49,175 nucleotides of DNA, taken from positions 1-49,175 of the forward strand of contig CALXWU010000002.1 in NCBI GenBank assembly GCA_944392505.1, written 5' to 3'. Under the pieces are notes generated by a model. That model had not been told where the DNA came from and ran no database searches. It worked only from the letters and a program-made list of their open reading frames with translations. Of the stretch, positions 1 to 49,175 are shown in pieces. Made by a program: the position numbers and the translations under genes. This DNA comes from an uncultured Clostridia bacterium (GTDB lineage: Bacteria > Bacillota > Clostridia > TANB77 > CAG-508). The stretch's first letter is position 1, and every line of letters starts with the position of its first letter.

Positions 1-2
1 AT

Positions 3-188
3 ATGGAATTTAATGAAGAAGAATCATATACAATAGTAGGTTCTACAGAAGTTGACTTGAGTCAGAACAAGATTTCAAATGAATCTCCAATAGGAGTTGC
101 TTTAATGGGAGCAAAAAAAGGTCAAGTGGTAGAAGCCCAAGCACCTGCAGGTGTTATTAAATATAAGATTATTTCAATCGCAAAATAG
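3..188 (+). CDS. greA: Transcription elongation factor GreA, C-terminal part (5' end outside window)
   Basis: ORF is open to the window edge. [35 protein letters not shown] matches the GreA/GreB C-terminal domain. Lies directly upstream of mfd. Confidence 0.8.
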
Positions 189-199
189 GTAGGTGAAAC

Positions 200-3100
200 A
201 TGCACAACTTACTTATAAAAAGATTAGAAGAATCAGAAAAATTTATTGAACTTATGAAGGAAATAAAAATGAAAAAAACCCCGATAAATATATCGGGGTT
301 AGTATTCGTGGGAAAATCTCATATGATTTCAACCATAAGTGAAAATGTTAAAAACCCATTATGTGTAATAACATATAATGAGATTCAGGCTAAAAATTTA
401 GTGAGAGATTTAAGATGCTTTACTGAAAATGTTGAATATTTCGGCAAAAGAGAAATCGCTTCATATGACTATATTTCAGAAAGCAAGGATTTGCCATATG
501 CGAGAATAGATGTTTTAAATAAAATATATAATAAAGAAGCAAAAATAGTTGTTACAACAGTTGAAGCTTTAATGCAGGGCATGATACCAAAAGATGTTTT
601 ATACAAAAATGTAATCACCTTTAGTGTAGGAAATCTGTTTGAAGGTACTGGATTTTCAGGAAAAAAGAATTTAAATAATTTGAAACAGTTGTTGCTTTTA
701 TTAGGATATGAAAGAAATGACATGGTGGAGAATAGAGGGCAATTCAGCATTAGAGGTGGAATAGTAGATATAGGGCTTAGTGAAAAGACTGGTGTTAGAA
801 TTGAATTCTGGGGTGATGAGGTAGATTCTATAAGATATTTTAGTATTGCCTCACAAAGAACAACTGAAATGACCGATAAAATAAGAATATTCCCAGCTCA
901 TGAATATGTATTAGAGTATGAGGTGGAAGACAATATATTACCAGAATATTCTAAAGTAGTTTTACCAGTAGTCAACAATATAAAAGAAAATTGTATACAA
1001 AATGTGAATAAATCAAATATAGAAGCAGATATTGAAGCAATACAAAATGGGGAATTTTTAAGCAAAATAGATAAATATTTTAATGAATTCTATTCTAAAA
1101 AAAGTAGTTTTTTAGAATATTTATCAAGTGATACTTTAATATGCGTGGATGAAAATTTAAAAATTAATCAAAGAATAGAAAACATATTAATAGAGAATAA
1201 TAATTTAATAAAATCCTTAGTAGAAAGATCTAGATTTATCCCAGAGGGAATTGCAAATGTAAGTGATTTTAATAGACAAGAATGGAATAATATATATGAA
1301 GATAAACCAACTATTTATTTAGAAGAAAATAATAGTAGCAATGTAAATAAATTTGAGTTTAATTATAGAGAAATAAACTTTTTCAAAAGCGAATTAGATT
1401 TACTTATAGACGACATAAAAAAATGGCAAAATGAGAAAAAAGAAATTGTAGTTTTAGCAGGAAATAAAGAAAATGCAGAAAGAATAAATAAGCTGTTTGA
1501 GGAGAAAAATATAAATGCAACTAGCAAGGTCTGTCCCCAAAACGACAACTTTGTCGCTTGGGGGACTGTCCCTAAAACGACAATTTTGGTTGGACCTACG
1601 ACGACAACTGGGTTTGAGTGTTATGATTTGAATTTGGTTGTTATTAATATGGCAGAGGCTTTTGAGGGAACGGCTAAAAAGAAGAAAACTAGTAGTACAT
1701 TTAAACAGGGAGAGAAAATTGTTTTTGCAGATTTAAAACCAGGCGATTTTGTGGTACATAGAACTCATGGTATAGGTGAATTTGTTGGAGTAAATACTAT
1801 AGAGGCAGATGGAGTTACAAAGGACTATATAAAAATTAAGTATAGAAATGATGATATGCTTTATGTTCCAACCAACAATTTAGACAATGTTAGAAAATAT
1901 ATTGGTGGAGGAGATACTGCTCCAAGGTTAAATAAGCTTGGAAGTAAAGAATGGAGTAACACAAAATCAAAGGTAAAGAATAATTTAAGAGAAGTTGCAA
2001 AAGATTTAATTGAACTATATGCTAAAAGGCAGAAAATTAAAGGATTTGCTTTTTCGAAAGATACTGATTGGCAAAACCAATTTGAAGAAGAGTTTCCATA
2101 TCAAGAAACTGATGATCAATTAAGATGTATAGAAGAAGTAAAAAAAGATATGGAACTTCCTAGACCTATGGATAGGCTATTATGTGGAGATGTTGGTTAT
2201 GGAAAAACAGAAGTGGCTATAAGGGCTGCATTTAAGGCTGTTATGGATCATAAACAAGTGGCATACTTAGTTCCAACCACCGTTTTAGCAAGTCAGCAAT
2301 ATGATAGTTTTAAAAAAAGAATGGAAAATTTTGCGATAAATGTGGAATTATTGAATAGATTTAGGACCCAAAAAGAGCAAAATGAAGTTGTAAAAAAGCT
2401 AAAGCTTGGAGAAACTGATGTTGTAATTGGTACACATAGATTACTTAGTGAAGATGTAGAATTTAAAGATTTAGGGCTTCTTATCATAGATGAAGAGCAT
2501 AGATTTGGAGTTAAGGATAAAGAAAAAATAAAAAAATTAAAAACCAGTGTAGATGTGCTAACAATGACAGCAACACCAATACCTAGAACTCTTCATATGT
2601 CTATCTTAGGAGTACGTGATATGTCTGTAATATATGAGCCACCACAAAATAGACGACCAGTTCAAACTTATGTGTTAGAATATGATACAGAAGTGGTAAA
2701 AGAGGCAATTACGAAAGAGTTAGAAAGAAACGGACAAGTATTTTATTTATACAATAACGTAGAAAATATCGCAAGGAAAGCCTTAGATATAGCTGAATTA
2801 GTTCCAGAGGCAAAAGTGGAATTTGCACATGGAAAAATGACAGGTAGAGAACTTGAAGACATCATGGAACGATTTGTAAATGGAGAAATTAATGTACTTG
2901 TTTGTACTACAATCTTGGAATCTGGAATTGATATACCAAATGCTAATACAATTATTGTAGAAAATGCAGACAGACTAGGCTTAGCACAGCTATATCAAAT
3001 AAGAGGAAGAGTAGGAAGAAGCGATAAGCAGGCATATGCATATATAACATATAAAAGGGATAAACTACTTTCTGAAGTTGCAGATAAAAGGTTAAAGGCA

Positions 3101-3769
3101 ATCCGTGAATTTACCGAATTTGGTTCAGGTTTTAAAATTGCAATGAGAGACTTGGAAATAAGAGGGGCAGGAAGCTTACTTGGAGAAATACAACATGGAC
3201 ATATGGAACAAGTTGGGTATGATACATATTGCAATTTATTAGACCAAGTTGTAAAAGAAATGCAAGGTATAGAAATAGAAGAAGAACCAGAAATTCAGAT
3301 AGATATAAATATCTCAAGTTATATACCAGATAGCTATATAGATAATAGTAGTCAAAAAATTGAGATATATCAAAATATTGCTTTATGTAGAACAGAAGAA
3401 GATATACAAAATGTAATAGATGAAATTATTGATAGATATGGAGTAATGCCAAAAGAATTGGAAAACTTAATAGAGGTAGCTAGAATAAAAGAATTATGTA
3501 GAGAAGCTGGGGTAATTAAAATATCTGAGAAGAAAAATATGCTTACTAATTCAAATAATATAGTTTTCTATTATGATAAAAATAAATATGATCCTGAAAT
3601 AGTTGATAGATTAATAAAGAAATATGGGAATGATGTAAAATTCTCAGCTGGAATAGAACCATATGTAACTTTAAAAATAGGCAATTTAAAGGATGAGAAG
3701 TTGGTAGAAAAAATAAAAGAATTTTTAGGTGAAGGAGAAAAAAATGCAAGTAATTTCAAGCAAGGATAA
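200..3769 (+). CDS. mfd: Transcription-repair coupling factor Mfd
   Basis: 1189 aa. CarD/TRCF RNAP-interacting domain (DFVVHRTHGIGEFVGV), SF2 helicase motifs (GDVGYGKTEVA, IIDEEHRFG, MTATPIPRT, RGRVGRS) and TRCF C-terminal domain. Carries an in-frame repeat copy at 1523-1589. Confidence 0.95.
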   Translation: MHNLLIKRLEESEKFIELMKEIKMKKTPINISGLVFVGKSHMISTISENVKNPLCVITYNEIQAKNLVRDLRCFTENVEYFGKREIASYDYISESKDLPYARIDVLNKIYNKEAKIVVTTVEALMQGMIPKDVLYKNVITFSVGNLFEGTGFSGKKNLNNLKQLLLLLGYERNDMVENRGQFSIRGGIVDIGLSEKTGVRIEFWGDEVDSIRYFSIASQRTTEMTDKIRIFPAHEYVLEYEVEDNILPEYSKVVLPVVNNIKENCIQNVNKSNIEADIEAIQNGEFLSKIDKYFNEFYSKKSSFLEYLSSDTLICVDENLKINQRIENILIENNNLIKSLVERSRFIPEGIANVSDFNRQEWNNIYEDKPTIYLEENNSSNVNKFEFNYREINFFKSELDLLIDDIKKWQNEKKEIVVLAGNKENAERINKLFEEKNINATSKVCPQNDNFVAWGTVPKTTILVGPTTTTGFECYDLNLVVINMAEAFEGTAKKKKTSSTFKQGEKIVFADLKPGDFVVHRTHGIGEFVGVNTIEADGVTKDYIKIKYRNDDMLYVPTNNLDNVRKYIGGGDTAPRLNKLGSKEWSNTKSKVKNNLREVAKDLIELYAKRQKIKGFAFSKDTDWQNQFEEEFPYQETDDQLRCIEEVKKDMELPRPMDRLLCGDVGYGKTEVAIRAAFKAVMDHKQVAYLVPTTVLASQQYDSFKKRMENFAINVELLNRFRTQKEQNEVVKKLKLGETDVVIGTHRLLSEDVEFKDLGLLIIDEEHRFGVKDKEKIKKLKTSVDVLTMTATPIPRTLHMSILGVRDMSVIYEPPQNRRPVQTYVLEYDTEVVKEAITKELERNGQVFYLYNNVENIARKALDIAELVPEAKVEFAHGKMTGRELEDIMERFVNGEINVLVCTTILESGIDIPNANTIIVENADRLGLAQLYQIRGRVGRSDKQAYAYITYKRDKLLSEVADKRLKAIREFTEFGSGFKIAMRDLEIRGAGSLLGEIQHGHMEQVGYDTYCNLLDQVVKEMQGIEIEEEPEIQIDINISSYIPDSYIDNSSQKIEIYQNIALCRTEEDIQNVIDEIIDRYGVMPKELENLIEVARIKELCREAGVIKISEKKNMLTNSNNIVFYYDKNKYDPEIVDRLIKKYGNDVKFSAGIEPYVTLKIGNLKDEKLVEKIKEFLGEGEKNASNFKQG
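1523..1589 (+). repeat. Three-arm repeat, type A copy 1, in frame inside mfd
   Basis: AGCAAGGTCTGTCCCCAAAACGACAACTTTGTCGCTTGGGGGACTGTCCCTAAAACGACAATTTTGG aligns along its length with the intergenic copies at 41040 and 48100. It is G+C-rich relative to the flanks and is translated as SKVCPQNDNFVAWGTVPKTTIL. Confidence 0.75.
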
Positions 3770-4565
3770 CGATATTATCAAGAATATTAAGAAGCTTAAA
3801 GAGAAGAAGTATAGAGATTTAGAAAATAGCTATATTGTTGAAGGCTTAAAAATGATAAAAGAAGCTATAGAAGAAAAAGCAAATATCAAACAAATTGTAA
3901 TTTGTGAAGAGTGTATACATGATGGTGAACTAGATAAAGATACTTTATATGAAATTGCAAAATATAATTTGATTTATGTTACAAAAAAGGTTTTTGACCA
4001 GATTACTGAAGTAAAGACTCCTCAAGGGATTATTGCTGTAATTGAAAAGAAAGAGACAAATGCAAGTGATATTCGAGCCATAGATTATTCGCAAGACATT
4101 ATTATAGCTTTAGACGATTTGCAAGATCCAGGTAATTTGGGAACAATTTTAAGAACTGTTGATAGTGCTAATTTAAATCAAATTATACTTTCTAAAAATT
4201 GTGCAGATCCATATAATCCTAAGGTAGTACGTTCTACAATGGGAGCTATTTTTAGAGTTAATATTATACAAGTAGAAAATTTGAAAGAAGAGTTAGAAAA
4301 TCTAAAAAATAATGATTTTGATATTATGGTAACTTCTCTTGATACGCAAAAAAGTATATATGATGTGAATTACAATAAAAAGGTGATTGTAATAGGAAAT
4401 GAAGCAAATGGTGTTTCAAAAGAGGTACAAGATATAGCAGATGAAAAAGTAAAAATTCCAATGCTTGGGAAAACTGAAAGTCTAAATGCATCTGTAGCTA
4501 CAGGTATTATTATATATGAATATGTTAGAAGGAGAACAAATGAAATTATTAATTCAAAGGGTTAA
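3744..4565 (+). CDS. TrmH/SpoU-family RNA 2'-O-methyltransferase
   Basis: SpoU methylase motifs ([38 protein letters not shown]). ATG at 3744 with GAAGGAG 6 nt upstream is preferred over the GTG at 3729. Overlaps the mfd 3' end. Confidence 0.85.
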
Positions 4566-4977
4566 AAATGCAAAAGTTGATGTTGACGGTAAAACAGTTG
4601 GAAGTGTAGAAAAAGGATTTTTAGTGTTGATAGGGGTTACACATACAGATACTAAAGAAATAGCAGATTATTTAGTAAAGAAACTATGCAATTTGCGTGT
4701 GTTTGAAGATGAAAATGATAAAATGAATTTGAGTTTAAAAGATGTTGATGGAAAGTTGCTTATTGTATCACAATTTACTCTTTACGCAGATTGTACAGGA
4801 GGAAATAGACCATCTTTCATAAATGCAGCGAAACCTGAAATGGCAAATGAGCTATATGAGTACTTTTGCACAAAATGTGCAGAAACCGGAATTGAGGTTC
4901 AAAAGGGAATATTTGGAGCAGATATGAAGGTAAGCCTTCTTAATGAGGGTCCAGTAACTATAATAATGGAAAAGTAA
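4540..4977 (+). CDS. dtd: D-aminoacyl-tRNA deacylase
   Basis: MKLLIQRV...SQFTLYAD...GPVT are typical Dtd motifs. AAGGAG lies 5 nt upstream of the ATG at 4540, an internal start relative to the track ORF. Confidence 0.9.
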
Positions 4978-5100
4978 AAGTTGTAAAAATCAATAAAATA
5001 TAGTATACTATTTATTGTCAATATGAGAGGGAAAAATAGATTAGTAAAAAAATACTGTATCTATGAAATATCATATTTGAAAGAAGAAAGGAATAAAAAA

Positions 5101-6855
5101 ATGTATAGAGATCATAATTGTGGAGAATTAAATATAAAAAATGTAGGAGAAACAGTATTAGTTGCTGGGTGGATTCAAAAAATAAGAAATTTGGGCTCAA
5201 TGAGCTTTGTTGATTTGCGTGACCAATTTGGAATTACACAAATAGTAATTGCAAATAATAATGAATTATTAGAAAAAGCCAAAGAATTAGTTACAGAATG
5301 TGTAATAAGCGTAAGTGGCAAAGTAGTAGAAAGAAGTAATAAAAATACTAAAATTCCTACAGGAGAAATTGAAATAGAAGCTGAAGAGATTAATGTATTA
5401 GGTAAATGTAAAAATGTTTTACCTTTTGAAGTTAATTCAGAAAAAATTGGGGAAGCAAGAGAAGATTTAAGACTAGAATATAGATTTTTAGATTTAAGAA
5501 ATGATAAATTACATAAAAATATTTTATTACGTTCAGCAATAATGAAAACTTTAAGAAGAAAAATGGACGAATTAGGTTTCACAGAAATTCAAACACCAAT
5601 TTTAGCTAATTCATCACCAGAAGGAGCAAGAGACTATTTAGTTCCAAGTAGATTACATCCGGGTGAATTTTATGCACTACCACAAGCACCACAACAATTT
5701 AAACAACTTCTTATGGTTTCAGGATTTGATAAATATTATCAAATAGCTCCATGCTTTAGAGATGAAGATCCTAGAGCTGATAGAGCTCCTGGTGAATTTT
5801 ATCAATTAGATTTTGAGATGAGTTTTGCTGAACAAGAAGATGTATTTAATGTACTAGAAGAAATCTTTACAACTGTATTCAAAGAACATACAACCTGGGA
5901 AGTTGATGAAGCACCATTTAAGAGAATTCCATATAGAGAGGCAATGGAAAAATACGGAATAGATAAACCGGATTTAAGAAATCCTTTGATAATCCAAGAT
6001 GCAACAGAGTTGTTTAAAGATACAGAATTTAATGCTTTTAAAGAAAAAACGGTTAAAATAATTGTTGTTCCAGAAGGCGCAAGTCAAGGAAGGAAATTTT
6101 TTGATAGCATGACAGAGTTTGCAAAAGAAGAAACTGGAGCAAATGGATTAGCATGGGTAAAAGTAGAAGCAGAAGGATATACAGGCGGAATTGCAAAATT
6201 CATAACTGATGATGTGAAAAAAGGCTTAGAACAAGAATATAATGTAAAATTAAATGATGCAATATTCTTTATAGCAGATGAACTACAAAAAGCACAAAAA
6301 ATAGCTGGACAAGTTAGAATTGAATTAGGCAAAAGACTTGATTTATTAGAAAAAAATGTGTATAGCTTCTGCTTTATAACAGATTTCCCAATGTATGAAT
6401 TATCTGATGAAGGAACTATAGATTTTAACCATAATCCATTTTCAATGCCACAAGGAGGAAGAGAAGCGTTAGAGAATAAGGATCCTTTAGAAATATTAGC
6501 ATACCAATATGATGTTGTATGTAATGGGTACGAGATGGCATCAGGTGCTGTTAGAAATCATGATCCAGAACTAATGGTTAAGGCTTTTGAAATAGCTGGT
6601 TATAGTGAAAAAGAAGTAGAAACTAGATTTGGTGCTTTATATAATGCCTTCCAATATGGAACACCACCACATGCCGGAGCAGCACCAGGATTAGATAGAA
6701 TGGTAATGCTTATTGCGGATTCAGACAATATTAGAGAAGTAATAGCATTCCCTAAAAATAAAAAAGCAAGAGATCTACTTATGAGATCGCCAAGTACAGT
6801 TACAGACAAGCAATTAGAAGATGTACATATAAAAGTGGATATAAAAGAAAAATAA
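5101..6855 (+). CDS. aspS: Aspartate--tRNA ligase
   Basis: OB-fold N-terminus (VLVAGWIQKIRNLGSMSFVDLRD) and class II motifs (FRDEDPRADR, PPHAGAAPGLDRMVM). Start chosen at MYRDH (5101). Confidence 0.9.
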   Translation: MYRDHNCGELNIKNVGETVLVAGWIQKIRNLGSMSFVDLRDQFGITQIVIANNNELLEKAKELVTECVISVSGKVVERSNKNTKIPTGEIEIEAEEINVLGKCKNVLPFEVNSEKIGEAREDLRLEYRFLDLRNDKLHKNILLRSAIMKTLRRKMDELGFTEIQTPILANSSPEGARDYLVPSRLHPGEFYALPQAPQQFKQLLMVSGFDKYYQIAPCFRDEDPRADRAPGEFYQLDFEMSFAEQEDVFNVLEEIFTTVFKEHTTWEVDEAPFKRIPYREAMEKYGIDKPDLRNPLIIQDATELFKDTEFNAFKEKTVKIIVVPEGASQGRKFFDSMTEFAKEETGANGLAWVKVEAEGYTGGIAKFITDDVKKGLEQEYNVKLNDAIFFIADELQKAQKIAGQVRIELGKRLDLLEKNVYSFCFITDFPMYELSDEGTIDFNHNPFSMPQGGREALENKDPLEILAYQYDVVCNGYEMASGAVRNHDPELMVKAFEIAGYSEKEVETRFGALYNAFQYGTPPHAGAAPGLDRMVMLIADSDNIREVIAFPKNKKARDLLMRSPSTVTDKQLEDVHIKVDIKEK

Positions 6856-6920
6856 GAGGATTTTATCTTACGCTTTACATACAAACATTCTAAATTTAAA
6901 TTATAATTCGAGGTGAAAAA

Positions 6921-7181
6921 ATGGAATATAGATATAAACCAAGTGGAGTTTGCTCAAGAGAAATGATAATAGAACTAGATGGAAATACCATAAAAAAGCT
7001 AACGATAGTTGGTGGATGTGATGGAAACACTAAAGGTATTTCAAAGCTAGTTGTTGGAATGAATATAAATGATGTAATAGAAAGACTAAAAGGAATACAA
7101 TGCGGAATGAAGGGAACATCTTGCCCTGATCAGTTAGCAAAGGCTTTACTAGAATTGAAAGAAAAAGAACATATTGCTTAA
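6921..7181 (+). CDS. TSCPD-domain small protein (TIGR03905-like)
   Basis: 86 aa with CSREM...GGCDGN...GTSCPDQLA, the signature of the uncharacterised 4-Cys TSCPD family. RBS GAGGTG. Confidence 0.7.
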   Translation: MEYRYKPSGVCSREMIIELDGNTIKKLTIVGGCDGNTKGISKLVVGMNINDVIERLKGIQCGMKGTSCPDQLAKALLELKEKEHIA

Positions 7182-7226
7182 TTTTTAAATGAATTATGCT
7201 TACAAAATTTAATATGTTTAACAAAA

Positions 7227-7268
7227 GGGACAACCTCACTTACGAAAATATTTAATGAGGAGTGTCCC
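7227..7268 (+). terminator. Hairpin GGGACAACCTCA...TGAGGAGTGTCCC after the TSCPD gene
   Basis: Imperfect inverted repeat with a GGGACA/TGTCCC stem base. The downstream T-tract is weak. Confidence 0.4.
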
Positions 7269-7326
7269 TATAATTTAAAAAATTTGACCAAAGGGAGAGT
7301 TCTTAAAATTTAAAAATGGAGGAAGA

Positions 7327-8370
7327 ATGAAAGAAAGAGTATTATTAGGAATGAGTGGCGGAGTAGATAGTTCTGTTTCAGCTGTATTACTTCAAAAGCA
7401 AGGCTATGAAGTAATTGGCTTAACTATGAAATTATGGGAGGAAGATGATAGAGCTGTTGTAGATGCAAAAAATGTATGCAAAAAATTGGGAATAGAACAT
7501 TATGTAGTTGATCTACAAAAGGAATTTAAAGAAAAAGTTGTAGAAAATTTTATATGTACATATATGTGTGGCAAGACTCCAAATCCATGTGTTGAATGTA
7601 ATAAATTTATAAAGTTCGGAGAATTCTATAATCTGGCTAGAAAATATAGTTGTAAATATATTGCAACTGGTCATTATGCAAAAATTGTTTTTTCTCAAGA
7701 ATATAATCAATATATATTATGCAAATCAAATGCAAAATTAAAAGATCAAACCTACTTCTTGTATGGTATAAATAGAAAAATATTGCCATATATATTATTT
7801 CCTCTATCTGATTTTGAAGATAAAGATGAGATTAGAGATATTGCATTAGAGGTAGGATTAGAAGTTGCTAAAAAGAAAGATAGTCAAGAAATATGTTTTG
7901 TACAAAATGATGATTATATAGAATTTTTACAACAACATGGAGATAACCAATTCAACCAAAAGCAAGGAAACATAGTATTAAAAAATGGAGAAATACTTGG
8001 CGGACATTTAGGAATAATAAATTACACAATTGGACAAAGAAAAGGTCTTGGCATTTCATATAAAGAACCACTTTATGTAATAAAATTAAATAGGGAGACA
8101 AATGAGGTCGTCGTAGGTCCAGAAGAAGAATTATATAGCAAAACTCTAAAAGCAAATGAACTGAATTTCTTATTGAATATGAATTTAGAAAAAGAAATAG
8201 AAATTGAGGCTAAAGTAAGATATAGAGCTAAACCTGCAAAAGCCATTTTGCGTTTGGAAAATGATATTGCAACAATAGAATTCGCCGAAAAGCAAAGAGC
8301 AATAACACCAGGTCAATCTGTCGTATTTTATTTAAATGACATTGTACTAGGTGGAGGAAAAATAATCTGA
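7327..8370 (+). CDS. mnmA: tRNA 2-thiouridine(34) synthase MnmA
   Basis: PP-loop LLGMSGGVDSSVSA, catalytic Cys context (PNPCVECNKFIKF), 347 aa. RBS GGAGGAAG. Confidence 0.92.
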   Translation: MKERVLLGMSGGVDSSVSAVLLQKQGYEVIGLTMKLWEEDDRAVVDAKNVCKKLGIEHYVVDLQKEFKEKVVENFICTYMCGKTPNPCVECNKFIKFGEFYNLARKYSCKYIATGHYAKIVFSQEYNQYILCKSNAKLKDQTYFLYGINRKILPYILFPLSDFEDKDEIRDIALEVGLEVAKKKDSQEICFVQNDDYIEFLQQHGDNQFNQKQGNIVLKNGEILGGHLGIINYTIGQRKGLGISYKEPLYVIKLNRETNEVVVGPEEELYSKTLKANELNFLLNMNLEKEIEIEAKVRYRAKPAKAILRLENDIATIEFAEKQRAITPGQSVVFYLNDIVLGGGKII

Positions 8371-8446
8371 ACAAATTTTCGTAAAAATATTGATTTATTA
8401 TTAAATTAATGATAAAATATTTGCATAATTAAAATGAGGTGATTAT

Positions 8447-8692
8447 ATGTCGAAAAATGATTCTGAGAAAGAAACACTTGAAGCATTAATTACACAAATA
8501 AATGGACTATTAACCGAAATAAAACATGAACAAAAAAATATGCAAAAACAAATGATAGACAATCATAAAGTAAACATGCAGAAATTTGCTAAACTGATTG
8601 AATACAACAAAATTGCCGATATGACAAACACAGTATTTGAAAAGAGAATAGCAAGTATAGAAAAATTGCTTTATGAAGTGTTTAAAAGCTAA
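8447..8692 (+). CDS. Hypothetical coiled-coil protein (81 aa)
   Basis: RBS GAGGTGA 6 nt upstream. Followed by a strong bidirectional terminator. No family recognised. Confidence 0.55.
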   Translation: MSKNDSEKETLEALITQINGLLTEIKHEQKNMQKQMIDNHKVNMQKFAKLIEYNKIADMTNTVFEKRIASIEKLLYEVFKS

Positions 8693-8694
8693 AT

Positions 8695-8732
8695 AAAGTA
8701 GGATACCTAAATTGATTAAGGTATCCTACTTT
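8695..8732. terminator. Bidirectional intrinsic terminator
   Basis: AAAGTAGGATACCT / AGGTATCCTACTTT, a 14-bp perfect stem between convergent genes, flanked by A- and T-runs. Confidence 0.8.
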
Positions 8733-8746
8733 ATAGATTTAGAAGA

Positions 8747-9073
8747 TTATTTGTGTTCATATAAGTCTTTTAAAGAACTTACCATATTATATACCATAGT
8801 ATTTGCTTCTGGAGGCAATTGCTGCAATATTTTTAAAATTCTATTAGAAACTGAAGAATTACTTTTATTTCCAAATAAAATATAATCAGAAGAAGCACCA
8901 GTTGTATTACAAATATTTGTTAAAGTATTAAGGCTAATAGATTTTTCTCCGCGTTCCACTTGAGATAAAAATACTTCAGAAATATTTAATTTTTCAGCAA
9001 AGGAACATCTGCTTAACTTCATACCTTCTCGTATACTTCTTATTCTGCTACCAATTTCTAAATTATTTTTCAT
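8747..9073 (-). CDS. XRE-family helix-turn-helix transcriptional regulator
   Basis: HTH_3 signature (IRSIREGMKLSRCSFAEKLNISEVFLSQVERGEKSISLNTLTNI). Start taken at MKNN (9073) behind a GGGGGG RBS. Confidence 0.8.
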   Translation of the reverse strand: MKNNLEIGSRIRSIREGMKLSRCSFAEKLNISEVFLSQVERGEKSISLNTLTNICNTTGASSDYILFGNKSNSSVSNRILKILQQLPPEANTMVYNMVSSLKDLYEHK

Positions 9074-9132
9074 AAAGCCCCCCAAAATTTAAATATTCAT
9101 TGTATCTATTATAATAATATCGAATTAAAAAA

Positions 9133-9143
9133 TTTGTCGAAAA
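9133..9143 (+). promoter_or_regulatory. Spo0A-box-like site TTTGTCGAAAA
   Basis: Matches the 0A box core TGTCGAA. The 14-mer AAATTTGTCGAAAA is identical to the one upstream of spoIIAA (40590-40603). Lies in the divergent XRE / 101-aa ORF intergenic region. Confidence 0.45.
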
Positions 9144-9323
9144 AAGTAACAAAGACAAAAATAATTCTGTAAGTATTATATAATGTATTCTATAGACATC
9201 AATAAACAAACAAGGTAAGAAAAATGTATACAGTGAAGGTAAAATATGATATAAATAGATATATAAATGGAATAAATTATATAAATAAATGGAACAATTA
9301 ATATTGAAAGGAGGAAACAATAT

Positions 9324-9629
9324 ATGGGAAAATGTGATATAGAAGAAGAACTAAGAATGTTAGATAAAATATATAATATAAGAGAAGAAGAAATTAATAT
9401 AAATGATGCAGAACTTAGAAACAAATTAAATGAAGTAACTTTAGATGAAATCAAAAATTATATAGAAAATAATATGGATAATAAGGAAAACCAAGAGAAT
9501 ATTTTAAAAAAATTAGATTTATTAATAGAAAAATATGAAATAAAAATGGCTAACTACCTAGAAAAAGGATATAAACAAGGATTTAAAGATACCGTTAATC
9601 TAATTTTAGAGTGCATGAAAAATAAATAA
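9324..9629 (+). CDS. Hypothetical acidic/helical protein (101 aa), divergent from the XRE regulator
   Basis: Strong RBS AAAGGAGGA 8 nt upstream and a terminator downstream. No family recognised. Confidence 0.6.
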   Translation: MGKCDIEEELRMLDKIYNIREEEININDAELRNKLNEVTLDEIKNYIENNMDNKENQENILKKLDLLIEKYEIKMANYLEKGYKQGFKDTVNLILECMKNK

Positions 9630-9644
9630 AATTTACAAAGTCGG

Positions 9645-9677
9645 AACTGATGACAAGATAAGTATCATCAGTTTTTA
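9645..9677 (+). terminator. Intrinsic terminator
   Basis: ACTGATGA...TCATCAGT stem followed by TTTTT. Confidence 0.65.
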
Positions 9678-9815
9678 TATGGAAAAATTAATTCTTCCAT
9701 CTTGCTTTAATAGTTCTTTTAATATATAATACTTCAAAGAAAAAAGTATATAGTATATATTAGTTTTTTAGATATAAAATTATCTTCAAATATAGATAAA
9801 AGAGAGGAAAAGTAG

Positions 9816-11219
9816 ATGAAAAAAGGTTTCAGATTTTATATGGCTCTATGGGGAGCAAAAACAGGTACAGTTTTATTAAAACTTCTTAGAAGAAATGCTA
9901 CATTTTTTCCGGGTAAATTTGCACTTAAAATTTGCCCTGATTTTATAGGTAAAATAGACAAGCCTAAAACAATAATAGCAGTAACTGGAACTAATGGTAA
10001 AACAACGGTATGCAACATGCTAGAAGACATTTTAAAAGATAACGATTATGTGTTTATAGATAACAAATATGGTTCAAACATTGATGCCGGAGTTGCCACA
10101 ACTTTAATTTCTGGGGTAACCTTTATGGGGAAATCTAAAAATGATTTAGCCGTTTTGGAAGTGGACGAAAGAAGTGCACCTAAGATTTATCCATATTTAA
10201 CGCCTACATATTTAGTTTGTACCAATTTGTTTAGGGATTCGCTTATGAGAAATGCACATACAGAGTTTATATCAGGAATTCTTACTAAATATATTCCAAA
10301 AGCTACTACCCTTATTCTAAATGGTGATGATTTAATTACAAGTAATATAGCACCAGAAAATAAAAGAATATATTTTGGAATTGATAGATTAGATACTGAT
10401 CTTGATAAATGCGAAAATATTGCGAGAGATATAATTGTATGTCCAAAATGTAATAGTAAACTAGAATATGAATATGTAAGATATAATCATATTGGAAAAG
10501 CTCATTGCCCAAAATGTGATTTCAGATCTCCAGATATAGATTATTTGGCTACTAATTTGGATTTAAAGAATATGAAATTAACTTTAAAAAATGGAAATTT
10601 AGAAGAAGAATATGATTTAATAAGTGATAACATTATAAACATATATAATATTGTTACTGTAATAACTGTTCTAAAGCAAATAGGCTTAACCCAAAAGCAA
10701 ATAAATGCTTCTATGAAAAAATTAAAAATAGTTGATACTAGATATAGTGAAGAAGTAGTAGATGGAATAAAAATTATAACTCACTTATCAAAAGGAATGA
10801 ATCCTATTGCATGTTCAAGAGTTTTTGATTATGTACGAAAATATGAAGGTGATAAAGCAGTAATATTACTGTTAGATGATTTACATGAGGCTGCAAATGG
10901 AAGTGAAAACATTGCCTGGCAATATGACACAGATTATGAATTTTTAAAGGATGAAAGCATAAAGCAAATTATAGTGGCAGGTGCGAGATATCTGGATGAT
11001 TATGTTAGACTTCAAATAGCAGGCATAGATAAAAAGATCATGGTATGTAAAAGAGATGAACTATCAGCAGTAGATGGATTAAAGCTAGAAGGGATAAAAA
11101 CTGTCTTTATATTACACGATTTATATTCTATGGAATTGAAAGAAGCTGTTAAGAAGAAGGTTGAAGTTATGATTAAGAATAGAGCTACAGAACAGGAGGA
11201 AAAGGTTGAAAATGAATAA
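9816..11219 (+). CDS. murT: Mur-ligase-family protein MurT (lipid II isoglutaminyl synthase ligase subunit homolog)
   Basis: P-loop VTGTNGKTT, Cys4 ribbon (CPKCNSK...CPKCDF) and a DUF1727-like C-terminus. Overlaps the GatD-like gene by 14 nt. Confidence 0.8.
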   Translation: MKKGFRFYMALWGAKTGTVLLKLLRRNATFFPGKFALKICPDFIGKIDKPKTIIAVTGTNGKTTVCNMLEDILKDNDYVFIDNKYGSNIDAGVATTLISGVTFMGKSKNDLAVLEVDERSAPKIYPYLTPTYLVCTNLFRDSLMRNAHTEFISGILTKYIPKATTLILNGDDLITSNIAPENKRIYFGIDRLDTDLDKCENIARDIIVCPKCNSKLEYEYVRYNHIGKAHCPKCDFRSPDIDYLATNLDLKNMKLTLKNGNLEEEYDLISDNIINIYNIVTVITVLKQIGLTQKQINASMKKLKIVDTRYSEEVVDGIKIITHLSKGMNPIACSRVFDYVRKYEGDKAVILLLDDLHEAANGSENIAWQYDTDYEFLKDESIKQIIVAGARYLDDYVRLQIAGIDKKIMVCKRDELSAVDGLKLEGIKTVFILHDLYSMELKEAVKKKVEVMIKNRATEQEEKVENE

Positions 11220-11913
11220 TATAAAAGTAGAAATACTGTTTCCTGAATTTTGTAATCTTTTTGGTGATATGTATAATATGAAATACCTAAAAATGTGCTT
11301 GCCTAATGCGGAATTTATCGAGACTGCATTAGATGAAATACCTGCATTTGTAAATGAAGATGTCAATTTGATTTATTTAGGACCAATGACAGAAAAAACG
11401 CAAGAAAAAGTAATAGCAAGACTTTTTCCATATAAACATAGAATAGAAGAATTGATAAATAAAAATGTTGTATTTTTATTCACCGGAAATGCACTTGAAG
11501 TATTAGGAAAATACATAGAAAATGAAGATGGCTCAAAAATAGAAGGCTTAGGTATTTTTGAGGTATATAGTCAAAGAGATATGATGCATAGACATAATAG
11601 TTATTTAATTGGAAAGTATGAAGATATTGAAGTACTAGGCTTTAAAAGTCAATTTACTATGATGTATGGAGATAATTCAGCTTCATATTTCCTAGAGGTA
11701 GAAAAAGGAATTGGAATAAATAAAGAGAGCAAATTGGAAGGAATAAAGAAGAATAACTTTATTGGAACATACCTTATAGGACCAATTCTAATATTAAATC
11801 CACTATTTACAAAAAAAGTATTAGAAATGATTGGAGTAGAGCCAAATATAGCACTAGAAGAAGATACGATGGCAGCATATGAGGCAAGATTAAAAGAATT
11901 GAGAAAGTTATAA
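11206..11913 (+). CDS. GatD-like CobQ-type amidotransferase-fold protein, apparently lacking the catalytic Cys and His
   Basis: Collinear with S. aureus GatD as I recall it. The nucleophile elbow (TICGGYQFLGK) reads LFTGNALEVLGK, and GTYLHGP reads GTYLIGP. Confidence 0.7.
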   Translation: MKMNNIKVEILFPEFCNLFGDMYNMKYLKMCLPNAEFIETALDEIPAFVNEDVNLIYLGPMTEKTQEKVIARLFPYKHRIEELINKNVVFLFTGNALEVLGKYIENEDGSKIEGLGIFEVYSQRDMMHRHNSYLIGKYEDIEVLGFKSQFTMMYGDNSASYFLEVEKGIGINKESKLEGIKKNNFIGTYLIGPILILNPLFTKKVLEMIGVEPNIALEEDTMAAYEARLKELRKL

Positions 11914-12021
11914 AAACAATAACTATTGAAAAAATATATAAAATATGATATATATTATTCATAAAATGGAGAAATTTGAAAATCAAATTTTAAATAGCAA
12001 ACAAAGAAATGAAGGTATAAT

Positions 12022-13047
12022 GTGAAAAACATAAAAGAATATAATTTAGATGAGCTAAAAAATGAAATAGAAGCATTAGGAGAAAAAAAGTATAGAGCAG
12101 AGCAAATCTTTAAATGGATCTATGTAGATAAAGTAAAAGAATTTGATGAAATGACTAATTTATCACTAGATTTAAGAGAAAAGCTAAAACAAAACTATAC
12201 CATATGCAATTTTAAAATTTTAAAAAAGCAAGAATCTGTAGATGGAACTAAAAAGTACTTGTTTGATGTATTAGATGGAAATGCAATAGAAACAGTACTT
12301 ATGCAATATCATCATGGCAAAACAATATGTGTTTCATCACAAATTGGTTGCAAAATGGGCTGCAAATTTTGTGCTTCTACTGGAATAAAATTTATACGCA
12401 ACCTTACAAGTGGAGAAATTGTGGAACAAGTACTTGCAGTAGAACAAGATATTGGAGATAAAATATCTAATATAGTGTTTATGGGAATTGGAGAGCCTTT
12501 TGATAATTATGATAATGTCATGAAAGCTATAAAAATTTTGAACAATCAAAAAGGCTTAAACATAGGAGCAAGACATATTAGTATATCTACCAGCGGAATT
12601 GTGCCAATGATATATAAATTCGCAGATGAAGAAGGGCAATGTACTTTATCAATATCATTACATGCTACAAATGATGAAAAAAGAAGCAAAATGATGCCTA
12701 TTAATAATAGGTATAACATAAAAGAATTAATGGAAGCATGTAAGTATTATATAAACAAAACAAATAAAAGAATATCCTTTGAATATGCTTTAGCTAAAGA
12801 CAATAATGACAACCTAGAGGATGCAAAAGAATTAGTAAAATTGCTTAAAGGAATGTTATGCCATGTTAATTTAATACCAATTAACAAAATAGAAAATGGA
12901 AGTTTTACAAAAAGTTCAAATGAAAACATTATAAAGTTTAGAGATTACTTAAATGAAAATGGAATTGTTGCGACAATAAGAAGAGAATTAGGTTCAGATA
13001 TAGACGCAGCTTGCGGACAATTAAGAAGAAAAAATTTAAAAGAATAG
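12022..13047 (+). CDS. rlmN: 23S rRNA/tRNA adenine-C2 methyltransferase RlmN (radical SAM)
   Basis: CKMGCKFCAS radical-SAM motif, GIGEP, C-terminal DIDAACGQL. GTG start. Confidence 0.9.
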   Translation: MKNIKEYNLDELKNEIEALGEKKYRAEQIFKWIYVDKVKEFDEMTNLSLDLREKLKQNYTICNFKILKKQESVDGTKKYLFDVLDGNAIETVLMQYHHGKTICVSSQIGCKMGCKFCASTGIKFIRNLTSGEIVEQVLAVEQDIGDKISNIVFMGIGEPFDNYDNVMKAIKILNNQKGLNIGARHISISTSGIVPMIYKFADEEGQCTLSISLHATNDEKRSKMMPINNRYNIKELMEACKYYINKTNKRISFEYALAKDNNDNLEDAKELVKLLKGMLCHVNLIPINKIENGSFTKSSNENIIKFRDYLNENGIVATIRRELGSDIDAACGQLRRKNLKE

Positions 13048-13078
13048 TTAACTTACTCGAATGGAGGGACAAACACAA

Positions 13079-13802
13079 ATGGTTTTTGCTAAATCAGATA
13101 TAGGAAAAGCAAGAGAAACAAATCAAGATTATTACTATATCTCCGAAAACAATGAATCACCACAAGTATATATTTTAGCAGATGGAATGGGACGGATATA
13201 AAGGTGGAGAAGTGGCAAGCAAACTTGCTGTTGAATCAGCTAGAAATTACATAAAGAACAATTTTAGTAATAATTTTACAGAAAAAGAAGAAATATTAAA
13301 ACTAGTAGCAAATGCTATCGAATATGCTAATATGGTTGTATATGAAAAATCAAAAGAAGTACAAGAATTAGAAGGAATGGGTACTACTTTAGAAGTTTGT
13401 TTAATATATAATAATAAGGCATATATAGGACATGTAGGAGATAGCAGAATATATAGAATTCGAAAAGAAGTTATTAGAAAACTTACAAAAGACCATAGTT
13501 ATGTGCAACAATTGGTAGAAGATAAAAAAATTACAAGAGAAGAAGCAAAAACACATCCAAAGAAAAACATGCTAACAAAAGCGCTTGGATGCACGCCATA
13601 TGTTGAACCTGACTTAAGAGCAAGAAATTTCGAAAAAGGCGATATATTTATCATGTGTTCTGATGGCTTAACTAATATGGTAGAAGAAAAAAGAATATAT
13701 GAACTAGTTAAAGAAGATTTAAATACAGCAGTAGACAAACTAATAAATGAGGCAAATATGGCAGGAGGCTATGACAATATTACTGTCATTATTATAAAAT
13801 AG
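13079..13802 (+). pseudogene. stp: PP2C Ser/Thr phosphatase (Stp/PrpC) with the frame broken by 1 extra nt at about 13193
   Basis: 13079-13201 encodes MVFAKSDIGKARETNQDYYYISENNESPQVYILADGMGR*. The +1 frame continues GYKGGEVASKL...GGYDNITVIII. Removing C13193 restores DGMGGYKGGEVAS. Confidence 0.85.
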
Positions 13803-13817
13803 AGGAGAAGATTAGTT

Positions 13818-15866
13818 ATGAACCTAGAAGGAAGATTAATAGGAAATAGGTATGAGATACTGGAGAAGATTGGCAATGGTGGAATGGCAACAGTGTATAA
13901 AGCACAAGATAAAATCTTGAAAAGATATGTGGCTGTAAAAGTGCTAAGAGAAGAATTTACAACAGATGAGGAATTTATTAGAAGATTTAATACTGAAGCA
14001 CAATCAGCTGCAAGTTTAGCACACCCAAACATTGTATCAATATATGATGTAGGAATGGAAGATAATATTTACTATATTGTAATGGAGCTTATACAAGGAA
14101 AAACTTTAAAACAAATAATAGATGAAGATGGTGTACTTCCTTGGAAATGGTCACTTGATATTGCAATTCAAATAGCATCTGCATTAGAAGTAGCTCATAA
14201 AAACCACATAATACATAGAGATATAAAACCACACAATATAATAATTACAGAAGATGGAGTAGCAAAGGTTACAGATTTTGGAATAGCAAAAGCAGTTTCA
14301 AACTCGACAATAACAGCATTTGGTACTACAATAGGTTCAGTACATTATTTTTCTCCTGAACATGCAAGAGGTGGTTTTACAGATGCAAAATCAGACTTAT
14401 ATTCACTTGGCGTTGTTATGTATGAAATGCTAACAGGAAGAGTACCATTTGATGCAGATACACCTGTATCAATTGCATTAAAACATATGCAAGAAAAACC
14501 TGTAGAACCAATAAAATTAAATCCTTCAATCCCATATTCAGTGAATAAAATCATAATGAAAGCTATGGAAAAGGACTTAAATTTACGTTATCAATCAGCG
14601 ACAGAAATGCTTAAAGACTTAAATATGGCATTAAAAGATCCTGATGGAGATTTCGTAAAAACTTCTTCAAATGATATGGCATATACACAAAGAATAGAAA
14701 CAATACCAGAGGAGACAAACGAGAATAATAAGAAAAGTGAAGAAAAGACTGATAATAAGAAGAAAAATGAAAAAGTTGGATTCTTTAAAAAATATCCAGC
14801 AGCAAAATGGATATTAATAGTTTTACTTATTATACTAATTCCTGTAGTCGGTTTTTTTGGATCACAGGCAATATTAAATGCAGGTAGAACTAAAGATGTT
14901 GCATTACCTAACTTCGTAGACATGACAAGAGAAGAAGCAGAGCGTCAGGCAGAAGAATCAAATTTGCAATTAGAAATTACAGAAGAATTTAATTCAGAGG
15001 TAGAAGCAGGCAAGGTTATTTCTCAAGACCCATCATACTTGGAAGGATACACAGTAAAAGAAAATTCAACAGTAAAACTTGCAATAAGTAAAGGTGAAAA
15101 CATAAAAATAGTTCCTAAAGTAGTTGGAGAAGAAGTGGAAGCTGCCAGAGAATTATTAAAAGCTGAAGAACTTGAAATTGAGGTTATAGAAGAAAACAGC
15201 GATGAAGTTGAAGCAGGAATAATTATAAGACAAGAACCAGAAGCAGACGAAGAAGTAAATGCAGGTTCAACAGTAAAAGTATATGTAAGTGCAGGAATAA
15301 AACAAATAACTATGACAAATGTAGTTGGAAAAACTGAAGCAGATGCTAAGAAAGAACTTGAAGATTTGGGATTTGTTGTAAAAGTTGAGACAGAAGAAGA
15401 TACCTCAAAAGACGACGGAATAGTATTAAGACAGACTGTAGATGAGGGAACTACTGTAAATGATGGAACAGAAGTTATACTTATAGTAAATAGAATAGAA
15501 GAAAGATTTACTGTAGGAGTAAACATTAATGTAAACAGCTTGACAAGTAGCTATTTTGGTACTTCTGGAAATCAAGGGACATCGACAGGTGATGGTACAA
15601 CTGAAGGAGGAGAAACCACTGAAGGTGGCACAACAGAATTACCAACTGTAGATATTACAGTAGAAGGCGGAAATAGAAAAGAAGTAAGGACAAAAGTAAG
15701 TATAGATAATACTGCATTTGATATGGGTGGACTTACTTTTACAGGAAAAAAAGGAGAAACGTTAAAAGTGGATCTTTTAATCACAAATTCAGAAAATAAT
15801 GCTACAATATATCAAACAAGTGCAGATATTACATTTGGCACAACTGAAACATTAATATTTGAATAG
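13818..15866 (+). CDS. prkC: Ser/Thr protein kinase PrkC with PASTA repeats
   Basis: Hanks kinase motifs (GGMATVYKA, HRDIKPHN, DFG), one TM segment, three PASTA-like repeats and an extra C-terminal beta-rich domain. Confidence 0.92.
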   Translation: MNLEGRLIGNRYEILEKIGNGGMATVYKAQDKILKRYVAVKVLREEFTTDEEFIRRFNTEAQSAASLAHPNIVSIYDVGMEDNIYYIVMELIQGKTLKQIIDEDGVLPWKWSLDIAIQIASALEVAHKNHIIHRDIKPHNIIITEDGVAKVTDFGIAKAVSNSTITAFGTTIGSVHYFSPEHARGGFTDAKSDLYSLGVVMYEMLTGRVPFDADTPVSIALKHMQEKPVEPIKLNPSIPYSVNKIIMKAMEKDLNLRYQSATEMLKDLNMALKDPDGDFVKTSSNDMAYTQRIETIPEETNENNKKSEEKTDNKKKNEKVGFFKKYPAAKWILIVLLIILIPVVGFFGSQAILNAGRTKDVALPNFVDMTREEAERQAEESNLQLEITEEFNSEVEAGKVISQDPSYLEGYTVKENSTVKLAISKGENIKIVPKVVGEEVEAARELLKAEELEIEVIEENSDEVEAGIIIRQEPEADEEVNAGSTVKVYVSAGIKQITMTNVVGKTEADAKKELEDLGFVVKVETEEDTSKDDGIVLRQTVDEGTTVNDGTEVILIVNRIEERFTVGVNINVNSLTSSYFGTSGNQGTSTGDGTTEGGETTEGGTTELPTVDITVEGGNRKEVRTKVSIDNTAFDMGGLTFTGKKGETLKVDLLITNSENNATIYQTSADITFGTTETLIFE

Positions 15867-15901
15867 TAGATGAGTTAAAATATTAAATTGAAATTAAAAC
15901 A

Positions 15902-15937
15902 AGGCAGAGATTCATTTGAATACTCTGCCTATATTTT
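15902..15937 (+). terminator. Intrinsic terminator after prkC
   Basis: AGGCAGAG...CTCTGCCT stem followed by ATATTTT. Confidence 0.6.
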
Positions 15938-16045
15938 ATAAAAATTGCAAAAATGTGATAAAAATACTTATAAAACTTATAAAAGTGTGATAAAATTTAA
16001 GAAATACTTGCAAAAATGGATAAACATTTATTTAGGAGGAAAATT

Positions 16046-16927
16046 GTGCTAAAGGGAATAGTTTTAAGTAATATATCTAATTTATATAAAGTAGAAGTAA
16101 ATAACAAAATATACGATTGCTCTGCAAGAGGAAAAATAAAGAATACTGATTTGAGTCCTGTTGCTGGAGATATTGTAACAATTGAGCTTCAAGATGAAGA
16201 AGAAAAGGTTGGAGTAATTGAAGATATTAAGGAAAGAAAAAACTATATAAAAAGACCTAAAATGGCAAATCTATCACAGATTATTTTAGTTATATCCATG
16301 AAGATGCCAAAGCCAGATCTCCTTTTATTAGATAAGCAATTAGTTTATGCAGAGTATATGAATATAAGGCCTATAATTTGTTTAAATAAAATAGACCTAG
16401 AAAATGACGATAGAATAAATAAGATTCATGAGTTATATAAAAGTATAGGATATGATGTAATTAAAACAAATGCAAAAGAAGGAATAGGTGTAAAAGAAAT
16501 AAAAAAATGTTTAGAAAATAATATAACAGCCTTTTCTGGGAATTCAGGAGTTGGTAAATCTACATTAATTAATTGTATAATGGAAAAAAATATAACTGAA
16601 GAGGGAAATATAAGCCACAAGAATAAAAAAGGGAAAAATACAACCACACAAGTCAACCTATATAAAATAAAAGAAAATTCATACATAGCAGATACTCCAG
16701 GATTTTCTACCTTTGATGTTAATGAGATAGAAAAGGAAGAGTTGGCCAAGTATTTTGTAGAATTTAAAGACTATCTAAATCAATGCGAATATGCAGATTG
16801 TAGCCATATAAAAGAAGAAAGATGTGGAATAAAGAAAGGAATTGAGGAAGGCAAAATTTCTAAAGAAAGATATGAGAGATATTGTCAAATTTATGAGGAG
16901 CTAAGAAACAAAAAGAAAGTGTATTAA
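16046..16927 (+). CDS. rsgA: Ribosome small-subunit-dependent GTPase A
   Basis: Circularly permuted GTPase (LNKIDL, GNSGVGKSTLIN) with a C-terminal zinc motif (CEYADCSHIKEERC). GTG at 16046 with AGGAGG 6 nt upstream. Confidence 0.88.
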   Translation: MLKGIVLSNISNLYKVEVNNKIYDCSARGKIKNTDLSPVAGDIVTIELQDEEEKVGVIEDIKERKNYIKRPKMANLSQIILVISMKMPKPDLLLLDKQLVYAEYMNIRPIICLNKIDLENDDRINKIHELYKSIGYDVIKTNAKEGIGVKEIKKCLENNITAFSGNSGVGKSTLINCIMEKNITEEGNISHKNKKGKNTTTQVNLYKIKENSYIADTPGFSTFDVNEIEKEELAKYFVEFKDYLNQCEYADCSHIKEERCGIKKGIEEGKISKERYERYCQIYEELRNKKKVY

Positions 16928-17005
16928 ACGATGGTAGTGATAACATAATGGTAAATAAAATGGGCATATGTTATATTACTATTGGAGTAAGGAGGAAATA
17001 TTAAA

Positions 17006-17662
17006 ATGGAAGTATCAACATCAATATTAAATGTAAAAAAAGAGGACTGTATTCAAACCTTCTACAATTTAGAAACAGCTAAAACAGATTATTTTCACAT
17101 AGATGTAATGGATGGGGAATTCGTGCCAAATAATACATCGGAATTAATGACTGAATATTGTGAATATTTAAAAAGTATAACCAATGTTCCATTAGATGTG
17201 CATTTAATGGTAAAGGATGTTATTTCATATATAAAAAGTTTTATGATTTTTGAACCAAGAAATATTACTATACATTTTGAAGCAGCAAATGACAAAAAAG
17301 AGTTACTAGGTTGGCTTGCTTACATAAAAGAGAATAATGTAAAGGCTGGAATTAGCATAAAACCTAATACAGATATTAAGGAAATACTAGATATTTTACC
17401 ATATATACATACTATTTTAGTTATGACAGTAGAACCGGGAAAAGGTGGTCAAGAGTTAATGCCAGAAACTATAGAAAAAATAAAGAAGCTTAGAGAATAT
17501 ATAGACAAAAACAATTTAGACATAGACATTGAGGCAGATGGAGGAATTAATTTAGATAATGTAGGACTTCTAAAAGAAGCGGGTTGTAATATTATAGTTG
17601 CGGGGACATGTATTTTAAAATCAGATAATTTTAAAGAAACTATTGAAAAATTAAAAGCATAA
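17006..17662 (+). CDS. rpe: Ribulose-phosphate 3-epimerase
   Basis: HIDVMDGEFVPN, MTVEPGKGGQ, DGGIN motifs. RBS AAGGAGG. Confidence 0.9.
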   Translation: MEVSTSILNVKKEDCIQTFYNLETAKTDYFHIDVMDGEFVPNNTSELMTEYCEYLKSITNVPLDVHLMVKDVISYIKSFMIFEPRNITIHFEAANDKKELLGWLAYIKENNVKAGISIKPNTDIKEILDILPYIHTILVMTVEPGKGGQELMPETIEKIKKLREYIDKNNLDIDIEADGGINLDNVGLLKEAGCNIIVAGTCILKSDNFKETIEKLKA

Positions 17663-17680
17663 AGTTTTTCAATATAAGGC

Positions 17681-17709
17681 TTGATTAAAATTTTTATTTA
17701 TGATAAGAT
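17681..17709 (+). promoter_or_regulatory. Sigma-A-type promoter candidate for pyrG (TTGATT-N17-TAAGAT, TGn extended -10)
   Basis: TTGATT at 17681-17686 and TGATAAGAT at 17701-17709. Lies upstream of the leader hairpin. Confidence 0.45.
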
Positions 17710-17730
17710 AATTTCATAATAATAAACAGT

Positions 17731-17794
17731 AAAAAGTAGATTAAAAAAAAACCGATTTTGGCGGTTTTGACTTTTTAATCTACTTTTTGTTTTT
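17731..17794 (+). terminator. Long hairpin plus T-tract between rpe and pyrG (rpe terminator and/or pyrG leader attenuator)
   Basis: AAAAAGTAGATTAAAAA / TTTTTAATCTACTTTTT outer stem with inner AAACCG...CGGTTT, followed by TTTTGTTTTT. Confidence 0.6.
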
Positions 17795-17828
17795 GGGTTA
17801 ATAAAATTTATAATAGGGGTGGTACAAA

Positions 17829-19434
17829 GTGAAGACAAAGTATGTTTTTGTAACGCGGAGGAGTAGTATCTGGACTAGGAAAAGGAATAACAGCAGCTTC
17901 TTTAGGGAGATTACTAAAAAATAGGGGATATAAAGTGGTTAATCAGAAATTTGATCCATATATAAATGTGGATCCTGGTACGATGAGTCCATATGAACAT
18001 GGAGAAGTATTTGTTACAAATGATGGAGCTGAAACAGACTTGGATTTAGGACACTATGAAAGATTTACAGATGTAAATTTGACAAAAGCTTCTAGTATTA
18101 CAATGGGGAAGATATATCAAGAAGTAATAGAAAAAGAGCGAAGAGGCGATTATTTAGGAAGGACTGTACAAGTTATACCACATATTACTAATGCAATAAA
18201 AGAAAAGATATATTCCTTTAAAAATAGAGATGTAGATATAGTAATTACAGAAATAGGCGGAACTGTGGGAGATATAGAGGGCTTATCCATAATTGAAGCC
18301 ATTAGACAAGTAGGATTAGAAAATCCCTCTGAAGATGTAATATATATACATGTTACATTGCTTCCATATATTTCAGGCTCAAAGGAATTAAAATCAAAAC
18401 CAACACAACACTCTGTAAAAGAACTTCAATCCTTTGGAATAAAGCCAGATATCTTAGTCTGTCGAACTGAAAAAGATATATCCAATAATTTAAGAGAAAA
18501 AATTGCCTTATTCTGCAATGTAAGAAAAGAAAGTGTAATAGCTAATAAAACAGCAAATTGCTTGTATGAAGTACCACTTTTGCTTGAAAAAGAAGGATTA
18601 GCATATGAAGTGTGTAAACACTTACAATTAGAGAAAATTGAGTCAAACAATATAGAATGGGAAAAATTAAATGAGAAAATAAAAAATATTTCTGATAAGG
18701 TAGTAAAAATAGCTATAGTAGGAAAATATGTTAAATTAGAGGATTCATATTTATCTGTAATAGAAAGTTTAAAACATGCAGGAATAGAAAATGGAGTTAC
18801 TGTAAAAACCGATTTAGTAGATGCAGAAAAAATTACAGCTGAAAATGTGAAGGAAAAATTATCAGCATATGACGGAATTGTTGTGCCAGGAGGATTTGGA
18901 AATAGAGGAATAGAAGGCAAAATTCAAACTATAAAATATGCCAGAGAAAACAATATACCATTTTTAGGAATATGTTTAGGTATGCAAATGGCTGTAGTGG
19001 AATTTGCTAGAGATGTTCTTGGATTAAAAGACGCAAATTCAGAAGAATTTGATGAACTAACTAAAAATCCAGTTATACATATCATGCATGATCAGAAGGA
19101 GGTAACAAACAAAGGAGGAACCATGAGACTGGGGGCTTATCCCTGCAATATGAAAAAAGGAAGTCTTGCAGAGAAAGTGTATAAAACCCATAAAATATCA
19201 GAAAGACATAGACACCGTTTTGAATACAATAATGATTATAAAGAAGTAATGGAGAAGAATGGGCTTATTGTTTCTGGAACATCACCAGATGAAAAATTGG
19301 TGGAAATAGTTGAATTAAAAGAACATCCATATTTTATTGCTTGTCAATTTCATCCAGAATTTAAGTCAAGACCAGATAAACCTGCACCTTTATTTGTAGG
19401 ACTTATTAAGAAAGCAAAAGAGCATAGTAAATAG
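17829..19434 (+). pseudogene. pyrG: CTP synthase PyrG with the frame broken by 1 extra nt at about 17856
   Basis: GTG 17829 (RBS GGGGTGG) gives VKTKYVFVT, then CGG. The +1 frame reads [27 protein letters not shown] and runs into track ORF 17935-19434, which has the GATase motifs GICLGMQ and FHPEF. Confidence 0.88.
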
Positions 19435-19507
19435 GAAACATAGCTACAATTTATAATATTAGTAGACCAATGTCGTATTTTTAAAATTAATAAAATTAAG
19501 AAAAAAT

Positions 19508-19532
19508 GTGCGTAAACAAATTGTTTACGCAC
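19508..19532. terminator. Bidirectional terminator between pyrG and the convergent membrane-protein gene
   Basis: GTGCGTAAACA / TGTTTACGCAC, an 11-bp perfect stem. Confidence 0.7.
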
Positions 19533-19559
19533 TAAATTATATAAAAATTAATTAAATGA

Positions 19560-20696
19560 TTAATCTTGTTTTTTATCAGCAACTAAATCTTTTCTCTTAA
19601 AGGCATTTACACTAATTATACCAAGACCAATTATTGCTGTGATAAATCTAATTGGAGCTCCTACATAAGGTATATAACTAATTAATTCAAGAATTAAAAC
19701 TATTAACAATGATAACAATACATATGCAACATTACCATTCCAATTAAATTTATTTGCTATTCGTTTACCAATTGCCATGCTGAATACTGTATTTGAAATT
19801 GAAAACGCTAAAATCAATAATCCTACAGTTGCTACAGCTATCATTGCACCGAAACCAGATGTAAATAATAATAGTAAGAATGCAATAATAATTATTCCGA
19901 AAAATACTAATAAACCAATACCAAAAGATAGAAATCCTTTTTTAGATATAATTTCACATACTCTATCTTTAAACTTAGGTGCAATCCAAATAGTTAGCAT
20001 TATGATTACAAAAGCATATAGTAGAACAGAAATTATATTACTTATTTCACTAAGTATAATAGTAGAAGTATCTACCTCTGCAGGAGCTGTATATGAAATT
20101 TCTCCACTTACAACACCTTCTGGTATTTGGAATTCAGATTCTGCCGTGTAACTCAAATCTCCTCCAATAATTTCTTCTGAACTTTCAGGAATTGATAAAT
20201 TATTGCAGGTAAGGTTGGCATCTCTACCAATTTGACCAGATAGTGAAACTGAATCTGCTGACAAGTTTATGTTTCTGTCTATGTATCCTGTTTCATCTAA
20301 AACAAATTCTGAGGATGTCATTGCGTATACATCTGATGCAAGTCCAGAAATAGTAATATTAGTTGCTAATGCAAAAATATTTCCATATACTACAGCGTCT
20401 TTAGAAATATTTAGAGAATTTGCTATAACGAAAAGATCACCATAAATTTCTCCTGTAACATTAACTGTTCCACCGTAAACAAATGCATTACCATGTATTA
20501 TATCAGATATTTCTACATTTGCATCAAATAAGAATAAATCTGAAGCAACAAAAGTATAATTGGTTTCATAAGATGATAAAATATCCTCGTCAACAGTATT
20601 AGTAGTTACTTCATTTGTAGCAAAAGAAACGCTAGATAAGCTTACAAATAATATTAAAAAAGCAATTAATATTATTTTACTAAAAAGTTTTCTCAA
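19560..20696 (-). CDS. Membrane protein: signal peptide, beta-helix (bactofilin/polymer-forming-like) repeats and a C-terminal multi-TM domain
   Basis: 378 aa. N-terminal signal-like segment, repeated G-x-I/V-x-G-D/N motifs (VYGGTVNVTGEIYGDLFV, VVYGNIFALATNITISG), then 4-5 hydrophobic helices. RBS AAGGAGGG with a TTG start. Confidence 0.65.
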   Translation of the reverse strand: MRKLFSKIILIAFLILFVSLSSVSFATNEVTTNTVDEDILSSYETNYTFVASDLFLFDANVEISDIIHGNAFVYGGTVNVTGEIYGDLFVIANSLNISKDAVVYGNIFALATNITISGLASDVYAMTSSEFVLDETGYIDRNINLSADSVSLSGQIGRDANLTCNNLSIPESSEEIIGGDLSYTAESEFQIPEGVVSGEISYTAPAEVDTSTIILSEISNIISVLLYAFVIIMLTIWIAPKFKDRVCEIISKKGFLSFGIGLLVFFGIIIIAFLLLLFTSGFGAMIAVATVGLLILAFSISNTVFSMAIGKRIANKFNWNGNVAYVLLSLLIVLILELISYIPYVGAPIRFITAIIGLGIISVNAFKRKDLVADKKQD

Positions 20697-20754
20697 AAAA
20701 ATCCCTCCTTATAAATTATATAGATATAATATAATTATATGGAAGTTTTGTCAA

Positions 20755-20877
20755 TTATTTCTTAGAATAATATATGCAATCTTTGTTGGAAGTAATTTTT
20801 TGAACTTGAATATTTTCTAAATGACATTTACCATCAATTTGATATTTACAATCACAAGAACAATTTATATTTGTCAA
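20755..20877 (-). CDS. Possible DUF1540-like Cys-rich small protein (40 aa, TTG start)
   Basis: LTNINCSCDCKYQIDGKCHLENIQVQKITSNKDCIYYSKK. The C-x-C-x-C-x-Y...G-x-C...I-x-V pattern resembles DUF1540. GGGGTGG lies 7 nt upstream. Below the track's length cut-off. Confidence 0.4.
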   Translation of the reverse strand: MTNINCSCDCKYQIDGKCHLENIQVQKITSNKDCIYYSKK

Positions 20878-20922
20878 AATAAAACCACCCCATAATGTAT
20901 ATTATGGGAGGATTTTCGAAAA

Positions 20923-21558
20923 TTATGCGTTCTTGCAATAATTTTTACAATAATTCTTGATAGGACATTCTTCACATTTTGGAGAGCGTGCTGTACAAAT
21001 TGCTCTGCCATGATATATTAAAATATGATTGATATCTTTTAAATATTCATATGGAAATAGTTTTAATAGATCTTGCTCAATTTTTTCAGGTGTTTCCTCT
21101 TTAGAAAAACCTATTCTATTTGAAAGTCTTTTAGCATGAGTATCAACGGCAATGCCTTGAGGTTTATTAAATGCTTCAAGCATCACTACATTTGCAGTTT
21201 TTCTACCAACTCCGGGCAAGCTTAGTAATTCTTCCATGGTTTCAGGAACTTTACCATCAAATTCTTCTACAATTTTCTTGGCTGTTAATTTAATGTTTTT
21301 TGCTTTATTTTTATAAAAACCACATGGGTGAATGAGTTCTTCTAAAGTTTCTAATGTCATTTTGTTAAAATCTTCTGGAGTAGAATATTTACTAAATATA
21401 TTAGGAGTAGTTTTATTTACTCTTTCATCTGTGCATTGTGCAGATAAAATAACTGCCACCAACATTTCAAATGGGGTAGTAAAATCAAGGCTACATTTAG
21501 CATCAGGATATGTATCTTTTAAAATATCTATAATTTTTATTGCTGCTTCTTTTTTCAT
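20923..21558 (-). CDS. nth: Endonuclease III
   Basis: HhH-GPD (LPGVGRKTANVV), catalytic K/D context and a 4Fe-4S loop (CTARSPKCEECPIKNYC). Confidence 0.92.
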   Translation of the reverse strand: MKKEAAIKIIDILKDTYPDAKCSLDFTTPFEMLVAVILSAQCTDERVNKTTPNIFSKYSTPEDFNKMTLETLEELIHPCGFYKNKAKNIKLTAKKIVEEFDGKVPETMEELLSLPGVGRKTANVVMLEAFNKPQGIAVDTHAKRLSNRIGFSKEETPEKIEQDLLKLFPYEYLKDINHILIYHGRAICTARSPKCEECPIKNYCKNYCKNA

Positions 21559-21640
21559 ATATTACTATCTCCTTAAATTAATTATCAATATTAAATCACA
21601 AAAACTTAAATTTTACAAGACTCAAGAAAAGAGAGACCCC

Positions 21641-21886
21641 TTAAAAGGGGCCTTGAGTTGCAAAGAGTATTTTGCCTTTGCAAATGAAGGAAATTGCTGT
21701 AGGTACAATGTAAAAGGTTTTCATTAAGAAGCGACCGATTTTGGTATCTTGGGATTCCAAAACCATTTTATTCCAAGCAGTGGAATAAGTCTCTTCTTCA
21801 CAGCAAGTGTGGCAGACTTCAGCGGTCATAAGACCATTAAAGAATGCGTAAAAGAAAACTACGAGTACCAGAAACAAAGTTGTCAT
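21641..21886 (-). CDS. Hypothetical small membrane/Cys-rich protein (81 aa)
   Basis: Very strong RBS (AGGAGGAAAAAATT-ATG), an N-terminal TM helix, then CHTCCEEE. The stop lies inside a GGCCCC/GGGGTC hairpin. No family recognised. Confidence 0.5.
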   Translation of the reverse strand: MTTLFLVLVVFFYAFFNGLMTAEVCHTCCEEETYSTAWNKMVLESQDTKIGRFLMKTFYIVPTAISFICKGKILFATQGPF

Positions 21887-22029
21887 AATTTTTTCCTCCT
21901 AAATATAAAGTGATATAATAATTATAACATTTTTTCTGAAAAATGACAAACTGCTAGGATATACATAACATAAATAGTAACAAAGATGAAAAAAGATAAT
22001 ATAATATACAAATGATAGGAGGTAATATA

Positions 22030-22179
22030 ATGTGTAAAATATTAAAGAAAACATTAGCAGTTTGCCTAATAGGACTAGGTTTAGGAATTTTATTAGTATT
22101 ATTACTTCCTATATCAGGTTGGCTATTCATAATTGGGGTAGTGGTAGTTAGCGTAGGCTTAATGTGGTTATGTTCATAA
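22030..22179 (+). CDS. Small hydrophobic protein (49 aa), not in the ORF track
   Basis: MCKILKKTLAVCLIGLGLGILLVLLLPISGWLFIIGVVVVSVGLMWLCS has two predicted TM helices. RBS TAGGAGGT 7 nt upstream. Immediately precedes spoVM. Confidence 0.5.
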   Translation: MCKILKKTLAVCLIGLGLGILLVLLLPISGWLFIIGVVVVSVGLMWLCS

Positions 22180-22194
22180 AAAAGGAGGAATATT

Positions 22195-22275
22195 ATGACT
22201 ATAGTAGTAAAAAAAGTTCCAAAATTTTTAAGAGGAATTGTAAAATTAATTTTCGGAATTAAAGATAATACATAA
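22195..22275 (+). CDS. spoVM: Stage V sporulation protein M (26 aa)
   Basis: MTIVVKKVPKFLRGIVKLIFGIKDNT compares with B. subtilis SpoVM MKFYTIKLPKFLGGIVRAMLGSFRKD: same length, shared PKFLxGIV core. RBS AAGGAGG 7 nt upstream and a terminator directly downstream. Confidence 0.8.
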   Translation: MTIVVKKVPKFLRGIVKLIFGIKDNT

Positions 22276-22288
22276 GAAGAAAAAGAGA

Positions 22289-22331
22289 TTAAGTGTGGAC
22301 AAAAGGGACACTTGTTTTTGTCCACACTTAA
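22289..22331 (+). terminator. Intrinsic terminator after spoVM
   Basis: TTAAGTGTGGACAAAA / TTTTGTCCACACTTAA, a 16-bp perfect stem around GGGACACTTG. Confidence 0.8.
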
Positions 22332-22414
22332 CTATTGCAATTTGTAAAAATATGTAATATAATTTTTATGTCTATATTAACAATAGAATACTTACAAAGA
22401 ATAGGGGAATGAAT

Positions 22415-24169
22415 ATGAAGGCAATAGAGATAAGAAATAAATATTTAAACTTTTTTAAGAATCATGGACATGCTGTAATACCAAGTGCACCGCTAATACC
22501 AGAAAATGATCCATCCGTATTATTTACTACAGCTGGTATGCAACCATTAGTACCATATTTATTAGGTGAAAAACATCCAGAAGGAAAAAGACTTACAGAT
22601 TATCAAAAATGCTTACGTACTAATGATATAGATGAAGTTGGAGATAATAGACATTTAACATATTTTGAAATGCTTGGGAACTGGTCATTGGGCGATTATT
22701 TTAAAGAAGAATCTGTAGCAATGAGTTTTGAATTCTTAACAAAAGAATTAGGAATTCCAGTAGAAAAGTTATCAGTTACATGTTTTGCAGGAGATGAAGA
22801 TGCTCCAAGAGACACTATAACAGCTGAGTGCTGGAAAAAAGCAGGAATACCAGAAGACAGAATATATTATTATGGAAAAGATGACAATTGGTGGATAGCA
22901 GGGGAAGAAGGACCATGTGGCCCAGATACAGAAATGTTCTATGATACTGGCAAACCAGCGTGTGGCCCGGCTTGTGGACCATCTTGTGATTGTGGCAAAT
23001 ATGTCGAAATCTGGAACAATGTATTTATGGAATACTATAAATCAAAAGATGGAATATATACAAAATTAAAACAACGTAATGTGGATACAGGCTTAGGACT
23101 AGAAAGAATGACAATGCTTTTACAAGGTAAAAGTTCACCATTTGATACAGAATTATTCTCTCCAGTAATGGATAAATTAAAAGAACTTGCAAAAATAGAT
23201 AGTATAGAGAGTAGAAGAATAGTTGCAGAACATTTACGTGCAAGTATGATGATAATTTCAGATGGGGGCAGGCCTTCTAATATAGATAGAGGATATGTTC
23301 TAAGAAAACTAATAAGAAGAATGGCAAGACACCTAAACAAAATGCAAGTAAACCTAGAGGAATTAGGCAATTTAATTGATTTGAATATTCAAACTTTAAG
23401 TGAAATGTATCCAGAACTTGAAAAAAATAGAGAGATAATAAAACAGGTAATCATAGAAGAAAAAGATAAGTTCATGAAAACTTTAGCCCATGGAGAAAAA
23501 GAATTTGAAAAAGCAATAAATAGGGCAAAAGTTGAGAATAAAAATATTATTGATGGACAAACTATATTTAAGCTTTATGAGACGTACGGATTTCCGCCAG
23601 AAATTACTGCTGATTTAGCTAGAGAACAAGGATTTGAAATAGACAATTCAGAATTTGAAAAATTATTTAAAGAGCATCAAGAAAAATCAAGAATGGGTAG
23701 TGAACAAAAATTTAAAGGTGGACTAGCAGAACAGAATGAAAAAACAATAGCATATCACACAGCAACACATTTACTTCATAAGGCATTACAAATTGTTCTA
23801 GGAGAGCATGCAACACAAAAAGGTTCAAACATAACCACAGAAAGATTAAGATTCGACTTTTCACATCCCGAAAAAATGACAAAAGAACAATTACAAAAAG
23901 TAGAAGATATAGTAAATAAACAAATAAAAAGAGACTTACCTGTAGCTTATGAAGAAATGACTTTAGAAGCAGCAAAAAAATCAGGAGCAATGGGATTGTT
24001 TGAAAGCAAATATGGAGAAAAAGTAAAAGTATACACAATAGGAGACTTTAGTAAAGAAATTTGCGGAGGCCCTCATGTAACACATACTGGAGAACTTGGG
24101 CATTTCAAAATACTAAAGGAAGAATCAAGTTCAGCAGGAGTAAGAAGAATTAAAGCAATTTTGGAATAA
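22415..24169 (+). CDS. alaS: Alanine--tRNA ligase, short form (catalytic, tRNA-recognition and editing domains; no C-Ala domain)
   Basis: FTTAGMQ, HLTYFEMLGNWSLGDYFK, VDTGLGLER, editing HTATHLLH and CGGPHV. Ends 3 residues after GVRRIKAI. Second ATG (22415) preferred because of RBS spacing. Confidence 0.85.
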   Translation: MKAIEIRNKYLNFFKNHGHAVIPSAPLIPENDPSVLFTTAGMQPLVPYLLGEKHPEGKRLTDYQKCLRTNDIDEVGDNRHLTYFEMLGNWSLGDYFKEESVAMSFEFLTKELGIPVEKLSVTCFAGDEDAPRDTITAECWKKAGIPEDRIYYYGKDDNWWIAGEEGPCGPDTEMFYDTGKPACGPACGPSCDCGKYVEIWNNVFMEYYKSKDGIYTKLKQRNVDTGLGLERMTMLLQGKSSPFDTELFSPVMDKLKELAKIDSIESRRIVAEHLRASMMIISDGGRPSNIDRGYVLRKLIRRMARHLNKMQVNLEELGNLIDLNIQTLSEMYPELEKNREIIKQVIIEEKDKFMKTLAHGEKEFEKAINRAKVENKNIIDGQTIFKLYETYGFPPEITADLAREQGFEIDNSEFEKLFKEHQEKSRMGSEQKFKGGLAEQNEKTIAYHTATHLLHKALQIVLGEHATQKGSNITTERLRFDFSHPEKMTKEQLQKVEDIVNKQIKRDLPVAYEEMTLEAAKKSGAMGLFESKYGEKVKVYTIGDFSKEICGGPHVTHTGELGHFKILKEESSSAGVRRIKAILE

Positions 24170-24171
24170 TT

Positions 24172-24230
24172 GGGACAGGTGTTTTTGTGACAAAAGTGGT
24201 AAAAAGGAACAGGTGCAAAAACGACAAATT
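24172..24230 (+). repeat. Repeat type B copy 1 (GGGACAGGTGTTTTTGTGACAAAAGTGGTAA plus a degenerate second unit)
   Basis: The first 31 nt are identical to 29850-29880. A second unit GGAACAGGTGCAAAAACGACAAA starts 34 nt later. Begins 2 nt after the alaS stop. Confidence 0.75.
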
Positions 24231-24274
24231 AAAGTTGAAATTATTGTATAGAATTGAGAAAAGAGGTAATTATA

Positions 24275-24619
24275 ATGGAAGATTGCATTTTTTGTAAAAT
24301 AATTAAAAAGGAAATTCCTTCAACAATTATATATGAGGATGATAAAGTTATTGCATTTAATGATGTAAACCCTGCAGCTCCAATTCATATATTAGTAGTT
24401 CCTAAAAAACATATTGAAACCCTATTAGATGTGTCAGATCAAGATAATGAGCTAATTTCATATGTTTATCAAATTATAAATAAAATTGCAAAAGAAAAAG
24501 GATTTGCAAATAATGGATTTAGAGTTATAGTAAATTGTGGTAAGGATTCTGGACAAGAAGTTATGCACATTCATTTCCATGTACTTGGTGGCAAAAAATT
24601 AGGGGATAAAATTGTATAA
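24275..24619 (+). CDS. HIT-family (histidine triad) protein
   Basis: CIFCKI N-terminus and HIHFHVLGG triad. Confidence 0.88.
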   Translation: MEDCIFCKIIKKEIPSTIIYEDDKVIAFNDVNPAAPIHILVVPKKHIETLLDVSDQDNELISYVYQIINKIAKEKGFANNGFRVIVNCGKDSGQEVMHIHFHVLGGKKLGDKIV

Positions 24620-24701
24620 TATAAGAACGATAAACTATAGATTATGTAAAAAAATTATGATATAATATATTTATGTAGTAAAAAACGAGGGAGGAAATGA
24701 T

Positions 24702-25421
24702 ATGAATAATAAGAATAATGTTTTTAATAATAAATATAGTAAAACTTTAACTATAGTTCTTATATTAGTTATTATTGCCATTATAGGATTACTCATATTT
24801 TTTGGGATAGACGTTTATAAAAAATATTATATTGATGAAGTATCTGGGAATGCTGCAGAAGATTTTAGAAATCAATTTAATAATTCAACTATAAATGATG
24901 TTGACAATGAGATAGATAATGAAATATTGAATAATATTGGACCAAGTATTGATTTGAATTCACTTTACCAAAATACTACTACAACAGAGCCAGATGATGA
25001 GCCAGGAGACCATTATGGATATGACATTATAGGAACAATAGAAATACCTGCAACTGGTGTAGATTATCCAATTGTACCAGATTACCAAGGAAGTATCAAT
25101 TCATTAAACGTTGCTATTGTAATGCTATATCCTAGTAATATAGGATTAAATGAAGTTGGAAATACTGTACTTGCGGGGCATAACTATAGAAATGGTACCT
25201 TCTTTTCAAATAATAAAAGGTTACAGCTTGGAGATAAAATTTATATAACAGACGAATCAGGCGAAAGAGTTGAATATGTTATAACTAGAAAATATGAAAC
25301 AGATACAGGTGATTCTTCATTCATGAATAGAGATACAGAAGGCAGAAGAGAGATTTCATTAACAACTTGTACAGATGATACAAGTAGAAGATTAATAATA
25401 TGGGCACAAGAAGTAGAATAA
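24702..25421 (+). CDS. Sortase-family transpeptidase
   Basis: N-terminal TM anchor, LAGHNY (His), ISLTTCT (TLxTC Cys), downstream Arg. RBS GGGAGGA. Confidence 0.85.
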   Translation: MNNKNNVFNNKYSKTLTIVLILVIIAIIGLLIFFGIDVYKKYYIDEVSGNAAEDFRNQFNNSTINDVDNEIDNEILNNIGPSIDLNSLYQNTTTTEPDDEPGDHYGYDIIGTIEIPATGVDYPIVPDYQGSINSLNVAIVMLYPSNIGLNEVGNTVLAGHNYRNGTFFSNNKRLQLGDKIYITDESGERVEYVITRKYETDTGDSSFMNRDTEGRREISLTTCTDDTSRRLIIWAQEVE

Positions 25422-25488
25422 TTTTTTAAAATTAGTTGACAAAAATTGATAGATGGGGTAAAATAATATATGCAGTTATATTGAAGAT

Positions 25489-25566
25489 GGTGGATGTAGC
25501 GTAGTTGGTTAACGCGTCAGTTTGTGGCACTGAAGACCGTGGGTTCGAGTCCCATCTTCCACCCCA
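25489..25566 (+). tRNA. tRNA-His (GTG)
   Basis: Extra 5' G(-1), D stem GCGT/ACGC, anticodon stem TCAGT/ACTGA with loop TTGTGGC, T-loop GGGTTCGAGTCCC, encoded CCA. One acceptor-stem mismatch. Confidence 0.85.
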
Positions 25567-25578
25567 TCTATAATATAT

Positions 25579-25653
25579 TGGGCTGTAGCCAAGTGGTAAG
25601 GCATTAGACTTTGACTCTAACATGCGCTAGTTCGAATCTAGCCAGCCCAACCA
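25579..25653 (+). tRNA. tRNA-Gln (TTG)
   Basis: Acceptor TGGGCTG/CAGCCCA, anticodon stem TTAGA/TCTAA with loop CTTTGAC, T arm GCTAG-TTCGAAT-CTAGC, encoded CCA. Confidence 0.9.
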
Positions 25654-25654
25654 A

Positions 25655-25688
25655 AAAAGACCTCCTTTATAGGAAGTCTTATTTTTTA
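25655..25688. terminator. Bidirectional terminator between the tRNAs and the convergent VWA gene
   Basis: AAGACCTCCT...AGGAAGTCTT stem flanked by an A-run and a T-run. Confidence 0.65.
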
Positions 25689-25694
25689 TTAAAT

Positions 25695-27179
25695 TTATTT
25701 CTCAGAAGAATTTTTTAAATATATCATTCTAGCTATAATAATTATTGCTAATATTGTAATTATTGGTGCAAACCATAAAGTTGAATTATTACCAGTCTGA
25801 GGGATAATTCCGTTTGCAATGGTATTATCTGGTGTAATAACTGGTTCATCATATTGAACTCTAATAGTAGGAGAATCTTCAGAGGTTTCAGTTAATGTAT
25901 TTCCATTATTTTCACCAGTTATATCAACATGTGTATTTGTTTTTATAATCTGACCTACAATTTCTTTATCATAATCATCTTTTAAAGTAAGCTTATAGCT
26001 TAAAGTTGCTGTTTCGCCTTCACTAAGTAATTCAATATTCCAGGTAATAGAATTATTTTCAGTATTTATAGTTTGAGAAACTGTTCCTACATTAGGACTT
26101 GCAACGTATTCAAAATCAAAATTATCTATTATTTCTTGTGGGAAATAATCTGTAATAGTAATATTTCTTAAGGTGTTGTCTGTGGTATCTACAATATTGT
26201 CAAAAATATCATTAACTATTGTGTCTTCAATTTCAGAATCTGGAATATAAAAATATGTGTCTATATTAGGATTTTCCTCAGTACCAAATACTTCCTCTGA
26301 TAAAGCCCTATAGGTTTTATGAGTTGTTGGCTCTACTTCTTCACTATCTAAGTTAATCATAGCACCAATTATTTTAGTACCGCTATTTTCAATTTCTTCT
26401 AATTTAGTTCTGGTTCTGTTAATAACATTGTCTGAATATTGACCAAAAGTTCCATCTGTAGCATTATTTGGAACGCCATCAGTTAATAGAACTATATATC
26501 TTTCTACATTTTCCTTATCTGAAAAGTTATCGTCTGCTAAAGTTAGTCCAGCTTCTATATTTGTTCTTGGCCCAACTTCAAGAACTGATAAATTTGAAAT
26601 AGCAGATTTAACCTCATCAACTGAGCTACTTAAACCTAGTCTTAAATCAGCATCATTTATAGTTCCTTCTGTTTCTCCTTTCGAAGTATCTAAACTAGAG
26701 AAACCAACTACACCAACCTGTATGTTACTGCGAGCTTCAAATAGTTTTTCTACAAGAGAATTTGCTGAATCCAAGACTGATTGTTTTCTTGTTTGACCTC
26801 CAATATAGTTTTCCGTCATACTTGAAGAATTATCTATAACAAAAAATATTTCTACATCTCTTGGAGTTTGTTCTGCTGTTTTATTATTTGTTAAGGTAAG
26901 AGTAAGTGTTACAGATTTTTCAGTTTCATTAAAATTTGTTATTCTTTTTTCAAAAGTAGCAAGATCTTCAATTTCAATAGTGCATATATTATCTTCTACT
27001 ACTTCCAAGGTTGTAGTACCCTCTGAATTTGAAGTTTGATCTTGTACAGCATTAGTGTTATCATCTCCACCTGAATTTATTACAATATTTGAATCTACTG
27101 CGAAAACATTTGCAGTCATACTAAGAATAAAGATGAATGCTACTAAAACCAATAATATTTTACTAACAATTTTCATCAA
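25695..27179 (-). CDS. Cell-wall-anchored von Willebrand factor A domain protein (IPQTG sorting signal)
   Basis: Signal peptide, MIDAS VIDNSSSM, LLTDGVPN, Ig-like C-terminal region, then IPQTG with a hydrophobic helix and basic tail (RMIYLKNSSEK). Confidence 0.85.
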   Translation of the reverse strand: MMKIVSKILLVLVAFIFILSMTANVFAVDSNIVINSGGDDNTNAVQDQTSNSEGTTTLEVVEDNICTIEIEDLATFEKRITNFNETEKSVTLTLTLTNNKTAEQTPRDVEIFFVIDNSSSMTENYIGGQTRKQSVLDSANSLVEKLFEARSNIQVGVVGFSSLDTSKGETEGTINDADLRLGLSSSVDEVKSAISNLSVLEVGPRTNIEAGLTLADDNFSDKENVERYIVLLTDGVPNNATDGTFGQYSDNVINRTRTKLEEIENSGTKIIGAMINLDSEEVEPTTHKTYRALSEEVFGTEENPNIDTYFYIPDSEIEDTIVNDIFDNIVDTTDNTLRNITITDYFPQEIIDNFDFEYVASPNVGTVSQTINTENNSITWNIELLSEGETATLSYKLTLKDDYDKEIVGQIIKTNTHVDITGENNGNTLTETSEDSPTIRVQYDEPVITPDNTIANGIIPQTGNNSTLWFAPIITILAIIIIARMIYLKNSSEK

Positions 27180-27413
27180 CTATCAATCTCCTTTTTATCA
27201 AAATTTCAACACTTATTATATTACAAAAAAATTGTATTAGCAAGGGGAAAACGGATTTTTCTTTTACATTTATGTTACACAATTATTACAAAAATATTAC
27301 ATAATTTAATATATAAAAAGAAAAAAATAATTTTAAATTTTTTGATTTTATGTTACAATATAAATGAAATTACAAAAAGAAATATAATCTATTTAAAGGG
27401 GCTGAATAAAAAC

Positions 27414-28223
27414 TTGACAAAACAAGAAATATTAAGTAAATTCACAAATGAAGAAGATAGACTTTTAATATCAAAATTACTGGATAAAATAGATTTTGCT
27501 ACAAAAAGGAATTCTGTTGAATACACCGATTTTCTTGACATGAGGCAGAGACAACTAATTGAAAAAACACTTGGCGAAATGAAATGTACTAACTATGTGG
27601 CATATGGAGGCTTCAAGAATGCTGAAAGAACCGCTGTTATCATTTATCCTGATAAACTAGAAGAAATTTTTAAAAATGAAGATTTTTCCTTTGACACAAT
27701 ATTTAGTGTGATTAGAATTAAATTACCAAATGAATTAAAAGGAAGGTATTCACATAGAGATTACTTAAGTGGAATAATTAAGATCGGGCTAAAAAGAGAA
27801 AAAGTTGGAGATATAATTACAAGTAAGGGTGGAGCAGATATAATTGTTTTAAAAGCTGCTGAAAAATATGTAGTGAATGGACTAAAAGAATTAACTAGAT
27901 TTAAGAAAGCAGAATTTGAAGTATTGGCATTAAAAGAACTAAGAATAGAAGAACCAAAACTAGAAAAAATGAGTATAATTATTCCATCAATGAGAATAGA
28001 TAGTATGGTATCAGATATAATTAGAACTTCACGAGCAAAAGCATTAGAAATAATTAAAGAGGAAAGAGTATTTGTAAATCATCAGTTAGTTACAAAAGGT
28101 TCAAAAGAAGTGAAAGAAAACGATATAATTACTGTTAGAGGAAAAGGAAGATTTAAGGTTGGAACAATAGTAAATAGTACCAAAAGAGGAAATTTGGTAG
28201 TTGAAATTGAGAAGTATGTTTAA
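27414..28223 (+). CDS. ylmH: YlmH-like RNA-binding S4-domain protein
   Basis: Collinear with B. subtilis YlmH (FLDxRQ, GGxxxAER, C-terminal S4 domain RIDSMVSDIIRTSRAKALEIIKEERVFVNHQ). Start is uncertain; TTG at 27414 was chosen. Confidence 0.7.
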   Translation: MTKQEILSKFTNEEDRLLISKLLDKIDFATKRNSVEYTDFLDMRQRQLIEKTLGEMKCTNYVAYGGFKNAERTAVIIYPDKLEEIFKNEDFSFDTIFSVIRIKLPNELKGRYSHRDYLSGIIKIGLKREKVGDIITSKGGADIIVLKAAEKYVVNGLKELTRFKKAEFEVLALKELRIEEPKLEKMSIIIPSMRIDSMVSDIIRTSRAKALEIIKEERVFVNHQLVTKGSKEVKENDIITVRGKGRFKVGTIVNSTKRGNLVVEIEKYV

Positions 28224-28286
28224 TATTTTGTTTCTCATAATAATATGATACGTAAAATAATTGTGAATAGTAACAATTAGAGAGGA

Positions 28287-29147
28287 ATGAAAGTAAAAAT
28301 GAAATTAATTAATGGAAAAGAACTAGCAAAAAAAATTAGAGAAGGATTAAAAAATGAGGTAATTAAACTTAAAAAAAGAAATATAAATCCAAAACTTGCA
28401 GTAATAATGGTAGGACATGATAAAGCATCTGAAGTATATGTACGAAATAAAAGTAAAGCCTGTCAAGAGATAGGAATAGAATATGAAGAGTTTTTATTGG
28501 AGGCAACCATTACACAAAAAGAGTTGATGGATTTAATAAATAATCTTAATGAAAGAAAAGATGTCCATGGAATTTTATTGCAAAGCCCTATTCCAGAGCA
28601 TCTTGATATACGAGAAGCCTTTAATAGCATAGACTATAGAAAAGATGTAGATGGGTTTAATCCTATTAACGTAGGTAAATTATCAATAGGAGAAGATTGT
28701 TTCATATCTTGTACTCCATATGGAGTTATAAAGATGTTAGAAGAATACAATATTCCTGTAGAGGGAAAAAGGGCTGTAATTATTGGAAGAAGTAATATTG
28801 TAGGTAAACCATTGCTCCAATGCTTATTAAATAAGAATGCCACGGTTACAATCTGCCATTCTAAAACAAAAAATATAGAGGAAATAACAAGAGAAGCTGA
28901 TATATTAGTGGCTGCATTAGGAAAACCTAAATTTGTAAAGGAAAATATGGTTAAAGCTGGAGCAGTAGTGATTGACGTAGGAATAAATAGAAATGAAGAG
29001 GGAAAGCTGGTTGGAGACGTGGATTTTGAAAATGTTTCTAAAAAAGCATCATATATAACGCCAGTTCCCGGAGGGGTAGGACCTATGACAATTGCAATGC
29101 TTATGAGTAATGTAGTTAAAGCTGCGAGAAAGGCATTAAAAGAGTAA
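28287..29147 (+). CDS. folD: Bifunctional methylenetetrahydrofolate dehydrogenase/cyclohydrolase
   Basis: GILLQSPIP, VIGRSNIVGKP, TPVPGGVGPMT. Alternative start at 28299. Confidence 0.9.
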   Translation: MKVKMKLINGKELAKKIREGLKNEVIKLKKRNINPKLAVIMVGHDKASEVYVRNKSKACQEIGIEYEEFLLEATITQKELMDLINNLNERKDVHGILLQSPIPEHLDIREAFNSIDYRKDVDGFNPINVGKLSIGEDCFISCTPYGVIKMLEEYNIPVEGKRAVIIGRSNIVGKPLLQCLLNKNATVTICHSKTKNIEEITREADILVAALGKPKFVKENMVKAGAVVIDVGINRNEEGKLVGDVDFENVSKKASYITPVPGGVGPMTIAMLMSNVVKAARKALKE

Positions 29148-29187
29148 CAAAAAATATTCGGGGGCAATTTCAAAAGGAGAAGTTGTT

Positions 29188-29847
29188 ATGAATATTAAAA
29201 TTGAAAAAAATAAAATAAAAACCATTAAATTTGGAGATGATAATTATCCAGAAAAATTAAAAAATATATATTGGAAGCCACAAGATTTATATTTAATAGG
29301 AAATGAAGAATTACTTAACTGCAAATCAATAGCCATAATTGGGTGCAGGGACTGCACAGATTATGGAAAAAAGAATTCATATAAATTTGGGTATGAACTT
29401 GCAAGAAAAGGAATATGCGTTATAAGTGGATTGGCAAGAGGTATAGATACTTTTGCACATATTGGAGCATTAAAAGCCAAAGGTAAAACCCTAGCAGTAC
29501 TTGGATGCGGACTAGACATTGTGTATCCTCCAGAAAATTTAAACTTGTATCAAGAAATTTTAAAAAACGATGGAGCAATATTGACAGAATATCCAATTGG
29601 AACTAAACCAGAAAAATACAATTTCCCAGCGAGAAACAGGATAATTAGCGGCCTTTCTGATGGAGTATTGGTTATAGAGGCAAAAAAGAGAAGCGGAACC
29701 TCAATTACTGTAGATTATGCTTTAGAGCAAGGGAAAGATGTGTATGCAATACCAGGAAATATTTCTAGCGTGAGTTCCTATGGAACGAATGAACTTATAA
29801 AAGAAGGTGCAATACCAGTAACAACAGTAGAAGATATCATGATTTAA
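29188..29847 (+). CDS. dprA: DNA-processing protein DprA/Smf, Rossmann-fold core only (219 aa)
   Basis: SGLARGIDTFAH, FPARNRIISGLS, GTSITVDYALEQGKDV. No N-terminal SAM-like or C-terminal winged-helix extension. Confidence 0.85.
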   Translation: MNIKIEKNKIKTIKFGDDNYPEKLKNIYWKPQDLYLIGNEELLNCKSIAIIGCRDCTDYGKKNSYKFGYELARKGICVISGLARGIDTFAHIGALKAKGKTLAVLGCGLDIVYPPENLNLYQEILKNDGAILTEYPIGTKPEKYNFPARNRIISGLSDGVLVIEAKKRSGTSITVDYALEQGKDVYAIPGNISSVSSYGTNELIKEGAIPVTTVEDIMI

Positions 29848-29849
29848 AT

Positions 29850-29912
29850 GGGACAGGTGTTTTTGTGACAAAAGTGGTAATTAAGGACAGGCGTAAAAGT
29901 GACAGAAGAGAC
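29850..29912 (+). repeat. Repeat type B copy 2
   Basis: GGGACAGGTGTTTTTGTGACAAAAGTGGTAA is identical to copy 1. A second unit AGGACAGGCGTAAAAGTGACAGAAG starts 34 nt later. Begins 2 nt after the dprA stop (coordinates +/-1). Confidence 0.75.
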
Positions 29913-29943
29913 ATTCAAATAAGAGAAAGGAATGTAAGAAACT

Positions 29944-31215
29944 ATGGATAATGCAAAAGATAAACAAATAAATGTTAATTTGTACACCAGATACAAAACC
30001 TTTTCCTGGGATGTTTTATTTTATTATGCAATAATATTCTTATTTTTCACTCAAACTAAAGGAATAAATGCTGCAGATGTTCTTCTAGCAGAATCCTTCT
30101 ATCCAATTTTTAAAATGGTATTTTTAATTCCAGCAACGATTTTAATTAATTCAATCGGAAAAAGAAAAAGTTTAATTATAGGAAATAGCTTTATATGTAT
30201 AGCGATATTTGTATACATAATAGCATTTGATTTCGCATTTGTGGTTCTGGGAGAACTGTTATCAGCTATTGGTTTTATTATAAAGGGAATTTGTGAGTCA
30301 AACATACTATATGATTCGTTAGAAAAGGATGAGAAAAGAGGCTCGATTTTTGCAAAAATAGAAGGAAAGGGCACTTCATATTATTATTATGTTGATGCAA
30401 TCTCATCTGTTATAGCCGGTTTTCTATTCGCAGTAAATGGATATATTCCAATGATTTTGTGTTTGATAATGACAATTGTATCAATTTATCTATCTACCAA
30501 GTTTAAAGATATAGACGAAAAACAAAAGATAACTAAACATCAAGTGGTTAAAGAATGCAAAGATCTATGGAACTCCTTCAAATTATTTAATAAATCGCCA
30601 AGACTAAAAAATTTAATATTTTTTGGAGCATTAGTGTCTGCAATTATTCTATCTATTACTATGCTTAGAAGTAGCATTATGCAAGACATTGGAATACCAG
30701 CAGAATATTTTGGAATAATATTTGCTGTATTAGGTTTGATTTCTGGAATATCTGCAAAAAATGAATATAGATTTCATAAGAAATTCAAGAACAAGACTTT
30801 AGCCAGTTTAGCAATTCCGCTAGTTTTTTCATGCATGATATTGGGACTAATATGTAATTTGAATATAAGCTATGAAGTTAATGTAATAACGGTATTAGTG
30901 GTATTTTTAGTACAATACATTGCAAGAGGACCGTTTTATCCACTTATAAAAAGATACTTAAATAATTTTACAACTGCAAGTTTGCGTACAAAAATTTCAT
31001 CTTCGTTCAACTTTTTAGAAAATATTTTAAGATTTTTAATAACTTTCTTAGCATCAAATTTATTAAGAGTAACAACAACAGCAAATACATTTATTATCTT
31101 AGGCTGTATCCTTGGAGTCATTATCGTGCTAATGCTTGATAATATGAGAAAAAAAGTAGGTTTAAAGCCAGAACAGTATTCTGAAAGAGACATTAAGATT
31201 GTGGAGTTAAAATAA
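29944..31215 (+). CDS. MFS-type transporter (about 12 TM)
   Basis: 423 aa, alternating hydrophobic helices with a central basic loop. No substrate can be inferred. Confidence 0.7.
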   Translation: MDNAKDKQINVNLYTRYKTFSWDVLFYYAIIFLFFTQTKGINAADVLLAESFYPIFKMVFLIPATILINSIGKRKSLIIGNSFICIAIFVYIIAFDFAFVVLGELLSAIGFIIKGICESNILYDSLEKDEKRGSIFAKIEGKGTSYYYYVDAISSVIAGFLFAVNGYIPMILCLIMTIVSIYLSTKFKDIDEKQKITKHQVVKECKDLWNSFKLFNKSPRLKNLIFFGALVSAIILSITMLRSSIMQDIGIPAEYFGIIFAVLGLISGISAKNEYRFHKKFKNKTLASLAIPLVFSCMILGLICNLNISYEVNVITVLVVFLVQYIARGPFYPLIKRYLNNFTTASLRTKISSSFNFLENILRFLITFLASNLLRVTTTANTFIILGCILGVIIVLMLDNMRKKVGLKPEQYSERDIKIVELK

Positions 31216-31234
31216 AAAACTTTCCTAAAAATCA

Positions 31235-31263
31235 TTGACATATTTGGAGATTATTTATAAAAT
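31235..31263 (+). promoter_or_regulatory. Sigma-A promoter candidate for glgP (TTGACA-N17-TAAAAT)
   Basis: Consensus -35 TTGACA at 31235-31240 and TAAAAT at 31258-31263. Confidence 0.5.
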
Positions 31264-31346
31264 ATATTTGAAAATGGGAGTAGTATGCTTCATTGAATTT
31301 AGACAAATGAAAAAAGATAAAAGGAACCCTAAGGAGGAAGTAATTA

Positions 31347-33905
31347 ATGTACACATTTAATAGGATAAAGGTAAATCCTCAATTGCCTAAGAGGATTGAA
31401 AAATTATTAGATATAGCCAATAATTTATGGTGGTCATGGAATACAAATTTCTTAAAATTATTTAAAGAAATTGATATAGATATATGGGAAAGAGTTGGAA
31501 AAAATCCAGTAAAATTTTTGAAAAAGGTTTCTCAAGAAAAGCTAGAGCAAGCAGCAGAAAATTCGGAATTCTTAAAGCAATATGATAAATTTGTTAAAGA
31601 TTTTGAAGATTATATGAAGAGTAAAAATACCTGGTTTAATAAGAAATATCCTAATAAATCAAATGATTTAATAGCATATTTTTCAGCTGAATATGGTCTT
31701 GATGAAATTTTACCAATTTATTCAGGGGGACTTGGAATTTTGTCAGGAGATCATTTGAAATCAGCGAGTGATTTAGGCGTTCCTCTAATTGCAGTTGGTT
31801 TGTTATATAAAAATGGGTATTTTTGGCAAACTATTAATGGACATGGTGTTCAAGAAACAGAATATAAGGAGTTGGAGGTAGAAAATCTTCCAATACTTCC
31901 AGTAAAAGATGTAGAAGGAAAAGACCTAATAATTTCTGTCGATATGCCAAAAAAGAAATTGTATATTAAAGTGTGGCAAATAAAAGTAGGACGCGTAACT
32001 CTATACTTGATGGACTCGGATATAGATGCAAACATTGCAGAATATAGAGAAATCACTAAAACCTTATATGGAGGAAATCAAGAGACTCGTATTCAACAAG
32101 AAATTGTATTAGGAATGGCGGGGGTTGAACTTTTAAGACGTTTAGGAGTTAAGCCTACTGTATATCATATGAACGAAGGACATTCTTCATTTTTAATACT
32201 AAAATTAATAGAAAATACAATAAAAGATAAAAAAGTATCGTTTAATATAGCAAAAGACATAGTAAGTTCAAAAACAGTATTTACTACACATACTCCTGTT
32301 CCAGCAGGAAATGATATATTTCCAATTGAACTTATGGACACATATTTTAAAGATTATTGGGATAAACTTGGCATAAGCAAGCAAGATTTCTTTAAAATGG
32401 GAATGAAACCTAATGCAAGTCAGAACAGCGGATTTGATATGGGAGTTTTAGCACTAAAAATAGCTGGTAAGAAAAACGGAGTAAGTAAACTACATGGAGC
32501 TGTTTCAAGAGAACTCTTTGGAGATATTTGGCCAAATATTGCAGCCAATGAGGCACCAATAACATATGTGACAAATGGAATTCATACATGTTCATGGATA
32601 CCACAAAATATTAAAAATTTATATAATGAATACTTAGTACCATATTGGCAGGACAATATATTTAATGATGAAGTATGGGAAAGAATAGAGAATATTCCAG
32701 ATGAAAAATTATGGAAGGTTCACATGGAAAGAAAGAGAAAGTTAATTGATTTAGTAAAAAAGAGTACAACACAGAGATTGCATAGATGTGGATATAGCTA
32801 TCAAGAGATTGATAAAATAACATCAAAATTAAGTGAAAATGTGTTGACAATAGGATTCGCAAGAAGATTTGCAACATATAAAAGAGCAACATTAATATTT
32901 AAAGACCTAGAAAGAATCACACAAATATTTAGCAATGAGAATAGACCAATACAAATAATTTTTGCAGGTAAAGCACATCCAGCAGATAAAGAAGGTCAAG
33001 ATTTAATAAAATACATACATGAAATTTCAATGAAACCACAATTTAAAGGAAAGATATTCTTACTAGAAAATTATAACATAGCAATGTCAAGATATTTAAT
33101 TAGTGGTGTAGATGTATGGTTAAATACACCAAGAAGACCAATGGAAGCCTCTGGAACAAGTGGACAGAAAGCATCTGTAAATGGAGTAATCAATTTTAGT
33201 GTACTAGATGGGTGGTGGGCAGAAGGATATAACTCGAAAAATGGTTGGTATATTGGAATAAATGACGAATATGAAAACAATGAAGTTCAAGATAAAGCAG
33301 ATAGTGATGATATTTATACAACCTTAGAAAACAAGATATTGCCTACATATTATGATAGAAATAAAGAAAATATCCCAGAGAAATGGGTAAAAATAATGAA
33401 AAACTCTATTATTTCTACAGGTGGTAGATTTAGTACCTCAAGAATGCTTGTCGATTATGTGGAAAAACTATATATGCCATTATGTGATTTGTATAATACA
33501 TATTATAGCAAATTAGAAAGTGTTGCAGAGTTTAATAGTTGGAAAGAAGATTTATATAGAAATTGGGAGGATATAAAAATATCTCAAGAAAACAATTTAG
33601 ACAATATAACAATAGATGCAGGAAACTATATAGATGTAAAATGTAAAGTAACCTTGCCAAATATATCAATTAATAATATCCAAGCACAGGTGTATTATGG
33701 AAAAATAGAAGACAATGGAGTAGTTGATGATATACAGGTAATTCCTATGGAGTTACAAGACGGAGATAAGGAAAATAAAGTTTATAAATTTACAGCTAAG
33801 ATAAAGCTAGTAAATGGAGGCGAATACGGCTATACCTTTAGAGTAATGCCTAAACATGAGATGATACTTGATCCGGAAAATCTAAATTTAGTTAAATGGA
33901 TTTAA
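31347..33905 (+). CDS. glgP: Alpha-glucan phosphorylase (GT35, DUF3417 N-terminal type)
   Basis: N-terminal NLWWSWN (DUF3417), GGLGILSGDH, PLP-Lys region EASGTSGQKASVNG. 852 aa. Confidence 0.9.
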   Translation: MYTFNRIKVNPQLPKRIEKLLDIANNLWWSWNTNFLKLFKEIDIDIWERVGKNPVKFLKKVSQEKLEQAAENSEFLKQYDKFVKDFEDYMKSKNTWFNKKYPNKSNDLIAYFSAEYGLDEILPIYSGGLGILSGDHLKSASDLGVPLIAVGLLYKNGYFWQTINGHGVQETEYKELEVENLPILPVKDVEGKDLIISVDMPKKKLYIKVWQIKVGRVTLYLMDSDIDANIAEYREITKTLYGGNQETRIQQEIVLGMAGVELLRRLGVKPTVYHMNEGHSSFLILKLIENTIKDKKVSFNIAKDIVSSKTVFTTHTPVPAGNDIFPIELMDTYFKDYWDKLGISKQDFFKMGMKPNASQNSGFDMGVLALKIAGKKNGVSKLHGAVSRELFGDIWPNIAANEAPITYVTNGIHTCSWIPQNIKNLYNEYLVPYWQDNIFNDEVWERIENIPDEKLWKVHMERKRKLIDLVKKSTTQRLHRCGYSYQEIDKITSKLSENVLTIGFARRFATYKRATLIFKDLERITQIFSNENRPIQIIFAGKAHPADKEGQDLIKYIHEISMKPQFKGKIFLLENYNIAMSRYLISGVDVWLNTPRRPMEASGTSGQKASVNGVINFSVLDGWWAEGYNSKNGWYIGINDEYENNEVQDKADSDDIYTTLENKILPTYYDRNKENIPEKWVKIMKNSIISTGGRFSTSRMLVDYVEKLYMPLCDLYNTYYSKLESVAEFNSWKEDLYRNWEDIKISQENNLDNITIDAGNYIDVKCKVTLPNISINNIQAQVYYGKIEDNGVVDDIQVIPMELQDGDKENKVYKFTAKIKLVNGGEYGYTFRVMPKHEMILDPENLNLVKWI

Positions 33906-33985
33906 TAGACTAATATATTTATTGCAACAGAAAAAATAATATAGAAACACAAAATTAATAAGATAAAAGAATGGAGGTAAAAACT

Positions 33986-34147
33986 ATGGAAGAAGAAAAA
34001 AATAATATAGGAACAGAGGATAAACAAGAAAATGTTGACAAATTTAAAGATAAGAAAAATGCTTTTACAATGACATATATACTTGTAGGAATTACTATTA
34101 TAGCAATACTAGGATTGCTTGTATATGCATTAATCGTATCAAACTAG
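33986..34147 (+). CDS. Small tail-anchored membrane protein (53 aa), not in the ORF track
   Basis: RBS TGGAGGT 7 nt upstream. Acidic/lysine-rich N-terminus then one TM helix (TMTYILVGITIIAILGLLVYALIV). Terminator follows. Confidence 0.45.
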   Translation: MEEEKNNIGTEDKQENVDKFKDKKNAFTMTYILVGITIIAILGLLVYALIVSN

Positions 34148-34156
34148 GATTCTAAA

Positions 34157-34188
34157 ACAAAGGGACACGCATTTGTGTCCCTTTTGTT
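34157..34188. terminator. Bidirectional terminator hairpin AACAAAGGGACAC / GTGTCCCTTTTGTT
   Basis: 13-14 bp stem between convergent genes. Member of the GGGACAC hairpin family. Confidence 0.75.
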
Positions 34189-34200
34189 CAAACTTTTGCA

Positions 34201-35793
34201 CTAATAATAAATCATATAATCAATTTCTGGGAAGATACAATCTATTTTATTAATTTGCTTTAGAAAATCTGCATCTATTTTATCGTCTGTAATCTGATAG
34301 TATAGTTTAGTAAATCTACCAATATGATCTTTTATTCTCTTTTTAGCGTAATCTACCATTGTCCCATTTGTTATAATAAATAACCAATCACTACTTTGTG
34401 CTAAAAGCAATTCTCTTGCACATTGATTTAGAGCTTTTCTACGTAAAGATGTCTTTTTTTCATTTGGATAAAGATGTGCAAGCTCTACCATGCGATTTCC
34501 TGCAACATGTAAATGTTTATGAACGTAATCGTTAGTTTGATTAAGCCATACTTCACTATATCCATTAGCCCCCCAACTTGACCTACAAGGTGTAGATACC
34601 TGCATTAGAGGATATTTATCAATATATTCACTTGGTGTGATTAGTTTAAAATTGCAATCATCATAATATATTTTCTTAAATAAAATATAAAGCCAATATG
34701 GACCTTCATACCACCAATGACCATATAGTTCGGCATCATAAGGGCATAAAATAATTGGAGGATTCGCAGTAATGTTGGATAATTTTTCAATCTGTGCTTT
34801 TCTACTATCAAAGAAATGACCTGCTTGCTTTTCAGCAGAATCTTTCGCCCACTGAATATCGTAATAATCCTTATCGCAATTTTTTCCAGTAATTCTGTAA
34901 TATTTAATACCTGTATGAACTCTTGCACCGTTTGAAGCTATATATGGTTTTATGTAATCATAATCAGCATCATAACCAATATCTCTATAAAACTCCCTAT
35001 AATTAAAGTCTCCGGGATAGCCATTAATAGAACTCCACACTTGCCTTGAGGAGTCTATATCTCTACCAAAAGCTATAACTCCTTCTGGGGATACAATCGG
35101 AGCAAATGTGCCATATACTGGAGTAGGATCAGCATATAAAATGCCATGCGATTCTGTGATTATATAATCAATGCCAAATTCTTTAAGGTATTTGTCGGCT
35201 TCAGGTATGTAGCCACACTCTGGAAGCCATATACCACGAGGCCTTTTACCAAAATATTTTTCATAAGTTTGAACTCCTACTGCAATTTGAGCCTTTACTG
35301 TTTGTTCAGTAATATATAGAATAGGAAAATAACCATGTGTAGCTCCACAGGTAATTATTTCTAATACTCCAACATCCTGAAAATGCTTAAAACCTTCAAT
35401 CAAATTACAATTGTATACATCTTTAAATACATGTAAATCATTTGTATATCTATCTAAATAATATTGTGAAAGTTTATTTACTCTTTCATCATTTTTGGTT
35501 CTAACAAGCTCTTTTTCACATAGTTCTATATGTGTTTTTAAATATTTTATATATCTTTTTTGCAATAATTTATTATCTAACATATTAAGAAGAGGGGGAG
35601 TAAGCGACATTGTAATTCTAAAGTCAACTTTTTCCTCCTCTAATTTTTGGAAATTTAATAACAATGGTATATATGTTTCAGAAATAGCTTCATATAACCA
35701 TTGCTCTTCTAAATAATCTTCACTCTCTGGATGATGAATAAATGGTAAATGCGCATGAAGTACAAAACTTACATATCCTTTTTCTTTTGTCAT
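34201..35793 (-). CDS. GH57-family 1,4-alpha-glucan branching enzyme (DUF1957-containing)
   Basis: N-terminal YVSFVLHAHLPFIHHPE, GH57 catalytic region (WLPECGY, CPYDAELYGHWW). Start taken at MTKEKGY (35793). Confidence 0.85.
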   Translation of the reverse strand: MTKEKGYVSFVLHAHLPFIHHPESEDYLEEQWLYEAISETYIPLLLNFQKLEEEKVDFRITMSLTPPLLNMLDNKLLQKRYIKYLKTHIELCEKELVRTKNDERVNKLSQYYLDRYTNDLHVFKDVYNCNLIEGFKHFQDVGVLEIITCGATHGYFPILYITEQTVKAQIAVGVQTYEKYFGKRPRGIWLPECGYIPEADKYLKEFGIDYIITESHGILYADPTPVYGTFAPIVSPEGVIAFGRDIDSSRQVWSSINGYPGDFNYREFYRDIGYDADYDYIKPYIASNGARVHTGIKYYRITGKNCDKDYYDIQWAKDSAEKQAGHFFDSRKAQIEKLSNITANPPIILCPYDAELYGHWWYEGPYWLYILFKKIYYDDCNFKLITPSEYIDKYPLMQVSTPCRSSWGANGYSEVWLNQTNDYVHKHLHVAGNRMVELAHLYPNEKKTSLRRKALNQCARELLLAQSSDWLFIITNGTMVDYAKKRIKDHIGRFTKLYYQITDDKIDADFLKQINKIDCIFPEIDYMIYY

Positions 35794-35853
35794 ATATTTT
35801 CTTACCTTTCTTAGTATATATTTTTGCACGAATTTTGTTTTGTAAAATTCTAA

Positions 35854-36711
35854 TTATTTAAAAGTAGAACTGTTTGAAGAAGAAAGATTTAGGCGCATAT
35901 TTTCTTTATCTAATTCCTCAATATTAATTTCGCCATCATATAATTCTTTATATAACTCATAAATATCATATACTTTACCAAGATTTCTAATAAATGAAAG
36001 AGATGAAATTTCTTTTTCTTCAATATAATTTGTTTTCACATTCTTGAAGAATACAGATCTTCCAAGTTTATCAAATAAAATATGACTATTAGGCATTTCC
36101 ATATCATTTGAAGTAGAAACATAAATATAATTATCTATATTTGAATTAGAATAAATTGGTCTTCTTCCTAATTCTACTGCATAATCACAGTCAGCATCAT
36201 TTACATGAAGATACCAACTATTAGCAAAGTCATTTATATCTATCTCAAAGGAGTAATTCATAGTTCTATTTGTAACTTTTAATACAGGTTTGGTACTATT
36301 GAAAAAATCTTCTCCATATTTATCAATATATGCTTTTCTATCTGCATCAGAAATATCCCAATAAATGAAAAGCATTGTTGGGGTTTGAGCTAAAATTTTC
36401 ACAACAGTTTCGTTATATCTATATGGTAAATCGTAATATTCTACATTTGAAAGCGTTATTCCTTTTTTCGCAGTCGCAGTTTTCTTTTTAGCTACATTTT
36501 TACGAGAAGAAGTTTTTTTACTTTTAGGAACTTGAATAGATGTAGAATTTGAGGTTCCTTTTTTTGTAATTGCTTTTTCGCTTTTTGAACTTACCTTATT
36601 AGTTTTAGAAGTAGCTTTTTTAGATTTACTTTTACTATTACTCTTACTTTTATCTTTTACTAATATTTCATTATTTAATTCTTTTAATTCATCTTTAGAT
36701 TTTCTTGGCAT
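35854..36711 (-). CDS. DUF4912-domain protein with a Lys/Ser-rich N-terminus
   Basis: LPYRYNETVVKILAQTPTMLFIYWDIS matches DUF4912, a frequent neighbour of GH57 enzymes. RBS GGAGGAAG. Confidence 0.75.
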   Translation of the reverse strand: MPRKSKDELKELNNEILVKDKSKSNSKSKSKKATSKTNKVSSKSEKAITKKGTSNSTSIQVPKSKKTSSRKNVAKKKTATAKKGITLSNVEYYDLPYRYNETVVKILAQTPTMLFIYWDISDADRKAYIDKYGEDFFNSTKPVLKVTNRTMNYSFEIDINDFANSWYLHVNDADCDYAVELGRRPIYSNSNIDNYIYVSTSNDMEMPNSHILFDKLGRSVFFKNVKTNYIEEKEISSLSFIRNLGKVYDIYELYKELYDGEINIEELDKENMRLNLSSSNSSTFK

Positions 36712-36791
36712 TTCTTCCTCCGTAAAACAAAATATTCTACTATATAATATATCAAATAGGAAATAAATTCAAGAGAAAGAAGAAAATTTTC

Positions 36792-36820
36792 TTGCATTTC
36801 TTCTGAAAATATGGTAATAT
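36792..36820 (+). promoter_or_regulatory. Sigma-A promoter candidate for the valS leader (TTGCAT-N17-TAATAT, TGn extended -10)
   Basis: TTGCAT at 36792-36797 and TGGTAATAT at 36812-36820. Confidence 0.5.
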
Positions 36821-36829
36821 ACATAACAT

Positions 36830-37131
36830 AATGCTAAGAAGAAGAGGAGTAAGTTTTAAATTTCTATAAAGAGAATAGAAGCATTTGCTGTGAGCTTCTA
36901 ATAGAAATAAAACTGAAGGTAGCTTTGGAGCAGATATGATGAAATAGTAGTAGTTATATACGTATGACTTGCGTTAAAAGTTTCGAGATACAATCTATAT
37001 AAATTTAGTTAATTCTATTTATTGTTTCCTATATATAGAGTATAGAAAAATAGTAAATGTATATAAATTGTGAATTAAGGTGGTACCGTAAGTTAGAAGC
37101 TTGCCCTTATATATTAGGGTAAGCTTCTTTT
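36830..37131 (+). promoter_or_regulatory. T-box leader (Val) with terminator/antiterminator
   Basis: T-box AATTAAGGTGGTACCGTAAG at 37073-37092, terminator AGAAGCTTGCCC/GGGTAAGCTTCT plus TTTT at 37095-37131, AGAGA-type stem I elements, candidate specifier GUA at 36919-36921 in GAAGGUAGC. Confidence 0.8.
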
Positions 37132-37185
37132 GTAATTAAAAATAATATATGATTAATTAATTTAGTAGAGAGGAAATGATGGTTA

Positions 37186-39888
37186 ATGGAAAAGAAATTA
37201 AATGACAAATTTAATCCTAAAGATTTTGAAGACAGATTATATGAGGAATGGGAGAAAAAGGGCTACTTCAAACCTAATATGGATAAAACGAAAGAAAGCT
37301 ATTGTATTATGATGCCACCACCTAATGTAACAGGTAAACTTCATATGGGACATGCATTAGATGATACAATACAAGATATATTAATTCGTTTTAAAAGGAT
37401 GCAAGGGTATAATACTCTTTGGCTTCCTGGTTCAGATCATGCGGCTATTTCTACTGAAATGAAGGTAGTAGAGAAATTAAAAAAAGAAGGAAAAACAAAA
37501 CAAGATTTAGGAAGAGAAAAGTTCTTAGAAGAAGCTTGGGAGTGGACAAGGATATATGGAGGAACAATTCAAGAACAACAAAAGAAATTGGGATGTTCTT
37601 GTGATTGGGACAGAAGAAGATTTACTCTTGATGAAGGCTTATCTGATGCTGTTTTAGAACAATTTGTAGATTTATATAATAAAGGTTTAATTTACAAGGG
37701 AACAAGAATGATTAACTATTGCCCAAGTTGTAAAACCTCTATTTCTGATGCAGAAGTAGAGTATAAAGAGGAAGAAACGCATTTGTGGTATATAAGGTAT
37801 AAAATAACTGGCACAGAGGATAGATATATCACTGTTGCAACAACAAGACCAGAGACAATGTTAGGAGATACAGCAGTTGCAGTAAGCCCAACAGATGAAA
37901 GATATGAAGATTTAATAGGAAAAACTTGTATACTTCCAATTATGAATAAAGAAATACCAATTATTGCAGATGAATTTGTAGAAAAAGAATTTGGAACAGG
38001 TGCAGTAAAAATAACTCCAGCACATGATATGAATGATTATCAATCAGGGCTAAGGCATAATCTTGAAATCATTTCAGTTTTTGATGATGACAATAGAATG
38101 GGAGATCTAGTTCCTAAGTATAAAGGAATGGATTTGATGACTGCAAGGAAGGCAATTGTAGAGGATTTAAAAGTAATTGGAGCATTAGTAAAGACAGAGG
38201 ATTATGTTCACAATGTTGCAAAGTGTGAGAGGTGTAAAAATACAATTGAGCCAAAAGTTTCTGAGCAATGGTTTGTTGCAATGAAAGATTTAGCAAAAGC
38301 AGCAGCAGATTCTGTAAGAAATGGAGAAGTAAGGTTTATCCCTAAAAAATATGAAAAACAATATTTTAATTGGTTAGATAATATACAAGATTGGTGTATT
38401 TCAAGGCAATTATGGTGGGGACACAGGATTCCAGCATATTATTGTGAGAAATGTGGACATATAAATGTTGCGAAAAGTATGCCTGAAAAATGTGAAAAAT
38501 GCGGAAGTACACATTTGCATCAAGATGAAGATACATTAGACACTTGGTTTAGTAGTGCCTTGTGGCCATTTTCAACACTTGGCTGGCCAAATACAGAAGC
38601 AGAAGATTACAAAACTTTTTACCCAACAAATGTACTAGTAACTGGTTTTGATATTATTACTTTCTGGGTATCAAGAATGATGTCACAAGGAATAGAACTT
38701 ACAGGAAAAGCACCATTTAAAGATGTATTAATTCATGGCATGGTTCGTGATAGCCAAGGTAGGAAAATGTCTAAAACCTTAGGAAATGGAATTGATCCTA
38801 TAGAGATTATAGATGAGTACGGCGCTGATAGCTTAAGATTTGCAGTAATTTCAGGTACAACAATGGGAAATGATATTAGATATATGCCAGAGAAACTAGA
38901 GCAAGCTTCAAATTTTGCTAATAAAATATGGAATGCAGCTAAGTTTATATTAATGAACACTCCTGAAGAAGAAAAAGTAAAAGAATTTGAAAAAGCTTTA
39001 GAGTGTGAGGATAAATATAATTCGGATGCGCTAATGATTGAAGATAAATGGATTTTAAATAAGCTAGATAGATTAATAGCAGATGTAACTAGAAACTTAG
39101 AAAATTACGATTTGGGTGTAGCATTAGATAAAATATATAGTTTTATTTGGAATGAATTTTGTGACTGGTATATAGAAATGTGTAAATCACGTATATATAG
39201 CAATAATGAAGAAACTAAGATTGTAGTAAGTGGAATGTTGAATTATGTATTTGGCTCATCTTTAAGATTATTACATCCATTTATGCCATTTGTGACATCA
39301 GAAATATATTCAAAACTAATTTGTTCTGGAACAGAAGATTTAATAGTAGCAGAGTGGCCAACTATAAGAGATGAATTTGCATTTGACCAGGAAGAAGAGG
39401 CAATGGAAAAAATAAAAGAACTTATTGTAGGAATTAGAAATGTTAGAAGTACGAAGAATATACATCCAAGCAAAAAATCAGAGCTAGTTATAATAAGTTC
39501 TAAGTATAAAAAAGAGTTAGAAAATGCACAAGATATTTTGCTAAAGTTAGGATTTGCCGATAGAATAGAAGTATTTGAAAGCCGAGAAGGATTAGATAAA
39601 AATGAAGAAACAAAGGAAAAAGTTGACAATGCTATGTCTATAATTTTAAGTGACATAGAAGCAGATATTCCATTAAAAGGATTAGTAGACCTTGAAGAGG
39701 AGAAAAACAAATTAAAAAGTGAAATTACAAGACTTGAGGGAGAAGTAGCAAGAGGAGAAAAGATGTTGTCAAATCCAGGTTTTGTGAATAAAGCACCAGC
39801 AGCAAAAGTAAATGAAGAAAAAGAAAAACTAGCCCAATATAAAGAGATGCTAGAATCTGCAAAAGATAGATTAGAAAAATTAAAATAA
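37186..39888 (+). CDS. valS: Valine--tRNA ligase
   Basis: HIGH (PNVTGKLHMGHAL), KMSKS (GRKMSKTLGN), CP1 editing domain, C-terminal coiled coil. 900 aa. Confidence 0.95.
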   Translation: MEKKLNDKFNPKDFEDRLYEEWEKKGYFKPNMDKTKESYCIMMPPPNVTGKLHMGHALDDTIQDILIRFKRMQGYNTLWLPGSDHAAISTEMKVVEKLKKEGKTKQDLGREKFLEEAWEWTRIYGGTIQEQQKKLGCSCDWDRRRFTLDEGLSDAVLEQFVDLYNKGLIYKGTRMINYCPSCKTSISDAEVEYKEEETHLWYIRYKITGTEDRYITVATTRPETMLGDTAVAVSPTDERYEDLIGKTCILPIMNKEIPIIADEFVEKEFGTGAVKITPAHDMNDYQSGLRHNLEIISVFDDDNRMGDLVPKYKGMDLMTARKAIVEDLKVIGALVKTEDYVHNVAKCERCKNTIEPKVSEQWFVAMKDLAKAAADSVRNGEVRFIPKKYEKQYFNWLDNIQDWCISRQLWWGHRIPAYYCEKCGHINVAKSMPEKCEKCGSTHLHQDEDTLDTWFSSALWPFSTLGWPNTEAEDYKTFYPTNVLVTGFDIITFWVSRMMSQGIELTGKAPFKDVLIHGMVRDSQGRKMSKTLGNGIDPIEIIDEYGADSLRFAVISGTTMGNDIRYMPEKLEQASNFANKIWNAAKFILMNTPEEEKVKEFEKALECEDKYNSDALMIEDKWILNKLDRLIADVTRNLENYDLGVALDKIYSFIWNEFCDWYIEMCKSRIYSNNEETKIVVSGMLNYVFGSSLRLLHPFMPFVTSEIYSKLICSGTEDLIVAEWPTIRDEFAFDQEEEAMEKIKELIVGIRNVRSTKNIHPSKKSELVIISSKYKKELENAQDILLKLGFADRIEVFESREGLDKNEETKEKVDNAMSIILSDIEADIPLKGLVDLEEEKNKLKSEITRLEGEVARGEKMLSNPGFVNKAPAAKVNEEKEKLAQYKEMLESAKDRLEKLK

Positions 39889-39895
39889 AATTCTG

Positions 39896-39932
39896 GAACA
39901 AGGGGACACACAATTTGTTTCAAATTTGGGAC
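39896..39932 (+). repeat. Left inverted repeat of the GGGACAC family
   Basis: GAACAAGGGGACACACAATTTGTTTCAAATTTGGGAC matches the reverse complement of 40545-40581 at 31 of 37 positions, with a 16-nt perfect core. Confidence 0.7.
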
Positions 39933-39935
39933 AGA

Positions 39936-39974
39936 GGGACAGACATATAAAATATTCTATGTCTGTCCCTTTTG
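39936..39974. terminator. Bidirectional terminator between valS and the convergent 142-aa gene
   Basis: GGGACAGACATA / TATGTCTGTCCC 12-bp stem followed by TTTTG. The 3' arm can alternatively pair with 39897-39909. Confidence 0.75.
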
Positions 39975-39991
39975 TTCAAGCTACTGCAAAC

Positions 39992-40420
39992 CTACAAATA
40001 TTTTTTCAATTTCTCAATTGTATTTTCTTGGAATTGTATAAAATCATCTAAGATTTTTTGAGTTGTTTGATTTGCGTCAGGGTTCTGATTTTTTAATTTA
40101 ACCCCTTCAATTATTCCCATATTAGTTCCTTTTATCATCATTTCTGCAATATGAGAATTACTTTTATCAGCAATAGTGCTTATTTGAATATCCATATATC
40201 CCATGAATTTTTGCATAGGTGGAAGTTCGGCAGGAAGATCATTAAAATTTTGTAATTCAGTATTTACTCTATTCAAAATATCATTATATTGATTGTATTG
40301 ATAAATTAAATCATTTTTAAAATTATTATCTCCGACCTTTTCAGAAATGGTGGAAATAGAATCCATACCCATTTTTAATCCTTTGTTTACAGTATTTAAA
40401 ATATATTTCTCATTTCCCAT
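39992..40420 (-). CDS. Hypothetical helical protein (142 aa)
   Basis: ATG at 40420 with AAGGAA upstream. Predicted all-helical with a PAELPP linker. No family confidently recognised. Flanked by inverted repeats. Confidence 0.55.
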   Translation of the reverse strand: MGNEKYILNTVNKGLKMGMDSISTISEKVGDNNFKNDLIYQYNQYNDILNRVNTELQNFNDLPAELPPMQKFMGYMDIQISTIADKSNSHIAEMMIKGTNMGIIEGVKLKNQNPDANQTTQKILDDFIQFQENTIEKLKKYL

Positions 40421-40544
40421 CAAAATCACGTTCCTTATTTATATTTAGGTTTTATGGATTTACCTATAAACCAATTGTATTTATAAAATTATTTTACCCA
40501 CAATCAGAAAATTTATTACAATTACTTTTTATGTATGTCCATAT

Positions 40545-40581
40545 GTTTCAAATTTAAAACAAATTGTGTGTCACTTTGTTT
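40545..40581 (-). repeat. Right inverted repeat of the GGGACAC family
   Basis: The reverse complement AAACAAAGTGACACACAATTTGTTTTAAATTTGAAAC pairs with 39896-39932. Confidence 0.7.
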
Positions 40582-40592
40582 AAAAAATGAAA

Positions 40593-40603
40593 TTTGTCGA
40601 AAA
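40593..40603 (+). promoter_or_regulatory. Spo0A box TTTGTCGAAAA upstream of spoIIAA
   Basis: Perfect 0A core TGTCGAA about 90 nt upstream of spoIIAA. A sigma-H-like GGAAAAA...GAAT lies at about 40643-40664 with imperfect spacing. The spoIIA operon is Spo0A/sigma-H dependent in model species. Confidence 0.55.
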
Positions 40604-40688
40604 CTTTCTAAAATTCAACAAAACTTCTCATATTTTGCTATTGGAAAAAAATGTAAAAAAGAATATAATTAGAAAAAACTAAGGAGGG

Positions 40689-41012
40689 ATGTACTTGAAT
40701 ATCAATTTTATAAAACAGGACAAGCAATTAATTGTGGAAATTACTGAAGAAATAGACCACCATGTTGCAGAAAAGATAAGGAGGAAAGTAGATGATGAAA
40801 TTACAAGATATATGCCTAGAAAAACTATATTTGATTTCAGTAGGGTTACTTTTATGGATAGTGCAGGAATAGGAATGCTTATTGGAAGATATAAGATGAT
40901 GAGACTTATTGGAGGAAGTTTGGAGATTGTGAATGCAGGAAGTACCGTCAGTAGGATATTGGAAATGAGTGGAATAAATAAAATTATACCTATTGAAAAA
41001 ATGGCTATGTAG
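40689..41012 (+). CDS. spoIIAA: Anti-sigma-F factor antagonist SpoIIAA (STAS)
   Basis: STAS fold, DHH motif and phosphorylatable Ser context FMDSAGIG. First gene of the spoIIAA-AB-sigF triad. TTG at 40695 is an alternative start with better RBS spacing. Confidence 0.88.
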   Translation: MYLNINFIKQDKQLIVEITEEIDHHVAEKIRRKVDDEITRYMPRKTIFDFSRVTFMDSAGIGMLIGRYKMMRLIGGSLEIVNAGSTVSRILEMSGINKIIPIEKMAM

Positions 41013-41039
41013 AGTCAATTAAAAAGTGTCGCAGATAAT

Positions 41040-41098
41040 AGGTCTGTCCCCGAAACGACAAAGTTGTCGTTTTAGGGACTGGCTCCAAAGCGACAAAA
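41040..41098 (+). repeat. Three-arm repeat, type A copy 2, between spoIIAA and spoIIAB
   Basis: AGGTCTGTCCCCGAAACGACAAAGTTGTCGTTTTAGGGACTGGCTCCAAAGCGACAAAAGG. Its 3' end runs into the spoIIAB RBS AAGGAGG. Confidence 0.8.
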
Positions 41099-41112
41099 GG
41101 AGGATTTTTAAA

Positions 41113-41586
41113 ATGTATGATAATGAAATGAAATTAGAGTTTTTGAGCAAATCTAGCAATGAGGCTTTTGCTAGAATTACTATTGCTGCTTTTGCATCAC
41201 AACTTGATCCAACTATAGAGGAACTGGCAGATATTAAAACAGCTGTATCAGAAGCGGTAACCAATTGTATTATTCATGGCTATGAAGATGCGGAGGGGAT
41301 TATTAAAATTAAAGCGAGGTTAATAAAAAATACCATAGAAATAGAAATTTCGGATACTGGTAAAGGTATTGAAAATGTAGAGTTGGCACGTAAACCGTTA
41401 TATACAACTAAAGCAAATTTAGAAAGGTCTGGAATGGGCTTCACGATTATGGAAAGTTTTATGGATGATGTGGAAATTGATTCTGTATTTGGACTTGGAA
41501 CAAAAATAATAATGAAGAAAAAGATAAAAAAGCATTTGGTGGAGCTTAAAGAAGAAGAGTTTGCTGGATTAGGGGGAGTGGGCTAA
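41113..41586 (+). CDS. spoIIAB: Anti-sigma-F factor / Ser kinase SpoIIAB
   Basis: [34 protein letters not shown] aligns with the B. subtilis SpoIIAB N-terminus. HATPase motifs [24 protein letters not shown]. The track's 41026 start would translate the repeat. Confidence 0.9.
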
Positions 41587-42333
41587 TTGCTAGAACCTAG
41601 TTTATATGAAAATCAAGTGTCAGATATTATAGAAGCTCAAAACGGAGACAAATCTGCAATGGAAAAGTTAATAAATAACAACAATGGCTTAATCTGGAGT
41701 ATTGTAAAAAGGTTTATTGATAGAGGATATGAAACAGAGGATTTATATCAAATTGCAGTTATAGGTTTTATGAGAGCTATAAAAAAGTTTGATACTAGTT
41801 TTGAGGTAAAGCTTTCAACATATGCAGTACCATATATATTAGGTGATTTAAGAAGATATATGCAAACAGAAGGACCAATAAAAATAAGTAGATCAATTAA
41901 AGAGTTGTTATACAAGATATCGGAGCTAGAGAAAGAATATTTAAAAAAAGGAAAAGAGGCTAGTATAGAAGAAATCGCAAACGAGATAGGTGTAAGTAAA
42001 GAAGATATTGTAATGGCATTAGAAAGTAAAAAGCCGGTAAATTCAATTTATGAAAACGAGTCAGATGAAGAGGGCTTAAGTCTGATGGATAAAATTAGTA
42101 CCAATGTAGATGAACAGACTCTAATTGCAAACAAATTGACAATTTCAGAACTAATCGAGAATTTGGAAGAAAAAGAAAAACAAATTATACTTCTTAGATA
42201 TTTTAGAGGAAAAACTCAAACAGAGGTTGCTAAAGTTATGGGAGTTAATCAAGTACAAATTTCAAGAATAGAAAAAAGAGTTCTGGAATTGATGAAAAGA
42301 AAGCTTACAGACGATAGTGCTATTACAGCATAA
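41587..42333 (+). CDS. sigF: Sporulation sigma factor SigF
   Basis: Sigma-70 regions 2-4 (LIWSIVKRF, YAVPYILGDLRRY, TQTEVAKVMGVNQVQISRIEKR). TTG start directly after the spoIIAB stop. Confidence 0.9.
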   Translation: MLEPSLYENQVSDIIEAQNGDKSAMEKLINNNNGLIWSIVKRFIDRGYETEDLYQIAVIGFMRAIKKFDTSFEVKLSTYAVPYILGDLRRYMQTEGPIKISRSIKELLYKISELEKEYLKKGKEASIEEIANEIGVSKEDIVMALESKKPVNSIYENESDEEGLSLMDKISTNVDEQTLIANKLTISELIENLEEKEKQIILLRYFRGKTQTEVAKVMGVNQVQISRIEKRVLELMKRKLTDDSAITA

Positions 42334-42381
42334 ATAAAAATATAGGCACTACATGAGATTACATAGTGTAGATAATACAGA

Positions 42382-43407
42382 TTGGAAATGAAAATGAAAA
42401 AAATATTTATATATATGTTTGTTTTAATACTAATATGCTTTTCGTTACCGATAATTTTTACTTCTGAATTTTCTGCAAGGGTAAATTCTACTGCATCAGA
42501 AGCACAGAATACGGAAATAGTGCAAAATAATATAACACAAGCTACATATGATTATGACGAATATAACACAATAAAGCTGCTGCATAAAGATGAAAATAAA
42601 ATTGAAGAAATAGATTTAGATGAATATTTATATGGTGTTGTTTCTGCAGAAATGCCTGCTTCTTTTGAAGAAGAGGCTTTAAAAGCACAAGCTGTGGTTG
42701 CAAGAACTTATACAATATATAAAATTGTCAATAATGATGGAAAGCATGGAGAAGCCGATATATGTGATGACTCAACTTGTTGCCAAGCATGGATTTCAGA
42801 GCAAGACAGAAAAGATAGATGGGACGAAGACGAAAAAGAGGAGAATTGGAATAAGATTGTGAAGGCTGTAAATAGTACACCGGGGAAAATTGTAACCTAC
42901 AATGGAGAACCGATAAATGCTTTTTTTCATTCCAATAGCGGAGGAACAACAGAAGCACCGATTGAGGTATGGGGAGGAAGTGGTTACCCATACTTGCAAT
43001 CAGTTGCCACGGCTGGAGAAGATGCATACAGTCAATATAGTTCAGAAGCAGAGTTTACAGAAGCAGAATTTGAAGAAAAGATAAAAGAATTGCATAGTGA
43101 TTTTGAAATAGATTTTGAGGATGAAAATTGCATAAAAATAGAAGAGTATACAGAGGGAAACAGAGTAAAAACGATAAAAATTGGGAATTTAGAACTATCT
43201 GGAGTAGAAGTTAGAAACATATTTGGCTTAAGATCTGCCAATTTTACAGTAACAATCGAAGATAACAAAATTAAATTTGAGGTTATTGGTTATGGACATG
43301 GAGTTGGCATGAGCCAAACAGGAGCAGATAGTCTGGCAAAAGAGGGAAAAACTTATGAAGAAATAATTCATCATTATTATACAGGTGTAGAAATTGAAGA
43401 TATGTGA
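42382..43407 (+). CDS. spoIID: Stage II sporulation protein D (lytic transglycosylase)
   Basis: SpoIID/LytB domain: ALKAQAVVARTY, AFFHSNSGGTTE, GHGVGMSQ, with an N-terminal TM segment. Exact start is uncertain (42382, 42388 or 42394). Confidence 0.85.
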   Translation: MEMKMKKIFIYMFVLILICFSLPIIFTSEFSARVNSTASEAQNTEIVQNNITQATYDYDEYNTIKLLHKDENKIEEIDLDEYLYGVVSAEMPASFEEEALKAQAVVARTYTIYKIVNNDGKHGEADICDDSTCCQAWISEQDRKDRWDEDEKEENWNKIVKAVNSTPGKIVTYNGEPINAFFHSNSGGTTEAPIEVWGGSGYPYLQSVATAGEDAYSQYSSEAEFTEAEFEEKIKELHSDFEIDFEDENCIKIEEYTEGNRVKTIKIGNLELSGVEVRNIFGLRSANFTVTIEDNKIKFEVIGYGHGVGMSQTGADSLAKEGKTYEEIIHHYYTGVEIEDM

Positions 43408-43484
43408 AAAAAATTAATTTAAGCTGTATAAAACTCTCAAAAATGTAAATACTTATGATAATAAAATTTATAGGAGGAATTTTT

Positions 43485-44288
43485 ATGAGAAGAGAAAGAA
43501 GAGGATTTAATAAGGACAATATTGATTTTAAGAGAGTTCTATACATTGCAGGAGGTATTTTATCACTTTCAATTATTGCATTCATAGCAGTATTTATACT
43601 TTATGGTACAGGTGAGCAAGAACCAAGTCAAATAGCTAGATTTAATTCTTCAATTGTAGATGATTATTTAACAAATACAACAGAAGAAACAAGTACTCAG
43701 ATGGGAAAAACAGTAAATGAAGTTCAAGGAAATTCTATAAATGAGATAGATGGTGAAGTAGGAAACACTGGAGTAAGCAATGAAAATGATGAAACAAAAT
43801 ATGCTGTTAATACCAGTAAGGTTGAAGGAAATAAAGTAGAAGAAACAACAGTAGATAAGAAAGAAGAGGAAGAAGTAAAAGATCCAGAATTTAAGATGCC
43901 TGTAGAAGGAGAAATTTTAAGAGAATATGCAAAAGACAGCTTAGTATATTCTCCAACCTTGGATGAATGGATAACACATAATGGGCTAGACATAACAGCA
44001 GCAAAAACAACAGTTGTAAAAGCTTCAGCGGATGGAACGGTAAAATCTATAAAAAATGATCCTAGATATGGACTTACAGTAGTAATTGAACATGTAAATG
44101 GCTTCACAAGTGTTTACTCAAACTTATTAACAGCAGAATTCATTGAAGAAGGAGAAGAAGTAAAACAGGGGCAAACCATTGCAACAGTTGGTAATACTGC
44201 AACATTTGAGATCGCAGATGAATCACATCTTCATTTTGAAATATTAAAAAATAATGAAAATGTCGATCCAGAATTATATATAAAGTAG
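43485..44288 (+). CDS. spoIIQ: M23/LytM-domain membrane protein, SpoIIQ-like
   Basis: N-terminal TM segment, low-complexity linker, LytM domain with intact HxxxD (HNGLD) and HxH (HLHFE). Adjacent to spoIID, as I recall for C. difficile. RBS AGGAGG. Confidence 0.65.
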   Translation: MRRERRGFNKDNIDFKRVLYIAGGILSLSIIAFIAVFILYGTGEQEPSQIARFNSSIVDDYLTNTTEETSTQMGKTVNEVQGNSINEIDGEVGNTGVSNENDETKYAVNTSKVEGNKVEETTVDKKEEEEVKDPEFKMPVEGEILREYAKDSLVYSPTLDEWITHNGLDITAAKTTVVKASADGTVKSIKNDPRYGLTVVIEHVNGFTSVYSNLLTAEFIEEGEEVKQGQTIATVGNTATFEIADESHLHFEILKNNENVDPELYIK

Positions 44289-44347
44289 TAGCATATTTTT
44301 TAAAAATATGCTATATTTTATGTGATAAATATGGCAAGGAGGAAATA

Positions 44348-49175: not shown

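Follow-up and report, generated by a model that had tools for sequence, protein, structure and literature searches.

The mfd gene in the window, by which we mean the whole 49,175-nt stretch of DNA that was analysed, contains a short GC-rich segment that resembles sequences lying between other genes; how did such a segment come to be part of the Mfd coding sequence, and what does it do there? In our reading, which we consider likely, positions 1527–1583, together with a decayed arm reaching to ~1607, are a translated copy of a non-coding REP/BIME-like palindromic repeat family, which is tolerated in a dispensable loop of Mfd. The features are listed in Table 1.

Table 1. Features of the mfd locus and of the related repeats in the window
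Feature	Position	Strand	Remarks
mfd (transcription-repair coupling factor)	200..3769	+	Intact 1189-aa ORF enclosing the repeat; from ORF list and translation
In-frame dispersed palindromic repeat copy	1527..1583	+	57 nt; encodes K443-T461 (KVCPQNDNFVAWGTVPKTT); reference copy of family D1 (repeat search)
Arm 1, GTCCCCAAAACGACAA	1533..1548	+	0 mismatches
Arm 2, inverted	1551..1566	-	2 mismatches; pairs with arm 1
Arm 3, direct	1568..1583	+	1 mismatch; encodes VPKTT; predicted to continue into strand 460-464
Probable degenerate fourth arm or older remnant, GGACCTACGACGACAA	1592..1607	+	11/16 to arm; encodes GPTTTT
Related repeat of another sub-family (family D2)	24170..24228	-	Same CCTGTCCC box, different arm; directly 3' of stop codon of alanyl-tRNA-synthetase-like ORF
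Second copy of the 24170..24228 sub-family	29848..29906	-	Directly 3' of stop codon of DprA-like ORF
Hairpin GGGACAGACATA...TATGTCTGTCCC with CCTGTCCC box	39928..39975	.	Between convergent genes
Intergenic copy, spoIIAA-like / spoIIAB-like genes	41040..41097	+	3' arm ends 2 nt before AAGGAGG; ATG at 41113; fold -25.2 kcal/mol, z = -3.5
Intergenic copy, before PHP-domain DNA polymerase gene	48104..48164	+	3' arm abuts AAGGAGC; ATG at 48175

The host gene is a genuine mfd: its single ORF holds the UvrB-homology module, the RID, the SF2 translocase motifs and the TRCF C-terminal domain (precomputed Pfam domains UvrB_inter, CarD_TRCF_RID, DEAD, Helicase_C and TRCF), and phmmer against the PDB chains 2eyq/6x26 gives E = 8e-213. 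Across 1523–1612 this ORF is translated as ...ATSKVCPQNDNFVAWGTVPKTTILVGPTTTTGFE, and the in-frame embedding described in the first-pass annotation is thereby borne out. The encoded K443-T461 is located just ahead of the ..GFE strand in the poorly conserved domain D3; of the GxLxxGFE strand that had been named as its downstream neighbor, the GFE part is in place, whereas the GxLxx part is replaced by (P)TTTT in the window lineage. The best reading is that the copy is read through as 19 extra or replacement residues, as predicted from the translation; with the frame preserved and no stop in the frame used (4/6 frames of the copy are stop-free), it would be translated and the rest of Mfd left intact. 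An internal start behind the SD-like GGAGGG in mfd was also considered and rejected; no ATG, GTG or TTG stands in frame at 4–12 nt, and the window copy has no GGAGG.

The alignment to E. coli Mfd spans query residues 41-295 and 489-1183; D3 around the insert lies outside the phmmer alignment to the solved Mfd structures, so that no residue-by-residue mapping onto 2eyq is available. Two AlphaFold models, of full-length Mfd and of the D3 segment, both predict one strand (residues 440-444), a low-pLDDT loop (445-459) and a second strand (460-464). Their mean pLDDT values are poor (45 and 53), and the local strand-loop-strand topology alone was used. It weakly suggests that the insert occupies a surface loop of D3, the kind of site that the first-pass annotation had proposed to look for.

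The two intergenic copies in the window are flanked by STAS (SpoIIAA-like) and HATPase_c_2 (SpoIIAB-like) genes at 41040, and by AddA-like helicase and PHP-domain polymerase genes at 48104. Together with the mfd copy (57–61 nt; n = 3, one in mfd and two intergenic), they form the top direct-repeat family of the window, at 1527–1583, 41040–41096 (82%) and 48105–48161 (61% ungapped). Identity had been put at roughly 80% by eye; gapped alignment of the mfd copy with the two intergenic copies gives 47/59 and 50/61 (~80–82%), and blastn-short within the window gives E values of 2e-7 and 3e-6. The segment is indeed conspicuously GC-rich, at 49–51% (49% over 1523–1589) versus 23–31% in its flanks and 29.5% in the window. 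As judged by these alignments, the mfd copy is demonstrably homologous to the intergenic copies. Short repeats in metagenomic data might invite another explanation, namely similarity by chance or low complexity, or an assembly chimera, but the counts have already refuted it and we give it practically no weight. Allowing up to 3 mismatches, the arm GTCCCCAAAACGACAA has 8 matches in the window, all within the three copies, against 0.14 expected by chance, and 0/100 dinucleotide shuffles reached 8; the repeat is GC-rich rather than simple sequence. A chimera is at odds with the recurrence of Mfd with the insert across independent assemblies (28 contigs for P0004 alone), an identical protein being present in no fewer than 12 clusters and on dozens of contigs, and with the 94%-identical relative L121, which carries the same insert with 4 substitutions.

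Each of the three window copies is built from three 16-nt arms in +/-/+ orientation. The mfd copy is predicted to form an RNA hairpin of -23 kcal/mol (z = -3.1); 4/5 folded sequences have minimum free energies of -23 to -27 kcal/mol with z-scores of -3.1 to -3.8, and the decayed copy at 48100 has a z-score of -0.5. Downstream of arm 3, GPTTTT stands where the clade usually has GGLSS, and a remnant comparable to GGACCTACGACGACAA is present in the relative L119 (CCCATAACTACA); 1592–1607 is probably not native but a fourth arm that has degenerated. At the gathering score, Rfam 15 finds only two tRNAs across the whole window; in a permissive search of 40990–41130, the best sub-threshold match scores 20 bits versus a gathering score of 94, and no family is assigned.

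When did mfd acquire the copy? The window's insert is limited to the same-species group (96–100% identity), and the nearest Mfd relatives beyond that group, P0015 (85%), P0016 (82%) and P0018 (81%), are without it; the ortholog comparison thus came out as expected for an insertion. In a neighbor-joining tree, the window clade adjoins the same three box-free proteins. Since the nearest outgroups have no insert, it was probably gained in the window lineage. Counted from GNKEN to GFE, the Mfd of the window has 53 aa, that of P0015 has 37 aa, and the shortest complete member of the clade has 33 aa; compared to the nearest relative with an empty site, 16 codons were gained net, not the 20–25 extra residues first estimated. 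In the outgroup Mfds this segment varies in both length and sequence, and the conserved part is the (V/I)x(I/V)xxGxLxxGFE strand.

The insertion is real, yet it is not unique, for repeat-derived sequence lies at the same Mfd site in many related species. Among 118 homologues (76–100% identity), 44 distinct sequences are found at this one site; the segment ranges from 33 to 109 aa in the complete homologues, with 0 to >50 extra residues. At least four sub-families of the CCTGTCCC-box superfamily (35–36 nt period) are represented: a 2-unit ACGACA-type element ending in ...ACGACA|GGAGGG (L085 and L139), a solo arm AGGCCTGTCCCTATTCTGACA|GGAGGA (L122), 2–3 units of GATGACA, GTGCCA or CCCGACA types (L123 and L124) and a TTGGAA type (L142). 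Because other versions of the repeat occupy the same position in related species, the Mfd site appears to be a recurrent insertion hot spot.

Wherever it could be checked, the sub-family at the Mfd site matches the intergenic copies of its own genome. In L085, the Mfd copy shares 95% identity with an intergenic copy of its own species versus 84% with the Mfd copy of the window; the L124 copy shows 86% to its own copy versus 71–75% to others, and unit 1 of L123 shows 83% to its own intergenic unit. The Mfd copy of the window has 82% identity to its own intergenic copies versus 84–89% to copies in other species; as it is no closer to its own, the own-family argument for the window lineage rests on the common GGGACTGTCCC junction.

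In a different history, a single ancient insertion in the clade ancestor was followed by gene conversion to each genome's repeats and by local decay, duplication and deletion, with no further independent insertions. Remnants (RPVPI.., GTVPI.., TVPI..) do adjoin GGLSSGFE in most clade members, including the short forms L122 and L125, and box or arm remnants would supply the homology for gene conversion; moreover, a 36-nt unit equals 12 codons, so gain or loss of units keeps the frame. Against this, the deep branches P0105, P0108, P0018, P0016 and P0024 are box-free at the site, and the window clade is nested amid relatives without the box. The close relatives L123 and L124 have wholly different arm types at the same position. 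Taken together, the data fit gene conversion and re-insertion alike. We regard a single ancient insertion as rather unlikely, though the most serious of the alternatives, and prefer repeated gain at a hot spot. New copies might be delivered by a trans-acting enzyme; alternatively, arm remnants resident at the site might seed recombination or gene conversion with the dispersed copies.

Loss is seen as well. L141 and L085 are a 99%-identical strain pair whose flanks agree at 1189/1200 positions, and an 81-nt in-frame difference strips most of the element from L141; its protein P0020 is nested within the element-bearing P0019 and P0027 in the neighbor-joining tree. By this comparison, the strain pair demonstrates a within-species in-frame loss that was tolerated. 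Between the window and L121, the element is 93.0% identical and the rest of mfd 94.1%, and 4/4 of the element's differences are non-synonymous, which indicates that the peptide is under relaxed constraint.

Could the insert nevertheless have been co-opted? The peptide might tune Mfd (e.g. D3 contacts or autoinhibition), or the ~-23 kcal/mol mRNA hairpin might regulate translation or decay, with selection maintaining the repeat. Repeat-derived sequence persists at the site in many species, arm 3 encodes a strand-like VP(I/K)TT right before the conserved motif, the hairpin is stable (z ~ -3), and transcribed small repeats can change mRNA fate (PMC3049150). But the peptide is not conserved: it occurs in 44 variants, all 4 window-L121 changes within it are non-synonymous, relatives range from no extra residues to >50, and a 99%-identical strain has done away with most of the element; the observed arm changes are also non-compensatory. 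Co-option is thus improbable in our view. The peptide would rather be a tolerated passenger without a role of its own in a dispensable surface loop, and the relatives would form a natural Mfd variant series in one D3 loop that shows the dispensability of that part.

The family unit has a period of 35–36 nt and consists of the box (A)GGYCTGTCCC, a short A-rich spacer and a half-hairpin, e.g. CGACAA. A copy strings together arms whose orientation alternates, the final arm being lone and direct; only the box CCTGTCCC is common to the sub-families, while the arms differ. The search for further copies found the repeat dispersed, mainly intergenically, across related uncultured Clostridium genomes and metagenomes, which sets it apart from low-complexity background. 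After de-duplication, 461 kb of related loci yielded 43 arrays; this sample is enriched, many loci having been retrieved via the repeat itself, and all relatives in it are metagenome assemblies. Over the ~460 kb sampled, mfd is the only gene with internal copies, always at one site. With the opposite direction of transfer, the intergenic repeats would have been copied from the mfd coding segment. Native strand codons (L125, ACTGTACCTATTGTAACAGGTGGG) do match arm 3 plus GGAGG at 17/23 positions, but the many sub-families have different arms with only the box in common, they are widespread between genes even in L120, whose mfd has no element, and nothing like the palindromic multi-arm architecture is seen in Mfd genes without the box; we consider this direction highly improbable.

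Outside mfd, most members of the family immediately precede a Shine-Dalgarno sequence and point the same way as the gene (17 versus 3). In the relatives, 0–8 nt separate the end of the Mfd copy from GGAGGG, which encodes the Gly-Gly of GGLSSGFE; the arrangement mimics the usual place of the family and may make the site hot. The copy in the window does not adjoin GGAGG, so the mimic idea explains its insertion only by invoking an older arm remnant. Speculatively, and with low confidence, CCTGTCCC-box repeats might be targeted orientation-specifically to RBS-like GGAGG, or be retained there because they work as modular hairpin cassettes in the 5' UTR. If they are targeted, GGAGGG in mfd would act as a decoy ribosome-binding site and receive repeated insertions at a single coding site. 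If true, this would be a small bacterial repeat class that homes to translation-initiation regions; we found no such class described. An element that brings its own Shine-Dalgarno sequence was rejected, as reversed copies have no CCTCC past the 3' arm and the spacing between arm and Shine-Dalgarno sequence is not fixed (0 to 8 nt).

That its copies are distributed in a dispersed and polymorphic way suggests that the repeat is mobile. No transposase or RAYT was found, Y1_Tnp and other transposases being absent from the Pfam listings of the Mfd loci and from the 10 window ORFs scanned. Nor was a duplicated flank seen in ~40 copies; the 5' AGG belongs to every internal unit and is not a duplication. 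An IMG/VR scan with the arm plus hairpin returned 0 matches and gave no sign of a phage origin. The 16-nt arm is too short a pattern for a genome collection of 596 Gb: most of its 118 matches occurred singly and by chance in unrelated genomes of high GC content, and the informative ones came only from low-GC 'uncultured Clostridium/Clostridia' MAG loci. In the open-access papers searched, neither this repeat nor in-frame repeats in Clostridia are described. We thus seem to deal with a previously undescribed repeat superfamily, whose place upstream of the Shine-Dalgarno sequence hints at RBS-directed insertion or at an effect on translation or mRNA stability. Such repeats will give rise to length heterogeneity and to annotation and assembly artefacts in MAGs of the group.

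In-frame internal insertion of small repeats is established for RPE, BRE and pneumococcal repeats (PMC3184786); with the present case, the range in which small palindromic repeats settle in frame in conserved genes would extend beyond Rickettsia, Bordetella and streptococci to gut Clostridia. The first-pass annotation had compared the segment with the Rickettsia palindromic elements. According to the summary of Ogata et al. (2000) in PMC3184786, RPE, like our repeat, are short dispersed palindromes that lie both between genes and in frame in conserved protein genes, and are read through at places where the protein tolerates extra residues. Different from RPE, which are ~105–146 bp long and occur in many genes of Alphaproteobacteria, our repeat forms copies of 57 nt or strings of 35–36 nt units, is found in Clostridia and, over the ~460 kb covered, has internal copies in mfd only; the two are apparently unrelated in sequence and are set apart by length and host. 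The likeness is therefore best taken as an analogy of outcome; it does not extend to family membership.

REPs are classically extragenic. Like the REP/BIME/REPIN elements of Proteobacteria, our repeat is a short GC-rich imperfect palindrome that alternates in orientation, lies in short spacers between genes and inside operons, has many sub-families per lineage, makes no target-site duplication and forms stable RNA/DNA hairpins. Arm 1 pairs with arm 2 to give such a hairpin, and alternating clusters (+/-/+ arms; arrays of 35–36 nt period) are dispersed intergenically. The REP palindrome begins with a conserved GT[AG]G tetranucleotide (PMC6006769), whereas all copies here share the head AGGYCTGTCCC and lack GTAG and GTGG. 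Further differences are that no locus read contains a RAYT gene, that the arms measure only 16–18 nt and that the repeat strongly prefers the position just 5' of the Shine-Dalgarno sequence.

Two other classes were considered and rejected. A MITE does not agree with the direct, not inverted, terminal arm or with the lack of target-site duplication, and a CRISPR array does not agree with units that abut without spacers and alternate in orientation. Compared to our repeat, the betaproteobacterial BRE and the pneumococcal BOX, RUP and SPRITE belong to other taxa and have other sequences, and BOX and RUP possess terminal inverted repeats and a proposed IS-encoded transposase. In common with our repeat, these elements are reported as fusions within coding sequences or at their 5' or 3' ends (PMC3184786; PMC3049150); correspondingly, in the relatives L139 and L140, mfd takes its final codons and its stop codon from a reversed copy.

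The mfd gene of the window carries, in frame and within an intact reading frame, one copy of a GC-rich palindromic repeat. Nucleotides 1523-1612 (agcaaggtctgtccccaaaacgacaactttgtcgcttgggggactgtccctaaaacgacaattttggttggacctacgacgacaactggg) are translated as SKVCPQNDNFVAWGTVPKTTILVGPTTTTG, then FE; the element itself occupies 1527-1583 and encodes residues K443-T461. This stretch aligns with two intergenic sequences, and an independent repeat search ranked the three copies above all other direct-repeat families in the window. Each copy contains three 16-nt arms (consensus GTCCCCAAAACGACAA) in +/-/+ orientation. With up to 3 mismatches allowed, the window holds eight arm matches, all confined to the three copies, against an expectation of 0.14; no shuffle reached eight. 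The alignment, the arm counts and the intact frame confirm the first-pass annotation, which had placed a repeat copy inside the Mfd coding sequence. Its estimate of roughly 80% identity agrees with the gapped values of 47/59 and 50/61, and the G+C richness it had remarked on amounts to 49-51% for the mfd segment versus 29.5% for the window. The last arm of both intergenic copies ends 0-2 nt 5' of AAGGAG(G). Judged by its sequence, window 1592-1607 would be the decayed remains of an earlier arm. An exact 15-nt match (GGACCTACGACGACC) to 1593-1607 of this degenerate fourth arm region was also observed inside another ORF; its blastn E within the window is 0.003, and it may be fortuitous.

Coordinates and properties of repeat-related features (L numbers, loci of relatives from metagenome assemblies)
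Sequence	Position	Feature	Details
Window	200..3769 (+)	mfd ORF	Intact, 1189-aa Mfd
Window	41040-41097	Intergenic copy	5' of spoIIAB-like gene, within spoIIAA-spoIIAB-sigma operon
Window	48104-48164	Intergenic copy	5' of PHP-domain DNA polymerase gene
Window	41040-41112, 48104-48177	Shine-Dalgarno-adjacent arrays	
L009, L010, L036, L040, L048, L049, L099, L127, L128, L131, L132, L136, L138		Shine-Dalgarno-adjacent arrays	
Window	24170-24228, 29848-29906 (or 24139-24226, 29817-29904)	Second sub-family (GGGACAGGTGTTTTTGTGACAAAAGTGGTAA...)	Same box, opposite orientation
Window	39928-39975	Box-bearing perfect hairpin	GGGACAGACATA(N10)TATGTCTGTCCC, plus extra GGGACAG
Window	8107-8121 (-)	15-nt match to 1593-1607	Inside ORF 7327..8370
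L085, L139, L140	Mfd site	Two-unit element	Ends ...GTCCCTATAACGACA, then GGAGGG; translated KACPQNDKVVVFRPVPITTGG
L085	Mfd site	Identity of copy	95% to own-genome intergenic copy, 84% to window's Mfd copy
L122	Mfd site	Solo arm only	AGGCCTGTCCCTATTCTGACA, then GGAGGA
L123	Mfd site	Two units	Arms AAAGATGACA + AAAGTGCCA; unit 1 83% to own-genome intergenic copy
L124 (close relative of L123)	Mfd site	Three units	Arms AAAGATGA + AAACCCGACA; 86% to own-genome intergenic copy, 71-75% to Mfd copies of other species
L142	Mfd site	Further type	Arms AAATTGGAA
L139	8986-9045	Reversed copy, mfd 3' end	
L140	1272-1330	Reversed copy, mfd 3' end	
L122	about 13300-13324	Reversed copy, mfd 3' end	

The window organism is a low-GC spore-former, and the loci sharing the repeat in the genome collection come from gut-metagenome MAGs labelled 'uncultured Clostridium sp.' or 'uncultured Clostridia bacterium'. 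In 461 kb of low-GC loci there were 43 de-duplicated arrays, a density inflated because the repeat itself had served to retrieve many of the loci. Six arrays are the in-frame Mfd copies, and no gene other than mfd had an internal copy. In seventeen arrays the last arm lies 0-8 nt 5' of a Shine-Dalgarno-like motif and the start codon of an ORF (60 codons or longer) with which the array is co-oriented; three arrays point the other way (binomial p = 0.003). Reversed copies fill operon spacers, stretching between one gene's stop codon and the next gene's Shine-Dalgarno motif. This placement could reflect targeting, selection or very short operon spacers. Copies of a second sub-family start right 3' of the stop codons of alanyl-tRNA-synthetase-like and DprA-like ORFs, and two convergent genes (valS-like 37186-39888 and ORF 39992-40429) flank a terminator-like hairpin. 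In the loci read, we saw no transposase and no target-site duplication of the repeat copies, nor do the copies have MITE-like terminal inverted repeats; no Rfam family or viral contig matched the repeat.

A whole-protein search gave 120 close Mfd homologues (76-100% identity, 1165 to 1255 aa), whose length variation concentrates at the insert site, directly before the conserved ..GGLSSGFE strand. The 118 sequences in which the GFE anchor was found show 44 distinct sequences here, the segment measuring 33-109 aa in the complete ones. In distant Mfds (representatives at 50% identity), the segment between the preceding helix and the (V/I)x(I/V)xxGxLxxGFE strand also varies generally in length and sequence. 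The window's insert is common only to its own species group (proteins P0001-P0014, 96-100% identity); beyond it, the nearest relatives P0015 (85%), P0016 (82%) and P0018 (81%) have no box, the short motif common to the sub-families, at this site, and the window clade is nested among them in a neighbour-joining tree of 1124 ungapped columns. Gain of the insert in the window lineage is thus the simplest reading of these sequences. About 20-25 extra residues had been anticipated; the insert is extra relative to the nearest relatives, but the net difference from P0015 is 16 codons. The GGLSS of the GGLSSGFE motif (window 1592-1612), invariant elsewhere, has given way to TTT(T) in this sub-clade: the window and L121, which have the full element, show (P)TTTTGFE, and L119, which is without it, shows PITTTGFE. 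This loss of GGLSS is possibly a by-product of repeat turnover at the site. Mfd of this clade has a second hypervariable site near residue 271 (window about 1010; columns 298-336 of the alignment), where relatives have 0-45 extra residues, e.g. HTLKFNSMLQSKVSQNLENIGLVADKNISSDGK; in the protein sequences, a repeat box is not obvious there.

Many related species carry repeat-derived DNA at the same mfd position. Common to all these elements are the box (A)GRCCTGTCCC and a 35-36 nt period; a 36-nt unit equals 12 codons. In L085, L124 and L123, the Mfd copies are similar to intergenic copies from the same genome. Between L141 and L085, the mfd DNA that flanks the site is 99% identical (1189/1200), and an 81-nt difference removes most of the element from L141; since element-bearing sequences surround this shorter form in the tree, it represents a secondary in-frame loss. 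The varied elements, the own-genome resemblance and this loss argue that the site has repeatedly gained, exchanged and lost repeat units, presumably by fresh insertion or by gene conversion for which remnants of older arms served as seed. In relatives, a reversed copy at the mfd 3' end supplies the last two codons and the stop codon (...EFLSL-stop), so that the family touches mfd at two places. In the flanks of L120 and L121, PGI, RecG, AspRS and MnmA-like genes were called as multiple short fragments, which suggests frameshift errors typical of long-read assemblies; single-base indels in these loci should therefore not be over-interpreted.

The insert is N-terminal to the region aligning with solved Mfd structures (residue 489 = E. 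coli 452). Going by the Mfd domain layout, it would lie at the end of domain D3, which is poorly conserved, and precede the RNAP-interacting domain. Weak support for the envisaged loop location comes from two AlphaFold models of low overall quality (mean pLDDT 45 and 53): both predict a strand at 440-444, a low-confidence loop at 445-459 and a strand at 460-464, so that arm 3 (VPKTT) would run into the strand leading to GFE. Four of the six frames of the mfd copy are stop-free. Compared with the 94%-identical L121, the element is 93.0% and the rest of the gene 94.1% identical, and all four element differences change the amino acid. Together with the loss of most of the element in L141, a near-identical strain of a related species, these features argue that the encoded peptide would be a tolerated passenger.

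We consider it quite probable that a segment of mfd coding for a permissive loop received a copy of a dispersed REP/BIME-like palindromic repeat, which is read through in translation and persists because it would be frame-neutral, stop-free and structurally harmless. What made the site a hot spot could be RBS-like targeting, or microhomology with the arm-plus-Shine-Dalgarno sequence. We judge this unlikely but plausible, the latter because the element in relatives ends right at GGAGGG (Gly-Gly codons), the same junction that the family forms with genuine ribosome-binding sites. No GGAGG adjoins the window's mfd copy, for which the older arm may have acted as the seed instead.

Neither the repeat family nor such in-frame copies in Clostridia were found described in the open-access literature, in line with the first-pass annotation, which knew of no such case. 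In architecture, REP/BIME is closest. Two defining features of REP are the GT[AG]G head and an association with RAYT (PMC6006769); the repeat copies have no such head and no RAYT gene was seen in the loci read, so we do not class the repeat as REP. Internal fusion to coding sequences has been reported for Rickettsia palindromic elements, Bordetella BRE and pneumococcal repeats (PMC3184786, section 15; PMC3049150). The mfd element has the same outcome, which supports the likeness to Rickettsia palindromic elements originally drawn, and with it that interpretation. To these known in-frame repeats, our analysis adds a housekeeping gene in which one single site is a recurrent hot spot, and the preference of a repeat family for translation-initiation regions.

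Follow-up and report, generated by a model that had tools for sequence, protein, structure and literature searches.

A dispersed hairpin repeat, probably belonging to a single-copy HUH-Y1 transposase of the RAYT/TIRYT type, separates spoIIAA from spoIIAB in an uncultured Clostridia bacterium

The window analyzed here is a stretch of 49,175 nucleotides from an uncultured Clostridia bacterium; searches against NCBIfam assigned the names SpoIIAA, SpoIIAB, SigF-like, and SpoIID to genes within it. The forward strand carries spoIIAA encoding the anti-sigma-F antagonist (40689-41012; stop codon TAG at 41010-41012), which was identified by TIGR02886 with an E-value of 8.8e-31 and by the superfamily TIGR00377 above its cut-off. 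Downstream follows spoIIAB for the anti-sigma F factor (41113-41586; start codon ATG at 41113), scoring 207.9 bits with TIGR01925 at a cut-off of 135, and a gene for a sigF-like sigma factor (41587-42333) with a TTG start immediately 3' of the spoIIAB stop codon. The gene calls leave an intercistronic spacer of exactly 100 nt between spoIIAA and spoIIAB (41013-41112), the length given in the initial annotation of this DNA. An A-rich Shine-Dalgarno (SD) sequence of spoIIAB, AAAGGAGG, is located at 41096-41103, comprising AAGGAGG at 41097-41103 with the ATG 9 nt downstream. The reading frame of spoIIAB remains open in the 5' direction through the whole repeat element occupying the spacer, up to a GTG at 41026 (41026-41112, 29 additional codons); this GTG is probably unused as a start codon because no SD is located 5' of it. 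The C-terminus of SpoIIAA reads ..IEKMAM; the sister species has a longer tail, ..MEDKMEVG.

The element in the spacer consists of several arms on the forward strand. Arm 1 (41040-41061) is composed of AGG, a CTGTCCC box and the half-site AAACGACAA; the inverted arm 2 (41064-41079), composed of TTGTCGTTT and GGGAC, pairs with arm 1 or else with arm 3. The latter is a degenerate forward arm (41080-41095) and ends in GCGACA, which represents the sharply defined outer end of the element. An inverted copy of GCGACA (41090-41095), the left outer half-site TGTCGC, is found at 41027-41032 and provides the outer stem of the predicted fold. Positions 41027-41095 may thus be regarded as a single unit of 69 nt with inverted outer ends; the flanks left over would then amount to a 31-nt spacer with its own SD. 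The outer GCGACA end lies 1-3 nt 5' of the SD AAGGAGG, and the third arm as quoted in the initial annotation (41081-41100) does run directly into this SD. The same annotation described the spacer as almost entirely one repeat copy; a copy is indeed present, but it covers 57-69 of the 100 nt, so its extent was overstated. Contigs from three DNA sequencing runs of three studies (chicken gut, poultry dust) bridged the element with 0 differences, spanning 40841-41438, 40844-41137, and 40794-41427. An assembly artefact is therefore excluded, and the element is fixed in the species, including the chicken-gut samples of the three studies. Among the contigs from sequencing runs, no clean empty-site allele was found; low-identity 'joints' derived from related species present in the same samples. 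The one RNA sequencing run contained only a fragment from a relative.

Folding of 41005-41125 predicted a structure of -34.5 kcal/mol (z = -4.57; 0 of 200 shuffled sequences reached a value as good). The whole unit (41024-41098) was predicted to form a self-contained nested hairpin of -32.5 kcal/mol, the hairpin of arms 1 and 2 accounting for -22.9 kcal/mol and the alternative hairpin of arms 2 and 3 for -13.4 kcal/mol. The main hairpin begins 27-29 nt 3' of the spoIIAA stop codon, and a weak outer stem of 6 bp begins at 14 nt. A stable structure involving the ribosome-binding region had been proposed for this spacer. Stability was evident, but pairing with the ribosome-binding site was not: the element folds on itself, and the spoIIAB SD is mostly open in the predicted ensemble with a mean unpaired probability of 0.77. 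Throughout the genome, SDs adjacent to repeats were as open as control SDs (median 0.51 vs 0.53, p = 0.72). Occlusion of the ribosome-binding site by the element was ruled out by these two results. A scan of 40400-41400 revealed neither a sigma-70-like promoter nor an intrinsic-terminator-like site within the element. Rfam at the gathering threshold returned two tRNAs from the window and left the element unmatched; a search by E-value of 40900-41200 yielded a noise match only (20 bits vs a gathering score of 94).

The element belongs to a repeat family with three members in the window, at 1527-1583, 41040-41096, and 48105-48161, all on the forward strand; the 34-nt hairpin core gave 2 matches within the window vs 0 in 100 shuffles. 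The copy at 1527-1583 has three arms and lies in frame inside the mfd open reading frame (200-3769), to which it adds about 19 residues. The CGACA end of the copy at 48105-48161 is flush with the SD-like sequence AAGGAGC preceding dnaE (ATG at 48175; NCBIfam DNA polymerase III alpha, E = 7e-156). Additionally, related repeats of another layout were observed at 24170-24227 and 29850-29904. They consist of a GGGACAGG box, a TGTGACAAAAGTGG segment and a second box ending in ..CGACA or ..TGACA, each begins a few bases 3' of a stop codon, and they may constitute a second sub-family.

The draft genome of 1.2 Mb (77 contigs, 29% GC, 78% complete) was searched with the arm motif. It matched 64 times as compared to 5 times in shuffled sequence, which bears out the earlier description of the element as a copy of a dispersed repeat, and the hits group into about 40 multi-arm elements. 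The consensus of the arm is AGG-CTGTCCC-N-AAACGACA; only the full arm is enriched, the bare 9-mer AAACGACAA occurring 17 times vs 13.7 times expected. Neither a GTAG nor a CGTC tag is contained in the arm consensus, and the family is therefore not a canonical GTAG REP. Half of the copies follow a stop codon or lie within a gene, and both orientations occur. The outer ends TGTCG ... CGACA are inverted; nevertheless, no consistent target-site duplication was detected in the approximately 40 copies, and a MITE with target-site duplication was rejected on this ground. Likewise, in about 65 copies of two species, the sequence next to the CGACA end revealed neither a shared target nor a duplication of it. 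Of 38 genomes of the genus, 19 contained the arm pattern; the same search with the pattern reversed, as a control, gave a single match (G012). A two-arm DNA pattern run against 185,579 species genomes identified a few uncultured Clostridia/Clostridium MAGs and three stray matches.

The positions of the outer ends relative to genes were then compared. An SD with start codon (open reading frame of at least 60 codons) follows within 0-4 nt at 15 of the 42 terminal CGACA ends, and the stop codon of a convergent open reading frame is found within 0-2 nt at another 12. Random non-coding positions gave rates of 0.85% and 0.81%, respectively. The other 15 ends include near misses, namely three variant arms with a TGA inside the element, two ends with an additional partial arm before the boundary, and the one in frame within mfd. 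In a second species, 9-11 elements of a sample of 23 were flush with an SD. Flush contact with an SD or a stop codon is a property of the whole family and not special to spoIIAB. No comparable precision was seen at the inner (AGG) end; the CGACA end thus behaves as a terminus set by an enzyme would. At three genes of the present species (genome G000) the stop codon abuts a repeat. The C-termini of the encoded proteins are conserved among species, and in most of five other species, including the sister species G008, species-specific repeats begin 0-4 nt 3' of the native stop codon of these genes. Three processes could account for the flush position: the choice of target, selection acting in very compact intergenic regions, and long-term trimming by deletion during which the repeat is renewed in place. 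We found no description in the literature of REPs lying flush with ribosome-binding sites. At another locus of the present genome (L144:1590-1810, G000:C36:7395-7606), an inverted doublet fills an entire intergenic gap, its outer ends lying flush with the upstream gene's stop codon on one side and with the downstream gene's SD on the other; the flanks of the transposase gene described below have the same geometry.

The draft genome contains exactly one Y1_Tnp gene, an open reading frame of 272 amino acids at G000:C14:1868-2683. The protein matched Pfam PF01797 (Y1_Tnp) with an E-value of 8.5e-14 and NCBIfam REP_Tyr_transpos with an E-value of 9.3e-17 and 61.3 bits, below the cut-off of 80 bits. 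The HUH motif (H62-V-H64) and the tyrosine Y121 within RYIHxNP are invariant across 16 homologues from the genus. An AlphaFold model (pLDDT 82) contains a helical C-terminal helix-turn-helix (HTH)-like domain at residues ~197-269, which is conserved in the 16 homologues; matches to the HTH profiles Sigma70_r4, HTH_23, and Mor were weak (E = 0.004-0.008) and below the Pfam cut-offs. The top Foldseek match of the model was 4ER8_A (E = 8.9e-7), that is, E. coli TnpA-REP bound to a REP hairpin, and the next matches were TnpA structures of IS608, ISDra2, and IS200. Searching the PDB with the single protein by phmmer returned no Y1 or transposase structure and one chance-level match (E = 0.9), and a profile of the 16 sequences returned nothing from the PDB. 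To our knowledge, neither transposition nor cleavage has been demonstrated for the class of enzymes to which the Y1 gene belongs. Homologues of the protein were detected in 52 of 151 sampled genomes of the order, distributed over 14 of 28 genera.

Inverted copies of the repeat flank the Y1 gene at C14:1589-1642 (reverse) and C14:2689-2742 (forward), and in at least 10 other species the gene is likewise flanked by inverted arms specific for the respective species. The paired hairpin halves co-vary between species (CGACA/TGTCG, TTCCAC/GTGGAA, CCGACA/TGTCGG, GTGCCA/TGGCAC, GTGACA/TGTCAC). All 18 of 18 loci show the same order: a GH15-like gene, inverted arm(s), a conserved promoter region, Y1, forward arm(s), an SD, and radA. 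A single syntenic and vertically inherited Y1 gene stands against about 40 elements. The sequence GGGGACAG in the upstream flank of the gene, with its complement in the downstream flank, fits the motif GGGG[AT][CG]A[CG]. The locus is a REPtron arrangement in that it combines a HUH-Y1 homologue, inverted flanking copies, and one gene with many repeats; it departs from a REPtron by the missing GTAG tag and by its REP_Tyr_transpos score below the cut-off. More precisely, it is a TIRtron/TIRYT variant, because the GTAG tag is absent, the protein has an HTH tail and GGGGACAG fits the published motif; the C-terminal HTH-type extension, the flanking motif and the dispersed family are all found here. 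Hence, we consider it probable (about 80%) that the repeat in the spoIIA operon is a member of the REP/TIR family of a single-copy HUH-Y1 transposase of the RAYT/TIRYT type.

Two further observations were made upstream of the Y1 gene. A conserved palindrome of the type TATAGCATAT ... ATGCTATA lies about 100 nt 5' of it (L031:1325-1375, G000 contig C14) and recurs in almost every species of the genus; a role as promoter or operator, perhaps for the HTH domain of the protein itself, is conceivable. Furthermore, the inverted arm reaches into the GH15-like gene in most species of the genus: it supplies the stop codon together with the two or three codons before it, giving protein ends such as ..FILSL*, ..FILEN*, and ..FILGI* (L031:1160-1195 and the orthologous loci L033-L049), the arm variant of each species having an in-frame stop codon.

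The history of the spoIIAA-spoIIAB junction was followed in 30 genomes in which it could be located. In other families of the order the gap between the genes is -4 to +3 nt in 8 of 11 loci and 10, 33, and 147 nt in the rest; the species of the genus itself have gaps from -8 to 192 nt, including fillers without a repeat. The junction had been called normally tight, which is correct for the outgroups but not within the genus, where strict coupling is therefore weakly constrained. The sister species G008 (locus L002) has a gap of 5 nt; together with the tight junction of most relatives outside the genus, this agrees with the earlier claim of an insertion. The sister relation is based on one three-gene locus tree and a best-hit ranking: the tree of SpoIIAA, SpoIIAB, and SigF pairs G000 with G008 (SH-aLRT 95), and G008 is also the best match of three further genes. 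The locus tree contains sister pairs of contrasting gap length, 100 vs 5, 192 vs 24, and 158 vs -8 nt. A homologous SpoIIAA tail, ..ME[DN]KMEVG, the coding sequence of which contains a weak spoIIAB SD, is common to G008 and to the less closely related G018 (L005), and G000 has kept only the start of a tail of this type (..IEKMAM) before diverging. Hence, the tight junction appears ancestral and the filled one derived, and, as judged from these sequence comparisons, the spoIIA copy is a lineage-specific derived insertion. Its boundaries are not nucleotide-exact, 22 nt to the left and 17 nt to the right having no counterpart in the sister.

In the other two sister pairs of contrasting gap length (L007 with L010, L003 with L004), filled and empty species share the SD and the sequence downstream of it, and in these species the element landed directly 5' of a native SD. 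A supply of the SD by the element was ruled out at these two pairs only; the SD region of G000 has no sister counterpart. In G007, an inverted doublet fills the whole gap, the left arm providing the last spoIIAA codons and TAG and the right arm abutting the SD. Altogether, among 19 species of the genus, at least 6 have repeat boxes in the junction spacer, and the junction was filled independently at least four times, that is, in at least three species besides the present one. In a related species, spoIIAB was matched in two frames (L026, G005:C28:8843-9314; residues 1-56 and 54-157), which represents a frameshift.

Among the known repeat systems, TIRYT/TIRtron (Di Nocera et al. 2013, PMC3733652), equated with TnpA-Y1 subclass 2.1 by Quentin et al. 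(2018, PMC6006769), resembles the present one in its RAYT-like HUH-Y1 protein with C-terminal HTH-type extension (here from the model and HTH profiles below cut-off), in a gene located between long inverted repeats without GTAG, with GGGGACAG fitting the repeat motif GGGG[AT][CG]A[CG] (GGGGWSAS; PMC3733652, PMC6006769), and in flanking repeats drawn from a moderately abundant dispersed family of singles, dimers, and clusters. It differs in that the host here is a low-GC (29%) lineage of uncultured chicken-gut Clostridia, that the family is comparatively rich with about 40 copies in 1.2 Mb, and that the outer end is flush with SDs or stop codons. Quentin et al. (2018, PMC6006769) found no REP-like repeats near subclass 2.1 genes, and Group 1 RAYTs have been mentioned in Clostridia, loosely tied to repeats (Bertels et al. 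2017, PMC5581495). With the E. coli REP/BIME system with its TnpA-REP (RayT; 4ER8) and the Pseudomonas REPIN-RAYT system (Bertels and Rainey 2011, PMC3116915; Bertels et al. 2017, PMC5581495), the family shares a single-copy, vertically inherited Y1 gene between inverted copies of its own hairpin repeat and extragenic repeats, often near gene ends, as singlets and inverted doublets; the E. coli enzyme itself (4ER8) is the structure that the protein matches best. Unlike in these systems, the GTAG tetranucleotide is absent, the unit consists of a forward, a reverse, and a forward arm and ends in half a hairpin, and the protein is longer, with an HTH tail and a REP_Tyr_transpos score of 61 vs 80 bits. 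GTAG REPs often supply TAG stop codons, and some REPs are located within replication or repair genes (Di Nocera et al., PMC3733652).

Other families resemble the element in single traits. According to PMC3184786, MIRU (Supply et al. 1997, cited therein) are small repeats in operon gaps that are transcribed in the polycistron and have ends overlapping gene boundaries, as here; MIRUs, however, carry small ORFs across stop and start codons as well as tetranucleotide direct repeats, whereas the present family has a dedicated Y1 gene, no coupling ORF and no target duplication. A MIRU-like coupling ORF is absent since the frame opened by GTG 41026 neither has an SD nor overlaps the spoIIAA stop codon. 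Neisseria REP2 (PMC3184786) is dispersed directly 5' of genes in association with the ribosome-binding site, but contains the promoter, the ribosome-binding site and the ATG; here, the SD is native where an empty sister allows comparison (L007/L010, L003/L004), and the element holds no promoter-like site. The palindromic copy in frame within the conserved gene mfd (1527-1583) recalls the Rickettsia palindromic elements, which, unlike the present family, are CGTC-tagged and have no known dedicated transposase (PMC3733652); the spoIIA copy, moreover, is intergenic.

How did the spacer arise, and does it act as a regulatory device? A dedicated cis-regulatory RNA of spoIIAB (riboswitch, attenuator, or sRNA target) would be in line with the stable and significant fold and its two mutually exclusive hairpins, but is hardly credible for a sequence with about 40 dispersed copies in both orientations next to unrelated neighbours, one of them inside mfd, with no Rfam match or terminator in the element and the SD open in the predicted ensemble. 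A long ancestral spacer that was lost in the relatives, with no insertion in the present lineage, could explain why at least 6 of 19 species of the genus have related elements at the junction and why repeat positions are often common to several species. It was judged very unlikely from the gaps of -4 to +3 nt in relatives outside the genus, from the SpoIIAA tail and tight junction shared by L002 and the more distant L005, and from the SD contexts of the filled species, which differ from one another and match those of their own empty sisters (L007, L010). About equally improbable is the proposal that the arms are operators, bound as double-stranded DNA by the C-terminal HTH of the Y1-derived protein, with the repeats forming a regulon that includes spoIIAB. 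The conserved HTH-like domain, the single-copy, syntenic and vertically inherited gene and the location of arms at gene starts suit such a function; however, the HUH and tyrosine catalytic residues are invariant, no HTH profile match reached its Pfam cut-off, half of the copies follow a stop codon or lie within a gene irrespective of orientation, and no common function was seen among the genes adjoining copies.

The insertion might instead be an adaptive tuner of sigma-F activation, with a changed SpoIIAA:SpoIIAB ratio kept by selection; coupling could be broken, ribosomes terminating on spoIIAA could be stalled, or a processing or stability boundary could be created. In E. coli, translation of a gene is lowered by a REP less than 16 nt downstream of its stop codon (Liang et al. 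2015, as summarized in PMC12306157). The predicted structure falls within this limit with its base, 14 nt 3' of the spoIIAA stop codon; however, only the weak 6-bp outer stem begins at less than 16 nt, the main hairpin following at 27-29 nt. The contrast between the weak SD inside spoIIAA with its 5-nt gap in the sister and the strong SD here, the independent filling of the junction in at least four species and the fixation in the samples of three studies would also be expected of a tuner. On the other hand, SD accessibility is unchanged, gap length varies in the genus from -8 to 192 nt including fillers without a repeat, and gene boundaries are likewise occupied repeatedly at three unrelated genes and at mfd, which therefore points to general hot spots rather than to a spoIIA-specific process. 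Adaptive tuning is thus regarded as unlikely. We rather regard the spoIIA copy, in the main, as a selfish or domesticated repeat that is tolerated at a permissive hot spot, because unrelated genes are occupied recurrently and the length of the junction varies freely within the genus; a shift of the ratio, if there is one, would be a side effect.

For such a tolerated repeat the following course of events may be envisaged. The Y1 enzyme would place or maintain the element as single-stranded DNA and would set its outer end immediately after CGACA; copies would then persist where this end adjoins a gene boundary, either 5' of an SD or after a stop codon. In the sister species, the weak SD in the spoIIAA tail and the start codon 5 nt after the stop codon suggest coupling by termination and reinitiation. 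In the present species, spoIIAB is most likely translated by independent initiation at the strong SD AAAGGAGG, because the element is predicted to fold on itself and to leave the SD open. Translational coupling has likely been lost, since spoIIAB lies 100 nt from the spoIIAA stop codon and has its own strong SD; a tuning of the SpoIIAA:SpoIIAB ratio by this loss is possible. REPs are able to stabilize upstream mRNA segments (PMC3184786), and by analogy an effect of the element on upstream translation or mRNA stability is conceivable.

A more speculative view, which we regard as doubtful, is that the repeats serve as 'punctuation' of operons, the outer end being held flush with SDs and stop codons at orthologous boundaries and the sequence turning over together with the Y1 enzyme by in-place replacement or conversion of old copies. 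In that case, the hairpins would mark boundaries of mRNA processing or stability, might shield the upstream cistron at its 3' end and the downstream cistron at its 5' end, and would thereby set the relative expression of neighbouring cistrons, spoIIAA and spoIIAB among them.

The insertion is otherwise ordinary; it belongs to a REP/TIR family in a host group and with an enzyme subclass for which such repeats are poorly documented in the literature. The family ties a well-populated repeat family to a Y1 gene of TIRYT/subclass 2.1, a class for which the literature reports few repeats or none, and its flush CGACA end leads to a prediction on the cut site of the enzyme, after CGACA, and on its choice of target. 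In this lineage, the tight spoIIAA-spoIIAB junction of the model organisms is dispensable, a mobile repeat having opened it more than once. With these species, nature thus offers 'uncoupled' variants in which one could examine how far the stoichiometry of anti-sigma factor and antagonist depends on translational coupling.
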